From: Nitrososphaerota archaeon | GTDB taxonomy: Archaea; Thermoproteota; Nitrososphaeria; Conexivisphaerales; UBA164 | Direction: 5' to 3' | DNA length: 64,000 nucleotides | NCBI GenBank assembly: GCA_009903795.1 | Contig: WYER01000033.1 | Location: 23,001-87,000 of the forward strand | Made by a program: the position numbers and the translations under genes | Notes under the pieces: generated by a model | The model's database searches: none | Told to the model about the DNA's origin: nothing | The model's input: only the letters and a program-made list of their open reading frames with translations | Shown here: positions 1-64,000 of the stretch, one piece after another | Numbering within the stretch: the first letter of the stretch is position 1 | Layout of the letters: every line of letters starts with the position of its first letter

Positions 1-1699
1 GCTTCGGACAGCCATTGAAGTGTTAAGAAGGGATAAGGGAAGACTAGGTTTAAGGGTGGCTGTAATTTCTAAGCTTTATCTTATGAGAAGCCATTCTGTA
101 TCAGCAGAAGGTGGGACTTCTGCGGTTTTATACCCTGAAGAAGGTGACAGTTTTGAACTGATGGCTTGGGATACTATAAAGGGTAGCGATTTCTTAGCTG
201 ATCAGGATGCTGTGTGGAGGTTCGTTCACATAGCAACTCAAGAAATAAGGCTTATAGAAAGATGGGGAGTACCTTGGAACAGACGGGCTGATGGAAGGAT
301 AGAACAGAGGTGGTTCGGAGGTTTAAGTTTTCCTCGAGCAACGTACGCTCAGGACAAGACAGGTTTCTTTGAGATGAGAGCTCTTTATGATACCTTATTA
401 AAGTATGAAAACTGGGACAGATTCGATGAAAACTTTGTTACCTCAATCGTAATTGAAAATAATGAATTTAAAGGTTTTACAGCTATAGACCTTAAAACAG
501 GCAACTTTAGGTATTTTAGGGCTAAGGCAGGAGTTATAGCTACAGGAGGGGCAGGTCAGCTTTACAGGATTACGTCTATGGCAGCCAGTTCTACGGGCGA
601 CGGATATGGACTTGCTTATAACGCCGGTTTACCGCTTAAAGATATGGAGTTTGTACAGTTCCACCCAACAGGATTAGTGCCAAGAGGGATACTTATTACA
701 GAGGCCGCAAGAGGGGAGGGCGCTTACCTTATTAATAAAGATGGTGAAAGGTTTATGAAAAAATACGCCCCAAGCAAAATGGAGCTTGCTCCTAGGGATA
801 TAGTTTCTAGGGCTATAATGAAAGAAATAATGGAAGGGAGAGGCATTTATGATGATAATAGTGGGCTTTATCACGTATGGCTTGACATGCGGCACCTTGG
901 AAAAGAAAAGATAGAAGAAAGGCTTCCTTTCATAAGGGAGATAGGTCTTAAATACTTAGGAATAGACATTGTAGATCAACCTCTTCCAATAAGGCCAACG
1001 GTACACTATAATATGGGTGGGATTCATGTTGACATAGATGGTAAAGTTCTTAACGCCAACGGGTCTCCTGTTAAAGGACTTTGGGCAGCAGGAGAGGCTG
1101 CATGTGTAAGCATACATGGCTCGAACAGGCTAGGTTCGAACGGAACAAACGAGTGCCTTGTATATGGCTATATAGTTGGCAATGATGTTTATAATTATAT
1201 TGAAAAAGAAAGACCAGCTTTGCCAAACCCCAGCCAAAACATTCTACTAGCTGAAGAAGACAGAATATTCGGAAAAATTTTGGGCAAAGAAAGCGGTGGG
1301 GAAGATGTATATCAAATAAAGGATGAACTTAAAGATACGATGGAAAAGTATGTGCATGTTTACAGAACAGGTTCAGATTTGGAAAAAGCAGTAATTAAAA
1401 TAAAGGAACTTAAAGAAAGGTATAAGTACATAAAACTGAGCGATAAAAGCAGAATATTTAATTATAACTTAGAACATGCGCTTGAACTAGGTTTTATGCT
1501 AGATATAGCAGAAGTAATAGCTCGTGGAGCTCTCCTGAGGACTGAAAGCAGAGGTGCCCACGCGCGTCTTGACTATCCTAACAGGGACGACGCAAACTGG
1601 CTCAAGCACACGATTGCTTTAAAGGGAGCTGAAGGCCCCTTATTTTCTTATATACCTGTAAAGATCACTATGTGGAAACCGGTTGCGAGGGTGTATTAA
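1..1699 (+). CDS. sdhA: Succinate dehydrogenase/fumarate reductase flavoprotein subunit (5' end outside window)
   Basis: RSHSVSAEGG FAD-attachment motif, EFVQFHPTG, ELAPRD, HGSNRLGSN, ESRGAH; frame is open to the window edge. Confidence 0.97.
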   Translation, partial: LRTAIEVLRRDKGRLGLRVAVISKLYLMRSHSVSAEGGTSAVLYPEEGDSFELMAWDTIKGSDFLADQDAVWRFVHIATQEIRLIERWGVPWNRRADGRIEQRWFGGLSFPRATYAQDKTGFFEMRALYDTLLKYENWDRFDENFVTSIVIENNEFKGFTAIDLKTGNFRYFRAKAGVIATGGAGQLYRITSMAASSTGDGYGLAYNAGLPLKDMEFVQFHPTGLVPRGILITEAARGEGAYLINKDGERFMKKYAPSKMELAPRDIVSRAIMKEIMEGRGIYDDNSGLYHVWLDMRHLGKEKIEERLPFIREIGLKYLGIDIVDQPLPIRPTVHYNMGGIHVDIDGKVLNANGSPVKGLWAAGEAACVSIHGSNRLGSNGTNECLVYGYIVGNDVYNYIEKERPALPNPSQNILLAEEDRIFGKILGKESGGEDVYQIKDELKDTMEKYVHVYRTGSDLEKAVIKIKELKERYKYIKLSDKSRIFNYNLEHALELGFMLDIAEVIARGALLRTESRGAHARLDYPNRDDANWLKHTIALKGAEGPLFSYIPVKITMWKPVARVY

Positions 1700-1701
1700 A
1701 A

Positions 1702-2508
1702 ATGAAGGTTAGAATAAGAAGGTTTGATGGGCAAAAGGCATGGTGGCAGGATTACGAAGTCGATGCCAAGCCTTCTGACACTGTTCTCGATATTCTTAAC
1801 AGGATAAGGGAAAAACATGACCATACTCTTGCATTCAGGCAGTCCTGTCAGATGGGTTCTTGCGGATCCTGCGGAATGGTAATAAACGGTTTACCAGCTC
1901 TTGCATGTCAGACACGAATAAGCGAGCTAAAAACAGAAAGCATAAGGCTCGAACCCCTTTATAATTATAAAGTAATAAAAGATCTTGTCGTTGACCTTAC
2001 AGACTTTGTAAACAAACACAGAAGCGTTAAACCGTGGATGATAAGAAAGAACCCACAAGAATTAGAGGAGGCGCCTATGGAATTTAAAGTAACGCCAGAT
2101 CAAAACCTTACTTTTGTTCAGTTTGATTACTGTATAATGTGTGGACTCTGTCTCGCAGCATGCCCAACTGTAGCCATAGATCCATTGTTCTTGGGACCCC
2201 AAGCACTGGCTCAGGCTTATAGGTACATTGCAGATCCAAGGGATGAAGGTTTTGAAGAGAGAATCGAAATTTTAGATGATTCGCACGGAGTCTGGAGATG
2301 CCATTTTGCGGGAGCATGCAGCTACGTTTGTCCAAAGGGCGTTGACCCAGCAAAAGCAATACAATATTTAAAGAAAGAGGTGCTTAAATATAGGTTGCTC
2401 CATAAAAAGAAGGCATCTGTAAAACCGGCTGAACTAATTCAAAAGCCTCCGCCCGCAAATGCGCCTAAGCCTCCGCCTTTTGACTTTAAAATAGAAGGTG
2501 GTGAATGA
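1702..2508 (+). CDS. sdhB: Succinate dehydrogenase iron-sulfur subunit
   Basis: SCQMGSCGSC, CIMCGLCLAACP and CHFAGACSYVCP Fe-S motifs; ATG at 1702 follows the sdhA stop. Confidence 0.96.
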   Translation: MKVRIRRFDGQKAWWQDYEVDAKPSDTVLDILNRIREKHDHTLAFRQSCQMGSCGSCGMVINGLPALACQTRISELKTESIRLEPLYNYKVIKDLVVDLTDFVNKHRSVKPWMIRKNPQELEEAPMEFKVTPDQNLTFVQFDYCIMCGLCLAACPTVAIDPLFLGPQALAQAYRYIADPRDEGFEERIEILDDSHGVWRCHFAGACSYVCPKGVDPAKAIQYLKKEVLKYRLLHKKKASVKPAELIQKPPPANAPKPPPFDFKIEGGE

Positions 2509-2975
2509 ATATGGAGAAAGAAAAAGAAGAAAAAAGGTATAAGTCAGGTCTTTTGAGAAGTCTTCGGCCATATAAATTTAACTTAGAAAGATATACGTAT
2601 ACGCTTCACAGAATAACGGGCGTAATATTAATTCTATACCTTATTGCTCATGTATTTGAAATTTATCATTTAGCTTTAGGTCCCGTTGCTTGGCAACAAA
2701 CAATGGCTTTGCTTAGTAGCCTTGGGATATGGGAAAAAATAGGACTCTGGATAATAGCTGGTTCTGCGCTGTACCATGGTGCAAATGGCTTAAGGTTAAT
2801 TCTAAATGAAGCTTTTGGAATGCTGCTTGGAAAGCCTGTACTTCCAGAATATCCTTATACACCAACATCTCTAAGCAGGAACCAAAAAATTGCAATATAC
2901 ACTATAGTAGTGATAGTAGTTGCTCTATGGATATGGGCCGGGATTTACCTTTTGTGGGGGCTCGGTATAATCTGA
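2505..2975 (+). CDS. sdhC: Succinate dehydrogenase cytochrome b subunit
   Basis: LHRITG and YHGANGLRL motifs, 3 TM helices, operon position. Confidence 0.92.
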   Translation: MNMEKEKEEKRYKSGLLRSLRPYKFNLERYTYTLHRITGVILILYLIAHVFEIYHLALGPVAWQQTMALLSSLGIWEKIGLWIIAGSALYHGANGLRLILNEAFGMLLGKPVLPEYPYTPTSLSRNQKIAIYTIVVIVVALWIWAGIYLLWGLGII

Positions 2976-2976
2976 G

Positions 2977-3339
2977 GTGAAAAGAATGCCAAGCAAATAC
3001 AGCCTTTTAAAGGAATCGTGGAACATGATACTGATGTATGCTTTGGCTTTAATAATGATATTTGTACTAACTTTCCACTTGTTACTTGTAAGCCCACTAA
3101 CCGGAAAAACCTTTGATCAAGTACTTACTTATTCATATGTTCTTCATAACCTTACATATTATAGGATAGTTTTTGGATTGTTGCTTTACGCTGCTGTTAT
3201 ACACGGGCTTAATGGGCTCAGAGTTGTCCTTATAGAATGGCTGCATGTTAAGAGGTTTCAGTGGATAATTAACATGATAATAGTAATGCTTATGGCTTTT
3301 CTACTTGCATTAGGAACATACACTTTAATCGCAATTTAA
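2977..3339 (+). CDS. sdhD: Succinate dehydrogenase membrane anchor subunit
   Basis: HGLNGLR motif, 3 TM helices, operon position. Confidence 0.88.
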   Translation: MKRMPSKYSLLKESWNMILMYALALIMIFVLTFHLLLVSPLTGKTFDQVLTYSYVLHNLTYYRIVFGLLLYAAVIHGLNGLRVVLIEWLHVKRFQWIINMIIVMLMAFLLALGTYTLIAI

Positions 3340-3409
3340 TTTTTTACTAAAGTTTCATAAAAAGTCAATTACCATTAATTTTTTAAACCCCAAAGGCTTT
3401 TGTTAAGTT

Positions 3410-4513
3410 ATGGTAGATCTGCTGGAGTACGAAGGAAAAACCATATTCAAGCAGTACGGGATACCAGTCCCAAAATTTTTAGTTGTCTCAGATGAAAAAG
3501 ACATACCTGATTTTAATGAGAAGATGGTCATAAAAGCACAAGTTCCTACTGGAGGAAGAGGTAAAAGAGGAGGGGTAAGGATAGTAAATAATAAAGAAGA
3601 AGCTATAAAGGCTATGAAAGAAATAAAAAACATAGACTTCGATGGATACAGGGCTGAAAAATTTATTCTTGAAAAAGCATATAATGTTAGAAAGGAACTT
3701 TACATCAGTGTAACTCTCGATAGAAGTTCGGAAATGCCTGTAGTCTTGGCGTCAGCTGAAGGTGGAGTTGATATAAACTCAGTTCCTCAGGAAAAAATAT
3801 ACAAGAAACCGATAAACCCCTTTGTTGGAGTAACTGAATACTTAAAAAGGGAACTTTCAAAATTTCTTAATCTAACACCAGAACAGGCGCAGGAAATGGG
3901 AAAAATTCTGTCAGGCCTGTATAACATATATGATCGGTTAGATGCATCACTGGCTGAAATAAACCCGTTAGGTTTGACAGACAATGGCCTTATAGCGCTC
4001 GATTCAAAGATAACTATAGAAGACGATGCCCTATTTAGACATAAAGATATACCTGTAAGGTATTTCGGGCTAGATGAAATAGAAATAGAAGCGAAGAAAA
4101 AAGGGTTATCATTTGTAAAACTTGAAGGCGATATAGGGATAATAGCTAATGGAGCAGGTCTTAATATGGCTACTATTGATCTTATAGCCCAGGCAGGGGG
4201 TAAGCCAGCAAACTTTTTTGATCTTGGAGGCACTGATGATCCGGAAAAAGTAATTCAGGCAATAGAGCTCGCTTCAAAGGTCACAAACAAGGTTCTTTTT
4301 ATAAATATATTTGGAGGAGTAACTAGGTGTGATACAGTAGCAAGGGGCGTAGTACAGGCTATTAATGAACTAAAACCAAAGTTCAAACTCGTAGTAAGAA
4401 TAAGAGGGGCAAACGAAGAAGAAGGGAGAAAAATACTTTTAGAAAACAAAATAGAATCAATGCTTAACTTGGACGAAGCTGTAGAGCGTGTAGTCAAGCT
4501 TGCTGGTGAATGA
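3410..4513 (+). CDS. sucC: Succinyl-CoA synthetase beta subunit
   Basis: LLEYEGK, KAQVPTGGRGKRGG, EINPL, NGAGLNMAT, PANFFDLGG, NIFGG motifs. Confidence 0.95.
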   Translation: MVDLLEYEGKTIFKQYGIPVPKFLVVSDEKDIPDFNEKMVIKAQVPTGGRGKRGGVRIVNNKEEAIKAMKEIKNIDFDGYRAEKFILEKAYNVRKELYISVTLDRSSEMPVVLASAEGGVDINSVPQEKIYKKPINPFVGVTEYLKRELSKFLNLTPEQAQEMGKILSGLYNIYDRLDASLAEINPLGLTDNGLIALDSKITIEDDALFRHKDIPVRYFGLDEIEIEAKKKGLSFVKLEGDIGIIANGAGLNMATIDLIAQAGGKPANFFDLGGTDDPEKVIQAIELASKVTNKVLFINIFGGVTRCDTVARGVVQAINELKPKFKLVVRIRGANEEEGRKILLENKIESMLNLDEAVERVVKLAGE

Positions 4514-4516
4514 AAA

Positions 4517-5395
4517 ATGGCCATAATAGTTACAGAAAAAGGTTTGCCAGTTATTGTTCAGGGTATAACAGGCCATCAAGGAAGCTTTCACGCGTCTCAG
4601 ATGAAAGCTTTTGGAACAAATATAGTGGGTGGTGTAACTCCAGGAAAAGGTGGTACGAGCGTCAACGGCATACCAGTTTTTGACTCTGTAAAAGATGCCG
4701 TAAAAGAAACGGGGGCAAAAGCGTCCGTGGTTTTTGTTCCTGCACCATATGCTCCCGATGCTGTGATAGAAGCCATAGATTCAGGTATAAAGCTTATAGT
4801 GATAATAACAGAGCACATACCCTTCCATGACATGACAAAACTGAAACTTTACGCTAAGCTCATGGGGGCAAGAATAGTTGGACCAAACGGGCCTGGGATA
4901 ACTTCTGTAGGCATAGCTAAATTAGGCATAATGCCAAATTCAATTTTTAAGCCGGGTCCAATTGGAGTTGTCTCTAGAAGCGGAACCCTAACCTACGAAA
5001 TAGTAAACACAATTAGCGAGGCGGGTCTTGGTGAAACTACTGTTATAGGAATAGGCGGCGATCAGGTTGTAGGTACAACTATGCAGGAGGTTGTAAGGAT
5101 GTTTCAACAAGATGAATCAACTAAAGCTATAGTAGTTGTAGGCGAAATAGGCGGGACAGCTGAAGAAGAAACAGCCGAAATAATAAAAAAAGAAGTGAAC
5201 AAACCTGTAGTCGCTTTTATTGCTGGAAGATATGCGCCGCCTGGAAAAAGGATGGGGCATGCAGGCGCAATAATAACAGGTAACAAAGGCACAGCTCAGA
5301 GTAAAATAAACGCTTTCCAAGAAGCTGGCGTAAAGGTGGCATCTCGACCCTCTGAAATCCCCATATTTTTAAGACAAAAATTACAAAGTCACTAG
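4517..5395 (+). CDS. sucD: Succinyl-CoA synthetase alpha subunit
   Basis: VQGITG, GVTPGKGG, SRSGTLTYE, GKRMGHAGA phospho-His motif. Confidence 0.96.
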   Translation: MAIIVTEKGLPVIVQGITGHQGSFHASQMKAFGTNIVGGVTPGKGGTSVNGIPVFDSVKDAVKETGAKASVVFVPAPYAPDAVIEAIDSGIKLIVIITEHIPFHDMTKLKLYAKLMGARIVGPNGPGITSVGIAKLGIMPNSIFKPGPIGVVSRSGTLTYEIVNTISEAGLGETTVIGIGGDQVVGTTMQEVVRMFQQDESTKAIVVVGEIGGTAEEETAEIIKKEVNKPVVAFIAGRYAPPGKRMGHAGAIITGNKGTAQSKINAFQEAGVKVASRPSEIPIFLRQKLQSH

Positions 5396-5436
5396 AGAAA
5401 CTTATTTAACATGGTTTTTATCAAATAAAAATTAAG

Positions 5437-6663
5437 ATGGGCGTAAAAATAGCCCTTATTGGAAAGACAAATGCAGGAAAGACTACGATATTTAACACTG
5501 TTACTGGCAGAAATGAACCTATAGGTAACTATATGTTTACAACTCAAAATCCGGTATCTGGTACGACTTACGTTACATCTCCTTGTGTACATAAAGAATT
5601 TGGTGTAATAGATAACCCAATAAACTCAAAATGCATCGATGGATGGAGGTATATACCCATAGAAATAATAGATTTACCAGGTTTGATAAAGGGCGCAAGC
5701 TATGGAAGGGGTTTGGGTACTAGGTTTTTATCTGAAGCCATGAAAGCTGATGCCTTTATTCATGTTGTAGATGCGTCAGGTAGCATAGATGAAGATGGAA
5801 GAATAGCTGAGCCTGGCACAGGTGATCCATTTAGAGATTATCAGGAAATAGAAGGAGAAATAGTCCAGTGGTACAAAAACCTATTAGAAAACAACCTAGA
5901 TAAAATACTAAAAAAGATAGAAACAACAAAGAATGAGCAGCAAGCTATAAACGTAGTTTATGAAACTCTTGCTGGCGTAAAAATAACAAAACTTCATATC
6001 ATTCAAGCACTCGAAGATATGGGGGTAAGTGTATACGACTTCAGAAGCATGAGTGATGAAAAACTTTGGCGTTTAGCTTCTTTGCTTCGCGATATTTCAA
6101 AACCTACTTTGATAGTAGCTAATAAAATGGATATACCAGTGGCTGATAGCGGTTTTAAGCAGCTTAAAGACAAGATAAAGGACAAGATAATAGTGCCTGT
6201 AAGCGCTAACCTCGAATTGTTACTTAAAAGGGCTGAACAGAAAGGTACGGTTAGGTATAATCCAGCTGAAGAAAATTTCTTAGTAATAGACAGTTCTAAT
6301 TTATCTAAGGACGAAAAAAAGGCCTTAGATTTCTTTAACAAGTTTCTGATAAGAGAAATGATGCGTGCAGGTACGCAGTTTGCCTTAAATGTTGCTGTTT
6401 TTAAACTTCTTAGGATGAACGTAGTATATCCAGTCGCAGATCCTAAAAAGCTTTCAGACAAAAAAGGTAACGTGCTTCCTGACGCTTATCTAGTGCCCGA
6501 TGGAAGCACTGTAAAAGACCTTGCCGAAATAATTCATAGCGAGCTTGCTGTTGGATTGCTTTATGCTATAGATATTAGAACAGGAATTAGGCTTCCGCCA
6601 ACATACCGCATCAAAGACAGGGATGTGCTACATTTAGTTTCTGCTACTAGAAAATCTAAATAG
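5437..6663 (+). CDS. ychF: Obg-family translation-associated NTPase (archaeal YchF-like) with C-terminal TGS domain
   Basis: GKTNAGKTT, YMFTT, DLPGLI, ANKMD, VLPDAYLVP TGS region. Confidence 0.9.
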   Translation: MGVKIALIGKTNAGKTTIFNTVTGRNEPIGNYMFTTQNPVSGTTYVTSPCVHKEFGVIDNPINSKCIDGWRYIPIEIIDLPGLIKGASYGRGLGTRFLSEAMKADAFIHVVDASGSIDEDGRIAEPGTGDPFRDYQEIEGEIVQWYKNLLENNLDKILKKIETTKNEQQAINVVYETLAGVKITKLHIIQALEDMGVSVYDFRSMSDEKLWRLASLLRDISKPTLIVANKMDIPVADSGFKQLKDKIKDKIIVPVSANLELLLKRAEQKGTVRYNPAEENFLVIDSSNLSKDEKKALDFFNKFLIREMMRAGTQFALNVAVFKLLRMNVVYPVADPKKLSDKKGNVLPDAYLVPDGSTVKDLAEIIHSELAVGLLYAIDIRTGIRLPPTYRIKDRDVLHLVSATRKSK

Positions 6664-6698
6664 CAAACGTTATAATCCCTTTTTCCTTTTTTATTAAT

Positions 6699-6935
6699 AT
6701 GGAAAGCGAGTTATCTTATGCACAGATATACAGAATATTTAAAAAAAGTGGTGCTGAAAGGGTTAGTGATGAAGCCGTAAGAGAGCTTGCAAAATTTTTT
6801 CAAATTTATGGAGAAAAAATAGCCAAACAGGCCAATGAGTTGGCAAATCATGCAGGAAGAAAAACAATTAAAGCGTCTGATGTAAGACTTGCAATAAAAA
6901 ATATAATAAATATCGATTTAGATCAGTTAAAATAA
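6699..6935 (+). CDS. Archaeal histone (HMf family)
   Basis: RIFKKSGAERVSDEA...HAGRKTIKASD histone-fold signature. Confidence 0.95.
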   Translation: MESELSYAQIYRIFKKSGAERVSDEAVRELAKFFQIYGEKIAKQANELANHAGRKTIKASDVRLAIKNIINIDLDQLK

Positions 6936-6942
6936 TAAATTC

Positions 6943-7011
6943 TTATGAAGACTGTTGTTGGCCTTCCTTTTTCTCTTCCTTTTTCTCTTCAGCTTTCTTC
7001 TTCTTGGCCAC
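6943..7011 (-). CDS. Putative 22-aa Lys/Glu-rich microprotein (MAKKKKAEEKKEEKKEGQQQSS)
   Basis: GTG start with GAGGTGA SD 6 nt upstream and a TATA-like element further up; below the ORF-track cutoff. Confidence 0.5.
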   Translation of the reverse strand: MAKKKKAEEKKEEKKEGQQQSS

Positions 7012-7074
7012 TAATCTTCACCTCGTAAGTTATTATATTCAGTTCTTATATTTTAGCTTTTCTGTTCTAACCTT

Positions 7075-7089
7075 GGTGTCGTTAACTTA
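7075..7089 (+). repeat. Solo copy of IS6-like terminal inverted repeat
   Basis: GGTGTCGTTAACTTA matches the reverse complement of 17118-17132 at 14/15. Confidence 0.35.
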
Positions 7090-7100
7090 CTGCCTAATTT

Positions 7101-8378
7101 TTAATCGACTGTTATCCATTCAGTGCTTTCTTTATCTAGGTTAAGAAATGCATAGCAACCACAATTTTTTATACTTGGTACTCCAACGCTCCAAACACCT
7201 CTGTAAATTAGATCTATTTTTTCTTTTCCACCTCCTAAGAAAAAGTGTTCTGGAACATCTTCAATAATTAACTTGTCTGAAATAGATGGAACAATGGGGA
7301 TCGAGCCTACAGTAGGTGCAAGGTGTCTGGTCTTCAGAAGTTTCTTTACTGCATATTCTTCAGTCATCCCGGCCGTTTTGAACATATAGTACGCGTTATA
7401 CAATAGAAAGCTTGATCCTTCAATGGTTAAATATGAAGGGTTGCTTAATAGCCTGACGTTCTGAGTAGAGTAAAGATCTTTTGCAATCTTATAGCTAACA
7501 GGTTTTTGAGGTAATGCCTTCCCAGTAAAATCCGCATGTCCTGGAATTATAACTTTTAATATCCTTTTTGGCAATGTTGATAGAAACTCTGAGAGCTTTT
7601 TATAGCCTTCAAGCGGCGATACGCCGTTTTTTATATAAGCTAGAGAGTCAACTAAATTCCCAAGGAAAAAGATACCATCAGGTTTGATCGCTTTTAAAGA
7701 ATCAAACAAATGCTCTACTTTGTTTGAACCGATCATAAGGTCACTTACCAGCGCTATCTTTCCTTTTAATTTTTTTCTTTTTACTTCTGGAAATTCAACA
7801 TCTTCAAAATCTGTCACAGAAAAATCTTCTGGGTTAATTTTTAGTGCCACGCATGATCCAGGTATGATTTCGTCAAAAATCTTTTTAGAAAAAACTTTTA
7901 ATTTAAATACACCTTTTCCATCATCAGCAAGTATTTTGTAATCATCGTTACTAATTTTTTGTAATATAAGAGCAAACGCCCACGTTTCATCTTTACCTTT
8001 GCTCTTTATATAATTTATATTAAAAAGGGGTATTTTGTTCGGTCTTTTTAACCAAAGTTCTTTCATTTTTTTAAGCCTGTCGTTTAGCATTATGTTTAAC
8101 TCTTCATATGTTGAAACCTGCATGCCATCTGAAAGAGATCTTTCAGAGTTTATTATTAAATTTGTTTTATCTATTTCAAGGTTTAGCCCAAAACTCTCTA
8201 TATCTTTAAGAGTGATAGTAAAGTTGTTAGGATCATATTCTTTTTTCTTTCTAATAACTTCAATAACACGCGGTATGAGTTCTGGCTGATCTTCTAAAAC
8301 TTTAACTAGATCTGGATGAATCTGAAAACCTTCATTTAATGCCGTAATTATCAAATCTTTTATTTCAATCGATGACAT
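7101..8378 (-). CDS. polB: DNA polymerase D small subunit DP1 homologue, exonuclease motifs degenerate
   Basis: ALNEGFQIHPD N-terminus, ALPQ, LSNP, RHLAPT..IP...D.LII..VP; phosphoesterase motifs read SDLMIGS/GNLVDS/PGHAD/YNA/FLGGG. Confidence 0.85.
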   Translation of the reverse strand: MSSIEIKDLIITALNEGFQIHPDLVKVLEDQPELIPRVIEVIRKKKEYDPNNFTITLKDIESFGLNLEIDKTNLIINSERSLSDGMQVSTYEELNIMLNDRLKKMKELWLKRPNKIPLFNINYIKSKGKDETWAFALILQKISNDDYKILADDGKGVFKLKVFSKKIFDEIIPGSCVALKINPEDFSVTDFEDVEFPEVKRKKLKGKIALVSDLMIGSNKVEHLFDSLKAIKPDGIFFLGNLVDSLAYIKNGVSPLEGYKKLSEFLSTLPKRILKVIIPGHADFTGKALPQKPVSYKIAKDLYSTQNVRLLSNPSYLTIEGSSFLLYNAYYMFKTAGMTEEYAVKKLLKTRHLAPTVGSIPIVPSISDKLIIEDVPEHFFLGGGKEKIDLIYRGVWSVGVPSIKNCGCYAFLNLDKESTEWITVD

Positions 8379-8426
8379 ATGCTGTATGTATTAATGCTTA
8401 AATATTTTAATATTTAAGCTAATGTA

Positions 8427-9431
8427 ATGAGCGTAAGGTTAGCTCTTTATATGCAGGACAAACACCCTATAAGGGATGAAATAGAATATTCTAAATATGC
8501 AGAACAAAACGGTTTTGAAGCTGTATGGTTCGCTGAGTCAAGGCTCGCAAGGGATGCAATCGTCCCAATGGCCGCTGTAGCATCGAACACACAAAAGATT
8601 AAAATAGCCAGCGGTGTTGTAAACAACTGGACAAGAAACGTTGGTCTTATGGCTGCAACTTTTAGTACGCTTTACGAATTAGCGCCCGAAAGAGTTATCT
8701 TAGGAATTGGTGCGTGGTGGGAACCCTTGGCTTCAAAGGTGGGCGTAAAGAGGGAAAAGCCTCTTAAAGCCATGAGGGAATATGTAACTGTTCTTAAGAA
8801 ACTGTTTAAAATGGAACGCGTTACATACCATGGCGAGTTTGTTAACGTGTCAGATATAGAGCTTGACGTTGTATATGGTCCAAGGACGCCCAGAAATATT
8901 CCTATATATATAGGAGCAACAGGCTTTGATATGCTTGAGCTAGCTGGGGAGATAGGGGATGGCGTTTTGCTGAATTATCTCGTTTCCCCTGAGTATAACA
9001 GAAAAGCAATTGAAAGTATAAAGAAAGGAGCTCAAAAAGCAAAAAGAAAGCTTGAAGAAATAGACAGACCGCAGCTAATAGTTGTATCGATGGATCTTGA
9101 TGAAGATAAAGCTATAGATAGAGCAAAAACTCTTGTTTCTATGTACCTTGGGCAACAGCCGCACATAATGAAGGCAAGCGGTGTGCCAGAAAGCCTAATA
9201 GAGGACGTTAAAAAAGCTCTAGGAGGATGGCCCGCAGAGCCAGGAGGGCTTGAGAGGGCAAAAGCCATAATACCTGATAACATTGTTAAAATGCTAACAG
9301 CTACTGGCACGCCAGATCAAGTTAGAAAAAAAGTACGTGAATACATAGATTCAGGAGCTACGTGCCCAGTCATGTATCCTCTAAGCGACGATGTGAAAAT
9401 GATGATACGGGAAATGGCAAAGGGTTATTAA
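8427..9431 (+). CDS. LLM-class (Mer-like, probably F420-dependent) oxidoreductase
   Basis: [39 protein letters not shown] luciferase-like motifs. Confidence 0.88.
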
Positions 9432-9476
9432 AAATAAAGATAGACTAATATTCAACTTTTTTATTTCATTTGTTGA

Positions 9477-9749
9477 ATGAACAAGTCTGACGTTATAATC
9501 CTTTTGGGATTTATATTTATACTAGTTGGTTTTATGTCTTTTGTTTTTGCTGGTATGCTTTATGCTTCTAACCAATCATTTGGGTACGCTTTTTCATTTT
9601 TCATTTTTCCGTTTCCAGTTATATTTATTGGAGGGAAACCAGCATACCTTGTATCGGTAACTGCAGAAATTATGTTTATAATATTCATCATCTTTTTCAT
9701 AATATATGTTTTGTACATAATATCAGCTATAAGAGAGCTAAAAAAATAA
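9477..9749 (+). CDS. Small membrane protein (DUF131-like)
   Basis: Hydrophobic helices with FIFPFPVIFIG motif. Confidence 0.55.
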   Translation: MNKSDVIILLGFIFILVGFMSFVFAGMLYASNQSFGYAFSFFIFPFPVIFIGGKPAYLVSVTAEIMFIIFIIFFIIYVLYIISAIRELKK

Positions 9750-9813
9750 ACTTTTTACGATTTTAGTAAAAAAGTTTTAAAAAATCTTATAAGCGTCTGC
9801 ATCTTTTTTAAAC

Positions 9814-10404
9814 TTGATGATAGAAGTAGGTAAACCCGCTCCAGATTTTACTGCAAAAGCATTCTTTCCTAGCGAGAAAAAAATAAAGCAAATAAAACTG
9901 AGCGATTATAAAGGGAAATGGGTAGTATTAACTTTCCATCCAGGAGATTTTACTTTTGTATGCGCTACCGATCTCGAAGCTTTTCAGGCATATTACGACA
10001 AATTTAAAGCGCTTAACGCTGAAATTTTGGCAATAAGCGAGGATTCCATATACTCTCACAAGGTTTGGTGGGAAACAAGTCCAAGGGTAAAGAAGGTTAC
10101 GTACCCTCTCGTAGAGGACATACGAAAAGACATCGCTACAGTTTATGGTTTTCTGAACACTGACACAGGAATGACAAAAAGGGGTACAGTTATAATAGAC
10201 CCTGATGGAATAGTTCAATACATATCAGTCTTTAACGATAGACTTGGGAAAGATGTGAGACACGTGCTTAACGCTTTGAAAGGATTAAAGTACATATATG
10301 AGCATCCAGCAAAACCTGAAGAGTTTGATATAATTCCTGCTAACTGGGAAGAAGGACAGCCGGTAATAAAGATCAGAGTACCAGACGACATAGGAAAACT
10401 GTAA
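9814..10404 (+). CDS. Peroxiredoxin (AhpC/Prx1-like, single cysteine)
   Basis: GKPAPDF, PGDFTFVC peroxidatic motif, IIDPDG, PANW. Confidence 0.9.
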   Translation: MMIEVGKPAPDFTAKAFFPSEKKIKQIKLSDYKGKWVVLTFHPGDFTFVCATDLEAFQAYYDKFKALNAEILAISEDSIYSHKVWWETSPRVKKVTYPLVEDIRKDIATVYGFLNTDTGMTKRGTVIIDPDGIVQYISVFNDRLGKDVRHVLNALKGLKYIYEHPAKPEEFDIIPANWEEGQPVIKIRVPDDIGKL

Positions 10405-10442
10405 ATTTATTTTTAAATCTATTTTTTTCTTTATAGTTCACA

Positions 10443-11501
10443 ATGTTATGGTTAATATATACTACTGGGGAGTGTAATCTTAAATGTTCGTACTGTGGTG
10501 GATCTTTTGACCCCAATGTGGTTCCTTGGAGCGTCAAGTATGATCTGAAAGCGCTTAAAGAAAAAATAGAATCTGATCCAGAAGCTGTTATAATATTTTA
10601 TGGTGGAGAACCTTTGCTTAATCCAAATTTTATAATGAATGTAATGGATAATATAAAAGCTAAAAGGTTTGGCATTCAAACAAACGGGACCAATATTCAA
10701 AATCTTCCACAAAGCTACTGGAAAAATATGAACGTAGTCCTGCTTTCTATAGATGGGAAAAAGCAGACTACAGATAGGTTTAGAGGAAAGGGAACTTACG
10801 ATAAAGTTTTAAAAAGCTTTAAGGTTCTGAACTCGATCGGCATAGAAAAAATTATAGCTAGAATGACAGTGACCCAGTATACCGACATATATAAAGATGT
10901 TATGCACCTTTTTTCTGTAGGCTTCAAGTACGTTCACTGGCAGCTTAACGCTGTATGGAGCAAAAGATGGAACATAAAGAGCTGGGCTGAAAGTTCTTAT
11001 ATACCGGGCATAAAAAAGCTCAAGAAAAAATTTTTGAACTACGCTTCGAAAGGTAAAGTTTTGGGTATAATTCCTTTTTTAGGTATACTTTCAGCACATT
11101 ATTTTGAAGGTTATAAAGGTCCGCCATGTGGCGCAGGTTACAGATCAGTTTCAATAACAACGGATGGTAGGGTACTCGCCTGTCCTATAGCAGTTTTTGA
11201 AAAATGGGCAGAACTAGGAAGCGTTAACAAAGGGTTTGTATTAAAAGAAATAGAAATTCCGACAATGTGTAAAACGTGCAAATACTTTAGGTACTGCGGG
11301 GGCAGATGTTTGTACTCATTAATGGAAGGCAGAAACCTATGGCAATCGCTTTATTATGATCTTGATGAAATTACAAGAAAAACTATAGAAGAAGTTATCG
11401 ATATGACAAAGTATTTAGATCGTTACATAAAAAGCGGGATTTTAAACAAGAATTTATTTAAATACGATCCAACGCTGGATTCCACTGAAGTCATACCTTA
11501 G
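10443..11501 (+). CDS. Radical SAM/SPASM domain protein
   Basis: CNLKCSYC, YGGEP, C-terminal CGAG...ACP...CKTC....YCGGRC. Confidence 0.9.
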   Translation: MLWLIYTTGECNLKCSYCGGSFDPNVVPWSVKYDLKALKEKIESDPEAVIIFYGGEPLLNPNFIMNVMDNIKAKRFGIQTNGTNIQNLPQSYWKNMNVVLLSIDGKKQTTDRFRGKGTYDKVLKSFKVLNSIGIEKIIARMTVTQYTDIYKDVMHLFSVGFKYVHWQLNAVWSKRWNIKSWAESSYIPGIKKLKKKFLNYASKGKVLGIIPFLGILSAHYFEGYKGPPCGAGYRSVSITTDGRVLACPIAVFEKWAELGSVNKGFVLKEIEIPTMCKTCKYFRYCGGRCLYSLMEGRNLWQSLYYDLDEITRKTIEEVIDMTKYLDRYIKSGILNKNLFKYDPTLDSTEVIP

Positions 11502-12421
11502 CCATATAGAGCCCCTTGTATCAAAAACGGTAAAATGATTGTTGCATCGCCGTGTATTGTTACATGTTTTCCGCGAGGTTTTATTTTTCCCCATGAGATT
11601 GCCTCCTTTGTAAGCGCGCCGCTAAGGCTTCCATCATACTCATATGCAGTTGTAATGTAAACTGCTATATCAAGTCCATTCCTGAATTGTGACCACCATA
11701 TTGCATGGTGCTTTGAGATGCCTCCGCCAATTATAAGCGCCCCTAGCTTTTTATGAGAATATATAAAATCGGAGATAAGCTGTTCATCCTCAAGAACATC
11801 TATCGTAAAATCCCTATGTGATTGTTTATAAAGCCAAAGCTGATACCCAACAGCTCCATCAGTTATCCCTGGGACTATTACAGGTATCTGATTTTTAAAA
11901 GCCCAGTATAGAAAAGAGGATTCGTTATTTATCATCTTTCCTATATCCCATATAAGTTTATAAGTTGAAGTTTTTTTGATTTGAGAATATTCTGAATTCA
12001 AAAGCTCTTGCATCTTTTTTTCTATTAAAGGACCATAATTTTCTAATGGGATAAATACATTTCCTAGCCTATGAATTCCAATTTTTCTTAGTTTTACATC
12101 ATCTTCAAAATATGAACCCTTATAGTAATCTGAAAAGCTTCTAGCTATATCATGGTCTAGTGCTCCGCATGTTGTTATTATAAGGTCAAATTTTTTTAAT
12201 TTTATTAGCTGCGTTATCACGCCTCTAAGTCCAGTCGCTATTATATCAGCCGGGAATGTCAAGATTTTTCCATAATCTCCTTTAAAAAGCTCTTTTAGAT
12301 AATCCAAGGCTTCACCCATCTCTCTACCTGAGAATCCTCCCGCTTTGGACATCTTTTTCAATAAACTGAACGGAACGTCATTTTTTTCAAGAACTATATC
12401 TTTAACAGGTTCTCTTTGCAT
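11498..12421 (-). CDS. dys: Deoxyhypusine synthase
   Basis: RLGNVFIP, PGITDG, GGGISKH, DGSLSGA...EAISWGK. Confidence 0.95.
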   Translation of the reverse strand: MQREPVKDIVLEKNDVPFSLLKKMSKAGGFSGREMGEALDYLKELFKGDYGKILTFPADIIATGLRGVITQLIKLKKFDLIITTCGALDHDIARSFSDYYKGSYFEDDVKLRKIGIHRLGNVFIPLENYGPLIEKKMQELLNSEYSQIKKTSTYKLIWDIGKMINNESSFLYWAFKNQIPVIVPGITDGAVGYQLWLYKQSHRDFTIDVLEDEQLISDFIYSHKKLGALIIGGGISKHHAIWWSQFRNGLDIAVYITTAYEYDGSLSGALTKEAISWGKIKPRGKHVTIHGDATIILPFLIQGALYG

Positions 12422-12597
12422 ATGATAACTTTGATAATTATTTACATATTAATGTAGCGTTTGTTATGATCATTATAGATTTTTACGATTTAGTAAATAA
12501 TTATGCATCTCAGAGTAAAATGTTTGGAAAAGTAAAAAGAAGTTAAAAATTGGAAATCTCTAAAAAGTTTATAAACGACAACCATATGAGCGTTATT

Positions 12598-12765
12598 ATG
12601 CCTATAGCTGATCCAGTTAAAAGGCAGATAGCAGTTCAAAGAAAATTAATGCATAAAATATGCATGAAGTGCGGAGCTAAAAACTCAATTTCTGCGGTAA
12701 GATGCAGAAAGTGCGGAAGTAAAGCTTTAAGGCTTCAGAACAGAGAATTAGGAGCTAAGAAGTAA
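12598..12765 (+). CDS. rpl40e: Ribosomal protein eL40
   Basis: KICMKCGAKN...RCRKC Zn ribbon; TTTATAAA about 23 nt upstream of ATG 12598. Confidence 0.93.
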   Translation: MPIADPVKRQIAVQRKLMHKICMKCGAKNSISAVRCRKCGSKALRLQNRELGAKK

Positions 12766-12766
12766 A

Positions 12767-14806
12767 GTGTTAGGGGCCGGTGGTGTAGCCTGGTCAGCAC
12801 ACCGCCTTGACGCGGCGGAGGTCGCCGGTTCGAATCCGGCCCGGCCCATTTTAATAATAGCAGAGAAAAACGATGCTGCAAAAAGAATAGCATTTGCGCT
12901 CGATCCTTCTTATAAAAAGCTTTCTGTGGACGGAGTCCCCGTTTACACAGGTTTATGGAATTCTACAAAGATTTATGTAATACCAGCAAGGGGGCATATT
13001 TATACTTTAAAAACAGACGTTGCAGAGCTGAGTCTATTTCCAGTATTAGACGTCGAATGGGTTCCGGTAGCAGATGGCTACGTTGTAAAACTTTTGAATG
13101 TGATAAAAAAATTCATTAAAGAATCATCAGAAATTATTATAGCGTGTGACTATGACATTGAAGGCGAAACCATAGGATATAACATAGTAAAGTATAACGG
13201 AGGCTTTGAAAAGATCGTTAAAAGGGCTAAGTTTTCGACATTAACGGTAGAAGAGTTAAAGCAAAGCTTTAACAGCCTTTTGTCGCGAGAAAAATGGCTT
13301 ATGGCCGACGCAGGAAGAACAAGACATTATATTGATTATATATGGGGTATAAGCCTTTCCCGCCTTTTAATGAATGAGGTAAGGCGCAGTACAGGTAAAA
13401 GTTTAAGTCTGAGCATAGGCAGGGTACAGGGCCCTACTTTAATTGAAATTTATAACAGGGAATCAGAAATAAATTCATACGTACCAAAACCATACTGGAA
13501 GTTTAAAGCTATAGGCGAACTTAGGGGCCAGAAATTCGAACTTTCAGGTCCAAATTTAAAAAGCGTAGACGAAGTTGAAGTTGCAAAAAAATTAAAGGGA
13601 AAATACGGCAAAGTTGTCTTTTTTGATAAAGACATTGAAGAAATCAAACCTCCTTATCCTTTTAATCTTTCAGACCTGCAAAAAGAAGCGTACAGACTTT
13701 TTGGAATTCAACCTTGGGAATCGCTTTCAATTTTGGAGAAATTGTATCTAAGTGCCCTTATATCTTATCCTAGAACAAGTTCTCAGAAATTGCCGCCTAC
13801 AATAAATTATAGATCTATACTTTCAAAACTCGGACAAAGATATAAAGAAGCAGGAAACGTCTCAAGGTCTCATCCTGTAGAGGGACCTATGGATGACCCC
13901 GCGCATCCCGCAATATACCCAACAGGTGAACTGCAACATTTAACAGGCAGCGAGTATAAGATTTATGATCTTGTTGCAAGAAGATTCATAAGTTCTTTTT
14001 ACAGGAACGTCAGAGTTGCGAAAAAGTACATAAAAGTCAGGGCAGATGGGTTTGACTTAGAAGCTGACGGAGCTGCCGTGATCGATAAGGGATGGCTGGA
14101 AGTTTATCCTTTTAGGGAAATAAGGGAGAAAAGCATACCAGATGCTGCAATTGGTGAAGAAATCTTGATAAAAGATGTTAATGTAGAACTAACTTTTACT
14201 AAACCCCCTTCAAGATATACTCCGTCTAGCCTCCTCGAATGGATGGAGACTAACGAGATAGGTACAAAGGCTACAAGGGCGGAGATAATAAAAACGCTTT
14301 ACAAAAGGGGATACATAAGGGGCAACAAGATAGAAATAACAGAGCTAGGATTTAGCGTAGCTAGATACTTTAGTTTTTCTCAGATAATAACTCTCGAGAT
14401 GACAAGAAAGCTCGAAAAATCTTTGGAAGACATTGAATTTGGAAAAGCTTATCCAAGTGAAATACTTAAAGAGAGCGCAATGTTTCTAATAGAAGAATTA
14501 AAAAAAGCTAAATACACAGAGGAGATGGTAGAACTTACAAAAAAGTACTTGGCAGCTGGAACCGGCGAATCATTTGGAAAATGTCCAGTATGCGGCAAAG
14601 GCGATTTGATACTACATGTATCCCAGGCAGGAAAAAGATATTTAAAATGCAGTGTGTGCGGGGCATCTGCTCCTCTTCCACGAAAAGGAAAGCTCGCATC
14701 TGCAAAGAAAAACTGTAGCTATTGCGGATGGCCCTTGATAAAAAGAGGTGATTGGGTGTTTTGTCCAAATCCGAATTGCCCAAGCAGCAAGCTAAAAAAT
14801 GCATAG
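12767..14806 (+). CDS. topA: Type IA DNA topoisomerase with C-terminal Zn ribbons; start uncertain (GTG 12767 or non-canonical ATT 12848)
   Basis: IIAEK TOPRIM, CDYDIEGE, SIGRVQGPTL, ISYPRT catalytic Tyr, AHPAIYPT, IGTKATRA. Confidence 0.93.
   Translation: MLGAGGVAWSAHRLDAAEVAGSNPARPILIIAEKNDAAKRIAFALDPSYKKLSVDGVPVYTGLWNSTKIYVIPARGHIYTLKTDVAELSLFPVLDVEWVPVADGYVVKLLNVIKKFIKESSEIIIACDYDIEGETIGYNIVKYNGGFEKIVKRAKFSTLTVEELKQSFNSLLSREKWLMADAGRTRHYIDYIWGISLSRLLMNEVRRSTGKSLSLSIGRVQGPTLIEIYNRESEINSYVPKPYWKFKAIGELRGQKFELSGPNLKSVDEVEVAKKLKGKYGKVVFFDKDIEEIKPPYPFNLSDLQKEAYRLFGIQPWESLSILEKLYLSALISYPRTSSQKLPPTINYRSILSKLGQRYKEAGNVSRSHPVEGPMDDPAHPAIYPTGELQHLTGSEYKIYDLVARRFISSFYRNVRVAKKYIKVRADGFDLEADGAAVIDKGWLEVYPFREIREKSIPDAAIGEEILIKDVNVELTFTKPPSRYTPSSLLEWMETNEIGTKATRAEIIKTLYKRGYIRGNKIEITELGFSVARYFSFSQIITLEMTRKLEKSLEDIEFGKAYPSEILKESAMFLIEELKKAKYTEEMVELTKKYLAAGTGESFGKCPVCGKGDLILHVSQAGKRYLKCSVCGASAPLPRKGKLASAKKNCSYCGWPLIKRGDWVFCPNPNCPSSKLKNA
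12774..12848 (+). tRNA. tRNA-Val(GAC)
   Basis: Cloverleaf: GGGCCGG/CCGGCCC acceptor, CCGCC-TTGACGC-GGCGG anticodon arm, GCCGG-TTCGAAT-CCGGC T arm, discriminator A, no encoded CCA. Confidence 0.95.
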
Positions 14807-15030
14807 TTTGTGGATCTTATTCTGAAGAAGGGTTATTGTGTTTTAAACACAAAACGGCCGCGAAGAGTCTAACTGAAGGTTATAAATACTGGAAAGAAGC
14901 TTTTAACATCTCTTTTAATGAATATTTGAAAGAAGTAAGAAAAAGGTCTGAAACGGGGACTTGGGTTAAAGAGATAATTGATTATGTCATTGCTTCTAAT
15001 GATTTTAATATACTTTTAGAGACTTGTTAA
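14752..15030 (+). CDS. Small hypothetical protein, possibly Zn-binding (CxxC...CxxH)
   Basis: Overlaps topA 3' end; GAGGTGA at 14745 suggests TTG 14761 as start. Confidence 0.6.
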   Translation: MGVLSKSELPKQQAKKCIVCGSYSEEGLLCFKHKTAAKSLTEGYKYWKEAFNISFNEYLKEVRKRSETGTWVKEIIDYVIASNDFNILLETC

Positions 15031-15046
15031 CTTTAGATTTATAAAC

Positions 15047-15149
15047 CAGTACTCCCGCAAGTACAGCATTTCAATTATAATTAGCAATACAATTGTTGAT
15101 TTTTTGTTTTTGATTAACTATTGGTTTAATACCATATAGCTTTGTTTTT
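15047..15149 (+). mobile_element. ISH3-like (IS4 group) element end, copy 1
   Basis: Begins CAGTACTCCCGCAAG; about 100 bp alignable by eye with the reverse complement of 59815-59911; lies downstream of the transposase fragment. Confidence 0.65.
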
Positions 15150-15255
15150 GGTCAAATTTTGGCCCTTAGCTTATAGTTCAAACTAAGGACCTCATATTAG
15201 CTTATTTAATTTCTTATTCAGGAGGCCCCAGTCCGCTTACTATTATTATTTCCAT

Positions 15256-15396
15256 TTAAACAATATGCTTGAAAAAGTACACTGTTATGGCTGTTCTTTG
15301 GACTTCAACCCTAGTTAGTATCCATAAGTTGTAGAGAATTATGGAGAGCATGAAGTATATAACCCTTAGCGTGAAGTTCCTGCAAGCTGTCTTAGC
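15256..15396 (-). pseudogene. ISH3-family transposase C-terminal fragment
   Basis: AKTACRNFTLRVIYFMLSIILYNLWIL resembles the ISH3 transposase C-terminal signature; preceded by an in-frame stop. Confidence 0.7.
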
Positions 15397-15518
15397 TTAA
15401 CAGTTAACTACAATACTGCATGACGTTTTTAAATTAAGATATTGCTCATATGTTAAACTTTTACCCATTTTGAAAAACTAGGACATAAAAATTCAGTTTA
15501 TTAAAGAGCAATCAATCT

Positions 15519-16262
15519 CTACGTTTTTATTCTACCGTACAAGATCTTATATTCCTCTTTCGTTAATGCAGGTACCTCATATTTCCTTGTGAACAAGTAC
15601 TTAGTAAATATTTTAGTATTTGCTTCAGCTCTTAGGAATGATGGGAAGTGCAGAATAACGTTCCTTATAGTGTTCTTGACTATATGGCCCTTGTTCATGA
15701 ACCTTATTTCAAAACCTCTTTCCTTCAGAATTTCGGGTATTTTCCTCACGTTCTCTTTACCATGAAGTTCCATTGCTATTTCTCTCACATGGTTTAACCA
15801 GTCTCCTTTCACTACTTTGCCTTCAGCCCCTTCAATGTCCATCTTAACTACGCTGAATTTCCCTAAAGATTCTATAGTAGTAGTTTCAACTTCAATTCCT
15901 TCATCTGATAACCTTGATCCTGTGCCTTCATCGCTTATATTCAATTTAACTCCATCAACGGAGTAAAGTGCCTTATTGACTAGTACAACGTTTTTTAGTT
16001 GATTGATTTCTACGTTTTCCTTCAATATTTTGAAAGCCCAAGGCAAAGGTTCTACTGCTACCACTTCCTTAGCTTTTCTTGCCACCTTTACAGTGTAGTC
16101 TCCTACAAAAGCTCCAGCGTCAAGCACAACGTCAGTGTTTTTCACGTTCAGGAAATCCCACTCGCCTGCAATGAAAGTTGCGTAGTAAACGAACTCGTAT
16201 CCTTTAGGTATCTCTATCCTTAAGCCTCCGTAACTGAATAAGCTCACAATATGAAATAACAT
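15519..16262 (-). CDS. FkbM-family SAM-dependent methyltransferase
   Basis: VLDAGAFVG, VAVEP, VKMDIEGAE, ELH. Confidence 0.88.
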   Translation of the reverse strand: MLFHIVSLFSYGGLRIEIPKGYEFVYYATFIAGEWDFLNVKNTDVVLDAGAFVGDYTVKVARKAKEVVAVEPLPWAFKILKENVEINQLKNVVLVNKALYSVDGVKLNISDEGTGSRLSDEGIEVETTTIESLGKFSVVKMDIEGAEGKVVKGDWLNHVREIAMELHGKENVRKIPEILKERGFEIRFMNKGHIVKNTIRNVILHFPSFLRAEANTKIFTKYLFTRKYEVPALTKEEYKILYGRIKT

Positions 16263-16649
16263 AAGGAATATTAAAACTTATTGATATAGGGGCAATGATT
16301 GCTGCGGCAACAGCTACGGTGGCAATACCGCTGTCGTTATTTAGAGGAAAGATAGGGAAGTCTGTTAGCTAGGTACTTCCATCATATGAGATCTAGGTTC
16401 CCTTTTGTTTCAAATGTCCAAGGTAGTTTTATTACTTATTAGACGTCCATGAAGCTGCAGAGCGCAGGCAAGGGCAGGAGGGCACAGTATGCAGGCATGT
16501 TCATGTATTTATCATAAATTTTGAAAAAATAGCAAACCTTCTTGCGGAATCAGTGCTAAAAGGCATTGATGTATAGTCAAAAATACAGATAACTTCTAAT
16601 GTAATATTATAAAAAGCAGTCCCTGAAGCATTCTCAGACGGGATAGAGG

Positions 16650-17132
16650 TTCTTCAAGCTCTAAACGAAGTGATCAGCTCGGCCCACCCGCACGCATCTA
16701 CGTACCATAGAGTTCCATCCGTGTATACTGGCTTCTTTCCGTACTTTTTAATCAGCCTGATGATGAAATGATATGCATCCAGCGAGTTCTGGTTCCAGCT
16801 AATGTGAAAAAGAATGCTTGGGGTTGGGCTCAAACGCAACCAATAACCACGCTTTCCTTCAGCTTTTTATTTCTGTCTCATCTATGAATATAACTTTCGC
16901 GTATTTCTTATCTGCATCAAAAGAATCAAGCACAAAGGAATGTTTCTGTATCCATTTTCAAACGGCAACATGGCTCTTCTTTATTATCAGCTCAAGTGCA
17001 TGGGAAGCTTTTCTTAAGCTCAAACTTGAGAAATAAGGCATAGAAGATAATTGTTGTTGGGTATTTTTTCTGGTTTGCACAATCATTTGCCAGAAAGTGC
17101 CAGCTAGAAATAAGCCTTAAGTTAACGCCACC
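16650..17132 (-). mobile_element. IS6-family element remnant (transposase pseudogene plus one terminal IR)
   Basis: Fragments KSHVAV*KWIQK and KYGKKPVYTDGTLWY..AC; GGTGGCGTTAACTTA end at 17132; internal stops and frameshifts. Confidence 0.75.
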
Positions 17133-17181
17133 GTTAAAAATGGGAAAGGGTTTTTTAATAGCAGATAAAAATTAGAAAACG

Positions 17182-17574
17182 ATGCCCAGAGAAAGCAAGG
17201 AAGACGATCTGATAAGCCTTGTTTATAAGCTTGTAATTGAAAGCGGTGACAAAGGTATTCTTCAGAGTGAACTTTGGAAAAAGTTGAACCTTACTAGCAG
17301 GGATGGATCTAGGATAGCTACAAGGTTAGAAAAAAGAAAGCTGATCAAAAGAGAAAGAGTGTTAGAAGATGGTAGATGGACCTACAGGATAAAACCCCTT
17401 CTTATACCCTTAAGCGTCGAAAGCATAGCAGATGCTCCGTGTATTACGTGTCCCCTGTTTTCAAAATGTTACGATGAAGGAGAAATTTCTCCAAGAACCT
17501 GCACTAAAATAGAAAGGTGGGTAATGTCTGAATATCAACAACACCTTGTTTCGGTAAGGAAAAATGAGACCTGA
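17182..17574 (+). CDS. Transcription factor TFE-beta (RPC34/hRPC39 homologue; wHTH + Fe-S domain)
   Basis: GILQSELWK wHTH plus PCITCP...C......PRTC Cys cluster. Confidence 0.82.
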   Translation: MPRESKEDDLISLVYKLVIESGDKGILQSELWKKLNLTSRDGSRIATRLEKRKLIKRERVLEDGRWTYRIKPLLIPLSVESIADAPCITCPLFSKCYDEGEISPRTCTKIERWVMSEYQQHLVSVRKNET

Positions 17575-18148
17575 AGACGCAAAGAGGGATCATTACCGAA
17601 AGATGGCCAAAAGGGCCGGTTATGTTAGTAGGGCAGCATTTAAAATAATAGAATTAAATAAAAAGTATGGAATATTTAAAACCGGTCAAAGGGTTCTCGA
17701 TCTAGGGGCTTCTCCTGGTGGATGGTCTCAAGTTGTTTCAAAACTCGTTGGGCCTGAAGGGGAAGTTTATGCTGTAGATAAAAGACCCCTTAAAATCGAG
17801 TTAGAAAACGTTAAGTTTTTACAAATAGATATATTAAACGATAGAATTGATCTAAGCAACTTTGACGTAGTCATCTCTGACCTTGCTCCGAACGTTTCAG
17901 GAGTTTGGGAGCATGATCAGTACGTACAGATACAGCTAGCTAAAAGAGCGTTAGAAATAGCGGAGTCAACCTTAAGAAGAGGGGGTAACTTTGTTTGCAA
18001 GATCTTTGACGGCGAAGGTGTAAACGATATTGTAAATAGAGCCAGAAAGGAGTTTGGATTCGTAAAGCTTACAAAACCTAAAGCAAGCCGAAAAGAAAGC
18101 AGCGAACTTTATCTTGTTTGTAAAAATTATTTAAGGGGGAGTTCCTAA
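17564..18148 (+). CDS. rlmE: 23S rRNA Um2552 2'-O-methyltransferase (RlmE/FtsJ)
   Basis: GYVSRAAFK, DLGASPGGWSQ, SDLAP, KPKASRKESSE. Confidence 0.94.
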   Translation: MRPEDAKRDHYRKMAKRAGYVSRAAFKIIELNKKYGIFKTGQRVLDLGASPGGWSQVVSKLVGPEGEVYAVDKRPLKIELENVKFLQIDILNDRIDLSNFDVVISDLAPNVSGVWEHDQYVQIQLAKRALEIAESTLRRGGNFVCKIFDGEGVNDIVNRARKEFGFVKLTKPKASRKESSELYLVCKNYLRGSS

Positions 18149-18160
18149 ACATATAGCTAT

Positions 18161-19492
18161 ATGGACGAGTATGAGTTTGCAAAAGAAAAATACGAAAAAG
18201 TGTTTGAATTATTAGAAGAACACCATAGATGGTTTTCTGAGGCTTTAACTCTTATAGCGTCAGAAAACGTTCCAAGTGAAGCTGTCAAAGAAGCAATTAT
18301 TACCGATTTTATGTCAAGGTATGCTGAAGGCTGGCCAGGTGACAGAGTTTATGCAGGATGTAAATACATAGATCAGGTAGAGCTTACAGCAATCGAGCTT
18401 GGCAAAAAGCTATTTGAAGCAGAACATGTAGATGTTAGGCCCATAGCAGGTGTTACTGCAAACCTTTCTGTTTACACAGCTTTTACGGAGCCCGGTGATA
18501 CAATAGTATCTTTGGCGATACCTAATGGAGGTCATATAACTTACGGCAAAAAAGAACTGGGTGGAACTGCAGGAGCTGTAAGAGGGCTTAACGTTGAAAA
18601 CTTTCCTTTTGATCCTGAAGAGATGAACATAGACGTAGATAAGACTAAAACTATGATTGAAAAGTTGAAAAGCGCTGGGAAAAAGCCAAAAATGGTTGTA
18701 TTTGGAGGCTCACTTTTCTTATTTCCGCATCCAATAAAAGACCTCGCGCCATATTTAAAATCAGAAGGCATATTTATAATGTACGATGGAGCACATGTGC
18801 TCGGGCTTATAGCAGGTGGCGAATTTCAACAACCCCTTAAAGAGGGAGCAGACGTTATGACAGGAAGCACGCACAAAACTTTACCAGGCCCTCAAGGAGG
18901 GGTAATAGCGAGTTTTGAAATATATGCAGAAAAATTGAAGAACGCAGTATTTCCTAGCAACGTATCTAACCATCATTTACATCACGTTGCGGGAAAAGCC
19001 ATAGCTTTCGCTGAAATGTTGGCTTTTGGGAAACAATACGCTAAAGATGTTATTAGAAATGCTCAAAAATTAGCAGAAGCGCTAGCAGAAAAGGGGTTTA
19101 AAGTGCTTGGCGAGAAACATGGATACACAAAATCTCATCAAGTAGTTATAGATGTATGGGATTTCGGCGGTGGAGGAGTTGTTGAGAAAGAACTTGAAGA
19201 AGCTAACATAATAGTAAATAGAAACCTGATTCCAGGGGATATTAAATCAGGAAGACATTTTAAGAACCCAGGCGGGATAAGAATGGGCGTTCAAGAAATA
19301 ACTAGGCTTGGAATGGGGCCTTCTGAAATGGAAGAAATAGCAGAATTGCTTTACAGAGTTATAGTAAAGAAAGAGGATAAAGCCGAAATTAAGAAAAGGA
19401 TAAAAGAGCTCAAAACGCAATTCCCAAAAGTCAAGTATGCATTTGAAAGCAAAAGAGACGCATATGAATATATAAAAATAAGGTTAAAATAA
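18161..19492 (+). CDS. glyA: Serine hydroxymethyltransferase
   Basis: LIASEN, RYAEG, YDGAH, STHKTLPGPQGG. Confidence 0.97.
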   Translation: MDEYEFAKEKYEKVFELLEEHHRWFSEALTLIASENVPSEAVKEAIITDFMSRYAEGWPGDRVYAGCKYIDQVELTAIELGKKLFEAEHVDVRPIAGVTANLSVYTAFTEPGDTIVSLAIPNGGHITYGKKELGGTAGAVRGLNVENFPFDPEEMNIDVDKTKTMIEKLKSAGKKPKMVVFGGSLFLFPHPIKDLAPYLKSEGIFIMYDGAHVLGLIAGGEFQQPLKEGADVMTGSTHKTLPGPQGGVIASFEIYAEKLKNAVFPSNVSNHHLHHVAGKAIAFAEMLAFGKQYAKDVIRNAQKLAEALAEKGFKVLGEKHGYTKSHQVVIDVWDFGGGGVVEKELEEANIIVNRNLIPGDIKSGRHFKNPGGIRMGVQEITRLGMGPSEMEEIAELLYRVIVKKEDKAEIKKRIKELKTQFPKVKYAFESKRDAYEYIKIRLK

Positions 19493-19517
19493 AAAAATAA
19501 ATTAATTAAAATAATAG

Positions 19518-19575
19518 CGATGATGATCTGGGCTGAGCTCTGAGGTTACTATGAGGAGGAAGCCCGCGTCTGATT
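19518..19575 (+). ncRNA. C/D box guide sRNA
   Basis: Box C ATGATGA 19520-26, D' CTGA 19540-43, C' ATGAGGA 19551-57, D CTGA 19570-73; 13- and 12-nt GC-rich guides in an AT-rich spacer. Confidence 0.85.
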
Positions 19576-19671
19576 TCTATTTTTCAATGGAAAGTACGGT
19601 TTAAAACTAATTTTTCAGAAGTGTAACTTTTAAGAAAAGGTTATCATTAGTTTATATAACTACTATTAGAC

Positions 19672-20790
19672 TTGAGCACGGTAAGCCCTTGGGGAGATTT
19701 CGGAGTAAAGGACTATTCTAGATTAATACATGAGTTCGGCATAACGCCCTTAAATGAAAGTTTTGAAGAATTGAAAGATAACAAATATTACAGAAGAGGA
19801 ATGCTAGTTGGTCATAGGGATCTTGACAAGTTTCTCTCAGAAGCAAAAGCAGGCAAGAATGTCGCTATACTTTCTGGTATAAAGCCTAGTGGGATATTCC
19901 ATATAGGAAGCATGATAACCGCAGAACAGATGATCTATTTTCAAAAGAAATATTCAAAAACATTTCTTTTTTATTCTATAGCAGATCTTGAAGCTTATGT
20001 GGATAATGGGCAGAGCCTAGATAAAAGCGACGAAATTGCTGTATACAACGTTGCAGACATGCTAGCTCTTGGAATGGATCCAGACAGAGCTATTACTTAT
20101 AAACAATCATCTGCGCTTGCAGTTTCTGATCTCGCTTTCATATTTTCTGATGACGTAACGTTTAACATGCTAGTCGACATATATGGAGAGAGAAAAATTT
20201 CTCTTTATTTTGCGGCTTTAATTCAAGCTGGAGATATATTTTTACCCCAAACTAAGCCGTTCAATGGCCCAAAACCCGTTCTTGTTCCAGTGGGCGCAGA
20301 TCAGGATCCTCATTTAAGGCTAGCCAGAGATTTGGCTACAAAGCACAGGGATGACCTGCATCTAATACCGCCTTCAGCTATATATCATAAACTTGTACGC
20401 TCTTTAACAGGCGAAGAAAAGATGTCAAAGAGGTCTCCGCAATCAATGATAACGCTTTCTGATAAAAAAGAAGATCTAAAACAAAAGATAATGAATGCGT
20501 TCACTGGGGGACGTGCAACGATTAAAGAACAGAAAGAACTTGGAGGAGAGCCGGAAAAATGTCCGGTTTTTGATCTTTATATATATTTTGCAAAAGATGA
20601 TAAGCAAATTAAAGAAGTTTATGATGAATGTAAAAAAGGTATGAGGTTGTGTGGGGAATGCAAAAACGAGGCTTATGAACTTGTTAACAATTTCATAGAA
20701 GAACATCAGGCAAAAAGAAGTAGCGCTATAAATGAAGCTAAGGCTTTGCTGAATAACGGCAATCTATTGGTTCTTAAAAGACCAGTATAA
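19672..20790 (+). CDS. trpS: Tryptophanyl-tRNA synthetase
   Basis: SGIKPSG.FHIG, PVGADQDPH, KMSKR, AFTGGR. Confidence 0.94.
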   Translation: MSTVSPWGDFGVKDYSRLIHEFGITPLNESFEELKDNKYYRRGMLVGHRDLDKFLSEAKAGKNVAILSGIKPSGIFHIGSMITAEQMIYFQKKYSKTFLFYSIADLEAYVDNGQSLDKSDEIAVYNVADMLALGMDPDRAITYKQSSALAVSDLAFIFSDDVTFNMLVDIYGERKISLYFAALIQAGDIFLPQTKPFNGPKPVLVPVGADQDPHLRLARDLATKHRDDLHLIPPSAIYHKLVRSLTGEEKMSKRSPQSMITLSDKKEDLKQKIMNAFTGGRATIKEQKELGGEPEKCPVFDLYIYFAKDDKQIKEVYDECKKGMRLCGECKNEAYELVNNFIEEHQAKRSSAINEAKALLNNGNLLVLKRPV

Positions 20791-20878
20791 GCATAATATT
20801 CATTTATAAAGGAAAATTTTGTAAGGCTTTATGTTAAAAGTTAACCTTTATATTGACGCTTTTAAAAGATTCTGAAAG

Positions 20879-22387
20879 ATGGGAGATATAGCATTACATC
20901 CACTAGAAAAGAGGTTTCTTAAATCTCTGCTTAAATTAGGGGAAAGCACGTTAGAACAAATAGCCAAAGATGCAGGGCTTTCTTTAGATCAAGCAAGAAG
21001 AGTTGTAGAATGGCTTAGGGAAAAAAAGCTTGTAGAAGTTAAGGTAAATGAAAGACAAATAGTAATGCTTGACGAAAACGGGAAAAAGGCCATAACAGAA
21101 GGTACTCCAGAAATCAAACTTTTAAACGAGGCTATAAAAAGAGGAAAATTAAGCCTTGAAGAAGCAAAAAAACTTTTAGGTAATGAAGCAGGGGTTGCGC
21201 TTGGAATCGCAATAAAAAAGAACCTTATAAAAATTTCTCAGGACACGATTATCCCACTAACAGATAAGCCTTTAAAGACAACCGATATTTACCATGTTTT
21301 GGCCAGAATTTTAAACGAAACAGTTTTTGTTGAAAATTTAAACAAAGAAGAGATTAGTGAGCTAGAAGAGCTTAAAAAGAGACCTAAATTCGTTAAATTT
21401 TTAACAGAAAAAGAAACGAGGGTCAAGATAGCAGAAGGTGTAAGTATAGATCCAAAAATGTTAGAAAGCGAAGAAATAACAACGCTTTCATCAAGCATTT
21501 TAGCAAGCGGTAAATGGAAAGAGTTAAAGTTTTCAGATATAGATCTTTCGCAGCCAGTTCCTTCAGTATTTCCTGCAAGGATACATCCTTTGTCTGAGCT
21601 TATAAATCTTATAAAGGAAATTATGGAGAGCCTTGGTTTTATGGAGATTGAAGGTCCCGTCATAAGATCTTCGTTTTGGAACTTTGACGTTCTATTTACT
21701 CCTCAGGATCATCCCGCTAGGGACATGCATGACACGTTTTACATAAAGAACGTTAAACTTGAAGAAACTGATAAGGATCTTGTAAATAGAGTTAAAAACG
21801 TTCACGAAAATGGATGGACAACAGGTTCTACGGGTTGGGGATACGTCTGGGATCAAAACGCTGCTTGGAAGGCGCTTTTAAGGACACATACAACAACCGT
21901 TACTGCAGAGGCCATATACAAAGGAATGAAAGGTAGAATCTTTACTGTTGGTAGAGTGTTTAGAAACGAAAAACCAGATTTTAAACACCTCGTTGAGCTT
22001 CATCAGCTTGACGCAATAGTTATTGAAGAAGAAGCAAGCATAAGGAAACTCATGGGTTTCCTTACGGTCTTTTATAAAAAGCTAGGATTTGAAAAAGTAA
22101 AGTTTTGGCCTACTTTCTTTCCTTACACGGAACCTTCTATGCAATCGATGATTTATTCTGAAAAGCTTAAAGACTGGATAGAACTTTGCGGAATGGGAAT
22201 TTTCAGACCAGAAGTAACCAAACCGTTGGGATATGATGGTCCTGTGTTGGCATGGGGTATGGGTTTAGAAAGGCTTGCTATGCTTATTTACGATGTAGAA
22301 AACATAAGGGATTTTTATGATAACAGGCTTAGTTTCTTAAGAAATTACAAAAGTATAAACCTTAAGCTTAAAGGGCCAATTCTTTAA
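20879..22387 (+). CDS. pheS: Phenylalanyl-tRNA synthetase alpha subunit
   Basis: FWNFD...PQDHPARDMHDTF, LRTHTT, FRNE, FPYTEPS, GMGLER. Confidence 0.96.
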   Translation: MGDIALHPLEKRFLKSLLKLGESTLEQIAKDAGLSLDQARRVVEWLREKKLVEVKVNERQIVMLDENGKKAITEGTPEIKLLNEAIKRGKLSLEEAKKLLGNEAGVALGIAIKKNLIKISQDTIIPLTDKPLKTTDIYHVLARILNETVFVENLNKEEISELEELKKRPKFVKFLTEKETRVKIAEGVSIDPKMLESEEITTLSSSILASGKWKELKFSDIDLSQPVPSVFPARIHPLSELINLIKEIMESLGFMEIEGPVIRSSFWNFDVLFTPQDHPARDMHDTFYIKNVKLEETDKDLVNRVKNVHENGWTTGSTGWGYVWDQNAAWKALLRTHTTTVTAEAIYKGMKGRIFTVGRVFRNEKPDFKHLVELHQLDAIVIEEEASIRKLMGFLTVFYKKLGFEKVKFWPTFFPYTEPSMQSMIYSEKLKDWIELCGMGIFRPEVTKPLGYDGPVLAWGMGLERLAMLIYDVENIRDFYDNRLSFLRNYKSINLKLKGPIL

Positions 22388-22391
22388 TTAT

Positions 22392-23498
22392 TTATGTAAA
22401 ATCAGAATGCATCATTTTCATATCCGTCTCGCTTATGTTTTCTTTTTCAGCAACATAATGTATAAAGCTCTCTAAGAAAAACAGGGTTCTTAGCTCAAAG
22501 ACAGAGTAGGTTGGATCTTGTGGAAAATAACTGCTCCTGAGGCCTTTGAGCTTAACTATCTGTCTCCCTGGAATTGTCAGAGTAAGGTCAGAAACTTTTG
22601 AAAGCCTTGAATCCTGAAAAGATGTCACGACAGCAACCTTGGCTCCCTTATTTTTTGCTTTTTCTGCCAAGTTAGCAAAAAATTCAGAAGCCGATCCGGA
22701 AATTATAAATACGAGGTCGTCCCGTCTTACGGCAATGCTTCCTTTATCAAGCCAAAAATAAACTAGCCTTTCAGCATTACCTTTAGAAAGGTGTCTTAGT
22801 CTTGTAGAGAAAAATTTTCCAACTATTCCACTAAGTCCTTCTCCTAAAACAGTTGTCTTTTGTTTTGCATATTCTGACGCCTTTGGTAAAATTTCATAAA
22901 GCAGTTCATAATAATCTGATGGCGGCTCAAACTCCTTTATCAATGATACTAGCTTTCTGTATGATTCGATTAGCTCTTGCCCTCTTATATACGATATAAC
23001 TGATAAGAGGAATAACAAAGATCTTAACTCGAAAAGCGTTCCGAGAGGAGTTAAAGGTGTCTTTGAAGTTCCAAGAAGGTTATCTACAAAATAATCAGAT
23101 TCTTTCCACTTTCTAGCTCCTGGGATCAAGATTATTTTATCTGAAATTGCTGCAAGAGGACTAGCTTGGTCGCTAGTTAAAGAAATTATAAAAGATCCAC
23201 CTTCTTTTGCTACTTTAGCCACTTCTACCGTATATTGTGTAGATCCGCTTCCGGATATTGCAACAAGCAAATCACATGGCCCAAATATATATGGAACATC
23301 ATTTGGACCAAAAGTTTGATCCACACCTATATTTCTCAAAAATTTGGCAAACGCATCAGCTACGTCTCCTGATCTTCCGGTTCCAAAAACTATAACTCTT
23401 TTTGAATTTGTTATCCTGCCGATGATCCATTGTAGATCTTCATCTGGTTCATATGCAGAGACAGTCTCAACCAACCTTTTATAGCTCACGACATACAC
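22392..23498 (-). CDS. Tandem SIS-domain protein, 6-phospho-3-hexuloisomerase-like
   Basis: GTGRSG/ISGSGST/PLGTLFE in the first half; GEGLSG/ISGS/SVFE/MHSD in the second half. Confidence 0.8.
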   Translation of the reverse strand: MYVVSYKRLVETVSAYEPDEDLQWIIGRITNSKRVIVFGTGRSGDVADAFAKFLRNIGVDQTFGPNDVPYIFGPCDLLVAISGSGSTQYTVEVAKVAKEGGSFIISLTSDQASPLAAISDKIILIPGARKWKESDYFVDNLLGTSKTPLTPLGTLFELRSLLFLLSVISYIRGQELIESYRKLVSLIKEFEPPSDYYELLYEILPKASEYAKQKTTVLGEGLSGIVGKFFSTRLRHLSKGNAERLVYFWLDKGSIAVRRDDLVFIISGSASEFFANLAEKAKNKGAKVAVVTSFQDSRLSKVSDLTLTIPGRQIVKLKGLRSSYFPQDPTYSVFELRTLFFLESFIHYVAEKENISETDMKMMHSDFT

Positions 23499-23627
23499 TC
23501 AAATGTTCTTAAATATAAATTAAGCTAAATCTTGGACTTTTTATTATCAAAAAGATTAAAATCAAAGAGTTTTGATTTGCTAATAATGCCGGCTAGTTTA
23601 TGTACTTAATACGCATCAAAAAAACAC

Positions 23628-24323
23628 TCAATAAAGAGCAAAATACAATTTTCTCCAAATAAAAACATCAATGTGAAGCTGGTCTATTCCGGATTTTTTT
23701 GAAATCTCTCTCCAGGCTTTAAGAGCGCAGTTAACTTTCATTTGTCCTTTTATAAGTTTCAAGCTCTTTGTAACTTTTAATACTCTGTTATCTAAGGGGA
23801 TAGGTATTTGATCTGGAACCATAGCATGAATACCTTCTGTTATTAATCCATAATGAAACATTTTACACGCAAAAGAGATTGTTTTCTGATAGGGGGTTCC
23901 ATAAATTTTCAAAAGATCTTCGTAAAGTTTTCCTAGATCTTTTTTGTAGTTTTCTAGATTTAATGATAAAACTTCTTCTCTATCTTTTAGAAGATAAAGC
24001 CTTTTTAATTTAGCGTTCCTTGAAAGTTCTCTATTTTTAAGTATAAACTCCTCTATGCTTCTATATGGGTCTGAACGCTTTATTTCAAATTCTGAAAGCG
24101 ATTTCCAATATATTTCACCACTGGTTTTAAGCCGATAAGCGATCACGCTTGCGGCAATTATAAATTTATAAAAACATTTTTCATCGCATTTAAGTCTAAT
24201 CCTTTTTAACGCTTCTAACTGAGGATCCTTAAGTTCAAGCTCATAATAATAATTGGCTCCTAATGACTTTAAAAAATAAGATATTAAATTTGCATTTTCG
24301 TTATCTACTTTACATTTTTCCAT
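23628..24323 (-). CDS. Archaeal 8-oxoguanine N-glycosylase/AP lyase (AGOG family)
   Basis: AYRLKTSGEIYW, QKTISFACKM, IPIPLD.R, LHID..IW. Confidence 0.82.
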   Translation of the reverse strand: MEKCKVDNENANLISYFLKSLGANYYYELELKDPQLEALKRIRLKCDEKCFYKFIIAASVIAYRLKTSGEIYWKSLSEFEIKRSDPYRSIEEFILKNRELSRNAKLKRLYLLKDREEVLSLNLENYKKDLGKLYEDLLKIYGTPYQKTISFACKMFHYGLITEGIHAMVPDQIPIPLDNRVLKVTKSLKLIKGQMKVNCALKAWREISKKSGIDQLHIDVFIWRKLYFALY

Positions 24324-24324
24324 T

Positions 24325-25839
24325 TTAATATGTTGGATAAACTTTAAGCAGCATACCTTCTACAAGTACAGGCAATTTCCTTTCAGCTATAGTTATAGCA
24401 TCGGAAAGTTTGGAACTTCTTTCTGCATATATCTCTAAAAGCGGATCGTTCTTGTTGACTTTATACCCTTGTTTTTGATAAAGAACAACACCTGCTCCTT
24501 TATCGAGAGGCGCTCCGGCTGCTCTTGCGATCTCAACTATAGCTTCATTATCAACAGCGGTTACATAGCCATCTGATTCAGCCTTTATTATATGTCTATA
24601 GCTTCCAACAGGAAGGTCGTCAGGTTTCACGTTCGGGTTTCCTCCTTGTGCTTCGATTATTTCTTTCATTTTTTGGTAAGTTTTACCTTTCATTATCATA
24701 TCCATAGCCGCTTCATATCCTTGTCCTTTTTGGACAACGCCAGTAGCTTCTAGAAGTATTCCTGCAAGAGAAGCTGATTTTGAAAGTAAACTCATGCTTG
24801 CCTGTGAGGGATTTATCAAAGCTGATAACGCTTCTCTTGCTTCAAGAGCTGGGCCTACAGCTCTTCCTATAGGTTGACCTCCATAGGTTATTCCTGATCT
24901 AACGCTGACTCCAAGGCTTTTTCCAAGTTCGTAAAAATCTTTCGCAAGTCTTTCAGCTTCTGAAATATCGTTAAGCTTTGTTCCTTTTCCAACAGGCAGA
25001 TCTAGGGCTATCACCTTTGCTCCAACAGCTAGCTTTTTTGCAAGAACGCTCGCCATCATTAATCCTCTAGGGTTTATCCTTAATGGGTTCTCGATCTTAA
25101 TTAGATAGTCATCAGCTGGAGCAAGGTTTAAAGTGCCTCCCCATACTATGCAGCCGTGTGTCTTTGTAACTATTGATTTTATTTCGTTTAATGTGAACTT
25201 GACGTTTGCAAGTACAGACATGGTATCGGCAGTGCCTGACGGGCTAGTTATCGCGCTGCTGCTCGTTTTTGGTATATAAAGATCAGTCAAAGCAACCGTA
25301 GGAACTATTAACAAAGTGACTTTGTTTCCAGGCACGCCCCCAATCGAATGCTTATCTACAGTAAAGCCAGGAAGATCCAATCTTTCACCGCTTTCAAGCA
25401 TTGCAAGAGTAAGCGTTTTTATTTCTTCAAGGTCCAATCCAACATAGTTTATTGCGAATATAAACTCTGCTATTTCGAGATCGCTAAGCTCATTGTCAAC
25501 AAGATCTTTAATGATTTCCTTTATCTCGTTTTCTGAAAGCTTTTCTCCTTTAACTTTTTTTCTTATATATTCAACTGCAAGAGGTGTCTGCTCGTACTGC
25601 ACGTTGATATTATCGCCATCTTTTATGCCCAAAGCTTCTGAAAGGTCTTCGTATATGCCGATTATTCCTTTGGGCACCAAACTCTTTGTGGTTTCAACTA
25701 TACAAGTGGATGATTTTGAGTCAGAAATAACCTTCACTCTGTCGTTAAGTTCTATTCCAATCTTTTGTGCATCATCCTCGTTGATTATTACGGATCTTTT
25801 ACCGGCTTTTACATCTATAATTTTGGCTTTAAGTTCCAC
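24325..25839 (-). CDS. AMP (NMP) phosphorylase
   Basis: DKHSIGGVPGNK, KTSS.AITSPSGTAD, NLAPADD, GGQPIG..VGPALEA, with archaeal N-terminal extension; GTG 25839 chosen as start. Confidence 0.92.
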   Translation of the reverse strand: MELKAKIIDVKAGKRSVIINEDDAQKIGIELNDRVKVISDSKSSTCIVETTKSLVPKGIIGIYEDLSEALGIKDGDNINVQYEQTPLAVEYIRKKVKGEKLSENEIKEIIKDLVDNELSDLEIAEFIFAINYVGLDLEEIKTLTLAMLESGERLDLPGFTVDKHSIGGVPGNKVTLLIVPTVALTDLYIPKTSSSAITSPSGTADTMSVLANVKFTLNEIKSIVTKTHGCIVWGGTLNLAPADDYLIKIENPLRINPRGLMMASVLAKKLAVGAKVIALDLPVGKGTKLNDISEAERLAKDFYELGKSLGVSVRSGITYGGQPIGRAVGPALEAREALSALINPSQASMSLLSKSASLAGILLEATGVVQKGQGYEAAMDMIMKGKTYQKMKEIIEAQGGNPNVKPDDLPVGSYRHIIKAESDGYVTAVDNEAIVEIARAAGAPLDKGAGVVLYQKQGYKVNKNDPLLEIYAERSSKLSDAITIAERKLPVLVEGMLLKVYPTY

Positions 25840-25899
25840 GTTAAAAAACAATATCAACGATAATATTAAAGCTTTAATCTTAAAACATTAAGCGTTATT

Positions 25900-28035
25900 A
25901 TGTTGTTTGAAGATGCGCTAAACATAAGAAAGGAAACAGACATTGACCCTCAGGTCGATATTGAAATAAAGGACAAGTTTTATTCTATAAATAAACCAAC
26001 ATTTACCAAAAAAGACTTTATAAATTATGCTGAGCTCAAAGAATATCTAGTTAAGCTAGTAAGCGAATCTTACGGAGGTCATACTTCCACTTATTATGAT
26101 CCACTTAAAGGCACAAAGATCAATCCAATTTTTTCAGATTATTTTGGACAGTGGGAATCCGATTTTATTTATTTTGTAAAAGGCATAAAGAATCCTAAAG
26201 TTGAGCCTCCTAAAGGTACCGGCTATATTGTTTTTAGTATAACAAGCAGGTTCATAATCAGGTTTGTTGATGTTAAGGCACCTGTTGCTGTGGCAAGCAG
26301 CAAACTAGCTGACATTATGAACTTAAAATCGAACTCCTTGCCTGTTAAAATAGGCACATCATTTTACAGACTCTATTTTTCTAAAGACGTTAAAGGCCCT
26401 ATTTTCTTTGACGGCTACACGGCTTCTTACGAGCAAAAAGGGAAGGTTATAAGTTTTGGCGAACTTCTTCTTCCCATAAGTTCATGCTCTGATATTTTTG
26501 GGCAGAACTGCAAAAAAAGCGTACAAAAATTTAGCGAGGCTTTAGAAGAAGCAAGAACAACTGGATACTTAAGCCCATACTTTTCTTTTCCAAGATCGAT
26601 TTTTAAAATTAAAATTCTTGATGAAGAAAAAATTGAACTAAACGATATATCTATTCAGACATTAATCAATTCCCATGTGCCTTTCGTCATTGAAAAAGAA
26701 AAGGGTAGTATAAGGCTCATTGATGTTGAAGACGAAAGGACAAAAGCCATTTTACACATAGCAAAAAGGGGCCTCGGAGGTATAAACTTATATGAACCCT
26801 ACAGGGGAACTTTTAAGGTTTTCATTAGGGTAGACAAAGATCTTCATGAAGTTAGCAAATATGACGGGGTTCTCGCTTCTAAAAGTCCTTCGACTAACTC
26901 GGGTTTAAGATTAAGGTTATGTGAAAATTGTAGCAGGACTACGCCTTTTAGAAAATGCGAAAGATGCGGATCGAAAACAGTTGAAATATATTATTGTAAG
27001 AGATGCGGTATATACACAAAAGAAAAAATTTGTCCCAAATGTGGTGCAACAACTTCAGAATCTTATATAAATAATTTAAATTTGAACGAAAGCTTAAGTT
27101 ACGTTGCTAGCAGGCTAAAAATAACAGGCTTACGAAATCCAGCAATTCCTAAAAATTTATTCAATGAACCAGAAATTCCAGATAAGCTTGTGTTAAGGCA
27201 AAAAAATTCATTGTTAACAAGCAAATATGGAATTATATTAACGCCAATTAAGTTGCAGGCCGGAGATATAAACGGAAGCGAAATTGAGATGCCTGCTAAG
27301 TATGAGCCTCTTATCAAGGAGATTAAATCTTTTATTTATGAAGAATTAGTTAGCGTCTACGGTAAAGAAACAGATATTGAGAGTATAGGATCAAGCATAA
27401 TTATTTTTAACAAACCTATTAATGCCGGAATCGAGCTTAAGATAAAAGGTTACAGGCAGGGCAACGAAGCTATAGTAAATCCTAATGTTCTGGAATTTGC
27501 AGGTCTTGGCGTTCTTGATAACCAGGCGTATTTTGCTTTAAGTGAAGATGTAGCATTAAACTGCATATGCCCAAAGGGTAAGGGAATTATCATTTATAAG
27601 TCAGCAGAAAGCGTCGATCTTTATCCTGTTAAATTAGATTACATGAGAACTCCAATATACCAGCAAAGCATAACCGAAATAATAAAAGGCGTTATAAATT
27701 TACTTTCAAACACATATCCTGATGTTTTAAACGAAAGAGATTCAATTTCATTGATAAAGAAAATTGAAGATATGTTCGTCAGGCAATCTTATATTTGCGA
27801 AAAGTGCGGCAAAAAGCTCAAGGTTCCTACGTTAAATATGCGATGCCCCGTATGCGGCTCAAAGTTAAGACCAAGGTTTACATCTTCTGATTTAAACAAT
27901 TTTATCTTGCAATTAAATGAGCTAGCAGAGAACTTTCAGGCTTCTCCTTACAAGGAGATAATTGAGATCTATGTTAACAACGTAAAAAACATCTTTAGGA
28001 CTTCGAGTCAGATGAGCATCGGAGATTTCTGGTAA
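25900..28035 (+). CDS. polC: Highly reduced DNA polymerase D large subunit DP2 homologue, catalytic motif absent
   Basis: DP..D.EI N-terminus, four central CxxC pairs, PE.P.K..LR.K segment, F.RQ...C..C...P.L...CP.CG C-terminal Zn finger, terminal QMSIGDFW PIP-like box. Confidence 0.8.
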   Translation: MLFEDALNIRKETDIDPQVDIEIKDKFYSINKPTFTKKDFINYAELKEYLVKLVSESYGGHTSTYYDPLKGTKINPIFSDYFGQWESDFIYFVKGIKNPKVEPPKGTGYIVFSITSRFIIRFVDVKAPVAVASSKLADIMNLKSNSLPVKIGTSFYRLYFSKDVKGPIFFDGYTASYEQKGKVISFGELLLPISSCSDIFGQNCKKSVQKFSEALEEARTTGYLSPYFSFPRSIFKIKILDEEKIELNDISIQTLINSHVPFVIEKEKGSIRLIDVEDERTKAILHIAKRGLGGINLYEPYRGTFKVFIRVDKDLHEVSKYDGVLASKSPSTNSGLRLRLCENCSRTTPFRKCERCGSKTVEIYYCKRCGIYTKEKICPKCGATTSESYINNLNLNESLSYVASRLKITGLRNPAIPKNLFNEPEIPDKLVLRQKNSLLTSKYGIILTPIKLQAGDINGSEIEMPAKYEPLIKEIKSFIYEELVSVYGKETDIESIGSSIIIFNKPINAGIELKIKGYRQGNEAIVNPNVLEFAGLGVLDNQAYFALSEDVALNCICPKGKGIIIYKSAESVDLYPVKLDYMRTPIYQQSITEIIKGVINLLSNTYPDVLNERDSISLIKKIEDMFVRQSYICEKCGKKLKVPTLNMRCPVCGSKLRPRFTSSDLNNFILQLNELAENFQASPYKEIIEIYVNNVKNIFRTSSQMSIGDFW

Positions 28036-28037
28036 CA

Positions 28038-28397
28038 TCAGAAATAAAAAAAGTCTAGCACAATGTTTTGGGACTTTATATAAGGTTTTCCGTTTCTGTT
28101 TATAATATTGGCTTTACCATGTGCCGTAACGGTGTAAACTTTCTTTTCTCCTTCATAAATATCCATGTTAATTATAAAATTGCCTGTTTTCATGTCTAAG
28201 ATTTTTTCTCTTTGAATTATTCGAAAATTTTCTTTTTGCGGTATTTCTTTTGAAATAAAATCCAGCAGTTCTTTTTTTAACCTGTTTTCAAACGAAGTAT
28301 TTTTCCTTGACTTAAAAAATCCATATATTTCTTTATCAATAGTAATTACCTTTAAATCCTTAGGCTTATTTTCATCTTTCGTAAGGCTATTTGACAT
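28038..28397 (-). CDS. Hypothetical protein
   Basis: 119-aa ORF filling the intergenic space, ATG start; no motif recognised. Confidence 0.55.
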   Translation of the reverse strand: MSNSLTKDENKPKDLKVITIDKEIYGFFKSRKNTSFENRLKKELLDFISKEIPQKENFRIIQREKILDMKTGNFIINMDIYEGEKKVYTVTAHGKANIINRNGKPYIKSQNIVLDFFYF

Positions 28398-28477
28398 TTA
28401 TCGTTAAAAATAATTATTTTAAAACATATAAATATATTCCAAAAACAAAAAGCTATAGGAAAAATTATTAAACAATC

Positions 28478-29404
28478 TTGTACAAACAACTGCTGTTGAA
28501 AGAATTAAACGCATACTTTTTTGGCATATTTCCAAGATCGGAAAAGCTGATAGATATAACCCGTAAAAAGCAAGATTACCACGAAGATCTAATGCAAGAA
28601 TCTCTAAAAATGATTGAGTACCAGAAATCTAAAAACTTTAAGATTATAAGCGATCCGCAGATCGCATGGGAAGACATGTTCAGACCTTTAGCTTTATCTA
28701 CAGAAGGCATTACCATTAATGGTTTGAACAGATATTTTGAGACAAACACATTTTATAAGGTGCCAGTTATTCGCGCTAAACCTTCAGTTAAAGAAGGCGT
28801 ACTAAAGAAGTATCTTACAACGGGGGCATCGCTCATATCTTTTCCAGATCCGTTTACTTTCTCATGCCTGAGTAAGGATGAGTTTTATGGGGATAAAGAA
28901 AAGTTAATAGAAGGTATAGGTAACCTTATAGCTGAATTTGCTTCACAAATCAGTAAAGAGGGATACCAGTATCTAATCCTAAAAGGGCCATCTTACGGCA
29001 ACTGCGAATTCAGAAATTATGAAAAAAGTATAAAAGACGCGCTTTCTGTCATTAAAGATTCATTTAAAGGGAAAGTTATTGTTCACGTTTACTTTTATAG
29101 AAATTTAAACGCGTTAAACTTTTTAGCATTTTCTCCAGTTGATGGTATAGGTGTTGACATGTATTCATTTAAAGTAGATGATATCGAAGATTTATTAAAT
29201 AGTGGTAAAGAACTAGCTTTAGGAATTATAAATGGATTTAACACCAAAATGGAAAATGAAGATTATATAATCAGCATCATAAGGAGCTTAAACTTTAACG
29301 GATCGTTGTACATAACAAATAATGTGGACTTCGAATTTTTACCCCAGCAATTTGCTTTGAAGAAAGTAGATTTGATTTCTAAAATAGCCGGTGAGATTTC
29401 ATGA
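28478..29404 (+). CDS. Split cobalamin-independent methionine synthase, non-catalytic (MetE N-half-like) subunit
   Basis: FPRS, SDPQIAWED, RYFETNTFYKVP; no Zn-ligand HxC/C; overlaps the next gene. Confidence 0.8.
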   Translation: MYKQLLLKELNAYFFGIFPRSEKLIDITRKKQDYHEDLMQESLKMIEYQKSKNFKIISDPQIAWEDMFRPLALSTEGITINGLNRYFETNTFYKVPVIRAKPSVKEGVLKKYLTTGASLISFPDPFTFSCLSKDEFYGDKEKLIEGIGNLIAEFASQISKEGYQYLILKGPSYGNCEFRNYEKSIKDALSVIKDSFKGKVIVHVYFYRNLNALNFLAFSPVDGIGVDMYSFKVDDIEDLLNSGKELALGIINGFNTKMENEDYIISIIRSLNFNGSLYITNNVDFEFLPQQFALKKVDLISKIAGEIS

Positions 29405-30405
29405 GCTTGTTTAAAACTCAGGAAATAGGAAGCTTAAAAAAGCCAAGCTGGCTGCTTGAATACTTAAAAACGAGCGCATCGGAAGAGGAAAAAAAGGCAG
29501 CCCTTGACGATGCAGCATTTATAAATTTAAAGATGCTGGAGCATATAGGTTTAGACTTTGTCTATGACGGAGAAGCAAGAAGAGTTGAAATGTACGAGCA
29601 TCCTGCAAAGTTTATACATGGATTTGAGTTTGTTGGGAGGGTTAGGTCATGGGATAATAAATATTATAAAAAAGCTAGGGTAGTGGACAGAGTATCCCTT
29701 GAAAAAAATTATCATCTGGAAGAATTCATTTTTGTAAAAGAATACGCCATAAAGACACCCAAAATTCCAGTTACGGGCGCATATACCCTAATGGATTGGT
29801 CTTATGACGAATACTATAACTCAAGAGAAGATCTAGCTATGGATTTAGCAAAACAGATAATAAACAGAATACTAAAAGAACTCGAAAATGTAGGGATGCA
29901 AGTTGTGCAAATAGATGAGCCGGCAGCTACAACGCATCCGGCTGAAATGGAAATGTTCGTAAGAATATTTAACGAACAAGTTAAAGGCCTGAACGCTAAG
30001 ATAAACATCCACGTATGTTATAGTGGGGACGAGTATTCAAGCCTCATGCCAGTAATTCCAGATTTAAAGGCAAAACATTTTGCGCTGGAATTTGCGAACA
30101 GGGATTCAATTAACCTTGGAGTTGATGATGCAGCAAGGCCAGGCTACAGGGCTCTGAAGACATTCAGAGAATACGCTAGCGATAGGGAAATAGGCCTTGG
30201 GGTATTGGATGTTCATTCCGATTATATAGAACCACCAGAACTTGTTAGGGATAGAATACTATACGCAGTTAAAGTATTAGGTGACCCGTCCAAAATTTAC
30301 GTTAATCCTGATTGCGGGCTTAGAACGAGAAAAAGAGAAATAGCCTTTGCAAAGTTAAAAAACATGATTAAAGGGGTAAGGCTTGCAGAAGCAGCTATAA
30401 GATGA
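29401..30405 (+). CDS. metE: Methionine synthase, catalytic Zn subunit (split MetE)
   Basis: IGSLKKP, DGE..R.EM, QIDEPA, HVC, NPDCGL. Confidence 0.9.
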   Translation: MSLFKTQEIGSLKKPSWLLEYLKTSASEEEKKAALDDAAFINLKMLEHIGLDFVYDGEARRVEMYEHPAKFIHGFEFVGRVRSWDNKYYKKARVVDRVSLEKNYHLEEFIFVKEYAIKTPKIPVTGAYTLMDWSYDEYYNSREDLAMDLAKQIINRILKELENVGMQVVQIDEPAATTHPAEMEMFVRIFNEQVKGLNAKINIHVCYSGDEYSSLMPVIPDLKAKHFALEFANRDSINLGVDDAARPGYRALKTFREYASDREIGLGVLDVHSDYIEPPELVRDRILYAVKVLGDPSKIYVNPDCGLRTRKREIAFAKLKNMIKGVRLAEAAIR

Positions 30406-31085
30406 AAGTTACTTTTATACTTGCAGAAGCAGCGCTTGAACCTATACCATCATCTCTCAGGAAAGACGCTCGAATAATAAAATCGTGTAAAAAATTAGGA
30501 AAAAAGCCTGATAAATGTCTACTTGATAAATCGCTTCATTATTGGGCTATGGATAGATTAGTTGATAAAGAAAAAAGAGGGAGACCTGATATAGCATATC
30601 ACGTTATGTTGGATGTAACATCATCACCTCTTTATAAAAGCGGATTGCTTGATTTTTTTGTTCACACTTATAATGACTATATAATTAAGGTTGGAAATAA
30701 CGTTAGACCGCCGCGCACTTATGTAAGATTTGAAGGCTTGATTCTGGATTTGTTTGAGAAAAAAATTATAAAAGACATTAACGGAAATGTATTACTAGAA
30801 TTAAAACGTGGGAAAGTTAAGGATATTTTAAGCGAAATAGGAACAAGTTCAGCTGTAGGTTTTGACGTAAATGGAGAACTTGTTACGTATGAACACGCAG
30901 CTAAACAGATAATTTCTGGGCAAAAAGTTTTCATAGTTGGTGGATTTCCCACAGGTGATTTTTCGATTGAAACATCTTCGCTTTTTGCTAAAAAGTTTTC
31001 GTTAGCCCGTGAGATGCTTGAGGCTGATACTGTAACTTGTAGATTAATTTACGAAATAGAAAAAGTACTACTTTTGGCAAAATAG
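30402..31085 (+). CDS. nep1: 16S rRNA pseudouridine N1-methyltransferase Nep1/EMG1
   Basis: LDKSLH, RGRPDI, RPPR.Y.RF.GL, GGFP.GDF. Confidence 0.92.
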   Translation: MKVTFILAEAALEPIPSSLRKDARIIKSCKKLGKKPDKCLLDKSLHYWAMDRLVDKEKRGRPDIAYHVMLDVTSSPLYKSGLLDFFVHTYNDYIIKVGNNVRPPRTYVRFEGLILDLFEKKIIKDINGNVLLELKRGKVKDILSEIGTSSAVGFDVNGELVTYEHAAKQIISGQKVFIVGGFPTGDFSIETSSLFAKKFSLAREMLEADTVTCRLIYEIEKVLLLAK

Positions 31086-31165
31086 GATAGCAGTTCTTTT
31101 TCTTTCAAGTTTTTGGTAAAGTTTTTAAATAGTACAATAATAATACTCTATTTAGGTGGTGTAAC

Positions 31166-32845
31166 ATGTCTACTGCACAAACTCCTTATGGTCCAATCTT
31201 AGTTCTCAAGGAAGGAACTACAGAGACAAAAGGTTATGAGGCTATAAGAAACAACATAGAAGCAGCTTTGGTAATTACGGAGATCATAAAAACATCGCTT
31301 GGTCCAAGAGGAATGGATAAAATGCTAGTAGATACTCTAGGGGATGTAACTATAACCAACGATGGGGCAACAATGCTTAAACAGCTTGATGTACAACATC
31401 CAGCAGCAAAAATACTTGTAGAGATAGCAAAAGCTACTGATTCTGAAGTTGGGGATGGAACAACTTCAGCTGTCATTTTTGCCGGTAAACTATTAGAAGA
31501 AGCTAGGAAGCTCCTCGACAAAAACATTCATCCAACAAACATAGTTGAGGGTTACCAGTTTGCTTCTAAAAAAGCCTTAGAAAGGCTTTATCAGATAGCC
31601 ATAAAAATATCCCCAGAAGACAAAGAATGGCTTCTTAAGCTTGCAAAAACTAGCATGAGATCGAAGATAATTGCAGAAGAGTCAGACTATCTCGCAAACT
31701 TGGTCATAGAAGCTGTATTCCAAGTTGCAGAAAAGAGAGAAGACAATACATATAAGGTAGATGTGGACAACATTTCTGTTTTAAAGAAACAGGGAGGATC
31801 GATATCTGATTCTTCTCTTGTAAAAGGTATTATTGTTGACAAAGAAGTAGTTCACAGCGGTATGCCAAAAATTGTAAAGAACGCAAAGATTGCTCTCCTG
31901 AACGCTCCTCTTGAGATAGAGAAGACAGAGTACAGCGCTGAAATAAGAATAAGTGACCCATCAAAGATGAAAGCTTTCTTGGACCAGGAAGCTTTAATGC
32001 TCAAACAGATGGTTGATAAAATAAAAGAAGTAGGCGCTAACGTAGTTTTTTGCCAGAAAGGCATAGATGATCTAGCTCAACATTACTTGGCTAAAGCAGG
32101 AATACTTGCTGTAAGAAGAGTTAAGGAAAGCGACATGGGAAGGCTTGCAAAAGCTACAGGCGGAAGAATAGTTACAAACATAGAAGATCTCACGCCTGCT
32201 GACTTAGGGTATGCAGAAATAGTCGAAGAAAGAAAAGTTGAGGAAGACAAGTGGGTTTTCGTAGAAGGATGCAAGAACCCGAAAGCAGTAAGCATTTTAA
32301 TAAGGGGTGGAAGCCAGAGAGTTGTAGATGAGGCTGAAAGATCTATTCATGATGCTATAATGGTAACAAAGGACGTACTTGAAAAACCCTTAGTGGTTGC
32401 AGGTGGTGGAGCGGCTGAAGAAGAAATGGTTCAATACATTAGGGAAGAAGCAAAGAAGATGCCAGGCAGGGAGCAGCTAGCTGCACTTGCTTATGCTGAC
32501 GCTCTAGAGAACGCTATTCCATTAACTTTGGCTGAAAATGCGGGAATGGATCCGCTCGATGTACAAGTTGAGATAAGGGCAGCTCATTCAAAAGGAAATT
32601 TATGGTACGGCGTTGATGCTTATAGCAACAAGGTTGAAGACATGTACAAGTTAGGTGTCTTTGAACCAGCCATAGTCAAAGAGCAAGTCATAAAAGCTGC
32701 AACAGAAGCCGCTACAATGATACTTAGAATAGATGACGTAATAGCAGCAAAGTTATCCAAACCTCCAACAGGGGGCGCTGGCGGCAAGCCATCTGAAGAA
32801 AAAGAAGGAGAAGGAGAAAGCTCTACACCAAAATTACCAGAATAA
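31166..32845 (+). CDS. ths: Thermosome (group II chaperonin) subunit
   Basis: LGPRGMDKM, TNDG, GDGTT, ILRIDDVI. Confidence 0.97.
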   Translation: MSTAQTPYGPILVLKEGTTETKGYEAIRNNIEAALVITEIIKTSLGPRGMDKMLVDTLGDVTITNDGATMLKQLDVQHPAAKILVEIAKATDSEVGDGTTSAVIFAGKLLEEARKLLDKNIHPTNIVEGYQFASKKALERLYQIAIKISPEDKEWLLKLAKTSMRSKIIAEESDYLANLVIEAVFQVAEKREDNTYKVDVDNISVLKKQGGSISDSSLVKGIIVDKEVVHSGMPKIVKNAKIALLNAPLEIEKTEYSAEIRISDPSKMKAFLDQEALMLKQMVDKIKEVGANVVFCQKGIDDLAQHYLAKAGILAVRRVKESDMGRLAKATGGRIVTNIEDLTPADLGYAEIVEERKVEEDKWVFVEGCKNPKAVSILIRGGSQRVVDEAERSIHDAIMVTKDVLEKPLVVAGGGAAEEEMVQYIREEAKKMPGREQLAALAYADALENAIPLTLAENAGMDPLDVQVEIRAAHSKGNLWYGVDAYSNKVEDMYKLGVFEPAIVKEQVIKAATEAATMILRIDDVIAAKLSKPPTGGAGGKPSEEKEGEGESSTPKLPE

Positions 32846-32861
32846 GCAAAAATCCTTAAAT

Positions 32862-33551
32862 CTATTGTTCTCTTAATTTTTCTTTTGAATAATTTATCAA
32901 AAAAGATATTTCTTCAAAAGCTTTTGAAGCATCTTCGTCTTTTACAACTATTAGCGTATCTGTATAAGTGCTAGAAGTATCTTCTATGTTTATGCCGGCT
33001 GCGCTGATAAATCTATAAATAAGCTCTATACAACCAGGTGTGTTAAGTATTTCTGCAGGGCTATGAATAACTATTAGCGTAAGCCCATCTTTTATTTCAA
33101 GAAGTTGCAACCTGTATTTAGAAAAGTGCTTTAATGCTTCTGTTTTTGATAACCCATACGTTACTAAAGTAAGGGCATTCGTAGTTTTAGATAAATGTAT
33201 GATCTTATCAGATATTTTCATACCACTTTCTATTATCTCCTCAGCTTTATCATTCTTAAAGACCATCTTTAAAGCGTCTGTAATTATAGTAACATTACTC
33301 TTGGAAAGAACTTTAAAAGAATCAAGCTCTTCATACTTTTTAAATGCCCTGTACCTTTTAAGTGCAGACACCACAGCTTCTTCAGTAACTCTGATACCTT
33401 GCTTTTCAATGCGTTTTTTAATTATACGCGCAAGCGCGCTCAGGTTAGCGTAGCCAAGTAAAAGAGAATGTTCATACGAAATATTGGAAGATACTATAGA
33501 ATGGACCAATTTTGTTATCGATTGGCTATTTTTGGTCATCATTTTACCCAT
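32862..33551 (-). CDS. ACT-domain protein with N-terminal helical domain; putative amino-acid-responsive regulator
   Basis: GYANLSALAR..., AVVSALKRY N-domain; TPG.I..IY..I...GINI..TSSTYTDT ACT repeat; divergent from argG. Confidence 0.75.
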   Translation of the reverse strand: MGKMMTKNSQSITKLVHSIVSSNISYEHSLLLGYANLSALARIIKKRIEKQGIRVTEEAVVSALKRYRAFKKYEELDSFKVLSKSNVTIITDALKMVFKNDKAEEIIESGMKISDKIIHLSKTTNALTLVTYGLSKTEALKHFSKYRLQLLEIKDGLTLIVIHSPAEILNTPGCIELIYRFISAAGINIEDTSSTYTDTLIVVKDEDASKAFEEISFLINYSKEKLREQ

Positions 33552-33573
33552 TACTATAAATAATGACCAAAAA
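33529..33573. promoter_or_regulatory. 15-bp imperfect inverted repeat, candidate operator between the ACT gene and argG
   Basis: TTTTTGGTCATCATT (33529-43) and AATAATGACCAAAAA (33559-73), 14/15 complementary, next to TATA-like GTATAAA. Confidence 0.5.
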
Positions 33574-33604
33574 GTATAAAAGCTTTGCCAATTTGGTTTT
33601 CTGT

Positions 33605-34792
33605 ATGGGAAAAACAGTATTAGCATATTCAGGAGGACTTGACACGACTACATCTATAGCATGGATAAAAGAAAAATATGGAAACGAAGTTATAACTGTA
33701 ACAGTAGATGTAGGTCAGCAAGAAGATTTTAAAGAGATAGAAGAAAGAGCTTACAAAGCTGGAGCTACAAAGCATTACTTCGTGGATGCCAAAGACGAGT
33801 TCGCTAACGAATACATTTCAATGGCAATAAAGGCTAATGCAATGTATGAAAAGAAATATCCATTGAGCACATCCTTGGCAAGACCTTTGATAGCAAAAAA
33901 AGTAGCAGAAATCGCCAAGATAGAGAACGCTGACTCTGTGGCTCATGGAAGTACAGGGAAAGGAAACGATCAGGTAAGGTTCGATGTTACTTTAAGAGCG
34001 CTTTATCCAGGCGTTAAAATTATAGCGCCTGTAAGGGAATGGAACATGAGCAGAGACGAAGAACTAAAATACCTTTTAAACAAAGGTATACCTTATAAAG
34101 CATCTAGGAGCGAATTTAGTGTTGATGAAAATCTTTGGGGTAGATCTATTGAAAGTGGAAGACTTGAGGATCCATATTTTGAACCACCAGAAGAAGCCTT
34201 TGCTTGGACTGTTTCTCCTGAAAAAGCGCCCGATAAACCAGAATACATAGAAATAGGGTTCAAAAAAGGCGTTCCAGAGTCGCTCAATGGAGAAAAAATG
34301 AAGCTTTCTGATATGATTAAAATCATTAATAAGACAGCCGGCAGGCATGGTGTAGGAAGAATAGATCATATAGAAGACAGAGTAGTAGGCATTAAATCCC
34401 GTGAGGTTTATGAAACGCCAGCAGCTCTTGTGCTTATAGAAGCGCATCAGGAAATAGAAAAATTAACTCTACCCAAAACAGTGCTTAGGTTTAAACCATA
34501 CATAGAAGAACAGTGGTCATCTATGATATATGACGGTTTATGGGCTGATCCTTTGAGGAATGCTCTTGAAGCTTTTATAAACGAAACTCAAAAAAACGTT
34601 GAAGGTGAAGTAAGATTAAAACTATTTAAAGGCAGCGTCAGAGTTGTAGGCAGGAAGTCAGAAAAGTCTCTGTACAAACATGAGCTTTCAACATATTCAT
34701 CAGCATCAACTTTCGATCAGAAGCAGGCGTTAGGCTTTATAAACCTATTTGCTTTGCAAACTTTGGTTTATAGGGAGGTTAATCAAGAATGA
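33605..34792 (+). CDS. argG: Argininosuccinate synthase
   Basis: LAYSGGLDT, HGSTGKGNDQVRF, GIKSREVYETP. Confidence 0.97.
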   Translation: MGKTVLAYSGGLDTTTSIAWIKEKYGNEVITVTVDVGQQEDFKEIEERAYKAGATKHYFVDAKDEFANEYISMAIKANAMYEKKYPLSTSLARPLIAKKVAEIAKIENADSVAHGSTGKGNDQVRFDVTLRALYPGVKIIAPVREWNMSRDEELKYLLNKGIPYKASRSEFSVDENLWGRSIESGRLEDPYFEPPEEAFAWTVSPEKAPDKPEYIEIGFKKGVPESLNGEKMKLSDMIKIINKTAGRHGVGRIDHIEDRVVGIKSREVYETPAALVLIEAHQEIEKLTLPKTVLRFKPYIEEQWSSMIYDGLWADPLRNALEAFINETQKNVEGEVRLKLFKGSVRVVGRKSEKSLYKHELSTYSSASTFDQKQALGFINLFALQTLVYREVNQE

Positions 34793-36222
34793 CAGATATA
34801 CTTAGAGGAAAACGGCTCGAACCGATGGACGACCTGGCCCTTAAAATAACTTCATCTGTAGATGCTGATAAAAGGATCCAAAAAGCGGTAGTGTTAGTAA
34901 ACATGGCGCACGTTCTTGCGCTATATAATGCAAGAGCAATAGCAAAAGAAGACATGTCAAAGATAATGAAAGCTTTGAGCGAAGATCTCGGAGGCTTTCC
35001 AATAGATTATAAGTACGAAGACGTTCATATGAGTTTAGAACAAGATTTAAGTTCCAAAATAGGTGATGTAGCTGGTCACATAGGGCTTGCAAAGAGTAGA
35101 AATGATCAAGTTGCAACAGCGATAAGGCTTGAGCTTAAAGAAGAACTTTTATCAATAATGGAATCTTTAGAGTCTTTAATAGAGAGTATCCTAAACACAG
35201 CTTCCGAAAACGCAAAAACTTTCTTTGTAACTTTTACGCATTTACAGCCTGCTCAAGCAAGTACTGGGGCTCACTGGCTACTTTCTTATGCTTGGGCTTT
35301 ACTTAGAGATTTAGAGCGCTTAAAGCTTGCTTATGTAATGACCGATATGAGCCCTTTGGGTGCTGCTGCTAACGCTGGTTCTCTTGTTCCAATAGATAGG
35401 TATGAAGAAGCTGACATGCTTGGTTTTTCTGGTTTAATAGAAAACACAATAGATGCTGTGTCAACAAGAGATTTTATATTTGATGCGCTCTATGGAATAA
35501 CCAGCATTTCCTTAAACCTATCTAAACTATGCGCCGACATAATAGCTTTCATGTCGCTGGGAATTTTGGACATTGATGACAGATTTGTTTCTACAAGCAG
35601 CATAATGCCGCAAAAAAGAAATCCAGCTGTCGCAGAAATAGTAAGAGCCAAAAGCGCAGTTTTGATTTCAAACCTAATTGGAACTATGGGAATAGTAAGG
35701 GGACTTAATTCTTCTTATAACCTTGACCTTCAAGAGATAACGCCAAGGCTATGGTCTTCTATTGATGAGATTTTGGCGATAATAAAAGTGATGACAGAAA
35801 TGGTAACGGGGATCAAGTTTAACGAAGAAAAAGCAAAAGAACTAGCAATAAAAGGTTTTGTAACAGCAAGCGATTTGGCTGAGTTCATATCGTTAAAGTT
35901 TGGTTTACCATTTAGAGAGGCACACCATATAGTTGGTGAAGCAGTTAAAAAATCAGAAGAAGGCGCGCCGCTAATTCCCACGTTGATCGAGCTACTTCAA
36001 AAAAGAGGCCTAAAGGCAGATGCATCGGAGTTAACTCAAGTAATTGATCCTCTAGCTTCAATTGATAAAAAAGTAACTGTAGGGGGTCCTCATCCAAAAG
36101 AAAGCTTTAGGCAGATAAACTTGATAAATTTAAAGTTGAAAGAATTCGAAGATTTTATAAATCTATCTAAAAGAAAGATTGAAAAAACTTATCAGTTGAT
36201 GATTAATAAGGGGTGGTATTAA
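34789..36222 (+). CDS. argH: Argininosuccinate lyase
   Basis: EDVHM, SRNDQVAT, THLQPAQ, SSIMPQKRNP. Confidence 0.96.
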   Translation: MTDILRGKRLEPMDDLALKITSSVDADKRIQKAVVLVNMAHVLALYNARAIAKEDMSKIMKALSEDLGGFPIDYKYEDVHMSLEQDLSSKIGDVAGHIGLAKSRNDQVATAIRLELKEELLSIMESLESLIESILNTASENAKTFFVTFTHLQPAQASTGAHWLLSYAWALLRDLERLKLAYVMTDMSPLGAAANAGSLVPIDRYEEADMLGFSGLIENTIDAVSTRDFIFDALYGITSISLNLSKLCADIIAFMSLGILDIDDRFVSTSSIMPQKRNPAVAEIVRAKSAVLISNLIGTMGIVRGLNSSYNLDLQEITPRLWSSIDEILAIIKVMTEMVTGIKFNEEKAKELAIKGFVTASDLAEFISLKFGLPFREAHHIVGEAVKKSEEGAPLIPTLIELLQKRGLKADASELTQVIDPLASIDKKVTVGGPHPKESFRQINLINLKLKEFEDFINLSKRKIEKTYQLMINKGWY

Positions 36223-36223
36223 G

Positions 36224-36403
36224 ATGCCTCTTACAGCAAAATGTAAAGAATGTGGCGCGGATATAGAAATACCAGACGACGCTTTGCCAGGCGAAATAGT
36301 TAGCTGCCCTGACTGTGGTCTCGAATACGAGATAGTTTCAATACAGGCTGGAAAAGTTGAACTTAAGCTAGCTGAAGAAATAGGGGAAGACTGGGGAGAA
36401 TAA
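36224..36403 (+). CDS. lysW: Amino-group carrier protein LysW (59 aa)
   Basis: CKECG...CPDCG Zn ribbon and terminal EDWGE; not in the ORF track. Confidence 0.96.
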   Translation: MPLTAKCKECGADIEIPDDALPGEIVSCPDCGLEYEIVSIQAGKVELKLAEEIGEDWGE

Positions 36404-36410
36404 GAAACAA

Positions 36411-37268
36411 ATGCCCCATGTTACAATAATATTCGATAGGCTTAGATGGGAAGAAAAAGAGCTTTTCGAGAAAGGTAAAGAACTAGGTCTAGATATAAAC
36501 ATGATCGATGTGAAAAACGAGCCTAAAGAGCTTACAAACTTTAACAAAGATCCTCAGATAGCAGATATAGTCTTGCAAAGAACTATAAGTCACTACAGGG
36601 GTTTGTATTATTCAGCTATACTTGAAAATTACGGGCATACAGTGATAAATTCGTTCATAACCTCTTTGTTATGCGGTAATAAGTTGCTTACTACGCTTCT
36701 TCTTGCAAAAAACGGTATACCTACGCCAAAAACCTATGCGGCGTTTTCAATGGAATCTGCATTGAAAGTCATTGATAAGCTGGGTTACCCTGTGGTTATT
36801 AAGCCTATAGTTGGTAGTTGGGGGAGAATGATAGCAAAAATAAACGATAAAGAACAGGCTGAGTCTATTTTAGAAACAAGAGAAATGCTAACAGATCCTC
36901 AGCAACAAATTTATTATATTCAGGAATACGTAAAAAGGCCTCCAAGAGACATAAGGGGGATAGTGGTGAACGGGAGAGTGGTGACCGCAATATACAGGTA
37001 TCAACCCGAAGACGACTGGAGAACTAATATAGCAAGAGGAGGAAAAGCTGAGCAGATAAAGATAGATGGAGAGCTAGAAGAACTGATGATAAAGGCTTCA
37101 AACGTCGTTAATGCAAAAATAGTCGGAGTTGACGCAATGGAAACCGAGAACGGGTATGTTATTCATGAGCTAAACAACAACTTAGAATTTCATGGAGCTT
37201 TTCAAGCCACAGGTATAGATATAGCTAAAGAAATAATGGCTTTTGTAAAAGAGCTGGTGAGGAACTAA
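36411..37268 (+). CDS. argX: LysW-glutamate ligase (ArgX-type ATP-grasp)
   Basis: KPIVGSWGR; WRTNIARGG and EFHGA lack the LysX-type NT/NS signature. Confidence 0.75.
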   Translation: MPHVTIIFDRLRWEEKELFEKGKELGLDINMIDVKNEPKELTNFNKDPQIADIVLQRTISHYRGLYYSAILENYGHTVINSFITSLLCGNKLLTTLLLAKNGIPTPKTYAAFSMESALKVIDKLGYPVVIKPIVGSWGRMIAKINDKEQAESILETREMLTDPQQQIYYIQEYVKRPPRDIRGIVVNGRVVTAIYRYQPEDDWRTNIARGGKAEQIKIDGELEELMIKASNVVNAKIVGVDAMETENGYVIHELNNNLEFHGAFQATGIDIAKEIMAFVKELVRN

Positions 37269-38318
37269 ATGGTTAAAGTCTCAATAGTCGGAGCCTCGGG
37301 TTACGTTGGGGGAGAACTTATAAGAATTCTTGTAAGACACCCAAACGTTGAACTAGTATCGCTTTCTTCAAGACAGTACGCTGGCGAGTATGTTCATAAA
37401 GCCCATCCAAACTTAAAAGGCATATTAAACATGAGGTTTACTGGTGAAGACCCTGTTACCGTAGGTTCAAAAGCTGACCTTGTTTTTCTTGCATTGCCCC
37501 ATAAAGCTTCTGTGAATGTTGTCCCTGAACTCATAAAATTGGGGGTAAAAATAGTTGATATGAGCGCAGATTTTAGGTTAAAAGATCCAGAACAGTATAA
37601 AATATGGTATAACTATGAACATCCATACCCTGACCTTCTTCAAAAATTTGTATACGGTTTACCTGAGTTGCACCGGGATGAGTTAAAAGGAGCCAATTAT
37701 GTCTCAGCGCCAGGCTGTATGGCAGCTGCTTCTATAATAAGCATAGCTCCTTTGTATAAATATATTAACGATGTCCCATTAATCGTCGACGCTAAGATAG
37801 GATCTTCAGGAGCAGGGGGAAAACCTTCGCTTTCTACACATTATTCTGAAAGGTATGGCGTTATAAGGCCCTATAAGCCAGCCGGACACAGACATGCTGC
37901 AGAAATAGAGCAAGAAATAAGCAGGTTAGCCGGAAAAACGGTAAAAGTTGGGATGAGCGCACATGCAGTAAACATTGTAAGAGGTATACTTACAACATCA
38001 CATATTATAACAAATAAACAAATAACCGTTCAGGAAATTTGGAAATCATACAGAGAATTTTACAAAAACGAACCTTTTGTAAGGTTTATGATGGATAAAA
38101 CAGGGATCTACAGGTATCCAGACCCCAAAGTAGTAATAGGATCTAACTTTGCAGATGTCGGCTTTGACGTAGACCCACACTCAGGCAGAATAGTTGCGCT
38201 TGGCGCTATAGATAATTTGATAAAAGGCGCCGCAGGTAGCGCTGTACAATCGATGAACCTTATGCTAGGTTTTGATGAAAAGCTTGGTTTGGACGTTCCT
38301 GCAATACATCCGGTGTAA
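37269..38318 (+). CDS. lysY: LysW-gamma-aminoadipyl/glutamyl-phosphate reductase (LysY/ArgC)
   Basis: GASGYVG, SADFRL, YGLPEL, PGC, DNLIKGAAG. Confidence 0.93.
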   Translation: MVKVSIVGASGYVGGELIRILVRHPNVELVSLSSRQYAGEYVHKAHPNLKGILNMRFTGEDPVTVGSKADLVFLALPHKASVNVVPELIKLGVKIVDMSADFRLKDPEQYKIWYNYEHPYPDLLQKFVYGLPELHRDELKGANYVSAPGCMAAASIISIAPLYKYINDVPLIVDAKIGSSGAGGKPSLSTHYSERYGVIRPYKPAGHRHAAEIEQEISRLAGKTVKVGMSAHAVNIVRGILTTSHIITNKQITVQEIWKSYREFYKNEPFVRFMMDKTGIYRYPDPKVVIGSNFADVGFDVDPHSGRIVALGAIDNLIKGAAGSAVQSMNLMLGFDEKLGLDVPAIHPV

Positions 38319-38324
38319 TTTTAA

Positions 38325-39131
38325 ATGTTTGAGATCACTGTTATAAAAATTGGAGGAAGCCTGATTTCAGAAGGAGTATACGTAAAAGTTCTGGATAACT
38401 TAAAGAGTTCAGGATTAAAAAATTTTATAATAGTACACGGAGGAGGAAACGAGGTCAGCAAGCTGCAGAAAGCCATGGGAAAAGAACCTATTTTTGTAAC
38501 TTCGCCAGAAGGAATAAAGAGCAGATATACGGATCTTGAAACACTAGAGATATTTAACATGGCGATGAGGAATATAGGAACTAAAATAACATCGTATTTA
38601 AATTCTTTAGGTTTTAAGGCTATAAATATTTCAGGTGTAGACGCTTCTTTTATCAAAGCAGAAAGAAAAAAGAAACTGATCGTTATTGACGAAAAAGGTA
38701 GGAAGAGGGTTATAGAAGGTGGATATACAGGAAGGATAAAGGAAGTAGATTCTTCTTTTTTGACAAATCTGATAAACCTAGGATTAATACCAGTTATTTC
38801 GCCAATAGCATCAGGTTATGAAGGAGAAATCCTTAATGTAGACGGTGATAGGGGGGCCGCGGCGATCGCTAGCTCGGTTAGAGCTTCTAAATTAATTATA
38901 TTTACAAATGTTGATGGCGTTATAATGAACGGAAAAGTTTTAGATAAGCTAAAACTTGAAGAAGCAAAAGAAGTGCTAAAAAAAGTTGGGCCAGGTATGG
39001 ATAAAAAGCTTTTGGCGTGCATAGAAGCAGTAGAAAACGGCGTAGAAATGAGTTTAATTACTTCAGGAAAAACGGAAAAACCGATAGAAATGGCGTTAAA
39101 TGGCGTTGGAACAAAGGTGGTTAAGGAGTGA
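38325..39131 (+). CDS. lysZ: LysW-aminoadipate/glutamate kinase (LysZ/ArgB)
   Basis: KIGG, VHGGG, SRYTD, GGYTG, LNVDGD. Confidence 0.93.
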   Translation: MFEITVIKIGGSLISEGVYVKVLDNLKSSGLKNFIIVHGGGNEVSKLQKAMGKEPIFVTSPEGIKSRYTDLETLEIFNMAMRNIGTKITSYLNSLGFKAINISGVDASFIKAERKKKLIVIDEKGRKRVIEGGYTGRIKEVDSSFLTNLINLGLIPVISPIASGYEGEILNVDGDRGAAAIASSVRASKLIIFTNVDGVIMNGKVLDKLKLEEAKEVLKKVGPGMDKKLLACIEAVENGVEMSLITSGKTEKPIEMALNGVGTKVVKE

Positions 39132-40297
39132 GCACCATCGAAGATATGAGAATGTTAAACACATTTCAAAGATATGGAATAAAAGTAGTAAGGGGAGAAG
39201 GCGTTTATGTTTGGGACGATAAGGGCAAAAAATACCTTGACTTTATGCAAGGATTTGGCGTGGGCATACTTGGACATAAAAATCAAGCAGTAATTCAAGC
39301 AATATACGATCAATTAAACAGCCTGGATATATGTCATGGGTCTCTTTACAATGATGCTAGAGAAAGATTCTTAGAAGAATTTTTTAAAATAGCTCCAAAA
39401 TCTTTAAGCAAAGCGTTTTTGAGTAACAGTGGAGCTGAATCTGTTGAACTAGCGTTAAAGCTTGCAAGAAAATATACAGGTAAAAAAGGGTTTATATCTT
39501 TTACAGGCGCTTATCACGGAAAAACTTTTGGCGCTTTATCTGTAACTTATTCTGAAAAATATAAAGAAGGGTTCGGGCCTTTGCTTGAGCCCGTAAGATT
39601 CTTAAAGTATGGTGATGTTGAAGCTATAAATTCAGCCGATTTTAATGACATAGCTGGTGTTATAGTTGAACCTATTCAAGGCGAAGCTGGGATTATTATC
39701 CCCCCAGATGACTTTTTACCTACACTTAGAGAGGTTACTGAGAAAAAGGGGGTTCTGCTTATTATAGATGAAATTCAATCTGGGATGGGTAGAACTGGAA
39801 AGTGGTGGGCACATCAGCACTGGAACATAGAACCCGACATAATGACAGCTGGTAAAGGCATAGGCGGTGGTATACCGATGGGAGTAACCGCTGTAAAGGA
39901 GGAAATAGCTTCCGTTATAAAAGTGGGAGAACACAGCAGCACTATGGGGGGCAATCCTATAGCATCGGCTGCAGGCGCAGCTACTATAAAAGAGGTAAGG
40001 AAGCTAATAGACGATATACCAACAAAGGGAGAAATGTTTGTTAAAGGCTTAAAAAACATCCAGAGCAAGGCAGTTAAAGATGTAAGAGGGAAAGGGCTTA
40101 TGATAGCATTAGACCTAAGATTTAGGTTTAAAGATGTTCTTTTTGCTCAGTTGAATAATGGGCTGATTTCGCTTTATTCAGGCCTTACTGTTCTAAGGTA
40201 TCTTCCGCCCTACATAATAAGTTACAAAGATATAAACGATGCAATAGCAATAATCGAAAAAAGTCTTATGGAAATCGATAGCAAGAGGTTTGTTTAG
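39128..40297 (+). CDS. lysJ: LysW-semialdehyde aminotransferase (LysJ/ArgD)
   Basis: NSGAE, EPIQGEAG, DEIQSGMGRTG, class III PLP Lys in TAGK. Confidence 0.92.
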   Translation: MSTIEDMRMLNTFQRYGIKVVRGEGVYVWDDKGKKYLDFMQGFGVGILGHKNQAVIQAIYDQLNSLDICHGSLYNDARERFLEEFFKIAPKSLSKAFLSNSGAESVELALKLARKYTGKKGFISFTGAYHGKTFGALSVTYSEKYKEGFGPLLEPVRFLKYGDVEAINSADFNDIAGVIVEPIQGEAGIIIPPDDFLPTLREVTEKKGVLLIIDEIQSGMGRTGKWWAHQHWNIEPDIMTAGKGIGGGIPMGVTAVKEEIASVIKVGEHSSTMGGNPIASAAGAATIKEVRKLIDDIPTKGEMFVKGLKNIQSKAVKDVRGKGLMIALDLRFRFKDVLFAQLNNGLISLYSGLTVLRYLPPYIISYKDINDAIAIIEKSLMEIDSKRFV

Positions 40298-40332
40298 AAA
40301 TTTTTTTAAGCTTAACATCACGAGATAATGAT

Positions 40333-40743
40333 ATGGATGAAATAGATTTAAAGTTGTTAGAACTTCTTAAAGAGGACGGAAGAGCTTCTTACATAGATTT
40401 GGGAAAACAGTTGAACCTTTCGGAAGCAGCTGTTAGGAGAAGGGTGAAAAAGCTAGTTGAAGATGGAGTGATAAAAAAGTTTACAATCGAAATAAAAGAA
40501 AGAGAAAGAGCAATGGCTATAACTTTACTTTCAACTTCACCTAACATTCCAACTTATGAAGTTGCTTCTAACATATCGAAAATAAAGGGTGTAGAAAAAG
40601 TTTACGAAATTACAGGCCAGTACGATATAGCGGTTTTGATTTCTGCGCCGAGTATAGCAGAAGTAAACAAAGTTATTGACGAAATTAGGAAAGCTGAGGG
40701 CGTAATCAATACTAATACCGTCATAATTCTTAGAGAGCTTTAA
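40333..40743 (+). CDS. lysM: Lrp/AsnC-family regulator (LysM-like)
   Basis: Lrp HTH (LSEAAVRRRV) plus RAM domain, located inside the lys/arg cluster. Confidence 0.82.
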   Translation: MDEIDLKLLELLKEDGRASYIDLGKQLNLSEAAVRRRVKKLVEDGVIKKFTIEIKERERAMAITLLSTSPNIPTYEVASNISKIKGVEKVYEITGQYDIAVLISAPSIAEVNKVIDEIRKAEGVINTNTVIILREL

Positions 40744-40790
40744 TATTTTTTTACGAAAAGCGTTATAAATTAAATTGTTATAACCCAGGT

Positions 40791-41984
40791 ATGCATGAAG
40801 AACAGCAGGATTTAGAAGAAAGTTTAGGTTTTGCCCAGATATATAACGGAGGGTTTTTTAATAAAAAGGTAAAGATACTTGACTCAACGCTAAGAGAAGG
40901 CGAGCAGGCACCAGGCATCGCTTTTACTAAAAGACAGAGGCTTCAAATAGGGTGGATGCTGGATTATTTAGGAGTAAACTCTATCGAAATTTCTCCTATA
41001 GTCTCAGAATCTCATTTTGAGTCATGTAAAGAATTAATAAAAGCAAAGCTGACTGCAACGATAGTAGCTCATGGAAGAGCTTTAAAAGAAGACGTAGATA
41101 CCGCGTTAAGGTGCGACGCTAACTTTTATGCAATGTACCATTCTGTATCTGATATACACTTAAAATATAAACTAAAAGTTACTCGCGAAGAAGCTCTTCA
41201 AAGAACACTTTCAGTTCTTGATTATGCAAAGTCTCATGGTTTGCAGGTAAGGGTTACGCTTGAAGATGCTAGCAGGGCAGATCCAACATACGTAAGGGAA
41301 TTCGCTAAAGCGCTTTATGAGGCAAACGTTGATAGAATAAGCGTTCCAGATACAGTTGGCGCTATGAAACCTAGCGGTATGTACAGACTAGTAAAAAACG
41401 TAAAAGAAGCGGCGCCTGTTCCTATCGATGTTCATTGCCACAACGATTTGGGGCTTTCTCTTGCAAACGCCTTGGCTGGTTATGAAGCAGGCGCAGATCA
41501 AGTACACACAACTATAGGTGGAATAGGCGAACGAACAGGTATAACTGACCTTTCACAATTTGTAGTTGCGCTTTATGTGCTTTACGGCGTAAAGCTTGAT
41601 ATAAGATACGAAATGCTAAACGACTTGTATAAATTATTAGAAGAATACGTCAAATATAAAATACCTTCGAATCAGCCAGTCATGGGAGAAAACGCATACA
41701 AACATAAAGCGGGAACGCACATAGCAGCTATTTTGAATAATCCCATGGCCTATGAGCTGGTTAATCCTGAGTTCTTGGGAAAAAAGAGAAAAGTTGTCTT
41801 TAGTGAATTAATAGGTAAAAATGGTGCTTCGTTTTTGCTTAAGGTTCTTGGTATAGAAAACGACGAAACGCTTGCAAAAATGGTTGCAAAGGGATTTAAA
41901 AGTCTGCAGCTTGGCGATTTGTTTGAACTTGAATTGAACGATGAAATAAAAAAGAGGATAATTACTTTAGGTGAAAAAGAATGA
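40791..41984 (+). CDS. Homocitrate synthase (LeuA family)
   Basis: DSTLREGEQ, HCHND, GIGER, HKAGTH; lysine-cluster context. Confidence 0.85.
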   Translation: MHEEQQDLEESLGFAQIYNGGFFNKKVKILDSTLREGEQAPGIAFTKRQRLQIGWMLDYLGVNSIEISPIVSESHFESCKELIKAKLTATIVAHGRALKEDVDTALRCDANFYAMYHSVSDIHLKYKLKVTREEALQRTLSVLDYAKSHGLQVRVTLEDASRADPTYVREFAKALYEANVDRISVPDTVGAMKPSGMYRLVKNVKEAAPVPIDVHCHNDLGLSLANALAGYEAGADQVHTTIGGIGERTGITDLSQFVVALYVLYGVKLDIRYEMLNDLYKLLEEYVKYKIPSNQPVMGENAYKHKAGTHIAAILNNPMAYELVNPEFLGKKRKVVFSELIGKNGASFLLKVLGIENDETLAKMVAKGFKSLQLGDLFELELNDEIKKRIITLGEKE

Positions 41985-42829
41985 AAATAACGATTCTACA
42001 CGATTTGATCAGATGGGAAGAAAAGGCGCTTTATCAGGCTTCTCTAAAGAAAGGTCTTGACGTTAGCTTGATAGATATTAAGGACGAATTTTTTGATGTT
42101 ACAAAGGATTATGACAGCAAGTTTGGCGACGTAGCTTTACAGAGAGCAACAAGCTATTATAAAGGGCTTCACAGCGCAGCCATAATAGAAAGCTTGGGCG
42201 TTAAGGTCATAAACAGCTCTCAGGTCTTGATGATAACTGGTAACAAGTTGTTTACAACGCTTAAGCTAAAAGAAAACAATATAGCAACTCCAAGGACAAT
42301 CGTCGCATTTTCTCCAGAAAAAGCCATTGAAGCTTTTAAAGAGCTTGGGGAAAAAGCTGTAATAAAACCAGTTTTAGGGTCATGGGGAAGGATGGTTGCT
42401 TTGCTTGATAGTTATTATTCGGCAAAAGCTGTATTTGAAGAAAGAGAATATATGGAGCCTATATATCAAGTTTATTATTTACAGGAATTTGTAAAAAGAC
42501 CACCCAGGGATATAAGGGCATTCGTGGTTGGCGACCAGGTAATTGCTGCAATTTACAGACATCAGCCAAGTGGAGATTTCAGAACAAACACGGCTTTGGG
42601 AGGAAAAGCTGAAAATTGTCCTGTAACGAAAGAAATAGAAGATCTCGCGATAAAAGCAGCTAAGGCTATAGGAAATGGTGTTTATGGTGTTGACATGATG
42701 GAGACAGAAAAAGGCATAGTTGTCCATGAAGTAAACGGAACGGTTGAGTTCAAAAATTCAGTTTCCGTTACTGGTGTTGATATACCTGCGAAAATCATTG
42801 ATTTTGCTATAGAGGTAGCAAAAAGGTGA
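41981..42829 (+). CDS. lysX: LysW-alpha-aminoadipate ligase
   Basis: KPVLGSWGR, RTNTA and EFKNS LysX-type signature. Confidence 0.85.
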   Translation: MKITILHDLIRWEEKALYQASLKKGLDVSLIDIKDEFFDVTKDYDSKFGDVALQRATSYYKGLHSAAIIESLGVKVINSSQVLMITGNKLFTTLKLKENNIATPRTIVAFSPEKAIEAFKELGEKAVIKPVLGSWGRMVALLDSYYSAKAVFEEREYMEPIYQVYYLQEFVKRPPRDIRAFVVGDQVIAAIYRHQPSGDFRTNTALGGKAENCPVTKEIEDLAIKAAKAIGNGVYGVDMMETEKGIVVHEVNGTVEFKNSVSVTGVDIPAKIIDFAIEVAKR

Positions 42830-43899
42830 ACTATCAGGACCCAGTTGCTTTTTTGTTAGAAATTTTGAAAATTTATTCGCCTTCAACTAAAGAGTCTCAG
42901 GTTTCTAATTTTATCTATAATTACTTAAAAAATTTAAACTCTAATGACGTCTATCAGGACAACGCTAACAACGTTATACTAAAAGTAAAAGAAGGTTCTC
43001 CAAAAATTTACATGATTGGTCATATGGATACTGTGCCTGGGGAACTACCGGTTTTTTATGACGGAAAAAACATTTACGGGAGAGGAGCTGTAGACGCTAA
43101 ATCTGCCCTTTCTGTATTGCTTCATGCAGCTTTAAACCTTAAAGATCTTCCATGTGGAATAAAGTTCATAGCGGTTACTGACGAGGAGCGGTTGAGCGAA
43201 GGCATGAAGGAAATACTTAAGCACGAAGAAAAACCTGATTACTCAATATTTGGCGAGCCTACAGGTATAAACAACGTAGCAATCAGCTATAAAGGAAGAC
43301 TGCTGGTAAAGCTTTATTTCAAAACTAATCCATACCACTCCTCTTCTCCTTTAGAAGAAAAAACAGCTTTTGAACTGATGATTGAAGAAATAAACAATAT
43401 TCAGAATAAGGTAAGAGGGCTTAACGAAAACGTTACTTCGTACTTTGACAGCGTTACAGCACAAGTTGTTAAATGCGGTTGTGGCGATTCTACAAACAAA
43501 ACGCCAGCAGAAGCTTTTACTTATATAGATATAAGGGTTCCACCAAGGTTTAACACGTTTGATCTTGAAAGGATTTTATTACACGGACAGTACTTTGTAG
43601 AGGACAGGCTAGAGCCTTTTAGCACGTCACCGTCAAACGAGTTACCGCGCGCTTTTTTTAGAGGAATATATAGCGTTTTAAAAGAAAAAGCTACATTTGT
43701 AAAAAAGCTTGGAACTTGTGATGGAAACGTATTAAGGTCATACTATGACATTCCAATAATAGCGTATGGGCCTGGGGATTCAAAGCTTTCTCATACAGAC
43801 CAAGAAAGGATTTCTGTAAGTGAGTATTTAACTGCAATAAAAGTTGTGGAAAGGTCGATCAGAGAGTTATGCAAAAATCGTCAGAAAAATATTAATTAA
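42826..43899 (+). CDS. lysK: LysW-lysine/ornithine hydrolase (LysK/ArgE, M20)
   Basis: GHMDTVPG, GRGAVDAK, DEE, GEP, YGPGDS...H. Confidence 0.92.
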   Translation: MNYQDPVAFLLEILKIYSPSTKESQVSNFIYNYLKNLNSNDVYQDNANNVILKVKEGSPKIYMIGHMDTVPGELPVFYDGKNIYGRGAVDAKSALSVLLHAALNLKDLPCGIKFIAVTDEERLSEGMKEILKHEEKPDYSIFGEPTGINNVAISYKGRLLVKLYFKTNPYHSSSPLEEKTAFELMIEEINNIQNKVRGLNENVTSYFDSVTAQVVKCGCGDSTNKTPAEAFTYIDIRVPPRFNTFDLERILLHGQYFVEDRLEPFSTSPSNELPRAFFRGIYSVLKEKATFVKKLGTCDGNVLRSYYDIPIIAYGPGDSKLSHTDQERISVSEYLTAIKVVERSIRELCKNRQKNIN

Positions 43900-43922
43900 T
43901 AGCAAGCCCTTTATGAAAAGGC

Positions 43923-44557
43923 TTGGACATAAAAGTGGCTTTTTTTGACATGGATGGCACTTTAATAAAAGAAAATTCATGGGATCTCATATACAAAAGT
44001 ATAGGATTAGGAACATCGCCATATCTAAAAGATTACCTTGAAGGTAAAATATCATACAAAAGGCTTGTAGAGCTTGACATTGAATACTGGAAAATAAATA
44101 GCAAAGAAGTAAAAAGAAGCACTATAGAACAGCTAGCAAAAAAAGTTTCAATAAGGGAAGATGCTCGCATCACTGCAAACATACTAAAAAATACGGCGTA
44201 AAACTTGTTATGGTTACGGCAGGTCTTTATGAGTTTGCAGGGCGTGTCGGAAGAGAACTGGGATTTGATCATATTTACGCTAATAAATTTTTATACGATA
44301 AAAATGGCCTTATAAGGGACGTTATAATAGAAGTGGAACCTTTGCATAAATATAAATTAATAGAAAAATACCTTGATGAAAATGGTCTTGAAGCAAACAA
44401 CGCAATTTCTGTAGGAGATACATTATATGATGAAAGCATGTTCAAGGCTACAGCTTACGGCTTTTTACTTGACGAAAAAGACGAGACCAATGTTAATGGA
44501 AAAGAGTACAAGATAAAAAGTCTCGTACAGCTTTTACAACATATAGGTATAGATTAA
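43923..44557 (+). pseudogene. HAD-IB phosphatase (phosphoserine phosphatase-like), split by a 1-nt frameshift
   Basis: FFDMDGTL in the first ORF; VTAG, YAN and VGD..YD in the second; adding one A to the A6 run at 44186-91 joins them. Confidence 0.75.
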
Positions 44558-45435
44558 GAACTTTGAGCTTTAGAAAGAATTTCATAGAGTTTTATTAAAG
44601 CCTGTATTCCTTTTTCTCCATAACCAAGGTTTTCTGTAGAAATTAGCATCTGATATATTAAAGAAGTCGCAAATAGCGGCGTACCATTTTTCTTAGCCTC
44701 ATTAAGGGCGTACCCAATGTCTTTTCTTAGATGTGAAAGCTTAAAACCTGGTTCTAGGTCTCCCCTCATAAGCCTTGGCATATAAGATTCTATTGTAAAA
44801 GAACGCGCTCCACCTGTACTTAACACTTTGTATACCTGTTCTATATCTAAATTAAAAGACTTAGCAAGTTCTATAGCTTCTATCATTGCTAGATCTGAAA
44901 GCGCCACAGCTATCTGGTTTACAAGTTTCATTTTTTGGCCTGAGCCTGTGGTGCCAGCATAAATTATCATTTTACCCATGCTCTCAAAGACAGGTTTAAC
45001 CTTCTCAAAAATTTCTTTCTTTCCGCCTATCATTATAGTTAGTTTGCCTTCTCTAGCTCCAACATCGCCGCCTGTCACAGGAGCGTCAAGAAATTCAACA
45101 TCGTGTTCTGCTAATTTTTTTGCAAATTTCTCAGCATATTCTGGAGAATTTGTACTCATATCCACAACTATAAGTCCTTTATGAGCACCAAAAACAACGC
45201 CATCTTTTCCAAAAAGAACGCTTTCTACGTCTGGAGCGTCTGTAACCATTATTATTACTACCTCGCTTTTTTCTGCAACTTCTTTAGGTGTTTTTGCAAC
45301 TGGAACGCCAGCATCTTTAAAGATTTTTGTTTTAGACTCTGTCCTGTTATAAACTATAAGTTCGTGTCCTGCTTTAAAAATGTTGTATGCCATTGAAGAG
45401 CCCATGATGCCAAGCCCAATAAATCCAACTTTCAT
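44554..45435 (-). CDS. NAD(P)-dependent beta-hydroxyacid dehydrogenase (HIBADH/GarR family)
   Basis: GFIGLGIMG, DAPVTGG, GSGQKMKLVNQ, F.L....KD. Confidence 0.9.
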   Translation of the reverse strand: MKVGFIGLGIMGSSMAYNIFKAGHELIVYNRTESKTKIFKDAGVPVAKTPKEVAEKSEVVIIMVTDAPDVESVLFGKDGVVFGAHKGLIVVDMSTNSPEYAEKFAKKLAEHDVEFLDAPVTGGDVGAREGKLTIMIGGKKEIFEKVKPVFESMGKMIIYAGTTGSGQKMKLVNQIAVALSDLAMIEAIELAKSFNLDIEQVYKVLSTGGARSFTIESYMPRLMRGDLEPGFKLSHLRKDIGYALNEAKKNGTPLFATSLIYQMLISTENLGYGEKGIQALIKLYEILSKAQSS

Positions 45436-45556
45436 GACAAGTAATAAGTGACCAAGTTTATTTAGCTTTGCTGTGTAAATTTATAAAAAGTATAGTTAAA
45501 TTGGCCCTCTTTGTAAATAAAGTTTATAAACTACAAATGTAATTGATAATAACATA

Positions 45557-46801
45557 ATGACTATAATGGTTTTCGGCGCTGACGGCTATATAGGATGGCC
45601 TCTGTCTGTAAGGCTTGCAAAAGAGCTTAATGAGGAAATTATAGGAATCGACAACTTAATTACAAGAAAACTAGTTGAAGAAGTAGGAGGTACTAGTGCT
45701 CTGCCTATTCTTACACCAGAAGAAAGGGTAAAAGCTTACGAAAAAACTTATGGTAAAAGCAATTTAAAGTTTATAATAGGCGATTTAACAGATTATGAGT
45801 TTGTAGACAAACTTATAGAAAAATACAAGCCTCACACAGTTTATCACTTGGCACAACAAAGAAGCGCCCCTTATTCTATGATCGATGTTTATCACGCGGC
45901 ATATACTCAAGTTAATAACGTGCTGACAAATCTTAATCTTATTTTTGCTATAAAGAAGCATTCACCAAAAACTCACATAATCAAGATGGGTACTATGGGT
46001 GAATATGGAACGCCAAGCTACAGAATAGAGGAAGGATGGATGAACGTGCAGTACAAAGGTAAAAAGTACAGAATCATGATACCAAGAGATCCTGGATCCT
46101 GGTATCATGTGAGTAAAGTATTTGATACTTACAACATAATTTTTGCAAACAAAATCTGGGGAATTAGGGCTACAGATGTTCAGCAAGGCGTCGTGTACGG
46201 AAGCAGGACAGATGACTTAGTTAACAATGAGCTTAATACAAGGCTTGATTTTGACGGTGTGTGGGGGACTGTAATAAACAAATATTTTGCACAAATAATT
46301 GCCTTTAACAAAATCCTCATCTACGGCACTGGTCTAATGAAACGTAGCTTTTTATCACTGCAAGATAGCATTGATTGTCTTTTCCTCTTAGGTCAGAAAC
46401 CCGCAGATGAAGGTGAATATCGCGTTGTAAATCAGATGGAGGAAATATATAGCACAATAGAACTGGCAAAAAAGGCAAAAAAGATAGTCTCAAAGTATGG
46501 TTTTGATCCAGAATTCGTCAGGATACCAGACCCAAGAGTTGAAAAGCAGAGGCATAAATACTCGGTTTCTCACAGAACGTTAAAAAAGTTAGGTTTTAAA
46601 CCAAAATATTCGATGGACCAAGTAATGGAAGTTATATTTAATGACCTCTTAAGTAATCAAGAAATAGTTAAAGCTCATGCTGATGCTATATGGCCTCGTG
46701 TCTATTGGGATAAATTAAACGAAGAAAACAAACAGGTTTATCTTAATGCTATAAATAAAAACTTAGTTAGCAGATCCAAATCTTATATCAATAATACATA
46801 A
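45557..46801 (+). CDS. agl3: UDP-sulfoquinovose synthase (SqdB/Agl3)
   Basis: GADGYIGW, QRSAPYSM, GTMGEYGTP, PGSWYHVSK, QGVVYG. Confidence 0.92.
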   Translation: MTIMVFGADGYIGWPLSVRLAKELNEEIIGIDNLITRKLVEEVGGTSALPILTPEERVKAYEKTYGKSNLKFIIGDLTDYEFVDKLIEKYKPHTVYHLAQQRSAPYSMIDVYHAAYTQVNNVLTNLNLIFAIKKHSPKTHIIKMGTMGEYGTPSYRIEEGWMNVQYKGKKYRIMIPRDPGSWYHVSKVFDTYNIIFANKIWGIRATDVQQGVVYGSRTDDLVNNELNTRLDFDGVWGTVINKYFAQIIAFNKILIYGTGLMKRSFLSLQDSIDCLFLLGQKPADEGEYRVVNQMEEIYSTIELAKKAKKIVSKYGFDPEFVRIPDPRVEKQRHKYSVSHRTLKKLGFKPKYSMDQVMEVIFNDLLSNQEIVKAHADAIWPRVYWDKLNEENKQVYLNAINKNLVSRSKSYINNT

Positions 46802-46931
46802 AAATAATAAGAGTATATAAAATTTTTAAATTTTCTGGTATAAGCCTGGGAGTTTATTTATATAAGGTAAACCTGTATTTTTAAAGCATTCATCTTTTTA
46901 CCAGCGACCACGTCAGTTAGGGCGAAGTAGT

Positions 46932-47894
46932 TTACAATGATCCAAACATTATAAACAATATAGTTATAATGACAAAAGATATCACATAAACAATCTTCCT
47001 TCCTTTTGAAAGAGGTGATACAGAATCTAGAAGTTCAATTTTATGAACGTTTTGTACAAATATTACAGCAAGAGCAAACAAAAAATAACCTAAAAAGCTC
47101 ATTATTATAATGCTAATTAAATCCAAGACCAAAGAGCTTTTTTCTAGGCTTGATATCAAAAACCCTCCGTCCACGCTTGTTGCAGGCAGGAAGTTAATAA
47201 AAAGAATAGTTATTCCTACTGTTGAGCCTTCTAAAAATAGATTTTTGTTGTTAAAAATTCCGTTTAGAAATCCGTTTAAAAAAGGTTTTGTAAGCTGTTT
47301 TGAAAAGCTAATGTTTATCCTGAGACTAAAGATTAAAAAGGCGATAACGCCTAAAAGCGCTGCTAGATATGGATAAAAAGCTTCATCGAAAAGCGAATCT
47401 CTGTTTATCGTTGAATCCGTTCCAGTTGTTATAAATCCCATAAATGGTATTATTCCTGGGATTCCAGGAATTGAATAAGAGTTAAGATGCTTTTCCTTTT
47501 TTAAATATGAAATGATATATTTAGATGATTCATGAAGAACGAGCATAGCTAGTATAGGGGCTTCATAGGCTAGCATATATTCACTATAGCTACCAAATCT
47601 AAAATAACCGTCCATAATTATGCTTCCAAAAGAAGCTATTAGGAACAACACTCGATAAAAGCTGTTTTTAGGCGTTACTGAACTTTTTTTTACAACTTGC
47701 AATACGTAGTTAGAGCCGTGCTTTTCTAGCTTTGGTATATAGTTTGTTTCTTTAATGACGTTATAAAAGTTAGTAAAGGTTTTTTTAAAGTCAAAAGAGT
47801 CATGATCAATTACTTCAAACTCATAACCGTTTTCAATATGAAACTCATCTTTTACAATAAAATATTTATATACTAAGTTTTCTATTTCGTCCAT
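46932..47894 (-). CDS. Site-2 protease (M50)-like membrane protein, HExxH degenerate
   Basis: LHESSK, GIIPFMG, NFLPATSVDGG, multiple TM helices. Confidence 0.7.
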   Translation of the reverse strand: MDEIENLVYKYFIVKDEFHIENGYEFEVIDHDSFDFKKTFTNFYNVIKETNYIPKLEKHGSNYVLQVVKKSSVTPKNSFYRVLFLIASFGSIIMDGYFRFGSYSEYMLAYEAPILAMLVLHESSKYIISYLKKEKHLNSYSIPGIPGIIPFMGFITTGTDSTINRDSLFDEAFYPYLAALLGVIAFLIFSLRINISFSKQLTKPFLNGFLNGIFNNKNLFLEGSTVGITILFINFLPATSVDGGFLISSLEKSSLVLDLISIIIMSFLGYFLFALAVIFVQNVHKIELLDSVSPLSKGRKIVYVISFVIITILFIMFGSL

Positions 47895-48004
47895 TTTTCT
47901 CGTTGTAAAATATTACAAAATCCTGTTTAAAAGCTATTGTGCAATTTTCTATCTACTATTTTAATTTTTTAAATTTCTAACGTTTTAAAGCGAAATGAAT
48001 AATA

Positions 48005-48615
<611 letters not shown>

Positions 48616-49691
48616 TTTTTCTAACTTTTACAAAGTTAAGTTTTTCATATAATTTTATAGCTTCTTCGTTAGTTACTCTTACTTCTAAATAGACCTCTTG
48701 ACATCCTCTATTTTTCATTTTTTCAATTGCCGTCTGAAGCAAAGCAGTTCCTATACCTTTTCTTCTATGTTCGGGCAAAACCGCTATAGATACTACGTGT
48801 CCTTGTTTTACTATTGAAAAACCAAAATGTGAAAGTCCTCTTTCTATTCTATTCATTATATAACCTACTGCATTGCTATTCATCCAAGCAATAAGAAAGC
48901 CCTCAGGGAAATTTCTATAAACCTCAAGATAAAATTCAAAGGTATAATGTTCAGGAAGCGTCTTTTCGTTTATCTTTATTGCTTCCCAAATATCATCTTC
49001 GTTGGCTTCACGTATTTCATACTCTCCAATCTTTATCAATGCCTAATAATTTACTTGAATATATCTAATAAGCTTTTTTACTTAATACAACGATATTTGA
49101 TGACGTTTGACAAAAGCGAAAGATAAGAATATTTTTAACCTTACAAGAGTTAAGTCCCCTTCTAAGTTGATCAAAACTTATGTCTGATTTTATGATGAAA
49201 TTATTGCTTTAAAAGTTTTATAAGCGCTTTTTTTAAAAATAGCTTTGGTAAAGCAGTTTAATCAAATATGCTAAGTTCCAAAATTCCTTTAGTTTGTTAT
49301 CAATTGTAAGAGATGCGGTTGTAGAGTGATAACTCAATCTCATTTTTGTTTTGTTTCATTAACACCTTTATTAGATTGCAATGCGCATGTAGTGCCAACC
49401 CATGCCAATGATTACAGGTTTTCTGAACGCCTGAATATCTTTAATTTTATGACCTTCTTTTTTACTAATAAATTTAGGCCTTGCTACTTCAGTTTATTTA
49501 CTGTCAGCACAGGTTTAAAACAGGCATTCTTAATAAATTTTTCATATCTCATTAAATTACAAAGCGCTTTACCATTATTAGGTTCAAGATTGTGTTGTGT
49601 ATAGATTTCATAAAGGGCAAAATGCCTTTTGCAATAAAAAGTTTGATCTACTGGTAAGGATTGTTAGTAGGTGGTCAGGATAATAAATATC

Positions 49692-50366
49692 TCAAAGAGG
49701 ACCAGGGTTGCAAATGTTTAAATAAGGACACTTTTTGCATTCCCATTTTTTCCCTTCTTGGTAAGACTCAGGAGGAGGTGGCGAATTTATAGTTATATAA
49801 TAATCAAGCATAACTATTCTTTCATAAAGTTTTTTCATCATTTCGTCGTTTTTTATTACTTTAAATACTCTGATATTTCCATCTCTTTTATTCCAATAAA
49901 GTAAATATCCTTCATTAAAGTTCAAAGCCTGCATATAGGTATGTAATTGTAAAACATGGCTTTCGTACGGGTTATCAGGAATTTTACTAGCGCTTTTGAC
50001 TTCTATCAGATATTTTTTACCTTCTAAATCAGCTATTATAATATCCACTCGTCCACTTAACTTTATTTTATTTGTTATTTCAAGATTAATCTTAGCCTCA
50101 ATACTTTCTACATTGACTTTCTCTCCAAACGCCTTGACAACCAACTCATGAATGCCTTTTCCTGTCATAAAAATAACAAGCTCTTCAGAAGTTACCGACT
50201 CTCCAACTGTATAAATATAATATTGTTTTCTTAAACAAGAACCTATGTATGAAGGATAGTAAACTCCCTTTATAATCTGATGTTCTGATTTCTCCTTTTT
50301 CCACAAAGAATCTAAACCTTCTTTCAATATACGCTCAAGCTTTTCTTCTTCAGAATTTTTACTCAT
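49692..50366 (-). CDS. Stand-alone Cas4-like Fe-S nuclease
   Basis: C.R.QYY, G..IH, GRVD, EVKS, QL..Y, C-terminal CKKCPY..IC; no array or other cas genes in the window. Confidence 0.85.
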   Translation of the reverse strand: MSKNSEEEKLERILKEGLDSLWKKEKSEHQIIKGVYYPSYIGSCLRKQYYIYTVGESVTSEELVIFMTGKGIHELVVKAFGEKVNVESIEAKINLEITNKIKLSGRVDIIIADLEGKKYLIEVKSASKIPDNPYESHVLQLHTYMQALNFNEGYLLYWNKRDGNIRVFKVIKNDEMMKKLYERIVMLDYYITINSPPPPESYQEGKKWECKKCPYLNICNPGPL

Positions 50367-50486
50367 GCGATTAAAAATTTTTTGTGGAAGGCATTTATAA
50401 ATAGTGCTTTAAACTTAAAGCTGTTTTTACAAAAAGTTAGATTCTTTCAACAACTTCAGATAAAGCTATATTAAATTAATTATATT

Positions 50487-52244
50487 TTGTTTGGGTTGAG
50501 CAAGGCTATAATAAAAGAAGTCATACTAGAAAATTTTATGAGTTATAAATATGGAAGAATATCATTAAAACCAAGGTTTAATTTTATAACTGGGCCAAAC
50601 GGCGCAGGAAAAAGCGCTATTCTTCTTGGTATATCTTTGGCTATGGGCCAGCTTTCTACAGAAAGGAGCAGAAAACTTGCTGATCTGGTTAGGAGAGGCG
50701 AAGATATAGGCAGAGTTTCACTAGTGCTTAACAACTTAAAAGAAAACGGGAAAAGACCCTTTCCGGCATACAACAAAGATGAAATAATGCTTTCAAGATA
50801 CTTGCGAAAAGATGGATCTTACTGGTTTGAAATAGATTATAAAGAAGCATCTAGACAGCAGGTTCTTGACCTTCTAAAGAGGGTAGGCATAGATCCGAAC
50901 AACCTTTTAATAATAATGCCTCAGGGGATGGTTGATGAATTTATTATGATAAAGCCTGAGGATAAGCTTAAAATGGTTGAGGAAGCTCTTGGCATATCCG
51001 ACATAAGAGAAAATCTCCTAGGTGCAAAAAATCGTTTAAAAAACATAATCGCAGAAGAAAACCAATATCAAGATCTTATAGGAAAGGCTATGGATTCTCT
51101 AGAAAAATGGCGTGAAGAATACGATAGACTTGTTATGAGCAGACAGCTTAAACAGAAACTAGAAGAGCTAAACGCAGAATACGCTTGGGCTGAAGTTTTA
51201 AAGCTCGAAAGATCAATTAACAATCTTAACGAAAAGATAGGCAGGATTAGCGAAGAAATTTCTACGCTTGAGGCTAAAAACAAAGAAACTATATCAGATT
51301 TTGAATCAGATAGAAAGAAGTTCAGCAATATTATTCAAATAATAAAAGAAAGTACAGCAAAAGTATATAAAGGCGATGAAAAATCTGTTACAATAATTTA
51401 TGATTCAATTAATGAAATTAACCCTCTTTTGGAAAGCATGCTTGACAAGTACTCAAAGGTAAAGGTAGGAGAATACAGAATAGAGTCTTTGCGATCTGAG
51501 CTTAAGGAACTCACCAAAGAGCTTGACTCTATAAAAAACGAGTTGAACGATGCTTTGAAAAAGACAACTGGCCAGAGGCCAGCATCTGTAAGGACAATAT
51601 CTGAAATAGAAGATGAAATAAAAACTGTTAATGCACAGCTTAAAGTCCTTGGTGATGTAAATCAAGAAGCAGAAAAGGTATACCTTGAATTCAAGGCTAA
51701 AGTGGACGAATACAAGGAAAAGCTCGAAGAAGTAAGAAAAAACAAGGAAAAAACATTAAAAGAAATAGAAAGCAGGTCTAAAGAATGGAAAGAGGTTATA
51801 AGGAAGACGATTTCAGATATAAACGAAAAGTATAACGAGATAATGTCGAGGATAAACGCATCCGGTAAAGTGATACTCGTTAATGAAAACGATCCAGAAA
51901 ATGCAGGTATTAGACTTTATGCAAGCTTTGTAGGAACTGATTTGATTCCATTGGACAGCTTTTCACAGAGCGGTGGTGAGTTGAGCGCCGCTGTTACTGC
52001 TTTTCTGATTGCCGTGCAGATGTACATAGTTTCTCCATTCAGAGCTCTAGATGAGTTTGATGTTCATATGGATCCGATACTCAGAGAAAAGTTCATCAAA
52101 GCTATATATGAGGTATCACAAGGTAGCGAAACGCAATACCTTATCATAACTCCTAATTTTCCAAGTTTCTATGCACCGGATATAAACTTCATAATAGTTC
52201 AGAAAAGCCAAAGCGGAAGCGCACCTAAGGTGATAGCAAAGTGA
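50487..52244 (+). CDS. Short SMC-like ATPase (SMC5/6-like head motifs; ClsN/Arcadin-4-like size)
   Basis: ENFMSY, GPNGAGKS, MPQG, coiled coil, SGGE, FRALDEFDVHMD, IITP. Confidence 0.9.
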   Translation: MFGLSKAIIKEVILENFMSYKYGRISLKPRFNFITGPNGAGKSAILLGISLAMGQLSTERSRKLADLVRRGEDIGRVSLVLNNLKENGKRPFPAYNKDEIMLSRYLRKDGSYWFEIDYKEASRQQVLDLLKRVGIDPNNLLIIMPQGMVDEFIMIKPEDKLKMVEEALGISDIRENLLGAKNRLKNIIAEENQYQDLIGKAMDSLEKWREEYDRLVMSRQLKQKLEELNAEYAWAEVLKLERSINNLNEKIGRISEEISTLEAKNKETISDFESDRKKFSNIIQIIKESTAKVYKGDEKSVTIIYDSINEINPLLESMLDKYSKVKVGEYRIESLRSELKELTKELDSIKNELNDALKKTTGQRPASVRTISEIEDEIKTVNAQLKVLGDVNQEAEKVYLEFKAKVDEYKEKLEEVRKNKEKTLKEIESRSKEWKEVIRKTISDINEKYNEIMSRINASGKVILVNENDPENAGIRLYASFVGTDLIPLDSFSQSGGELSAAVTAFLIAVQMYIVSPFRALDEFDVHMDPILREKFIKAIYEVSQGSETQYLIITPNFPSFYAPDINFIIVQKSQSGSAPKVIAK

Positions 52245-52951
52245 ATGACAAAGAAGAAGAACTTAAGAAAATAATAGAGCTACCAGAAGCTCTTAGAAAA
52301 CTTGGCGGGGATCCTTTTGCTGTGAACGTTGAAGAGCTTTTGGAAAAAATAAACGCAAACAGGCTCAAAGACAGGGTTAAATCTTTAAAATATGAATCGC
52401 AAGCGTTAAACTCTGTATCCATTATTGTTGAAAAACAGGAAGAATGGGTGCTTGACGCGCTTAAAGGTTTAAAGATAGATCCTCAACTCATAAAAGAAAA
52501 GGTAAAGCAGATGCCTTTTAAAGACCTAGGTCTTATACTTGCAAAGCACACAACCCCTGTACTAGGTATCAAAAGAATTAGCCGTGAAAGAATAAAGATG
52601 GCTGTTGAATATTTGGGTCTGATAGAACCATGGGGTAAGAAAGCCAGTTTAGGAAGCGTCATAAGACACGAAAATGAATATACGCAGAACATCATTTTTG
52701 ACAAAAGGTTTGAAGAAGAAGCGATGGAATTTTACGAAAAAAGTTTAATGAAAGAGCTTCAAAAATCTAAAACCGTGCCTTATAAGGATTTTATTAATAA
52801 ATTTGATGAAAAACTTAAAGTAGCGTTTTATATAGCTTACCTTTCTACTGCAGGTTTTATTTCAGTTATAAGAAATCCGCTAACGGGGGAAACTCTTATA
52901 ACCTCTCCCCTTGGAGGAGAATTTGAAAGCGTGGCGATACCATTTGGCTGA
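52241..52951 (+). CDS. Kleisin (ScpA-like)
   Basis: DPFAVNV..L N-terminal motif and YL...GFI...NPLTGE.LI C-terminal wH motif; overlaps the SMC stop. Confidence 0.65.
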   Translation: MNDKEEELKKIIELPEALRKLGGDPFAVNVEELLEKINANRLKDRVKSLKYESQALNSVSIIVEKQEEWVLDALKGLKIDPQLIKEKVKQMPFKDLGLILAKHTTPVLGIKRISRERIKMAVEYLGLIEPWGKKASLGSVIRHENEYTQNIIFDKRFEEEAMEFYEKSLMKELQKSKTVPYKDFINKFDEKLKVAFYIAYLSTAGFISVIRNPLTGETLITSPLGGEFESVAIPFG

Positions 52952-53480
52952 AGAAGAGCTCCAAAAAAAGGCCCTAAAGGCACTAAGGCTTTTGTTGATT
53001 GAGACGTCCTCTTTACCAGGTTTAAAGGGTTGGGAGTTAAAGAAACATCTTGGAAAAGATTATCTTGAAGTAATAAAGGTCGCTTCAATCGAAGCGGATA
53101 AATTAGGTATGAAAATAGCAATAGTCCCCGATGATGAAGCGCCCAAGGACTTTGAAAAGGCTAGATTTGTCTTAATGACGAAGGAGCCACTTTCTGAAGC
53201 AGATTACAGCAGGTGGCTCCGCATAGAAGAAATAGCGTCGTTAGCAATGATTCTTGTGGAAATTTCACTGAGGGGAGGATCTGCGCCTCTCGATGTCATT
53301 ATAAGGATATTGACAGAAAAGCTTCCTAGATGGAGGGTTAATCAAATAATATCTAAGCTGGAAAGACTTGGATACATAAAAGAAGAGAACGGGGTTGTAT
53401 TTAAGGACTGGAGGTCAAAAGTTGAAATAGACGAAACAGGGTTCATAAAAGACATAATACTTTACAGACAAGATAAATAA
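52911..53480 (+). CDS. KITE-like tandem winged-helix protein (Nse1/Nse3/MukE-like)
   Basis: Two wH-like halves; L...GYI........WR..EID ending; third gene of the SMC operon; TTG 52944 is an alternative start. Confidence 0.6.
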   Translation: MEENLKAWRYHLAEEELQKKALKALRLLLIETSSLPGLKGWELKKHLGKDYLEVIKVASIEADKLGMKIAIVPDDEAPKDFEKARFVLMTKEPLSEADYSRWLRIEEIASLAMILVEISLRGGSAPLDVIIRILTEKLPRWRVNQIISKLERLGYIKEENGVVFKDWRSKVEIDETGFIKDIILYRQDK

Positions 53481-53584
53481 TTCTTCGTAAATTGTGCTTT
53501 TTAAAAATCAGCATAAGAAAACGCTGCTCGTTTTTAATTCCTTAAAAAACCGTTTATAATTGTACATTATATGCATAATAAAAG

Positions 53585-54337
53585 ATGCCCCTTTATGTAA
53601 AAGAGCTTTTTAAGTCATACGGCAGTACGGTAGCTGTTAGAGGAATTAGCTTTACAGCTGAGGAAGGTAAGGTATTTGGGCTACTTGGCCCTAACGGGGC
53701 AGGTAAGACAACGACTTTAAAAATAATTTCAACCGTACTTAGACCAGACTCAGGAAGCGTTTTTCTTAACACAATCGACATAATTAATATGGCAGAATCT
53801 GCAAGAGAATTTCTTACATACGTCCCAGAAGATGCAGGAACATACAGAAATCTGACTGGATATGAGCATCTTGAATTTGCAGCCACTGTTTATGCAAGAA
53901 ACAAGGATGAATATAAAGCGTTTTTAGAAGAGGGAATAAGGATAGCAGATCTTGGTGATAAAATATACGAAAAAACAAAATCGTACAGTAAAGGTATGAA
54001 AAGAAGACTGCAAATAGCAAGAGCTCTTATGGTAAAACCTAAACTTGCAGTTTTAGATGAACCAACAGCAGGAATAGACGTTTTTCACGCAATAAGCATC
54101 AGAAATTTGATAAAAGATTTCGCTAAAAAGAATTCATCTATTGTTATTGTTTCTTCACATAACATGTTTGAAGTAGAAAAGCTATGCGATGAAATAGGAA
54201 TAATAAATGAAGGCGTTTTGCTTAGAGTAGGGTCTATAAAGGAAATAAAAGGCGATAATTCTGACCTTGAAGAAGTGTTTATGAAACTCGCTAAAGAGGA
54301 TAAAATTGATAAAAACATAGGTGAACCAAGAAAATGA
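53585..54337 (+). CDS. ABC-2 type exporter ATP-binding subunit
   Basis: GPNGAGKTT, YSKGM, LDEPT, SSH. Confidence 0.93.
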   Translation: MPLYVKELFKSYGSTVAVRGISFTAEEGKVFGLLGPNGAGKTTTLKIISTVLRPDSGSVFLNTIDIINMAESAREFLTYVPEDAGTYRNLTGYEHLEFAATVYARNKDEYKAFLEEGIRIADLGDKIYEKTKSYSKGMKRRLQIARALMVKPKLAVLDEPTAGIDVFHAISIRNLIKDFAKKNSSIVIVSSHNMFEVEKLCDEIGIINEGVLLRVGSIKEIKGDNSDLEEVFMKLAKEDKIDKNIGEPRK

Positions 54338-55533
54338 AAGGGAAGATCACTGCCCTCATAAAAAAAGATCTTTTGGATGTTCTTCGGGATCCAAAAGTTT
54401 ATATAGGCTTTTTATTGCCTTTGGCAATATTTGCAGCTTTTGGTTTTATATCTGCTGTTACAGCACCTCCATCTTCTGTTCCCCTAAACGTTTATGTGAG
54501 CAAAAACTGGAGCCTTTTTGATAGTTATCTTTACAGCCAGGGCGTTACGATTACAAACCAGCCTTATAATTCTGATGTAGTAATAAAATTTTATAACAAC
54601 AGCAATTTTATAACTTTTAACGTAACGTTCAATATGAAAGATATAAACCAAATATATTATGCAAAAGCAGAAGCTTTAAATTACATTCTTAACGGTTTTC
54701 GGGCATATTATAGGAATTATTTGTTAGAAAAAATTGGCGTTGTTAACTATAAAGTTATATCAAACCCTGTAAATTACTCCTTTGTAACAAACATAAATAA
54801 CGTAACTTATTCCTTAAATCCGCTTTATATATTTGAAATGACACAGATTGAAGAATTTGTTGCCCCTACCATTTTGTTTGCGCTTTGCATAGGGATGTCT
54901 GAAATGGCCGCCACTCTCATAACGGTTGAGCAAGAAGAAAAAACGTTTGAAGTTTTATTGAGTATGCCACTAAAAAGGTATTATATTTTAACGTCAAAAA
55001 TAATATCCTCATTTATAATATCAATTCTAAGTTCAATGTTTTATTTAATAGGATTGATTATATTTTCTAATGAATATTTGAGCCTGTTAGGAGGAGTTAA
55101 AACAGGGCCTGTTTTTTCTGTAAATGATTTAATTCTATTAGTCTTCATAGTGCTTTTAATAATAAGCACAGTTTTTTCAAGCTCGCTCGGAATACTAATA
55201 GGTCTTTTAAGCAAAGACTTAAGGATAGCTAACGTTTACCTTGGGATAATAACAGTTCCTATTCTTATACCTACTCTTTTCTTTATATCGGGAGGTTCGC
55301 TTAGTTATGTAAGTGGACCTTTTAAGGTACTTTTGCTTTTATTGCCTCCAACATATCCTATAGAAGTCACTAGAGCATTTATAACAAGATACTTAACAGG
55401 CTACTGGATTTTGGGTATAGTTGTAGGGCTTGCAGAAACAGCTTTTATCCTTTACATTGCATCTTTAATAATAAATGGAGTCAATCTGAAGTTAAAAATA
55501 AGGAAAGAAGTTAAAAACTATCAAAAAAGCTAA
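54334..55533 (+). CDS. ABC-2 type permease (NatB-like)
   Basis: E.EEKTFEVLLSMP motif, 6 TM helices, coupled to the ATPase. Confidence 0.85.
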   Translation: MKGKITALIKKDLLDVLRDPKVYIGFLLPLAIFAAFGFISAVTAPPSSVPLNVYVSKNWSLFDSYLYSQGVTITNQPYNSDVVIKFYNNSNFITFNVTFNMKDINQIYYAKAEALNYILNGFRAYYRNYLLEKIGVVNYKVISNPVNYSFVTNINNVTYSLNPLYIFEMTQIEEFVAPTILFALCIGMSEMAATLITVEQEEKTFEVLLSMPLKRYYILTSKIISSFIISILSSMFYLIGLIIFSNEYLSLLGGVKTGPVFSVNDLILLVFIVLLIISTVFSSSLGILIGLLSKDLRIANVYLGIITVPILIPTLFFISGGSLSYVSGPFKVLLLLLPPTYPIEVTRAFITRYLTGYWILGIVVGLAETAFILYIASLIINGVNLKLKIRKEVKNYQKS

Positions 55534-56265
55534 TAAAGCTAAAAACAGTAAATCGACTAATCTATAAGATATTTTTGAAGGTTCGCATTCTAAAGTGAAA
55601 CTAGGCATTCCTTTAGTTTCAAGCGCAAGTGAAGTTACAAACGCCTTTTTTACAGAGCTGTATATAAGGGCTTTGAGTAAAACGTATGGCTTATAAAAAC
55701 TCTTAATATTTTTTGGTTTTCTGACCTTACTTACTGAGTATATTGTTTTTGTCATCTCAAACATTTCCGGCAGCAGCCTGAAAGTCATCGCGGCTCCGAG
55801 AGCAATCGTGGTTGGCATGCCAATTTTTTTAAAAATCTTAATAACAGACGTAGGGCTAAGACTTTTTGAAAATGAAAAAGCTAAGAATAAAGTTAAAAGA
55901 AGCTTGGCAGAAGAGATAAGCCCCCATGTTATCCCTTGATATGTAATTGCAATACCTTTATCTTCCGTTAAAAAATCAATCACTGGATTATAATTTGGTC
56001 TTATTACCCAGAAAATTATGTTCGTTTTTTGGCCAGAATAAAAGCCCCAGTAAAAAAACGATTGTGAAAGCACAAATCCAAAAATTATCCACATGCTGAA
56101 CTTAATAACGTATAGCATCTGGTTTTTATAATTTATATAGCCATAAATTAATGATAATAAAAGGCCTGCAGCAAGTATATAAATATTAAAGGATATTAAT
56201 GCCAATATTGATCCTGTAAATAGGACTAAGAACGAAGTTAAAGTTTGATAATTTTTATGACTCAT
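55492..56265 (-). CDS. ECF transporter T component (CbiQ/EcfT)
   Basis: FRLLP and ALETKG motifs, TM helices, downstream of the ECF ATPase. Confidence 0.82.
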   Translation of the reverse strand: MSHKNYQTLTSFLVLFTGSILALISFNIYILAAGLLLSLIYGYINYKNQMLYVIKFSMWIIFGFVLSQSFFYWGFYSGQKTNIIFWVIRPNYNPVIDFLTEDKGIAITYQGITWGLISSAKLLLTLFLAFSFSKSLSPTSVIKIFKKIGMPTTIALGAAMTFRLLPEMFEMTKTIYSVSKVRKPKNIKSFYKPYVLLKALIYSSVKKAFVTSLALETKGMPSFTLECEPSKISYRLVDLLFLALLAFLIVFNFFPYF

Positions 56266-57508
56266 ACACTTCACCATTATTAAATTGATAAACCCTGTCA
56301 GAAACAGCCCTAGCAAATTCTTCTTCTTGCGTTATTATTATTGCGGAAGAACCAAAATCCTTGATGTATTTTAAAACATTAACCAATGTTGATAAACCAT
56401 ACTGATCCTGACCTTCTGTTGGTTCATCCAGTATATAAAGCTCTGGATCTTTTGCGAGCGCCGATGCAAGAGCTAACCTAACCCTTTCGCCTCGAGAAAG
56501 TGAATGCGGCAACCTTTCTCTTTTATTTTCAAGTCCAAAAAAGTTTATGCTCTCATCTGCTATTTTTTTATCTCTGCTTTCATAAAGCACTTCAGATACA
56601 ACTGTATCCTGTAGGAACTGTAATTCTGGAGTCTGTAGCATAAAGCCTTTTGTCTTAGCATTTACGGAAAGTCCTTTTGATGAGAGCAGGCCTATAATTA
56701 GTTTAGCCATGGTTGACTTGCCAGAACCGTTAGGCCCAACAAATGAAACCACTTCACCAGAATTAATTTCAATGTTTACGTTTTTAAGTGCTTGATTGCC
56801 TTGTTCATAAGCATAACTGAGGTTTGTGGTTTTAACAAGTTTGTTTTGTACGTTTTTCTTAAACAAATTAATTGTTGGTTCAGGTGCTCTCTTTTTTTCT
56901 GAATAAAACTCCAAAGTAGTGTTTGTTATGTTCTTTAAGTACTCTGTTCTATGTTCAGCAATTATTACTGTTACATTTTTTTCTCGCAAAAGCTTGAGTT
57001 GCTCTATAAACTTTTTTCTGGATTCGTGATCTAGATTTGACAACGGTTCATCAAAAAGCACAATTCTATATCCACCCAGCAGAGCAAACCCAATAGCCAC
57101 CTTCTGAGCCTCGCCACCGCTTAATGTGAACACGTCTCTATGTAAAATTTTTTCTAGACCTAATTCTCTTATAATTTCATTAAAAAGTTTTAAATCAGGA
57201 TTTTTCCATGAAAGCTCCGTACAAACATCATAACCAATAAAAGAGTTAATTGGCTCTTGTGGTACATAGTAAATCAGCCCTTTTTTAAGGGCTTCCTCAG
57301 GCTTCATCCCATTAACCAGAATTTTTCCGTTCACTTTAGCTTCAACATATTTGCCGACAAACCCTACAATAGAATATAAAAGTGAAGTTTTACCGGAACC
57401 TGTGGCTCCGCTCACTAATCCTATTTCTCCTTCACCAACTTCCCAGTTAACGTTCTCAAAAACGACCTTTCCATCATAACTCATGGAAAGGTCCTTAATC
57501 GATAGCAT
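56255..57508 (-). CDS. ECF transporter fused double ATPase
   Basis: Two ABC domains: GATGSGKT/LSGGE/DEP and GPNGSGKS/LSRGE/DEPT. Confidence 0.9.
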   Translation of the reverse strand: MLSIKDLSMSYDGKVVFENVNWEVGEGEIGLVSGATGSGKTSLLYSIVGFVGKYVEAKVNGKILVNGMKPEEALKKGLIYYVPQEPINSFIGYDVCTELSWKNPDLKLFNEIIRELGLEKILHRDVFTLSGGEAQKVAIGFALLGGYRIVLFDEPLSNLDHESRKKFIEQLKLLREKNVTVIIAEHRTEYLKNITNTTLEFYSEKKRAPEPTINLFKKNVQNKLVKTTNLSYAYEQGNQALKNVNIEINSGEVVSFVGPNGSGKSTMAKLIIGLLSSKGLSVNAKTKGFMLQTPELQFLQDTVVSEVLYESRDKKIADESINFFGLENKRERLPHSLSRGERVRLALASALAKDPELYILDEPTEGQDQYGLSTLVNVLKYIKDFGSSAIIITQEEEFARAVSDRVYQFNNGEVYES

Positions 57509-57564
57509 ATAAAAAGCATTAAGAATAGAAAGATATAAATATTTGGATGGATTAACCATCCAAC

Positions 57565-58278
57565 ATGAGAAACTCATTATCAGCTAGTGTTTTATCGGTA
57601 ATTATAATAGCTATTCTTTCATTATTAATGTATATATCATTTGAAATTTATGCCTACAACAAGACTTTTAGCGAGATCATAACTCTCATCGAGTCATTGA
57701 TCATAATTATTTTTGGTTTAGCTTTGATAAACAAAAGGTTAAAAGAAGCCGTAAGCCCAAAGAACCTAGCTTTATCTATAACATTTGGCGTGCTGCTTTA
57801 TGTTGCTCAATGGGCTATAGCATATGTACCTGCTTTTGTGTGGTATACACCGCCTTTTAATTATTTTGCAACAGCTCTTTTTGTGTATTTGCCAGAAGGC
57901 ATAATCGTATCGGTCCTACTTGTGCTTACTGAAAGCGCATATGGATCACTTTTCATGATGATTATACCATTTTACATTATATCTATGATATCATATTTTA
58001 ACCCAATATGGACTCCTTTTTACTTTAGCATGGCGTCTTTAGCAGAGATCGTAATTTTTGCAGGAAAAAGGGAATACATTACTGCAGCGCTTGCATCCAT
58101 AGTTTTTAGCGCTACTGACGCATTTCTGGCATCTCAGTTTATGCTTTTTAATTTTGGTGTCTATCAGCCTCCGCTTATTCAGCTTTCTTCTGCTTTTATC
58201 GATATTATATTCTCTATTTTTGGAGCTTTCCTTGGACTTGCAATAGGGAAAAAGGCTAAAACAGCCTGGAGACCTTAA
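57565..58278 (+). CDS. Multi-pass membrane protein, candidate ECF substrate-binding (S) component
   Basis: About 7 TM helices; divergent from the ECF A/T genes. Confidence 0.5.
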   Translation: MRNSLSASVLSVIIIAILSLLMYISFEIYAYNKTFSEIITLIESLIIIIFGLALINKRLKEAVSPKNLALSITFGVLLYVAQWAIAYVPAFVWYTPPFNYFATALFVYLPEGIIVSVLLVLTESAYGSLFMMIIPFYIISMISYFNPIWTPFYFSMASLAEIVIFAGKREYITAALASIVFSATDAFLASQFMLFNFGVYQPPLIQLSSAFIDIIFSIFGAFLGLAIGKKAKTAWRP

Positions 58279-58971
58279 TTATTTTTTAAGAGATAAGCCA
58301 ATATATGCAAGAAACGCCACAATTATTCCTATAGTTGCAGGGACAAGAACTCTGTTAATCAAATTTATAGCGTGTTCCCAGTTGTTTCCAAGGATAATTC
58401 CTATATAGATCAGGATTACGCTCCATAAAAAAGAACCTAGAAATGTAAATAGGAGAAATTTTATAACGTTCATTTTAAAAGCACCCGCAGGAAACGATAT
58501 TAAAGTACGCATGCCAGGGAGCAATCGCGTAAAAAAGACAGCGTACGCCCCATACATTTTAAACCATTCTACTGCTTTATTAAGGCTGTTTTTGTTTATT
58601 AAATGTCTTTTTTCGATGCTTTCTATGCCTATCCATAAACCTATATAATAATCCAGTATTGAACCTATAATAGAACCAGCGTTTGCGGCCGCCAGCACCA
58701 AGAAAAAGTTAAGCTCGCCGATGGAAACCAAATATCCCGCTAAAGGTAATATTACTTCAGAAGGTATAGGTAACGATGAACTTTCGAGCGTCATAAGAAA
58801 AAATATTACTAATACCCCTCCTTTTACAACTGCATTTGCTGTCCATGCCGGTATTGCAACTATTAAACTATGGAAGGGTGCATAACCAATTTTTCCTTCA
58901 CCATAAAACATATATGAAAGGATGAACGCTATAATTCCTACAACTGAACTTATTATTCTTTTGTTCGACAT
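58279..58971 (-). CDS. DedA family membrane protein
   Basis: LESSSLPIPSE, RLLPGMRTLIS.PAG. Confidence 0.92.
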   Translation of the reverse strand: MSNKRIISSVVGIIAFILSYMFYGEGKIGYAPFHSLIVAIPAWTANAVVKGGVLVIFFLMTLESSSLPIPSEVILPLAGYLVSIGELNFFLVLAAANAGSIIGSILDYYIGLWIGIESIEKRHLINKNSLNKAVEWFKMYGAYAVFFTRLLPGMRTLISFPAGAFKMNVIKFLLFTFLGSFLWSVILIYIGIILGNNWEHAINLINRVLVPATIGIIVAFLAYIGLSLKK

Positions 58972-58972
58972 T

Positions 58973-59290
58973 TTATGCTGGTTTTTCTTCTAATGATTCT
59001 TTTATAGCCTCATTTATCTGATCTGCCATATAGTGATCTAAAAGTTTAAAATTGATTTTTTTGACTTCAGGCACCTTTTTTAATGCTTCTACGACATCGT
59101 TTGCTAGCTGGTAAGCTAGCATCGCTGGACAAGCAGGCGTAGTCATTCTAACTTCTATGTTAACAGTGCCGTCATCGCTAAGCTCCAGTTTTTGCACTAA
59201 GTTTAAGTCTAATATAGAAACTCCAACCTCAGGATCTATTACGTAAGAAAGGTTTTCCCAGATTTGATCTAAGACCTTTTCTTTGTCCAT
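58973..59290 (-). CDS. DUF59/SufT metal-sulfur cluster assembly factor
   Basis: VIDPE...I.DL.LV and TTPACP motifs. Confidence 0.9.
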   Translation of the reverse strand: MDKEKVLDQIWENLSYVIDPEVGVSILDLNLVQKLELSDDGTVNIEVRMTTPACPAMLAYQLANDVVEALKKVPEVKKINFKLLDHYMADQINEAIKESLEEKPA

Positions 59291-59421
59291 TAAACAATTA
59301 TAAAGTATGAGATTATTATTTCTTTCTTTATAATCTTTAATACCAAAAAGGGGTTTCAAATTATATTTTTTCGATTTTAAATAAGCGAAACAATTTTAAA
59401 AAGCAAAACAGCCTAGAAGGC

Positions 59422-59530
59422 TTAAGCAATTATGATATCCGCCAGGGGCAAGCCATTACCTTTCAAATATTGTTTCCGTCCCATTTGTTCTTTAATTGCA
59501 AAAGGCAAAATAAAAAGCTTTGTGAAAAAA
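59422..59530 (-). pseudogene. Possible PIN/VapC toxin remnant
   Basis: LFILPF......YLKGNGLPLADIIIA followed by a stop resembles the C-terminal half of VapC. Confidence 0.35.
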
Positions 59531-59814
59531 ATTGCGCAAAGGTAACTTGTCCTTTTTATCAGGTCAAAATCGCGTTTAAAAATACAATGTGATAACAAAA
59601 GCACAAAACATTTAACAAATTTTTTATCTATTGTTAAGGAGTGGATAGTTAGCTAATGAATTGATTAATTTTTAAGTTTTGGGCATTCTATTTCTTCAAA
59701 GTATTCATTTATTTTACTCTTGAATATTCTATTAAGTGTAGGGACTTTTTTACTTTAAGACATAAAGGTTTTGAAGCCACATTGCCGACAAATTAATAAG
59801 CAGCTCACATGGGT

Positions 59815-59911
59815 AAAACAAAGCTATGTAGCAGTAAACCAAAGTTAATCAAAAACCAAAAATCATTATATCTCTAATTGTTATGAAATACCATTACCTG
59901 CGGGAGTACTG
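59815..59911 (-). mobile_element. ISH3-like element end, copy 2
   Basis: Reverse complement begins CAGTACTCCCGCAGGTA and aligns with 15047-15149. Confidence 0.65.
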
Positions 59912-59958
59912 AACGACGCAAAAATATTTAAGGAAGTGCTATCTCAATAAAATTATAG

Positions 59959-60633
59959 ATGAACATATATGAACTAAAGTTAAAGTTGTATCACGATTCG
60001 TGTTGGAGCACTATTACATACGATTACAATTTGAGCGTTCAGGTAAACTCTGTCATGTATTATCCGTTCGAAAGTAAGCTTGTAGCGACTGCTACAATTA
60101 ATGCCGAAGACAAGAAAATTCTTAATGAATTTGTTAATCATTTTAACAAAAGTTATCCTTCTAAAAGAAAAGTTAAATACATTGTTAAATTTAAAAAGAA
60201 TGGCGTTTATCTAATATATTTTGAATCAGAATATGACCTTAGTATTTCAAGCATAATTTATGAAACAAAAATTCCTTATTGGAAGGAAAAAATAATCAAT
60301 GGAAATGAGAATTGGAGAGTTTTAGTTTTTGGGAAAAATCAGCTTAATGTAGTTCTCGAAAGAGTAAAACAAATAGCTAAAATAAAGAATTTTGAAATTA
60401 ATACGATTGATCCTTTCAAGTTAAGTCCTGAATCTGTTTCTATTGAAATTTTGTCCAAAAAAGAAAAAGAAATAATTCTAAAAGCATATGAGTTAGGTTA
60501 TTATGATTGGCCACGCAGGGTCGACTTGGACAAATTATCAAAAATGTTTAACATAAGCAAAGTTGCATTGCTAAAAAATCTTAGAAAAGGAGAAGAAAAA
60601 ATAATCAAAAAAATATTGATGGAAACTAATTAA
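59959..60633 (+). CDS. HTH_10 (Bat-like) transcriptional regulator
   Basis: H..CW N-terminus; AYELGYYDWPR...L..L....ISK.....LRK.E.KI C-terminal HTH. Confidence 0.9.
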   Translation: MNIYELKLKLYHDSCWSTITYDYNLSVQVNSVMYYPFESKLVATATINAEDKKILNEFVNHFNKSYPSKRKVKYIVKFKKNGVYLIYFESEYDLSISSIIYETKIPYWKEKIINGNENWRVLVFGKNQLNVVLERVKQIAKIKNFEINTIDPFKLSPESVSIEILSKKEKEIILKAYELGYYDWPRRVDLDKLSKMFNISKVALLKNLRKGEEKIIKKILMETN

Positions 60634-60636
60634 GGT

Positions 60637-61659
60637 TTATTTTGCAAGCAGCGATGCTAAAGCTACCATTATTATGCCTATTATGAACAGTATAAACATT
60701 AGCGCAATCAGATACCAAGCAGACCTAGGTGCGCCCTTGAGCTCCTTCCATACGAAAACTCCCCATATAGCCGATATCATAGTGGCGTTTTGTCCAAGAA
60801 TATAAGATATAGTAACTCCTGCTACAGGTGATGAAATGAAGTTCATGACAGTAGCGGTGCTCCAAACAAACCCTCCTAATAAAGCCCATAAATGCCACGA
60901 TGTCTTACCCTTAGTCCAGTTAGAGAGGCTTGTTGGCTGATCACCTGGTGTTAATGGCTTTTTCATAAAAATCGGAATGAATATGAAACTGCTTATCATG
61001 GCCCCAAGCGTTAGGAATGTAGCTGCTGAATAGCTGTCGATTGCACCTACTCCAGATATTGAAAGGGCAAAAAGTGGATCAAAAATTCCTATTAAAATTC
61101 CAAGTATTACGCTTAATATCAAACCTCTCCTGATATATTGACTTTGACGTTTTTCTCCGCTTGCTTTTCCTTTTATGTTATAAGCTAGCGCGTCCGTTAT
61201 TATTGCTATCATCACTAAAGCAAGACCGCCAAATTCAAGCCACGCAACTCCGTAAGGCCTTACAATATAAGATAATATTGCGCCAATCACCAGAGAAAGT
61301 CCTATACCAACTGGAAATGCAAGGCTGAACCCGGCCATAGCTATCGCAGCAACTAGAAGTATGTTACCAGCGTTCCAAACTATGCCAGCCAGAAAAGCCC
61401 AGAATATATGTATAGGGGTTGCAGAAGCTAAAGCTTGAAATGAATTAAGTCCTGTTATTGGATTGGGTATTAGACCAAGCGTTACTTGATAAAGCAATGC
61501 AAACACAAAAAGTCCGATGGCGTACGTTAAATAGTAAGATTCAAACCTCCATCCATTAGTACCTTTCATAGTATTTGCCCATGAGCCCCAGCCTATCATA
61601 TTAATTACTAAAAGTCCAAGCGCAATTGTCACACTTGTAGGCAGCCAGCCGCCCATCAT
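60637..61659 (-). CDS. DMT-superfamily transporter (GRP sugar/ureide permease-like)
   Basis: WGSWANT.K...WRFE, 10 TM helices, WGVFVWKE. Confidence 0.82.
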   Translation of the reverse strand: MMGGWLPTSVTIALGLLVINMIGWGSWANTMKGTNGWRFESYYLTYAIGLFVFALLYQVTLGLIPNPITGLNSFQALASATPIHIFWAFLAGIVWNAGNILLVAAIAMAGFSLAFPVGIGLSLVIGAILSYIVRPYGVAWLEFGGLALVMIAIITDALAYNIKGKASGEKRQSQYIRRGLILSVILGILIGIFDPLFALSISGVGAIDSYSAATFLTLGAMISSFIFIPIFMKKPLTPGDQPTSLSNWTKGKTSWHLWALLGGFVWSTATVMNFISSPVAGVTISYILGQNATMISAIWGVFVWKELKGAPRSAWYLIALMFILFIIGIIMVALASLLAK

Positions 61660-61669
61660 GGTTTTGTAT

Positions 61670-62677
61670 TCACCCTTTGAGTTCCTTTAACGCCGGTATG
61701 ACCTTCTGTCCCCACACTTTAATGAATTTTTCTTCGTCAGGACTAGAACTCAAGTATTGTACATGGGTAAAACCTGCATCTAAATACTCTTTAGTCTTTT
61801 TTATTGCCTCTTCGGGATTTGTGACTATCATCCAAGCCTGAGCGATGTATTCTTTTGCTATCATCCTTCCAACGCTTTCAATTACTCTAGGATCATAAAC
61901 TCCATAATTGAAGAAGAACGGCACCAAAGCTCCGGCCCAGAATCTTGCTCCTTCAACAGCTCTATCAAAGTCTTCATCGTACGAAACTATTATCTCTATA
62001 ATCTTTTCTAACGTTGAAGGATCTTTGCCGGCATCCTTTGCGCCTTTTTCGAATGAAGGGAAAAGTTTAGTCTTATAATAGTCAAAAGGCGCAGGAAGCG
62101 TTAATAGCCCATCTGCATATTTGCCTGCCAAGTATGCGGTCTTTGGACCGTTTGCCGCGATATAAACTTTAATTTTTGTTTTTGGTTTAGTGTACAAGTT
62201 TGCTGTGCTTAGACTAAAATATTTTCCTTTGTATGTTACGAAGTCTTTTTCCCACAGCATCTTTATTATTTTTACCGCTTCCTCTAACCTTTCTTGTCTA
62301 ACTTTTATTGGAGGCCATGGAAAGCCAAGAGGCGATTCGTTCATTGCCTCACCAGTAGCTAGAGTTAGAAATGTCCTGCCAGGAAACATTTCATCAAAAG
62401 TTGCCCAAGCTTGTGCTATAAGCCCTGGATGGTATCTGTAACCTGGAGGAGTTACACCTGTTCCTATTTTGATCTTTTTAGTCGATGCAAGTGCTGCGCC
62501 TATCCACGCCCATGCTTGACCCCCGTTTGCGTTTGTATGAGCCCACGGGTGAAAATGATCGCTTGACCAAACGTCGTCGAAGCCGTATTGCTCAGCGAGC
62601 TTTACATGCTCTAGCAAAGTTGAAGGACTGTATTGTTCATGTGCAGCAAAATAACCAACAGGTAATGTGTTGTCCAT
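61670..62677 (-). CDS. F420-dependent LLM oxidoreductase, glucose-6-phosphate dehydrogenase (Fgd)-like family
   Basis: HEQY.P, WSSDHFHPW, GTGVT, RYHP, TGEAMNE. Confidence 0.88.
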   Translation of the reverse strand: MDNTLPVGYFAAHEQYSPSTLLEHVKLAEQYGFDDVWSSDHFHPWAHTNANGGQAWAWIGAALASTKKIKIGTGVTPPGYRYHPGLIAQAWATFDEMFPGRTFLTLATGEAMNESPLGFPWPPIKVRQERLEEAVKIIKMLWEKDFVTYKGKYFSLSTANLYTKPKTKIKVYIAANGPKTAYLAGKYADGLLTLPAPFDYYKTKLFPSFEKGAKDAGKDPSTLEKIIEIIVSYDEDFDRAVEGARFWAGALVPFFFNYGVYDPRVIESVGRMIAKEYIAQAWMIVTNPEEAIKKTKEYLDAGFTHVQYLSSSPDEEKFIKVWGQKVIPALKELKG

Positions 62678-62717
62678 TTTAATTTTTGATATTTTCATAA
62701 GATTATATTTACTTTTA

Positions 62718-62733
62718 GGTTAATATGTTAACC
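62718..62733. promoter_or_regulatory. Palindromic operator candidate containing an ARA-box-like core
   Basis: GGTTAATATGTTAACC just upstream of the minus-strand TATA-like element (62703-62710). Confidence 0.45.
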
Positions 62734-62772
62734 GTTTACAATAAATATTCTGCAATAAATTTAATATTATAT

Positions 62773-63879
62773 ATGCAAAACGATAAATATAAAGAATTAA
62801 GTATACAAGCTTCTAAAGAAGCATATAGCTCGCTTTTGAAAACAATGCAAAAAAGTGGCTTAGAGAATCTTGTCTTGTTTAGGGAAGAAAACATAAGATA
62901 TGTTAGCGCGCTTCCGTTAATAATATCGTTAAGAGCTACCAGCGATTCTTATGCGGCCATTGTAGATAATAGCGGAGTTAGAGTAATTACAAGCGAAGAT
63001 GAATACAGAAGGCTTAACGACTACGGATCCTGGGTAGAAATAGAAAAATATGGTTCCGAAGGCCTGATCGGCAAGATAAATCAAGAATTAAACGAAGTAA
63101 AAGAAATAGGTTATGAAGACAATTCAATACTTTATTATCTTTACCAAAAATTAAGCACAACCTACAAAATGAGGCCAGCTTCTACAATAATCTCTCAAAC
63201 GAGGGTTTATAAAAATTCATATGAGAAAGAACTCATAAAAAAAGCTGCAGAAATCCTGACGCATGCAATCAACGAAGTACCAAATATTTATAAAGAAGGT
63301 ATGACGGAAGCAGAACTTCAGGGTGAACTTGAAAAAATAATGCGTAAAGAAGGCGCAGAAGGATTTGGCACGTGGGGTCTTTTAACTTCATCTGACGGTT
63401 TAAAGTATGTTCATTATTTCCCAAAACATACAAAAAAGATACAGGGCATGTTAAATGTTAACATTTCAGTAAATTTCTATGGTTATTATGCAGATATAGC
63501 TAGAATTTTCTACATAGAAAAAATAAGCAAAGACATTGAAGAAAAATATGAGACGTTTAAAGGAATAAATAATAAATTAATAGGAATGCTAAAACCTAAC
63601 CAAAATATAGGCTCTATTGTTGAAAAAATTTCAGACGAATATAGAAAACTAAATTCACAATTAACGCACGCGCTTGGAAGAGGGGTAGGTGTTGAGCTCG
63701 TAGAAATGCCATTTATCGTGCCTAACATAAACCAAAACATCGAACTTAATCAAGCGATTTCTACTAACCCATGGATTAGTTTCGGTGATTATAGCTTTAA
63801 ACTAGTTGATACTTTAATGGTAGAAAAAGAAGGAGCTAAACTCTATACTAATGCAAGCTACGATCTGATCAGGCTATAA
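62773..63879 (+). CDS. M24 (Xaa-Pro peptidase/creatinase fold) protein with degenerate metal site
   Basis: ENIRY, R..K...E, GMTE.E, GYYADIAR, HALGRGVG..L.E.P. Confidence 0.8.
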   Translation: MQNDKYKELSIQASKEAYSSLLKTMQKSGLENLVLFREENIRYVSALPLIISLRATSDSYAAIVDNSGVRVITSEDEYRRLNDYGSWVEIEKYGSEGLIGKINQELNEVKEIGYEDNSILYYLYQKLSTTYKMRPASTIISQTRVYKNSYEKELIKKAAEILTHAINEVPNIYKEGMTEAELQGELEKIMRKEGAEGFGTWGLLTSSDGLKYVHYFPKHTKKIQGMLNVNISVNFYGYYADIARIFYIEKISKDIEEKYETFKGINNKLIGMLKPNQNIGSIVEKISDEYRKLNSQLTHALGRGVGVELVEMPFIVPNINQNIELNQAISTNPWISFGDYSFKLVDTLMVEKEGAKLYTNASYDLIRL

Positions 63880-64000
63880 TAAAATTAAGCATTATTGAAT
63901 TATTTTTTAATTATCCGTCAATAGTTTGGCTTTTTTGTTTTTAAAAACTTTTCAAAAAACATTTATTCGCCATTATTTTTTATGGCGTTTAAGCCAGTTA

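Follow-up and report, generated by a model that had tools for sequence, protein, structure and literature searches.

Most archaea are held to depend on PolD as their essential replicase, and the eukaryotic B subunits and polymerase CTDs descend from its small subunit (DP1) and the C-terminal domain (CTD) of its large subunit (DP2). The non-catalytic module of Pol epsilon is essential for CMG. In the B subunits of Pol alpha, delta and epsilon, a phosphodiesterase (PDE) domain that has lost its activity persists as a structural subunit binding a zinc-finger CTD, as described in sections of PMC4104785 and PMC7544198. Archaeal DP1 has outlasted DP2 catalysis in Aenigmatarchaeota, Baldrarchaeia and Heimdall LC3, in some of which DP1 is inactive; according to passages of PMC7544198 and PMC12680538, these lineages have no DP2, and their PolB carries a fused CTD of the DP2 type. 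Thermoprotei (Crenarchaeota) and Nitrosocaldus have lost PolD or DP2 outright, and their replication presumably relies on family-B polymerases (relevant part of PMC7544198). [quoted passage not shown] (2020, NAR 48:10142; PMC7544198), reported in the text on that group to have an inactivated DP1 and no active DP2; the data comprised two MAGs and one related MAG, and conclusions were termed premature there.

Here we analysed a 64,000-nt window (the whole stretch of DNA under study) of contig WYER01000033.1, assembly GCA_009903795.1, from a hot-spring Nitrososphaerota archaeon of the order Conexivisphaerales. Its DP1-like protein is 78% identical over residues 1–422 to the DP1 on a contig labelled 'Thaumarchaeota archaeon UBA160', and the genome shows the traits of the UBA160/UBA164 group, namely an inactivated DP1, no active DP2 and no PolB with a zinc-finger CTD. 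The inactive state of DP1 in this genus is already published (PMC7544198). On the other hand, a miniaturised DP2, its PIP motif and Zn-III finger, evidence of selection and a gradient across the order are not described in that paper's main-text passages on the group, although an inactive DP2 may be shown in its Supplementary Figures S15/S16 and Table S6. Literature searches, covering sources other than these supplements, yielded no published account of the mini-DP2, PIP retention or the order-wide gradient, and the word 'polymerase' is absent from PMC10833072. Because the core observation is already published, the value added here lies in breadth and a testable mechanism: the gradient across the order, a retained mini-DP2 with interaction motifs, and evidence of selection.

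The DP1-like gene, an inactivated PolD small subunit, lies at positions 7101–8378 of the minus strand and encodes 425 amino acids plus a stop from an ATG start. It scores above the gathering threshold of PF04042 (DNA_pol_E_B; 48.2 bits, cut-off 29.1, E = 1.1e-12, residues 208–382) and matches the PDB DP1 chain 6knb_A (E = 5.3e-18). An AlphaFold model (pLDDT 93.3) predicts N-terminal helical, OB and phosphodiesterase folds with high confidence, and the best Foldseek match of this model is Pyrococcus abyssi DP1 (5ihe_B, E = 2e-26, TM 0.71). The protein is homologous to DP1, far above chance. It falls below all five NCBIfam DP1 equivalog cut-offs (NF003116–NF003120; best NF003118, 110.2 bits vs 445) and below that of the calcineurin-like metallophosphoesterase family PF00149 (19.7 bits, cut-off 21.5). 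Two antisense ORFs (7684–7941 and 8035–8289) sit within the gene.

The predicted domains of DP1 are all present on the minus strand. The N-terminal four-helix domain, the counterpart of DP1N (8193–8378, residues 1–62; modelled helices 2–15, 22–30, 32–48 and 57–62), contains the GFQIHPD motif, whose G17 is at least 90% conserved in a 12-row alignment with canonical DP1s. [quoted passage not shown] The sequence-only reading of this DNA had held that the structural DP1 motifs and the reading frame are intact. Indeed, GFQIHPD (residues 17–23), ALPQ (288–291), LSNP (311–314) and RHLAPT (351–356) are all found in the 425-aa ORF, and every string which that reading quoted occurs exactly once in the translation.

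To score the exonuclease site, we used the seven metal ligands and the proton-donor His of P. abyssi DP1 (D360, H362, D404, N450, H451, H497, H560 and H562; PMC10721889). Multiple alignment revealed that seven of these eight residues are substituted (H362M, D404N, N450H, H451A, H497N, H560G and H562K); the only one kept is the D360 equivalent, D213. The substitutions fall in five motifs on the minus strand, which align with SDxHxGS, GDxVDG, PGNHD, HG and GHxH of active DP1s: motif I, SDLMIGS (7725–7745, residues 212–218), keeps its Asp and has Met for the ligand His (H362); motif II, GNLVDS (7644–7661, residues 240–245), has Asn for the ligand Asp (D404); motif III, PGHAD (7530–7544, residues 279–283), has His for the ligand Asn (N450) and Ala for the proton-donor His (H451); motif IV, YNA (7392–7400, residues 327–329), has Asn for the ligand His (H497); and motif V, FLGGGK (7224–7241, residues 380–385), has Gly and Lys for both ligand His residues (H560/H562). 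The proposal that all five phosphoesterase motifs are eroded is therefore borne out by the alignment with active DP1s. The Ala at the H451-equivalent position is the same change as the engineered H451A, which alone makes P. abyssi PolD exonuclease-deficient (PMC6355029). Judging from these residues, the DP1-like protein would no longer bind two catalytic metals or cut DNA.

Contigs containing the DP1-like gene were found in two DNA runs from separate studies. One run shows zero differences over 7101–7745, 7762–7970 and 7968–8227, and the other gave near-identical, indel-free contigs over 7101–7743; in a further run, 0.88 of the sampled words were present and no contig was placed on the gene. 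Close relatives with normal motifs were looked for, since they would imply an assembly artefact, and the relatives turned out to share the substitutions: they recur in eight other genomes of the genus and in all 15 DP1s of the family. The independent contigs and the relatives together rule out an artefact. An intact DP1 paralogue, the other case that the earlier reading had wished to see excluded, was likewise rejected, as a PF04042 search of this 92.5%-complete genome at E ≤ 10 returned the DP1-like gene as its single match. No other DP2 was found either, nothing in the genome scoring near the cut-off of the DP2 model; a weak match to that model on another contig (C10) was judged from its sequence to be an HdrA-like flavoprotein.

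The dead DP2 that had been placed 18 kb away corresponds to a 711-aa ORF (plus stop) at 25900–28035 of the plus strand, 17.5 kb from the DP1-like gene, which encodes a miniaturised PolD large subunit without the catalytic triad. Genes neighbouring the two PolD-like genes encode a histone, a GTPase, an F420-type oxidoreductase and a nucleoside phosphorylase. The DP2-like protein scores 72.6 bits against NF003103 (cut-off 1269), and its 711 residues compare with about 1150–1270 in canonical DP2. Its model (pLDDT 87.4) aligns end to end with P. abyssi DP2 (8ppt_B; residues 1–708 on 17–1197, Z 21.8, rmsd 7.3, 567 aligned), and residues 442–570 align to RNA polymerase barrels (Z about 6). The model and the cysteines together show the DP2 architecture of a two-barrel core, Zn-I, Zn-II and Zn-III, and a C-terminal helical bundle.

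In P. abyssi, the DP2 catalytic triad is N954/D956/D958 (PMC10721889). The corresponding motif, RRDCDGDE in canonical DP2, has become GLGVLDNQ here (27502–27525, plus strand), with Gly, Leu and Asn at positions that are (D/N)-D-D in 10/10 canonical references; the triad is kept in none of 23 rows from Conexivisphaerales and close relatives. The structural elements have fared differently. The Zn-I/Zn-II cysteine cluster (26920–27042, plus strand; residues 341–381, matching DP2 705–821 of 6hms_B) has invariant C341, C344, C353 and C356 and at least 90% conserved C366, C369 and C378 in a 33-row DP2 alignment. In the C-terminal domain, the Zn-III finger (27796–27855, plus strand), an element with a role in DP1 binding (PMC6355029), aligns to 6hms_B 1115–1159, and its C633, C636, C649 and C652 are invariant in the same alignment. 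The KxRRxP loop of Zn-III reads KLKVPT here, and many basic residues surround the finger. At the very C-terminus, a PIP-like motif, QMSIGDFW (28009–28032, plus strand), contains Q704, which is also invariant in the 33 rows, and the pattern Qxx[LI]xx[FY] terminates 28 of the 29 DP2/DP2-like ORFs of the order. By its sequence, then, the DP2-like protein lacks the polymerase triad yet retains the zinc fingers, the putative DP1-binding C-terminal domain and the PIP motif.

We modelled the DP1-like and DP2-like proteins as a complex. The score was 0.77 (best control 0.21), passing a mark that 58 of 80 solved complexes also passed, as did 2 of 110 mismatched pairs, and the runs agreed in at least 83% of contacts, with a partner pLDDT of 58. 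The predicted interface places the Zn-III loop (DP2-like residues 640–647) in the OB–PDE groove, as in solved PolD, with most contacts on the OB domain. This model supports binding of the two proteins, although the model may have drawn on solved PolD and Pol epsilon complexes that it had learned, and the partner pLDDT is only 58. Within the family, the predicted interface residues are no more conserved than the remaining protein (0.57 vs 0.57, a value attained by 2817 of 5000 random subsets).

The pair thus resembles canonical PolD (P. abyssi 6hms/8ppt) in having two subunits, a DP1 with N-terminal helical, OB and PDE domains, a DP2 with the two-barrel core, three Zn modules, C-terminal helical bundle and PIP motif, and the same predicted interface; it differs in having lost both active sites, in a DP2 cut down to 711 aa and in scores far under the equivalog cut-offs. 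Like the eukaryotic B subunits, DP1 here has an inactivated PDE domain that has been retained, with strong structural matches between the two. The C-terminus of the DP2-like protein also aligns with the human Pol epsilon CTD (5vbn_B; Z 6.6, rmsd 3.2, 88 aligned). However, the CTD here sits on a separate dead DP2 and is not fused to PolB, and the origin of this state is independent and within Nitrososphaeria. In contrast to the PolB–CTD fusions of Aenigmatarchaeota, Baldrarchaeia and Heimdall LC3, the archaeon has an unfused mini-DP2 and a PolB without CTD, and unlike Thermoprotei and Nitrosocaldus, it retains its PolD genes under selection.

Both genes are under purifying selection, with dN/dS of 0.066–0.164 for the DP1-like and 0.095–0.153 for the DP2-like gene (pairs with dS 0.2–0.4). 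The suggestion of lost chemistry with retained, selected folds agrees with these ratios (0.07–0.16) and with the two model confidences (93.3 and 87.4). Contigs of about 92% identity in one RNA library, which possibly contains DNA, give weak support for expression.

To examine the distribution of this state, we compared genomes across the order and class. Erosion of the catalytic residues of PolD is complete in the window's family and stepwise over the order. Missing from all 15 DP1s of this family are the His of motif I, the Asp of motif II, the Asn-His of motif III and the second His of motif V; the Asn-His pair of motif III is gone in all three DP1-bearing families of Conexivisphaerales. DP1 of the sister family f3 keeps six of the seven ligands and has a conserved PGECD. 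The DP2 series of the order runs from full-length proteins with two of three triad residues, through full-length dead forms and a form of 845 aa, to about 700 aa and finally no match. The DP1-like and DP2-like genes are retained together in the family, a co-occurrence that the sequence-only reading had proposed to check: among the 16 other genomes of the family, 15 have a reduced DP2 and 14 a DP1-like gene. Reading frames are open at 29/29 DP1 loci and all 30 DP2 loci examined. In a fourth family (f4), neither DP1 nor DP2 was matched in two genomes (86% and 68% complete); as PolB is present in both, some relatives may manage without the pair. A class-wide trait was ruled out, as each of the class's 30 best-scoring DP1 loci is canonical and family f5 is canonical in 5/5 genomes (DP1 and DP2 triad). 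PF04042 was matched in 0/10 genomes searched of another family of the class (f11), which may be Nitrosocaldus. Since the loss falls within a single order of Nitrososphaeria, and its sister lineages keep canonical PolD, the inactivation is independent of the eukaryotic one, as had been supposed.

The reading that we favour, by a modest degree of confidence, is that the replisome retains an inert PolD heterodimer as an architectural component and that an intact PolB synthesises DNA. The DP1-like protein and the triad-less mini-DP2 would form a catalytically inert heterodimer, and DNA synthesis would fall to a family-B polymerase of the PolB1 type, which has an exonuclease of its own. The genome encodes a PolB of 846 aa in whose sequence the Exo I–III and Pol A/B/C motifs can be read, and of 36 genomes from the order 34 have PolB orthologues. 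GINS and PCNA genes are also present, with Gins51 on contig C30 and PCNA on contig C3. The surviving elements would be those by which canonical PolD holds its partners. In Thermococcus kodakarensis, DP1N consists of four helices and binds Gins51C, and PolD stimulates CMG, as described in part of PMC9023282; by analogy, the N-terminal helical domain would contact Gins51 of the CMG helicase. The canonical C-terminal PIP motif of DP2 is critical for primase binding and PolD links primase to GINS (from a portion of PMC8096248), and the PIP motif here would similarly bind primase and PCNA, as in Thermococcus. Between these two ends, the OB–PDE groove and the DP2 Zn-III/C-terminal helical bundle would, according to the model, form the subunit interface. 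We infer the adaptor role and these GINS, primase and PCNA contacts from the elements retained. Besides the lack of enrichment at the predicted interface, the low partner pLDDT, the f4 genomes without the pair and the weak evidence for expression, two further observations count against the adaptor: the two DP1-contacting arginines of the P. abyssi KxRRxP are K and V in the DP2-like protein and gone in genera g2 and g4, and both genes evolve faster than PolB1 (vs genome G034, PolB is 84% identical, DP1-like 58–59% and DP2-like 51%).

It is also conceivable, if somewhat doubtful, that Conexivisphaerales preserve living intermediates of PolD retirement. In the ancestor of the order, a first hit would have taken the proton-donor His of DP1 and one triad Asp of DP2; erosion and shrinkage would then have proceeded independently in each family, and the dimer would have lasted over family-level times as a non-catalytic tether for a PolB replicase, between CMG/GINS, primase and PCNA.

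The same faster evolution relative to PolB1 would fit an altered role, and the inert pair could instead have been recruited to a job outside the replisome, such as non-cutting binding of DNA 3' ends or damage, or regulation of repair or initiation, with the retained PIP motif and N-terminal domain used in another context. The intact OB fold of the DP1-like protein, the claw architecture of the DP2-like protein and the many basic residues around Zn-III are in line with this idea. Inactivated archaeal PolB2 genes, reportedly once proposed to act in repair or regulation, offer an analogy. We consider such a recruitment unlikely, as the neighbouring genes provide no link to repair and the elements retained are those of replisome contacts.

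More improbable still is that the DP1-like protein acts directly on the family-B polymerase as a eukaryote-style B subunit, the mini-DP2 being incidental. After archaeal DP1, the structures that match it best are B subunits, among them human Pol delta p50 (9ekb_B, E = 1.8e-22), and DP1 binds PolBs with a DP2-type C-terminal domain in Aenigmatarchaeota and Baldrarchaeia (passages of PMC12680538). However, a B subunit pairs with a family-B catalytic subunit through the latter's Cys-rich CTD, and here the CTD is on the DP2-like protein, which is predicted to bind the DP1-like protein and is co-retained with it in the family (15/16 and 14/16 other genomes, respectively). The 846-aa PolB lacks a cysteine-rich C-terminal domain, both PolB ORFs of the genome end without a cysteine cluster, and Kazlauskas et al. 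describe the group, in the text devoted to it, as having no PolB with a CTD (PMC7544198).

Residual or altered catalysis through other residues is highly improbable. D213 is left in motif I and one Asp lies one position off the former triad (GVLDNQ), and a modified nuclease is conceivable in family f3, given its six ligands and PGECD; on the other hand, seven of eight exonuclease residues and three of three triad positions are replaced, mostly by non-metal-binding Met, Ala, Gly, Lys and Leu, and H451A by itself abolishes P. abyssi proofreading. That the two genes are functionless, decaying remnants heading for loss as in Thermoprotei, a view which the step-by-step disappearance of residues and shortening of DP2 across the order and the two f4 genomes without either gene might favour, can hardly be the case and is already contradicted by the selection data, along with open frames at the 29 DP1 and 30 DP2 loci, confidently predicted folds, and cysteines and a PIP motif kept across three families.

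Taken with the replisome reading, the catalytically dead PolD is probably a non-enzymatic part of the replication machinery. That both subunits were kept under selection after losing both chemistries indicates that the PolD scaffold is valuable apart from catalysis. The graded DP2 series supplies actual proteins with which to ask what contacts render a replicase indispensable, and shows that a replicase swap is possible without dismantling the replisome. If the order does preserve intermediates of PolD retirement, it would offer an archaeal counterpart, independently evolved, of the eukaryotic Pol epsilon-CTD/Dpb2 module and would serve as a model of PolD loss in Thermoprotei. Conexivisphaera calida is a cultured member of the order and would make this scenario testable at the bench.

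The DP1-like gene (window 7101-8378, minus strand) is one open frame of 425 codons, whose product matches the Pfam family DNA_pol_E_B (PF04042) with an E-value of 1.1e-12, above the gathering score. Its score for the metallophosphoesterase family (PF00149) is narrowly below the cut-off (19.7 vs. 21.5 bits), and five of five NCBIfam equivalog models of the PolD small subunit match it, all far under their cut-offs (at best 110 vs. 445 bits). Sequence comparison with solved structures ranked archaeal DP1 chains first (6knb_A, E-value 5.3e-18), ahead of human Pol delta subunit 2 (E-value 1.9e-6). Using AlphaFold2 with a 62-row alignment, we obtained a very confident model (mean pLDDT 93.3, pTM 0.82) composed of four N-terminal helices, an OB barrel, and a phosphodiesterase sandwich. 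Foldseek placed Pyrococcus abyssi DP1 first (5ihe_B, E-value 2e-26), and then eukaryotic B subunits.

Cryo-EM analyses of P. abyssi PolD identified D360, H362, D404, N450, H497, H560, and H562 of DP1 as metal ligands and H451 as an indispensable proton donor; the variant ordinarily used as exonuclease-deficient PolD is H451A (PMC10721889, PMC6355029). Alignment with active DP1s revealed that the sole active-site residue kept in the DP1-like protein is D213, the equivalent of D360, the other seven positions being M, N, H, A, N, G, and K. Like the engineered dead P. abyssi DP1, it has Ala at the position equivalent to 451. Because the model and the DP1 matches are confident and seven active-site residues are replaced, the DP1-like protein appears to have retained the fold and lost the chemistry. 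An earlier sequence-only reading had claimed that all five DP1 motifs are eroded and had suggested a structure prediction; the alignment bears out the erosion, each quoted motif string occurs once and at the expected place, and the predicted fold is intact. An intact paralogue, which could have taken over the function, was not found in the window's genome (1.36 Mb, 33 contigs, 92.5% complete), where a genome-wide search for PF04042 at E ≤ 10 gave this single match.

The same reading had placed a dead DP2 18 kb from the DP1-like gene, which agrees with the DP2-like gene at 25900-28035 (plus strand, 711 residues). Its former active-site motif is GLGVLDNQ, as compared with RR(D/N)CDGDE in ten of ten canonical DP2s, and G, L, and N occupy the triad positions (N954/D956/D958 in P. 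abyssi; PMC10721889). Sequence-level similarity to DP2 is confined to the Zn-I/II region and the C-terminal Zn-III region. Since residues 1-708 of a confident model (33-row alignment, pLDDT 87.4, pTM 0.85) align end to end with residues 17-1197 of P. abyssi DP2 (8ppt_B, Z 21.8, rmsd 7.3 over 567 residues), the protein is a compacted DP2 rather than a fragment. In structure alignments, residues 442-570 resemble the active-site barrel of RNA polymerases (Z about 6) and residues 607-700 are matched by the human Pol epsilon CTD (Z 6.6). Each of the eleven Zn cysteines tracked in the DP2 alignment is either invariant or conserved to at least 90%. At the C-terminus is a PIP-type motif, QMSIGDFW; among 29 DP2 or DP2-like ORFs obtained from the order, 28 terminate in the pattern Qxx[LI]xx[FY], and the remaining one has an aberrant C-terminus. 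No second DP2 was detected, as the genome has no match beyond the weak one in the window; a further weak DP2-model match on contig C10 is, by its sequence, an HdrA-like flavoprotein.

A family-B polymerase of 846 aa is encoded in the genome. Its sequence contains the Exo I (DIE), Exo II (NGDSFD), and Exo III (YNYTD) signatures, as well as motifs A (DFASLYPS), B (KxxxNASYG), and C (YGDTDS). A second, short PolB of 622 aa (L003:330-2198, minus strand, on contig C3 of G000, the window's genome) has motif A (DFDSEYPS) and motif C (YGDVDS) and no recognisable exonuclease motifs in its sequence; residues of the KLEDFLNL type are located upstream of its C-terminus. Neither PolB ends in a Cys-rich C-terminal domain. 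Genes for GINS and PCNA were also found.

Within the class Nitrososphaeria, PF04042 matches were detected in 353 of 401 sampled genomes, a tally which takes in five unpublished-flagged genomes (other counts are without those five). All 30 best-scoring DP1 loci of the class have the five canonical motifs, and all five genomes of another family of the class (f5) have canonical DP1 motifs and an intact DCDGD triad. In the window's order, Conexivisphaerales, 29 of 36 genomes have a DP1 match. Family f3 (7 genomes) retains motifs I, II, IV, and V, with motif III being PGECD in 7/7. In f2 (7 genomes), the motif III Asn-His is gone in 7/7, the second motif V His in 6/7, and the motif I His in 3/7. 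In the window's family, f1, all 15 genomes, the window's included, lack the His of motif I, the Asp of motif II, the Asn-His of motif III, and the second His of motif V, so normal motifs in close relatives, which could have pointed to an assembly artefact, were not seen in this family. DP2 decays in parallel with this series. In f2, DP2s of genus g10 have 1151-1180 aa (one split ORF of 998) and D-G-D at the triad positions, and those of g5, g8, and g9 have 1067-1109 aa and no triad Asp (N-E-N, N-R-R, R-S-V). No triad residue is left in f1 genus g4 (an open frame of 845 aa, or 795 aa if counted from its first ATG) or in f1 genera g1-g3 and f3 (685-940 aa). The distance between the two genes is 4-5 kb on one strand in f2 and 4-21 kb in f3 and f1 (18 kb on opposite strands in the window); linkage loosens along with enzyme decay.

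The f3 DP1s (L062-L068, e.g., G006:C1:1460-1924) keep six of seven metal ligands and a strictly conserved PGECD next to a reduced, triad-less DP2, and may be modified nucleases acting without a polymerase partner. In family f4, neither DP1 nor DP2 was matched in G079 and G093 (86% and 68% complete), both of which have PolB1; f4 may represent the end point of PolD loss inside the order. PolB1 orthologues occur in 34/36 genomes of the order and in 15/15 of those at least 90% complete. Those of G077, G083, and G091 (g4) and of G045, G057, G063, G065, G048, G042, and G030 (f2) have frames of 1019-1709 aa in which the match is broken near query residues 581-630, and look like products of intein insertion; no such insertion is present in the window's genus.

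In a quick maximum-likelihood tree of 43 DP1s, f1 (support 100), f3 (100), and f2 (82) each fell on one side of a branch, and a branch of support 99 parted the three families from 23 rows of canonical or outgroup sequences; f1 has a long stem, and long-branch artefacts are possible. We infer that motif III loss, and perhaps also loss of the D956 equivalent, is older than the order. Later catalytic losses were probably partly independent, because g10 retains two triad residues that other f2 genera have lost.

Between genomes of the window's genus with unsaturated dS (0.2-0.4), the DP1-like gene has a dN/dS of 0.066-0.164 and the DP2-like gene one of 0.095-0.153, showing that both are under purifying selection. 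Contact between the subunits is supported by a predicted complex of DP1-like residues 85-425 and DP2-like residues 575-711, which scored 0.77 (best control 0.21; 58 of 80 solved complexes reached this mark, as did 2 of 110 mismatched pairs), although, because similar complexes are already solved, this indicates likeness and may stem from model memory. At least 83% of contacts are shared across runs, and the partner pLDDT is 58. The model puts the Zn-III loop (640-647) into the OB-PDE groove and rests the C-terminal helices on PDE loops, as in solved PolD (PMC6355029). On the other hand, two results speak against tight conservation of the interface: predicted contact residues are no better conserved than the rest (0.57 vs. 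0.57), and the KxRRxP loop has lost its two arginines, which are replaced by K and V in the window's DP2-like protein and missing from genera g2 and g4.

In a hot-spring RNA library, contigs with about 92% identity to the window span 7184-7844, 7913-8087, and 8150-8344 and are free of indels. As evidence that the DP1-like gene of a relative is transcribed this is weak, since such libraries may contain DNA. An archaeal histone gene (6699-6935, plus strand, 78 aa, PF00808, E-value 4.7e-15) is convergent with the DP1-like gene, and a YchF/Obg-like GTPase gene (5437-6663) lies upstream. A thymidine/AMP-phosphorylase-like gene (24325-25857, minus strand, 510 aa, PF02885, PF00591, PF07831) is divergent from the DP2-like gene, 42 bp away. 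In several complete ammonia-oxidising relatives, canonical DP1 is located about 1.5 kb into the chromosome record (e.g., G080:C1:1520-2116, G004:C1:1517-2110, G101, G212, G096, G114), which suggests a conserved position beside the conventional start (origin or cdc6 region).

Close relatives of the DP1-like gene are encoded on public contigs titled Nitrososphaerales archaeon KMA_Bin22 (92% identical), Nitrososphaeria archaeon F8S.bin.2 (91%), Conexivisphaerales archaeon 4229S_bin6 (81%), and Thaumarchaeota archaeon UBA160 (78%). The DP1-like protein is a further member of the group reported by Kazlauskas et al. (2020; PMC7544198), and the core, an inactive DP1, is already published for the same genus. 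Our literature searches turned up neither the mini-DP2 and its retained motifs nor the order-wide gradient in print, although these may be partly covered in the supplements of the 2020 paper. In the portion available to us, a 2025 replisome-evolution survey names only Baldrarchaeia and Aenigmatarchaeota for DP1 without DP2 and leaves the window's lineage unmentioned (PMC12680538). A 2024 study of non-ammonia-oxidising Nitrososphaeria, in which the word "polymerase" is absent, lists DTJL01, Conexivisphaeraceae, and UBA164 as families of the order (PMC10833072); our guess, beyond the UBA160 link, is that these are f2, f3, and f1, respectively.

In Thermococcus kodakarensis, DP1 contacts the C-terminal domain of Gins51 through its N-terminal four-helix domain, and the activity of the CMG helicase is stimulated by PolD (PMC9023282). 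Primase binding depends critically on the C-terminal PIP motif of DP2; PolD joins primase to GINS, after which primase is displaced by PCNA (PMC8096248). The surviving elements of the window's PolD are its GINS-, primase-, and PCNA-type contact elements and the subunit interface; by analogy, these external contacts might be preserved. The window's PolD has lost its chemistry and retained its folds, and selection acts on both genes. The observation of the sequence-only reading is confirmed, and its interpretation is supported. Beyond the published core, our analysis adds stepwise PolD decay across the order, a compact DP2 whose Zn fingers and PIP motif are intact, evidence of purifying selection, and a hypothesis that is specific and testable: the most economical reading is that the dead PolD would serve as a non-catalytic adaptor in a PolB-driven replisome.

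Follow-up and report, generated by a model that had tools for sequence, protein, structure and literature searches.

In the archaeal locus described here, a complete tRNA-Val gene lies in frame within the 5' end of the topoisomerase gene topA, and the cell probably has to translate through the tRNA sequence in order to make the enzyme. The genes concerned are on the forward strand of a stretch of 64,000 nucleotides (the window): rpl40e at 12598..12765, tRNA-Val (anticodon GAC) at 12774..12848 and the topA open reading frame at 12767..14806, which specifies 679 amino acids when read from a GTG at 12767..12769 and 652 when read from the codon at the tRNA-coding junction. The tRNA lies wholly within this frame, as a preliminary description of the DNA had claimed, and ARAGORN, Rfam model RF00005 and the reading of the open frame agree with it on every coordinate. 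Two further statements of that description can be read directly from the sequence. The first TOPRIM strand opens at the tRNA discriminator base, and the GTG, which lies 1 nt past the rpl40e stop (TAA 12763-12765, A 12766, GTG 12767-12769) and is followed by an uninterrupted frame through the tRNA, is the sole canonical in-frame start next to the TOPRIM motif.

Judged by its sequence, the tRNA-Val is a functional-looking gene under RNA-level constraint. It is 75 nt long, without encoded CCA, and matches RF00005 over the full model (positions 1-71 of 71) with 65.9 bits against a gathering threshold of 29 (E 9.8e-14), no non-canonical pair being flagged in the Rfam alignment. Its G+C content is 73%, and the segment 12750-12849 stands at 0.64 between flanks of about 0.25-0.45. 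All 75 nt are identical in the related locus L009, and 69 of the 75 in the second of the two clades described below, while third codon positions on either side show identities of 5/25 to 30/56 in the same comparisons (26/56 and 5/25 between the window and L009). Near invariance of the tRNA amid saturated third positions indicates that it has been kept as an RNA. Of 942 Val codons counted in 34 ORFs of the window, 494 are GTT or GTC. The window holds one other tRNA gene, for a total of two, and that one is followed by a normal spacer. Only one frame of the tRNA-Val is free of stops, the others meeting TAG at nt 13 and TGA at nt 35, and topA occupies it in all 11 complete junctions (the window and 10 related loci); the spacers between tRNA and coding sequence come in just two lengths (0 and 6 nt), so the chance of such agreement is roughly 1/3 x 1/3.

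The protein encoded downstream is an archaeal type IA DNA topoisomerase (TIGR01057 topA_arch, 563.3 bits against a cutoff of 458), with a Toprim domain at residues 29-157 (Pfam, 6.7e-13) and a Topoisom_bac domain at 178-567 (1.9e-102). Residues E33, D128, D130, E132, Y334 and R336, which we take to be the acidic TOPRIM residues and the active-site tyrosine motif, are identical in all 30 aligned TopA sequences, as is Lys34. The AlphaFold2 model has an overall pLDDT of 87.4 and places strand 1 at residues 28-32, which makes the junction codon part of the fold. Residues 1-23 of the model score below 50 and residues 1-20 between 26 and 30; the 27-residue N-terminal extension specified by the sequence upstream of the junction is predicted to be disordered and looks like a tolerated by-product. 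Most of the best 150 matches to other TopA proteins first align between residues 26 and 31, and no counterpart of the extension was found among them, none beginning before query residue 13. The topA frame is intact in all assemblies that share the junction. Annotated TopA lengths in these genomes conflict (650, 651, 652 and 679/680 aa), and at least some of the current annotations are wrong whichever reading of the locus holds. At the other end of the gene, we considered a -1 frameshift at A AAA AAT (14794-14800) into the downstream ORF. Since the TopA proteins of relatives end in ...KIKSA, ...KIRNA or ...KIRSA, their protein sequences show no conservation of the A-run and lend the candidate no support.

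Twelve related Nitrososphaeria loci whose TopA is 52% or more identical were available for comparison, a test that the preliminary description had itself proposed. The order rpl40e, 8 nt, tRNA-Val, topA recurs in 11 of the 12, which comprise 10 complete junctions and L011, whose contig starts inside the tRNA; the remaining locus, L006, lacks it. The 11 loci fall into two clades, and the TopA tree, (clade 2,(L006, clade 1)) with support 98/96, indicates an ancestral junction with a single loss, in L006. Clade 2 carries 6 extra nt between tRNA and topA with the frame preserved.

At the junction itself, the codons ATT TTA ATA ATA GCA GAG AAA (12848..12868) specify ILIIAEK, which is TOPRIM strand 1 with its conserved Glu, and A12848, which opens the ATT codon, is also the tRNA discriminator. 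Among relatives, the junction codon is ATT, ACT or ATC (ACT in 7 of 12 sequences), and ATG at this place is absent from all 11 related loci that have the junction. The codon after it specifies Leu throughout clade 1 (TTA four times, TTG twice, CTC and CTT once each). In clade 2, ACT CCN/TCT is followed by ATT, ATA, GTA or CTA and then by TTA, GTA, TTG or TTG. The post-tRNA codons thus keep T at the second position and vary at the first and third, the pattern expected of translated hydrophobic strand residues; on this comparative evidence the junction codons are evolving as coding sequence. Neither a canonical nor a near-cognate start is conserved at any one position after the tRNA in the 12 junctions. 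Further downstream, the frame offers no canonical start until GTG 12926-12928 (residue 54), and initiation there would remove strand 1 together with Glu33 and Lys34.

Signals for expression lie upstream. L40e, a ribosomal protein of 55 aa, is identified by NCBIfam NF003161 (66.6 bits against a cutoff of 54), its Pfam PF01020 score of 22.9 falling just under the cutoff of 23, and its MPIADP... start is kept in 11 of 11 sequences. A TATA-like box, TTTATAAA (12568..12575), stands 22 nt before the rpl40e ATG; AAGTTTATAAA occurs at identical spacing in the window and the 10 loci with complete junctions (11/11), and similar boxes are found about 25-30 nt before the ATG of many first genes in the window. 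It is likely that TTTATAAA is the single promoter of the unit and that the rpl40e mRNA is leaderless, promoter function being assigned here from sequence and position. No TATA-like element is conserved among relatives between the rpl40e promoter and topA. One candidate, TTTAAGG at 12726-12732, was discarded, since relatives have CTCTAAGG or CCCTTAGG at this place and it lies 38 nt from the GTG. An internal promoter combined with a downstream start, which the preliminary description had kept in view as a way of obtaining functional TopA, therefore finds no conserved box to work from and no start before residue 54.

A Shine-Dalgarno-like AGGAG (12750..12754) is embedded in the last rpl40e codons (TTA GGA GCT). 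Its GGAG ends at -13 from GTG 12767, compared with -12 in the gene at 34789, and so stands in the SD register usual for this genome. Among 19 operon-internal starts in the window, which are crude longest-ORF calls, 12 have an SD-like 4-mer against a background of 0.118, and five are GTG. AGGAG is present in all seven clade-1 sequences, as is the invariant block GGA GCT AAG AAG TAA A GTG, and in each of the seven the GTG is at -7 from the tRNA with the next 4 nt variable; apart from L009 and L011 the members of clade 1 are closely related, so the seven amount to about three independent lineages. L009 retains the block though the window and L009 disagree at 8 of the 11 codons ahead of GGA GCT and at 3 of the 4 nt behind the GTG. 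According to one review, an SD sequence was essential for a distal cistron in S. solfataricus (PMC7531240). Another paper states that termination-reinitiation requires overlaps or very short gaps (PMC10666635), and the 1-nt gap between rpl40e and the GTG fits this requirement. A further SD-like sequence, GGAGGT, lies inside the tRNA (12817-12822), 25 nt from the junction; it is ordinary tRNA sequence and could come near the junction only if the T-arm hairpin were looped out.

These features lead us to infer the following course of events, which we hold with modest confidence to be the probable one. Rpl40e, tRNA-Val(GAC) and topA would form one transcription unit, started from the TATA box before a leaderless rpl40e, with topA having no promoter or start codon of its own. 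TopA would then be made solely from transcripts in which the tRNA is still uncut. The ribosome would initiate at GTG 12767, aided by AGGAG 12 nt upstream and by the rpl40e stop 1 nt away, pass the 75-nt tRNA in its single open frame and continue into the TOPRIM domain, yielding TopA with the disordered 27-residue extension. The tryptic peptides to be expected of such a product are LGAGGVAWSAHR and LDAAEVAGSNPARPILIIAEK (or its Thr variant). Once folded, the same 75 nt would be released as an ordinary tRNA-Val through excision by RNase P and RNase Z. This cut would part topA from its only start, so that tRNA maturation would limit or end TopA synthesis from each transcript. A tRNA of 73% G+C should combine a strong structure with efficient cleavage by RNase P and RNase Z, and read-through transcripts may be rare as a result. 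The competition between tRNA processing and TopA synthesis that the preliminary description had envisaged would follow soundly from the activity of the two nucleases; it could also take a sequential form, a transcript being translated and then cut.

Clade 2 complicates the picture. The GTG after the rpl40e stop is missing in its four loci, and the in-frame candidate starts are TTG at -25 and GTG at -22, both within rpl40e, and an ATG at tRNA nt 39-41. No SD-like 4-mer was found upstream of these candidates, with the search window for the ATG off by 2 nt. Some 47 nt separate the ATG from the preceding stop, more than reinitiation allows according to PMC10666635. With neither the GTG nor an SD-like signal, the mechanism is less clear in this clade, and the case for read-through as the ancestral solution is weakened.

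Initiation after the tRNA, the other reading offered by the preliminary description, is favored by the want of a good upstream start signal in clade 2. RNase Z cleavage after A12848 would free a topA mRNA beginning at 12849, or the uncut RNA would be used, and translation would start at ATT 12848, ATA 12854 or ATA 12857. No ribosome would need to pass through a stable tRNA. In 12 of 12 sequences the tRNA abuts the coding sequence with a gap of 0 or 6 nt, each of them has an Ile codon or TTG among its first 2-4 post-tRNA codons, and ATT, ATC and ATA are listed as starts in translation table 11. NCBI annotation already begins the proteins of relatives at the second Ile codon or one before it (MAEKND in P0009 and P0013, MIAEKND in P0010), and the window's own record, P0001, is likewise called with a non-canonical start. 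However, none of the codons that might serve as a start is conserved. ACT is the most frequent junction codon, and the Leu position is TTA, CTC, CTT or GTA in 8 of the 12 sequences, two mismatches from AUG. The conserved strand calls for Ile codons here anyway, and ATA makes up 63% of all Ile codons in the window, more than any other, which disposes of ATA as a specially conserved start. The codons before these Ile codons evolve as coding sequence, and initiation at 12854 or 12857 would truncate strand 1. Nor is there an SD-like 4-mer within the 25 nt before the junction in any of 11 sequences, and a 5' end made by RNase Z would not open with a start codon. Passages of PMC7531240 give only AUG, GUG and UUG as archaeal start codons, "AUU" having no occurrence in its text, and record that leaders devoid of an SD sequence are untranslated in S. 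solfataricus cell-free extracts. Finally, the invariant clade-1 block running from AGGAG to GTG would be left unexplained. Both readings of the preliminary description thus stay alive, with the comparative evidence favoring a translated tRNA, and we consider a start at ATT or ATA unlikely.

Much less probable still is removal of the tRNA in the manner of an intron, with ligation of its flanks. Joining GTG TTA G to TT TTA ATA ATA GCA would give M-L-V-L-I-I-A-E-K, which would look like a normal TopA N-terminus such as MHEGHVLVIAEK in L006, and the 75 nt correspond to exactly 25 codons; this in-frame length, however, follows trivially from the frame already noted. Some archaeal RNAs are spliced by protein enzymes, but we know of no enzyme that rejoins the products of RNase P and RNase Z. 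Folding of 12700-12920 is at background (z = -1.03, with 28 of 200 shuffled sequences folding as well), and no alternative fold that would sequester the tRNA was detected in this interval. A fusion of L40e to TopA by +1 frameshifting or stop read-through was rejected, as the rpl40e frame meets the TGA at tRNA nt 35, the clade-1 topA frame has a TAG at -25, and no slippery site was seen. That the junction arose through faulty assembly or sequencing, including loss of an ATG as the preliminary description had allowed, or that topA is a decaying, unexpressed gene, has as its sole support the want of a canonical start beside the TOPRIM motif and is a negligible prospect, given that 11 independent assemblies have the same junction with ATT, ACT or ATC there, that topA is intact throughout with its catalytic-motif residues invariant, and that its predicted fold is a confident one.

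Our search, which covered literature outside subscription journals, returned no account of a tRNA joined to topA or of any archaeal ORF with a tRNA inside it. Some known systems nonetheless invite analogies with the arrangement. In bacterial tRNA-mRNA operons such as thrU-tyrU-glyT-thrT-tufB of E. coli, tRNAs and an mRNA share a promoter and are separated by processing. The protein gene there has a start codon and ribosome-binding site of its own beyond the tRNAs, and processing spares the start. A common promoter and processing would likewise apply at the topA locus, where the start, in contrast, would not survive. The shared rpl40e-tRNA-topA precursor is suggested by the single conserved TATA box and by the lack of any before the tRNA or topA. 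Mammalian mitochondrial mRNAs are released by tRNA excision, the cuts of RNase P and RNase Z setting the ends of neighboring genes, and ATT and ATA are used as starts in this punctuation. As in such punctuation, a subject of PMC3790967, the tRNA here meets the coding sequence directly, no untranslated stretch intervening, in what would be a polycistronic RNA. In contrast to mitochondria, none of the 12 junctions has a conserved usable start at or near the tRNA 3' end; a canonical start with an SD-like motif is conserved upstream of the tRNA instead, the tRNA is in frame, and the arrangement concerns one locus of a cellular archaeal chromosome rather than a whole genome. A further analogy is with the Pyrobaculum C/D box sRNA genes, which overlap the 5' ends of ORFs in sense orientation (PMC6009581); there too a structured RNA is co-transcribed with a message whose start codon lies within or before it, and its maturation must cut the message. 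The difference is that the RNA in the present case is a complete tRNA, fully conserved as such and wholly inside the ORF. Gene pairs coupled by termination-reinitiation, the subject of PMC6728339 and PMC10666635, share with the locus a start 1 nt past the upstream stop and an SD sequence in the upstream gene, here on what would be a polycistronic archaeal mRNA. A start near the upstream stop on the same strand is found in all seven clade-1 sequences; the candidates of the four clade-2 loci, however, precede the stop by 11-14 nt or follow it at about 47 nt and do not fit the usual -4/-1 pattern. In addition, the downstream ORF here, unlike those of such pairs, has a tRNA gene for its first 27 codons.

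Should ATT or ATA on a processed RNA prove to be the start, archaea would have in this locus their first parallel to mitochondrial tRNA punctuation with non-AUG leaderless initiation. If read-through is correct, nature provides here a sequence selected simultaneously for its role as a full tRNA and for the protein it encodes, and RNA processing and translation compete or alternate on the same molecule. The locus would then offer a simple archaeal system in which the speed of tRNA folding and cutting is set against the arrival of the first ribosome, and it would bear on how non-coding RNA genes become embedded in ORFs. Going a step further, and tentatively, one could envision that the 75 nt are both a working tRNA-Val gene and indispensable coding sequence of an essential-type enzyme, that TopA is made only before RNase P and RNase Z excise the tRNA, and that the closeness of ribosome to polymerase on the rpl40e message sets its yield. 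In this group of heat-loving archaea, the junction might thus act as a built-in timer by which DNA relaxation is tied to translation and growth, one that has long been kept in a single archaeal lineage.

The topA ORF of the window (679 aa) runs on the + strand from GTG 12767 to 14806, in a frame that passes through a tRNA-Val(GAC) gene placed by ARAGORN at 12774-12848 (+). These 75 nt fit the Rfam tRNA model over their full length (65.9 bits), and G+C peaks there at 0.64 amid AT-rich flanks. Read from the sequence, the rpl40e stop codon TAA (12763-12765, +) is followed by one base and then the GTG, and A12848, the tRNA discriminator, doubles as first base of ATT TTA ATA ATA GCA GAG AAA (ILIIAEK). 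From residue 29 on, the product is a type IA topoisomerase with Toprim and Topoisom_bac domains, scoring above the cutoff of TIGR01057 topA_arch. The preliminary description had reported the tRNA inside the topA frame, and every detail proved right by ARAGORN, Rfam, the ORF list and direct reading. It had also named GTG 12767 as the only canonical in-frame start before the TOPRIM motif, and so it is: the next one, GTG 12926, is residue 54 and lies beyond strand 1 and helix 1 as well as Glu33/Lys34, two residues that do not vary among the 30 aligned homologues.

At the other end of the gene, a small ORF (14752-15030, +; likely start TTG 14761, with GGTGA upstream at 14747-14751) overlaps topA in the -1 frame and is similar (E 8.9e-12) to the C-terminal part of topoisomerase I as modelled by NCBIfam PRK05776 (positions 601-673 of 677). 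By tblastn, a counterpart sits immediately 3' of topA in every one of the 12 close loci, with weaker matches in L010 and L015. A -1 shift into this ORF is conceivable at an A AAA AAT run (14794-14800), but the protein ends of relatives suggest that the run is not conserved.

The close TopA relatives returned by a word-indexed protein search all come from Nitrososphaeria metagenome bins and fall into two length classes. All five 679/680-aa relatives examined start M-[L/S]-R-AGGVAWSAHRLDAAEVAGSNPARP-[T/I]-LIIAEK, which is the same tRNA in translation; the five from a second clade, at 53-54% identity, all start MAGVAGSNPARPT[P/S]..., its 3' half. One scan of species-representative genomes yielded 77 topA loci, on each of which ARAGORN was run. 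tRNA-Val(GAC) ends at the topA match in L001-L005, L007-L009, L012 and L013, and the L011 contig starts inside the same tRNA. The comparison of the rpl40e-tRNA-topA junction in relatives, proposed in the preliminary description, thus shows tRNA-topA adjacency in 11 of the 12 loci at or above 52% TopA identity; ARAGORN found no tRNA adjoining topA in the 65 more distant loci. Two Micrarchaeota loci carry a tRNA-Thr(TGT) upstream of topA on the same strand, across a spacer (L065, 3741-3815, about 185 nt; L067, 3516-3590, about 95 nt), so a tRNA upstream of topA occurs also far off in the archaeal tree.

The sole exception among the close loci, L006, lacks the tRNA; its topA has a TTG start (MHEGHVLVIAEK) with a TTAAATTTT element some 28 nt upstream (region 3940-4000). 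The maximum-likelihood TopA tree reads (clade 2,(L006, clade 1)), clade 1 being the window's own group, with support of 98/96 for L006 plus clade 1, though L006 is among the branches flagged in the tool's long-branch warning. On this topology the junction is older than the split of the clades and was lost once. Since the tree places L006 inside the junction-bearing group, its topA seems to have moved and been given a new start. The neighbours of topA differ there, one being a CBS-domain-like ORF in the opposite orientation.

The tRNA itself is conserved as RNA. Between the window and L009, a divergent clade-1 member, it is identical at 75/75 nt, with third codon positions matching at 26/56 across rpl40e and at 5/25 over the opening 25 codons of topA; clade 2 matches the window's tRNA at 69/75 nt. 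Of the 942 Val codons counted over 34 ORFs of the window, 494 are GTT or GTC, which this tRNA reads. The window and the 10 complete loci agree in layout: rpl40e closes with GCN AAG AAG TAA, exactly 8 nt separate it from the tRNA, and AAGTTTATAAA lies 22 nt upstream of its ATG, a spacing resembling that of many leaderless-type promoters of the window; no TATA-like element before the tRNA or topA is shared by these sequences. In clade 1 nothing separates topA from the discriminator; in clade 2, 6 nt more (ACT CCN/TCT) lie between them. We infer that a single transcript spans rpl40e, tRNA-Val and topA. Gene starts in the window are of two classes: first genes, of leaderless type, carry TTTAWA-type boxes some 25-30 nt upstream of the ATG, and operon-internal genes, which frequently overlap their predecessor by 4 nt (ATGA/GTGA), have GGTG(A) ending 8-12 nt upstream.

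Where would TopA synthesis begin on such a transcript? Only one of the three tRNA frames is free of stops, and topA uses it in 11 of 11 sequences, evidence limited to two spacer lengths. The only in-frame canonical start of clade 1 is a GTG at -7 from the tRNA (7 of 7 sequences, about three independent lineages). It ends an invariant block, GGA GCT AAG AAG TAA A GTG, retained even in L009, which departs from the window in 8 of the 11 codons ahead of the block and in 3 of the 4 nt behind it. Clade 2 encodes the same Gly-Ala as GGT GCA, so GGA GCT is not demanded by the rpl40e protein. GGTG, GGAG, GAGG or AGGT ends at -18 to -4 in 12 of 19 operon-internal window starts (crude longest-ORF calls) versus 0.118 of random positions. 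GGAG ends at -13 before GTG 12767 and at -12 before gene 34789, which gives this GTG, 1 nt past a stop, a putative ribosome-binding motif in the local register. Termination-reinitiation is described as confined to overlaps or very short gaps (PMC10666635), archaeal start codons as AUG, GUG and UUG, and a distal cistron of S. solfataricus as requiring a Shine-Dalgarno (SD) motif (PMC7531240). We thus lean towards initiation of TopA at GTG 12767 on unprocessed RNA, with read-through of the tRNA and its later excision, as somewhat the better bet. Clade 2 has no GTG after the rpl40e stop; its in-frame candidates are TTG -25, GTG -22 and an ATG at tRNA nt 39-41, none preceded by an SD-like motif (for the ATG, in a window displaced by 2 nt). 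In the clade-2 loci L007, L008, L012 and L013 this ATG directly follows the anticodon and is in the topA frame (GAC ATG GCG), where clade 1 has GAC GCG GCG. Gene callers begin clade-2 TopA there (MAGVAGSNPARP...), at a candidate start that may also be a product of chance.

Initiation at a non-canonical ATT/ATA codon, whether the RNA is processed or not, would be akin to mitochondrial punctuation and strikes us as rather unlikely. NCBI annotation of relatives does begin at Ile codons (MAEKND, MIAEKND), but ATA accounts for 63% of Ile codons in the window, and the Ile codons used as starts are needed by the fold regardless: strand 1 of the AlphaFold2 model (pLDDT 87.4) spans residues 28-32, from the junction codon on. 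Across 12 junction sequences, no start codon is conserved at any position after the tRNA. The junction codon is ATT, ACT or ATC (ACT in 7/12); the next clade-1 codon is always Leu (TTA four times, TTG twice, CTC, CTT), and the two clade-2 codons preceding ATT ATA are ATT/ATA/GTA/CTA, then TTA/GTA/TTG/TTG. Positions 1 and 3 vary while position 2 stays T, a variation that looks like that of translated hydrophobic strand residues. In all 11 sequences the 25 nt ahead of the junction lack an SD-like 4-mer, and SD-less leaders are reported as untranslated in S. solfataricus extract (PMC7531240). Removal of the 75-nt (25-codon) tRNA with rejoining of its flanks is a far more improbable alternative. 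An artefact or dead gene hardly merits consideration, assembly or sequencing error being ruled out because the junction is conserved among relatives.

The literature searched contains no prior report of a tRNA-topA junction. The nearest described case is that of Pyrobaculum C/D box sRNA genes, which overlap the 5' ends of ORFs on the sense strand, with the start codon inside the sRNA; its authors state that sRNA excision must cut the mRNA, and give conserved overlap with protein genes as more than 40-fold less likely for tRNA genes (PMC6009581). Co-transcription and processing also mark mitochondrial tRNA punctuation and bacterial tRNA-mRNA operons, from which rpl40e-tRNA-topA differs in the position of the start codon. 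Elsewhere in the window, the first 10 nt of tRNA-Arg(CCG) (48005-48079, -) contain the TAG that ends the upstream ORF 48070-48615 (-), so this tRNA's 5' end supplies a stop codon. This tRNA is followed by an ordinary AT-rich spacer and by promoter-like boxes that precede the next ATG, so junctions of the topA type are not the rule in this genome.

If a ribosome begins TopA at GTG 12767 on uncut RNA, the tRNA sequence would be translated into a 27-residue N-terminal extension. Residues 1-23 are predicted to be disordered (AlphaFold2 pLDDT <50), and the extension has no homologue: in a search of 1.84 billion representatives, the best 150 matches all align from query residue 13 or later, most of them from residue 26-31. 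RNase P and RNase Z, whose activities are well established, would then free the tRNA and separate topA from its start. Ribosomes already beyond the tRNA before cutting could complete TopA, so that translation and tRNA processing may be successive events on one transcript and not strictly competing ones.

What the first reader, a model, noticed from the sequence alone, without database searches (positions are those of the whole stretch)
50487..53480. Minimal SMC5/6-like SMC-kleisin-KITE operon
Seen: three overlapping genes. The 585-aa ATPase has SMC6-like head motifs (NFMS, FRALDEFDVHMD, ITP in place of the H-loop), short coils, no cysteines (so no Rad50 hook) and no recognisable canonical hinge. 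It is followed by a ScpA-like protein and a tandem winged-helix protein ending like Nse1/Nse3. Known: short SMC-like proteins (ClsN/coalescin, Arcadin-4) exist in TACK archaea, so the ATPase family may be described; SMC5/6, MukBEF and Wadjet share the SMC-kleisin-KITE layout. Inference: a compact archaeal SMC5/6-type complex for chromosome organisation or restriction of extrachromosomal DNA.
Basis: partly seen in the sequence, partly recalled or inferred. Interest (0 to 1): 0.7.

Follow-up and report, generated by a model that had tools for sequence, protein, structure and literature searches.

The report
Hinge-less archaeal SMC5/6-like operon
Three overlapping genes in a hot-spring archaeon encode a half-size, hinge-less relative of the eukaryotic Smc5/6 genome-maintenance complex with its own Nse4-like and Nse1/Nse3-like partners; operons of this kind have already been published, so this is a further member.

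Summary
Three overlapping + strand genes lie at 50487-53480. They encode a 585-aa SMC-family ATPase, a 236-aa kleisin and a 189-aa tandem winged-helix (kite) protein.

The ATPase has intact ATP-binding motifs, no cysteine and no hinge. In a head-only tree it is sister to eukaryotic SMC6 and apart from canonical SMCs. The profile of gene 2 hits yeast Nse4 (E 1.2e-4), and 21 of 41 orthologues hit Pfam Nse4_C. The model of gene 3 best matches Nse3, Nse1 and JetB.

The three-gene module recurs in Nitrososphaeria, Bathyarchaeia and other archaea. The same genome also carries canonical Smc-ScpA-ScpB and Rad50-Mre11.

The kind is already in print (Yoshinaga & Inagaki 2021; van Hooff et al. preprint), so this is a new member of a known kind.

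The papers I could search do not mention:
- the short hinge-less arms;
- a predicted parallel tip-to-tip homodimer;
- an Lhr helicase neighbour in 32 of 73 related loci;
- sampled genomes in which this seems to be the only SMC complex.

The function is untested. I favour housekeeping DNA maintenance over defence.

The parts
50468..50486 (+). AT-rich TATA-like stretch in the 120-nt divergent intergenic region, about 26 nt upstream of the likely start at 50496. Possible archaeal promoter of a leaderless or short-leader operon mRNA.
   Evidence: Read directly from the sequence. This is inference only, and no promoter model for archaea was run. In one search the RNA-library contig depth is low in bin 50244-50404 and rises from about 50505.
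50487..52244 (+). Short, hinge-less SMC-family ATPase of the SMC5/6 lineage. It is 585 aa as listed and probably 582 aa from TTG 50496.
   Evidence: ORF. Pfam SMC_N 1.7e-30. TIGR02169 scores 213.5 bits in two head stretches against a cut-off of 729. Solved-structure matches are Pyrococcus Smc head 6.7e-34, Smc5 5.6e-26 and Smc6 1.5e-21.
50592..50615 (+). Walker A / P-loop, GPNGAGKS (residues 36-43).
   Evidence: G36, P37, N38, G39, G41, K42 and S43 are invariant in the 18-sequence family alignment.
51012..51806 (+). Antiparallel coiled-coil arm, residues 176-440, about 130 residues per strand. The turn lies at about 294-313 (KVYKGDEKS ... P313). A conserved break lies at G362-R364-P365.
   Evidence: The alignment is gapped and variable only in the middle, and R364 is invariant. 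Pro/Gly positions and 0 Cys are. The arm piece folded with pLDDT of at least 86.
51321..51479 (+). Distal arm, residues 279-331. This is the predicted symmetric homodimer interface (a parallel tip bundle) that would stand in for the hinge.
   Evidence: score 0.67 against a best control of 0.00. Self-contacts fall at 286, 315, 319, 322/323, 326/327 and 330. The patch 322-331 is the most conserved part of the distal arm.
51963..51980 (+). ABC signature motif, SQSGGE (residues 493-498).
   Evidence: S495, G496, G497 and E498 are invariant. The motif aligns to QSGGE of Smc5.
52032..52061 (+). Walker B and D-loop, SPFRALDEFD (residues 516-525), followed by VHMDP.
   Evidence: S516, P517, A520, D522, E523, D525, H527, M528 and D529 are invariant. 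The MDP is shared with Smc5.
52146..52154 (+). ITP (residues 554-556) at the position of the H-loop.
   Evidence: I554, T555 and P556 are invariant. The motif aligns to ITPK of Smc5, whereas Pyrococcus Smc has ITL there.
52241..52951 (+). Nse4-like kleisin, 236 aa. It has an N-terminal helical domain (3-75), a low-confidence linker (about 102-151) and a C-terminal winged helix (155-221).
   Evidence: Model with pLDDT 67.8. The profile of 41 orthologues hits yeast Nse4 at 1.2e-4, EID3 at 0.04, ScpA-C at 0.05 and ScpA-N at 0.06. Pfam Nse4_C is hit by 21 of 41 orthologues. The top Foldseek rows are kleisins, though none reaches E 1e-3. The C-terminal winged helix scores Z 8.9 to Scc1-C and 8.6 to ScpA-C, tied with generic winged helices.
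52911..53480 (+). Nse1/Nse3-like kite, a tandem winged-helix protein of 189 aa, or 178 aa from TTG 52944. It has no cysteine and hence no RING.
   Evidence: Model with pLDDT 85.2 and two winged helices. Foldseek matches: MAGE-G1 2.2e-5, Nse3 (7dg2_C) 2.5e-5 with TM 0.60, Nse1 6.7e-5, JetB 1.5e-4, ScpB 1.6e-3 and MukE 2.4e-3. The profile against solved sequences gives only Nse3 at E 0.099.

Best explanation
The operon encodes the archaeal SMC5/6-related complex in its compact form: one short SMC ATPase, one Nse4-like kleisin and one Nse1/3-like kite.

Shown by the tests here:
- the identities and folds of the three proteins;
- the conservation of the three-gene module;
- its coexistence in this genome with canonical Smc-ScpA-ScpB and Rad50-Mre11.

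Inferred:
1. The ATPase forms a homodimer. Because it has no hinge and no zinc hook, the two roughly 130-residue arms would be held together by a parallel bundle at their distal tips (residues about 279-331).
2. The kleisin N-terminal helices bind the neck of one head and its C-terminal winged helix binds the cap of the other, closing a small ring. This follows from established knowledge of Smc-ScpA and Smc5/6-Nse4.
3. A kite homodimer sits on the kleisin linker.
4. ATP-driven head engagement clamps DNA between the heads and the kites.

I take the role to be housekeeping DNA maintenance, that is, repair or recombination intermediates or local DNA compaction. I do not take it to be a mobile defence system.
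For: Identity of the ATPase:
- SMC_N 1.7e-30.
- All ATP-binding motifs are invariant.
- The best C-terminal head match is Smc5, 3.1e-12, with QSGGE, MDP and ITP shared.
- In the head-only maximum-likelihood tree (331 columns, 43 rows) the short family (99/97) is sister to 8 eukaryotic rows, 4 of them named SMC6 (99/96). Together with an Asgard trio they form a clade (98/99) that excludes all 12 canonical SMC rows, among them this genome's own SMC.
- The full-length quick tree agrees, with SH-aLRT 92.
- The only named eukaryotic proteins in the 'longer' search are SMC6.

Kleisin. Kite.

Module conservation:
- 49 of 64 loci with an intact ATPase ORF carry both downstream genes at the expected size and place.
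- By blastp, 61 of 73 loci carry gene 2 and 61 of 73 carry gene 3.

Second complex in the same genome:
- A 1127-aa SMC with a hinge, followed by a 209-aa ScpA/CAP-H2-like kleisin.
- ScpB at 115 bits on the same contig.
- Mre11 and an 810-aa Rad50.

Homodimer:
- The arm 176-440 in two copies scores 0.67 (three runs: 0.67, 0.66, 0.67), with a best of 3 controls of 0.00.
- That mark was reached by 20 of 30 proteins solved as pairs of one chain and by 1 of 23 solved as single chains.
- The runs agree in at least 91% of contacts, and pLDDT is at least 86.
- My own alignment was used, so these counts hold only roughly.

Housekeeping role:
- The kite occurs once per genome in 153 of 301 sampled genomes of the phylum.
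- By family it is all-or-none: 16/17, 24/25, 11/11, 18/18 and 11/11 against 0/43, 0/20 and 0/13.
- An Lhr-type DNA helicase lies in the flanks of 32 of 73 loci.

Transcription: contigs from RNA libraries of 4 studies cover the operon and bridge both gene junctions.
Against: - No experiment exists for any member, as the preprint itself says.
- The window's own kleisin and kite reach no Pfam threshold. Their assignment rests on family profiles and on models.
- The kleisin Foldseek matches are all weaker than E 1e-3, and its winged helix ties with generic winged helices.
- My trees hold no named SMC1-4 or SMC5 rows and have long branches.
- The dimer prediction concerns a coiled coil, a class that models readily bundle. 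Its controls were unrelated natural proteins, not other coiled-coil hairpins. Solved SMC rods with aligned arms exist, so the pass may partly reflect likeness.
- Interface residues are not more conserved than the arm as a whole: 1.99 against 2.24 bits.
- Kleisin-head and kleisin-kite binding were not modelled here.
- RNA-library contigs cannot exclude carried-over DNA.
- The Lhr neighbour is absent from this 64-kb window.
- A Cas4-like nuclease sits divergently upstream.
Confidence: 0.8

Rival explanations
1. The module is a defence system of the Wadjet or Lamassu type. It would recognise and restrict plasmids or viral DNA, as eukaryotic Smc5/6 restricts episomal viral DNA.
For: The ATPase matches PADLOC models mad3 (99.5 bits), LmuB (87.9 bits) and JetC (38.3 bits). 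The kite model resembles JetB almost as well as Nse1/3: 1.5e-4 against 2.2e-5. A Cas4-like nuclease (62.9 bits) and a NERD/Mrr-like nuclease lie just upstream in this window. Short arms are also typical of Lamassu LmuB; that point is recalled, not tested.
Against: - The kleisin and the kite hit no JetA, JetB or other PADLOC model apart from a CARF hit at 0.0012.
- No fourth, nuclease-like gene is conserved with the module, and the Cas4-like neighbour has a homologue in 0 of 73 loci.
- The kite is present once per genome and all-or-none by taxonomic family. That is the pattern of a vertically inherited core gene, not of a patchy defence island.
- The PADLOC ATPase hits are what any SMC_N head would give.
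Confidence: 0.1
2. The short ATPase has no complex of its own. It would work as an accessory or regulator of the canonical Smc-ScpAB or of Rad50-Mre11 in the same cell, for example by forming mixed head dimers.
For: The genome holds all three systems. Lacking a hinge, the ATPase could in principle need another dimerisation partner.
Against: - It is always encoded with its own kleisin and kite.
- The arm is predicted to pair with itself.
- Two one-contig genomes of family f9, and one f10 genome in 2 contigs, carry the mini-SMC but no SMC frame longer than 1000 aa and no ScpB. There it cannot depend on canonical Smc-ScpAB.
- hhalign finds no similarity between the two kleisins of this genome, probability 0.89%.
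Confidence: 0.05
3. The ATPase belongs to a previously named archaeal SMC-like family (ClsN/coalescin and other ASRPs, or Arcadin-4) and acts like those proteins.
For: Its size of about 600 aa and its TACK host resemble those families. NCBIfam gives weak hits to ASRP (1.5e-15) and to arcadin-4 (1e-10).
Against: - The scores are far below the curated cut-offs: 56.9 against 300 and 40.4 against 860.
- The ASRP hit covers only coiled coil (315-457).
- ClsN is reported to carry a zinc hook (passages), and this protein has no cysteine.
- ASRP genes have no consensus neighbours, whereas this gene always has a kleisin and a kite.
- The heads score 213 bits to the SMC model.
Confidence: 0.02

Closest known systems
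Archaeal 'SMC5/6-related' SMC-kleisin-kite operons of TACK and Asgard archaea. Sources: Yoshinaga & Inagaki 2021, bioRxiv 10.1101/2021.05.15.444277 / PMC8665677, passages read; van Hooff, Raas, Tromer & Eme, bioRxiv 10.1101/2024.01.07.573240, sections 8 and 13 read.
   Same: The SMC branches with SMC5/6. It is encoded in one operon with an Nse4-related kleisin and an Nse1/3-like kite. It sits beside a separate condensin/cohesin-related set in the same genome. The host phylum is the same (Thaumarchaeota, Bathyarchaeota, Verstraetearchaeota).
   Different: Nothing of substance differs; this locus is a member. The main texts I read do not mention the short arms, the missing hinge or how such a protein dimerises. 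'Shorter' occurs 0 times, and 'hinge' occurs only in introductions.
Eukaryotic Smc5/6-Nse1-Nse3-Nse4 core (for example PDB 7tve, 7qcd, 7dg2, 9lwi).
   Same: Head motifs are shared (QSGGE, MDP, ITP(K)). The Nse4-type kleisin C-terminal domain and the MAGE/Nse1-type tandem winged-helix kite are shared. The layout is kleisin plus kite, not kleisin plus hawk.
   Different: - There is one SMC gene (homodimer) instead of the Smc5/Smc6 heterodimer.
- The arms have about 130 residues per strand instead of about 350 (figure recalled), and there is no hinge.
- There is one kite gene instead of Nse1 plus Nse3, and no RING (0 Cys).
- No Nse2, Nse5 or Nse6 lies in the operon.
Prokaryotic Smc-ScpAB (the canonical set, also present in this genome on contig C26).
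   Same: The SMC head fold is shared; the best full-length solved match is the Pyrococcus Smc head at 6.7e-34. It has a kleisin with an N-terminal helical domain and a C-terminal winged helix, and a kite dimer partner.
   Different: There is no hinge (PF06470 not matched). The protein is half the length. TIGR02169 scores 213 bits against a cut-off of 729. The kleisin and kite are not recognisably ScpA or ScpB by sequence. It falls in a separate clade in the tree.
Wadjet JetABC(D) and MukBEF.
   Same: The SMC-kleisin-kite layout is shared. The kite model matches JetB (1.5e-4) and MukE (2.4e-3).
   Different: No JetD-like nuclease is present. The JetC models score only 24-38 bits, and the JetA and JetB models do not match. 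The distribution is core-like.
Hinge-less SMC variants of marine Actinobacteria (PMC12153180, passages read) and engineered mini-Smc of Bacillus subtilis (PMC5344682, search listing only).
   Same: These are SMC-family heads on a coiled coil that lacks the hinge domain and the CXXC hook. They raise the same question of how arm length and the hinge matter.
   Different: They come from a different domain of life and a different SMC lineage. No kleisin or kite partners are reported in the passages I read. The mini-Smc proteins are laboratory constructs that keep a hinge (recalled).

Membership tests
Archaeal SMC5/6-related SMC-kleisin-kite complex | SMC-family ABC ATPase head with Walker A, Q-loop, signature and Walker B motifs | tested here: met
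   SMC_N 1.7e-30. GPNGAGKS, Q146, SGGE and DEFD are invariant.
Archaeal SMC5/6-related SMC-kleisin-kite complex | The SMC branches with eukaryotic SMC5/6 rather than with canonical SMC | tested here: met
   In the head-only careful tree the family is sister to the SMC6 clade (99/96), and the joint clade (98/99) excludes 12 canonical SMC rows. Caveat: no named SMC1-4 or SMC5 rows were included. The best C-terminal head match is Smc5.
Archaeal SMC5/6-related SMC-kleisin-kite complex | Adjacent kleisin related to Nse4 | tested here: met
   The family profile hits yeast Nse4 at 1.2e-4. Nse4_C is hit by 21 of 41 orthologues. The window's own copy alone reaches no threshold.
Archaeal SMC5/6-related SMC-kleisin-kite complex | Adjacent kite of the Nse1/Nse3 (MAGE) type | tested here: met
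   The top Foldseek matches are MAGE-G1, Nse3 and Nse1, at 2.2e-5 to 6.7e-5 with TM up to 0.60. By sequence the support is weak: Nse3 at 0.099 and MAGE in 1 of 41 orthologues.
Archaeal SMC5/6-related SMC-kleisin-kite complex | The three genes form one operon, separate from the condensin-type set | tested here: met
   The ORFs overlap. The canonical smc-scpA lies on another contig.
Eukaryotic Smc5/6 holo-complex | Smc5/Smc6 heterodimer joined by a hinge | tested here: not met
   There is a single SMC gene in the operon. No hinge domain is found, and the middle of the alignment is variable.
Eukaryotic Smc5/6 holo-complex | Nse1 with a RING finger, plus Nse2 and Nse5/6 | tested here: not met
   There is one kite gene, and its translation shows no cysteine. 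No further conserved gene lies in the module. Nse2 and Nse5/6 elsewhere in the genome were not searched for.
ASRP (ClsN/coalescin, Sph) | Match to the curated ASRP model, and for ClsN a zinc hook at the coil apex | tested here: not met
   NF045487 scores 56.9 bits against a cut-off of 300, on coiled coil only. The protein has 0 Cys.
Arcadin-4 | Match to the curated arcadin-4 model | tested here: not met
   NF053563 scores 40.4 bits against a cut-off of 860.
Canonical prokaryotic Smc | Hinge domain (PF06470), about 1100-1200 aa, and the equivalog model | tested here: not met
   There is no hinge match. The protein is 585 aa. TIGR02169 scores 213.5 against a cut-off of 729.4. This genome's own canonical SMC does match the hinge model at 26.6 bits.
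Rad50/SbcC | CXXC zinc hook, an Mre11 partner and the curated Rad50 models | tested here: not met
   The protein has 0 Cys. Rad50 models score 60-67 bits against cut-offs of 700-1000. The genome's Rad50-Mre11 pair lies elsewhere.
Wadjet (JetABCD) | JetA, JetB and JetC models, and a JetD nuclease in the operon | tested here: not met
   JetC models score 24-38 bits. There is no JetA or JetB hit. There is no conserved fourth gene. The fold likeness of the kite to JetB is shared by all kites.

The most novel reading that the evidence does not exclude
The hinge-less mini complex is a complete, self-sufficient SMC machine. Its two arms are held by a parallel four-helix tip instead of a hinge, so it forms a ring or clamp less than half the usual length. 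In lineages that have lost Smc-ScpAB it is the only SMC complex and carries chromosome maintenance alone. It would then be the simplest natural model both for the ancestral job of Smc5/6 and for the question of whether SMC motors need a hinge and long arms.
Probability: 0.3. Interest if true: 0.65.

Novelty: new member of a known kind. Interest (0 to 1): 0.35.

Why it matters
The ancestral function of Smc5/6 is still unclear, and the authors of the preprint single out the archaeal relatives as the way to find it.

This member adds nothing to the catalogue. It does underline features that make the family attractive for experiment:
- three small proteins;
- no native cysteines in the ATPase or the kite, which suits engineered cross-linking;
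- arms of only about 130 residues;
- no hinge, with a specific predicted dimer contact that can be tested.

If such a complex translocates on or entraps DNA, it limits models in which the hinge and long arms are essential.

The side observations would point to a repair or maintenance role if they hold up. These are the Lhr helicase neighbour in 32 of 73 loci, and the sampled genomes with this complex but no long SMC or ScpB.

Tried and rejected
- **Single-sequence family scans of the small proteins.** Pfam and NCBIfam scans of the two small proteins gave nothing usable. Family alignments were needed.
- **Kite profile against solved sequences.** It gave only Nse3 at E 0.099.
- **Kleisin fold matches.** Foldseek found no kleisin match at E 1e-3 or better. 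The second look tied kleisin C-domains with generic winged helices.
- **The two kleisins of this genome.** hhalign of the kleisin family against this genome's ScpA-like protein found nothing, probability 0.89%.
- **Nuclease neighbours as part of the system.** Rejected. The Cas4-like gene has a homologue in 0 of 73 loci, and the NERD and GNAT genes in 1 of 73.
- **ClsN, Arcadin-4, RecN and Rad50 membership.** Rejected on curated cut-offs and the absence of cysteine.
- **Pfam hinge as a census of canonical SMC.** It proved unreliable. Family f11 scored 0 of 11, yet two of its genomes hold an 1128-aa SMC and ScpB. Only the three genomes checked directly are used.
- **Interface conservation.** It gave no clear support over the whole arm.
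- **Earlier notes of this scan.** Look-ups by place and by sequence returned nothing.
- **RNA families.** Rfam found only a tRNA nearby.
- **Literature searches.** Searches for archaeal Smc5/6 phrases failed on the slash or returned one unrelated paper.
- **RNA-library depth.** The dips outside the operon and the contig ends at 53466-53499 are not used as evidence of transcript ends.
- **Long downstream ORFs.** The long ORFs in L057 and L040 on the + strand have no Pfam hit. They overlap the minus-strand Lhr gene, so I treat them as spurious.


Full report
**1. What is there**

One search lists three + strand ORFs at the stated coordinates:
- 50487-52244, 585 aa;
- 52241-52951, 236 aa;
- 52911-53480, 189 aa.

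The first two overlap by 4 nt. The second and third overlap by 41 nt, or by 8 nt if the third starts at the in-frame TTG at 52944. Close homologues start at MSKAII. The ATPase therefore probably starts at TTG 50496, about 26 nt downstream of an AT-rich TATA-like stretch.

The flanks are unrelated genes:
- Upstream and divergent lie a Cas4-like PD-(D/E)XK nuclease (49692-50366), a GNAT acetyltransferase-like gene, a NERD/Mrr-like nuclease and tRNA-Arg(CCG).
- Downstream lie ABC-transporter genes.

The best-named homologues are from Conexivisphaerales/Nitrososphaeria metagenome bins, at 89-99% identity. The runs that hold the stretch are mostly hot-spring metagenomes.

**2. The ATPase**

It is an SMC-family head split by a short coiled coil.
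- Pfam SMC_N scores 1.7e-30.
- The SMC equivalog TIGR02169 scores 213.5 bits in two stretches, far below its cut-off of 729 because the middle is missing.
- Among solved structures the whole protein best matches the Pyrococcus Smc head (6.7e-34), then Smc5 (5.6e-26) and Smc6 (1.5e-21). These are ahead of Smc1-4 (1e-16 and weaker) and Rad50 (about 1e-5).
- The C-terminal head alone best matches Smc5 (3.1e-12). QYLIITPNF aligns to the Smc5 QYFFITPKL, and QSGGE and MDP are shared. Pyrococcus Smc has MSGGE, HLD and ITL at these places.
- The protein has no cysteine and no hinge match.
- In the alignment the only badly conserved, gap-rich part is the centre, where family members differ by up to about 100 residues.
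- The arm is thus about 130 residues per strand. It turns near 294-313 and has a conserved break at G362-R364-P365.
- Curated models exclude ClsN/ASRP (56.9 against 300 bits), arcadin-4 (40.4 against 860), RecN and Rad50.

**3. Phylogeny**

I built two trees. The rows were the window's protein, 14 family members, long relatives, eukaryotic proteins named SMC6 (names), Asgard proteins, canonical archaeal and bacterial SMCs, this genome's own SMC, and its Rad50 as outgroup.

The careful head-only tree has 331 columns and 43 rows.
- It puts the short family (99/97) as sister to the eukaryotic clade that holds the four named SMC6 proteins (99/96).
- Those two plus an Asgard trio form a clade (98/99) that excludes every canonical SMC, including the one from this genome.

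The quick full-length tree gives the same grouping at SH-aLRT 92.

Limits: no named SMC1-4 or SMC5 rows were at hand, some branches are long, and the root rests on one Rad50.

The result agrees with Yoshinaga & Inagaki (passages). They found archaeal SMCs from Crenarchaeota, Verstraetearchaeota, Thaumarchaeota and Bathyarchaeota joining SMC5+6.

Three 1040-1071-aa proteins (364-372 bits) nest inside the short family. Long arms there look secondary.

**4. The two small proteins**

Alone, neither reaches a Pfam or NCBIfam threshold. I therefore took their orthologues from the loci fetched and aligned 41 of each.

Kleisin:
- Its profile hits the C-terminal domain of yeast Nse4 (E 1.2e-4), human EID3 (0.04), and Pyrococcus ScpA C- and N-terminal pieces (0.05 and 0.06).
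- 21 of 41 orthologues hit Pfam Nse4_C, best 5.6e-5.
- The model (pLDDT 67.8) shows an N-terminal helical domain, a low-confidence linker and a C-terminal winged helix.
- Its top Foldseek rows are Nse4, Brn1, Nse4, Brn1, Brn1, Scc1-C, Scc1 and MukF, but none is better than E 4e-3.
- In the second look the winged helix scores Z 8.9 to Scc1-C and 8.6 to ScpA-C, tied with generic winged helices at about 8.

Kite:
- The model (pLDDT 85.2) has two winged helices.
- It best matches MAGE-G1 (2.2e-5), Nse3 (2.5e-5, TM 0.60), Nse1 (6.7e-5), JetB (1.5e-4), then ScpB and MukE.
- By sequence only Nse3 appears, at E 0.099.
- It has no cysteine, so it lacks the RING of eukaryotic Nse1.

**5. Conservation and genomic setting**

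73 loci were kept.
- 64 of these have an intact ATPase ORF by my filter, and 49 of the 64 carry both downstream genes at the expected size and place.
- Of the 58 with at least 1500 nt downstream, 10 failed the filter. Several of these have shifted starts or split frames. Two Methanosarcinales loci have different genes there.
- By blastp, 68, 61 and 61 of 73 loci hold homologues of genes 1, 2 and 3. The window's other neighbours are shared only with the closest kin, or with none.
- The same genome has a 1127-aa SMC with a hinge, followed by a ScpA/CAP-H2-like kleisin. It also has ScpB 25 kb away on that contig, and Mre11-Rad50.

This is the two-complex situation that van Hooff et al. describe for TACK and Asgard archaea (sections 8 and 13).

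**6. How it may work**

The three proteins fit the general SMC-kleisin-kite plan. The open point is dimerisation without a hinge or hook. I folded two copies of the arm (176-440) with the family alignment.
- The score is 0.67 (runs 0.67, 0.66, 0.67), and the best of 3 controls is 0.00.
- The mark was reached by 20 of 30 proteins solved as pairs of one chain and by 1 of 23 solved as single chains.
- The runs agree in at least 91% of contacts, and pLDDT is at least 86.
- The counts hold only roughly because my own alignment was used.
- The interface is symmetric and lies in the distal arm (279-331, plus 376-387).
- Self-contacts fall at 286, 315, 319, 322/323, 326/327 and 330. That spacing means the two arms run in parallel, side by side, with both heads at the same end.

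Cautions:
- Coiled coils are easily bundled by such models.
- The controls were not coiled coils.
- Aligned SMC arms are known from solved structures.
- Interface positions are not more conserved than the arm overall (1.99 against 2.24 bits).
- Within 270-340 they are more conserved (1.9 against 1.55), and 322-331 is the best-conserved distal patch.

Kleisin-head and kleisin-kite contacts were not modelled. They are inferred from homology.

**7. What it may be for**

Against a defence role:
- The kite occurs once per genome in 153 of 301 sampled genomes of the phylum, and by family it is nearly all-or-none.
- No nuclease is conserved with it.
- The kleisin and kite match no Wadjet model.

For a repair or maintenance role:
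- An Lhr-type helicase (DEAD, DEAD_assoc and WH_Lhr domains) lies in the fetched flanks of 32 of 73 loci. It is usually convergent, directly after the kite.
- That is not so in this window. The genome's Lhr homologues lie on other contigs.

Direct checks of five genomes gave the following:
- Two genomes of family f11 have both a long SMC and ScpB.
- Two one-contig genomes of f9 (97% complete) have the mini-SMC but no SMC frame over 1000 aa and no ScpB.
- One f10 genome (2 contigs, 92% complete) shows the same as the f9 pair.

The Pfam hinge census undercounts divergent hinges, so I do not use it for this point.

Contigs from RNA libraries of four studies cover the operon and bridge both junctions. 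This is compatible with co-transcription, but carried-over DNA is not excluded.

**8. Novelty**

- The kind is published.
- Earlier agents of this scan reached the same conclusion on seven other genomes.
- My searches found 'hinge-less' SMCs in print only for marine Actinobacteria (PMC12153180, passages) and as engineered mini-Smc (search listing).
- The two archaeal papers do not discuss length or hinge in the text I could read. The preprint's supplements were closed.

The locus is therefore a new member of a known kind. Its interest lies in details that could guide experiments.

Noticed in passing
window 49692-50366 (-): A stand-alone Cas4-like PD-(D/E)XK nuclease (Cas_Cas4 7.6e-9; PADLOC Cas4 62.9 bits) with C-terminal cysteines lies divergent from the operon. 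No homologue lies in any of the 73 related loci, so it is not part of the module. I did not look for cas genes or CRISPR arrays elsewhere in the window.
   Followed up: partly
window 48005-49039 (-): This stretch holds tRNA-Arg(CCG) at 48005-48079, a NERD/Mrr-like nuclease gene at 48070-48615 whose listed ORF overlaps the tRNA by 10 nt, and a GNAT-like gene at 48560-49039 that overlaps the nuclease ORF by 56 nt. The listed starts are probably too far upstream.
   Followed up: no
window 49040-49691: This is a stretch of about 650 nt without a convincing ORF, between the GNAT-like and Cas4-like genes. Only a 92-aa GTG ORF lies on the + strand. No Rfam family reached its gathering score.
   Followed up: partly
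G008, G016 (family code f9) and G057 (f10), whole genomes: These genomes carry the mini-SMC (frames of 593-644 aa) and its kite, but no SMC_N frame over 1000 aa and no ScpB match. Two f11 genomes have both sets. The SMC5/6-like complex may be the only SMC complex in some lineages of the phylum.
   Followed up: partly
L019:9005-11854 and the flanks of 32 of 73 related loci (for example L026, L041, L054, L057): An Lhr-type large helicase sits next to the operon, usually convergent directly after the kite gene, in Nitrososphaerales and some other archaea. It is absent from this 64-kb window. The genome's Lhr homologues are at G000:C4:13938-16490 and on C33.
   Followed up: partly
P0121-P0123: Three members of 1040-1071 aa nest inside the short family in both trees, so their arms seem to have been lengthened secondarily. 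One is labelled as coming from a Planctomycetes bin, which may be a binning error or a transfer.
   Followed up: no
L053, L066 (Methanosarcinales bins): Here the mini-SMC gene is not followed by the usual kleisin and kite ORFs. L053 has 388-aa and 446-aa ORFs instead. These were not annotated.
   Followed up: no
L074 (G000:C26:5500-13000): The canonical SMC of this genome matches the Pfam hinge model only weakly (26.6 bits). In family f11 the hinge model finds nothing although an 1128-aa SMC exists. Hinge-based censuses of SMC in this phylum undercount.
   Followed up: partly
window 53466-53499: RNA-library contigs of four runs all stop within 35 nt of the kite stop codon (53480). One ends in an Illumina adapter sequence. 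Contig depth is low in the next bin. This might mark the 3' end of the operon transcript, but contigs cannot show it.
   Followed up: no
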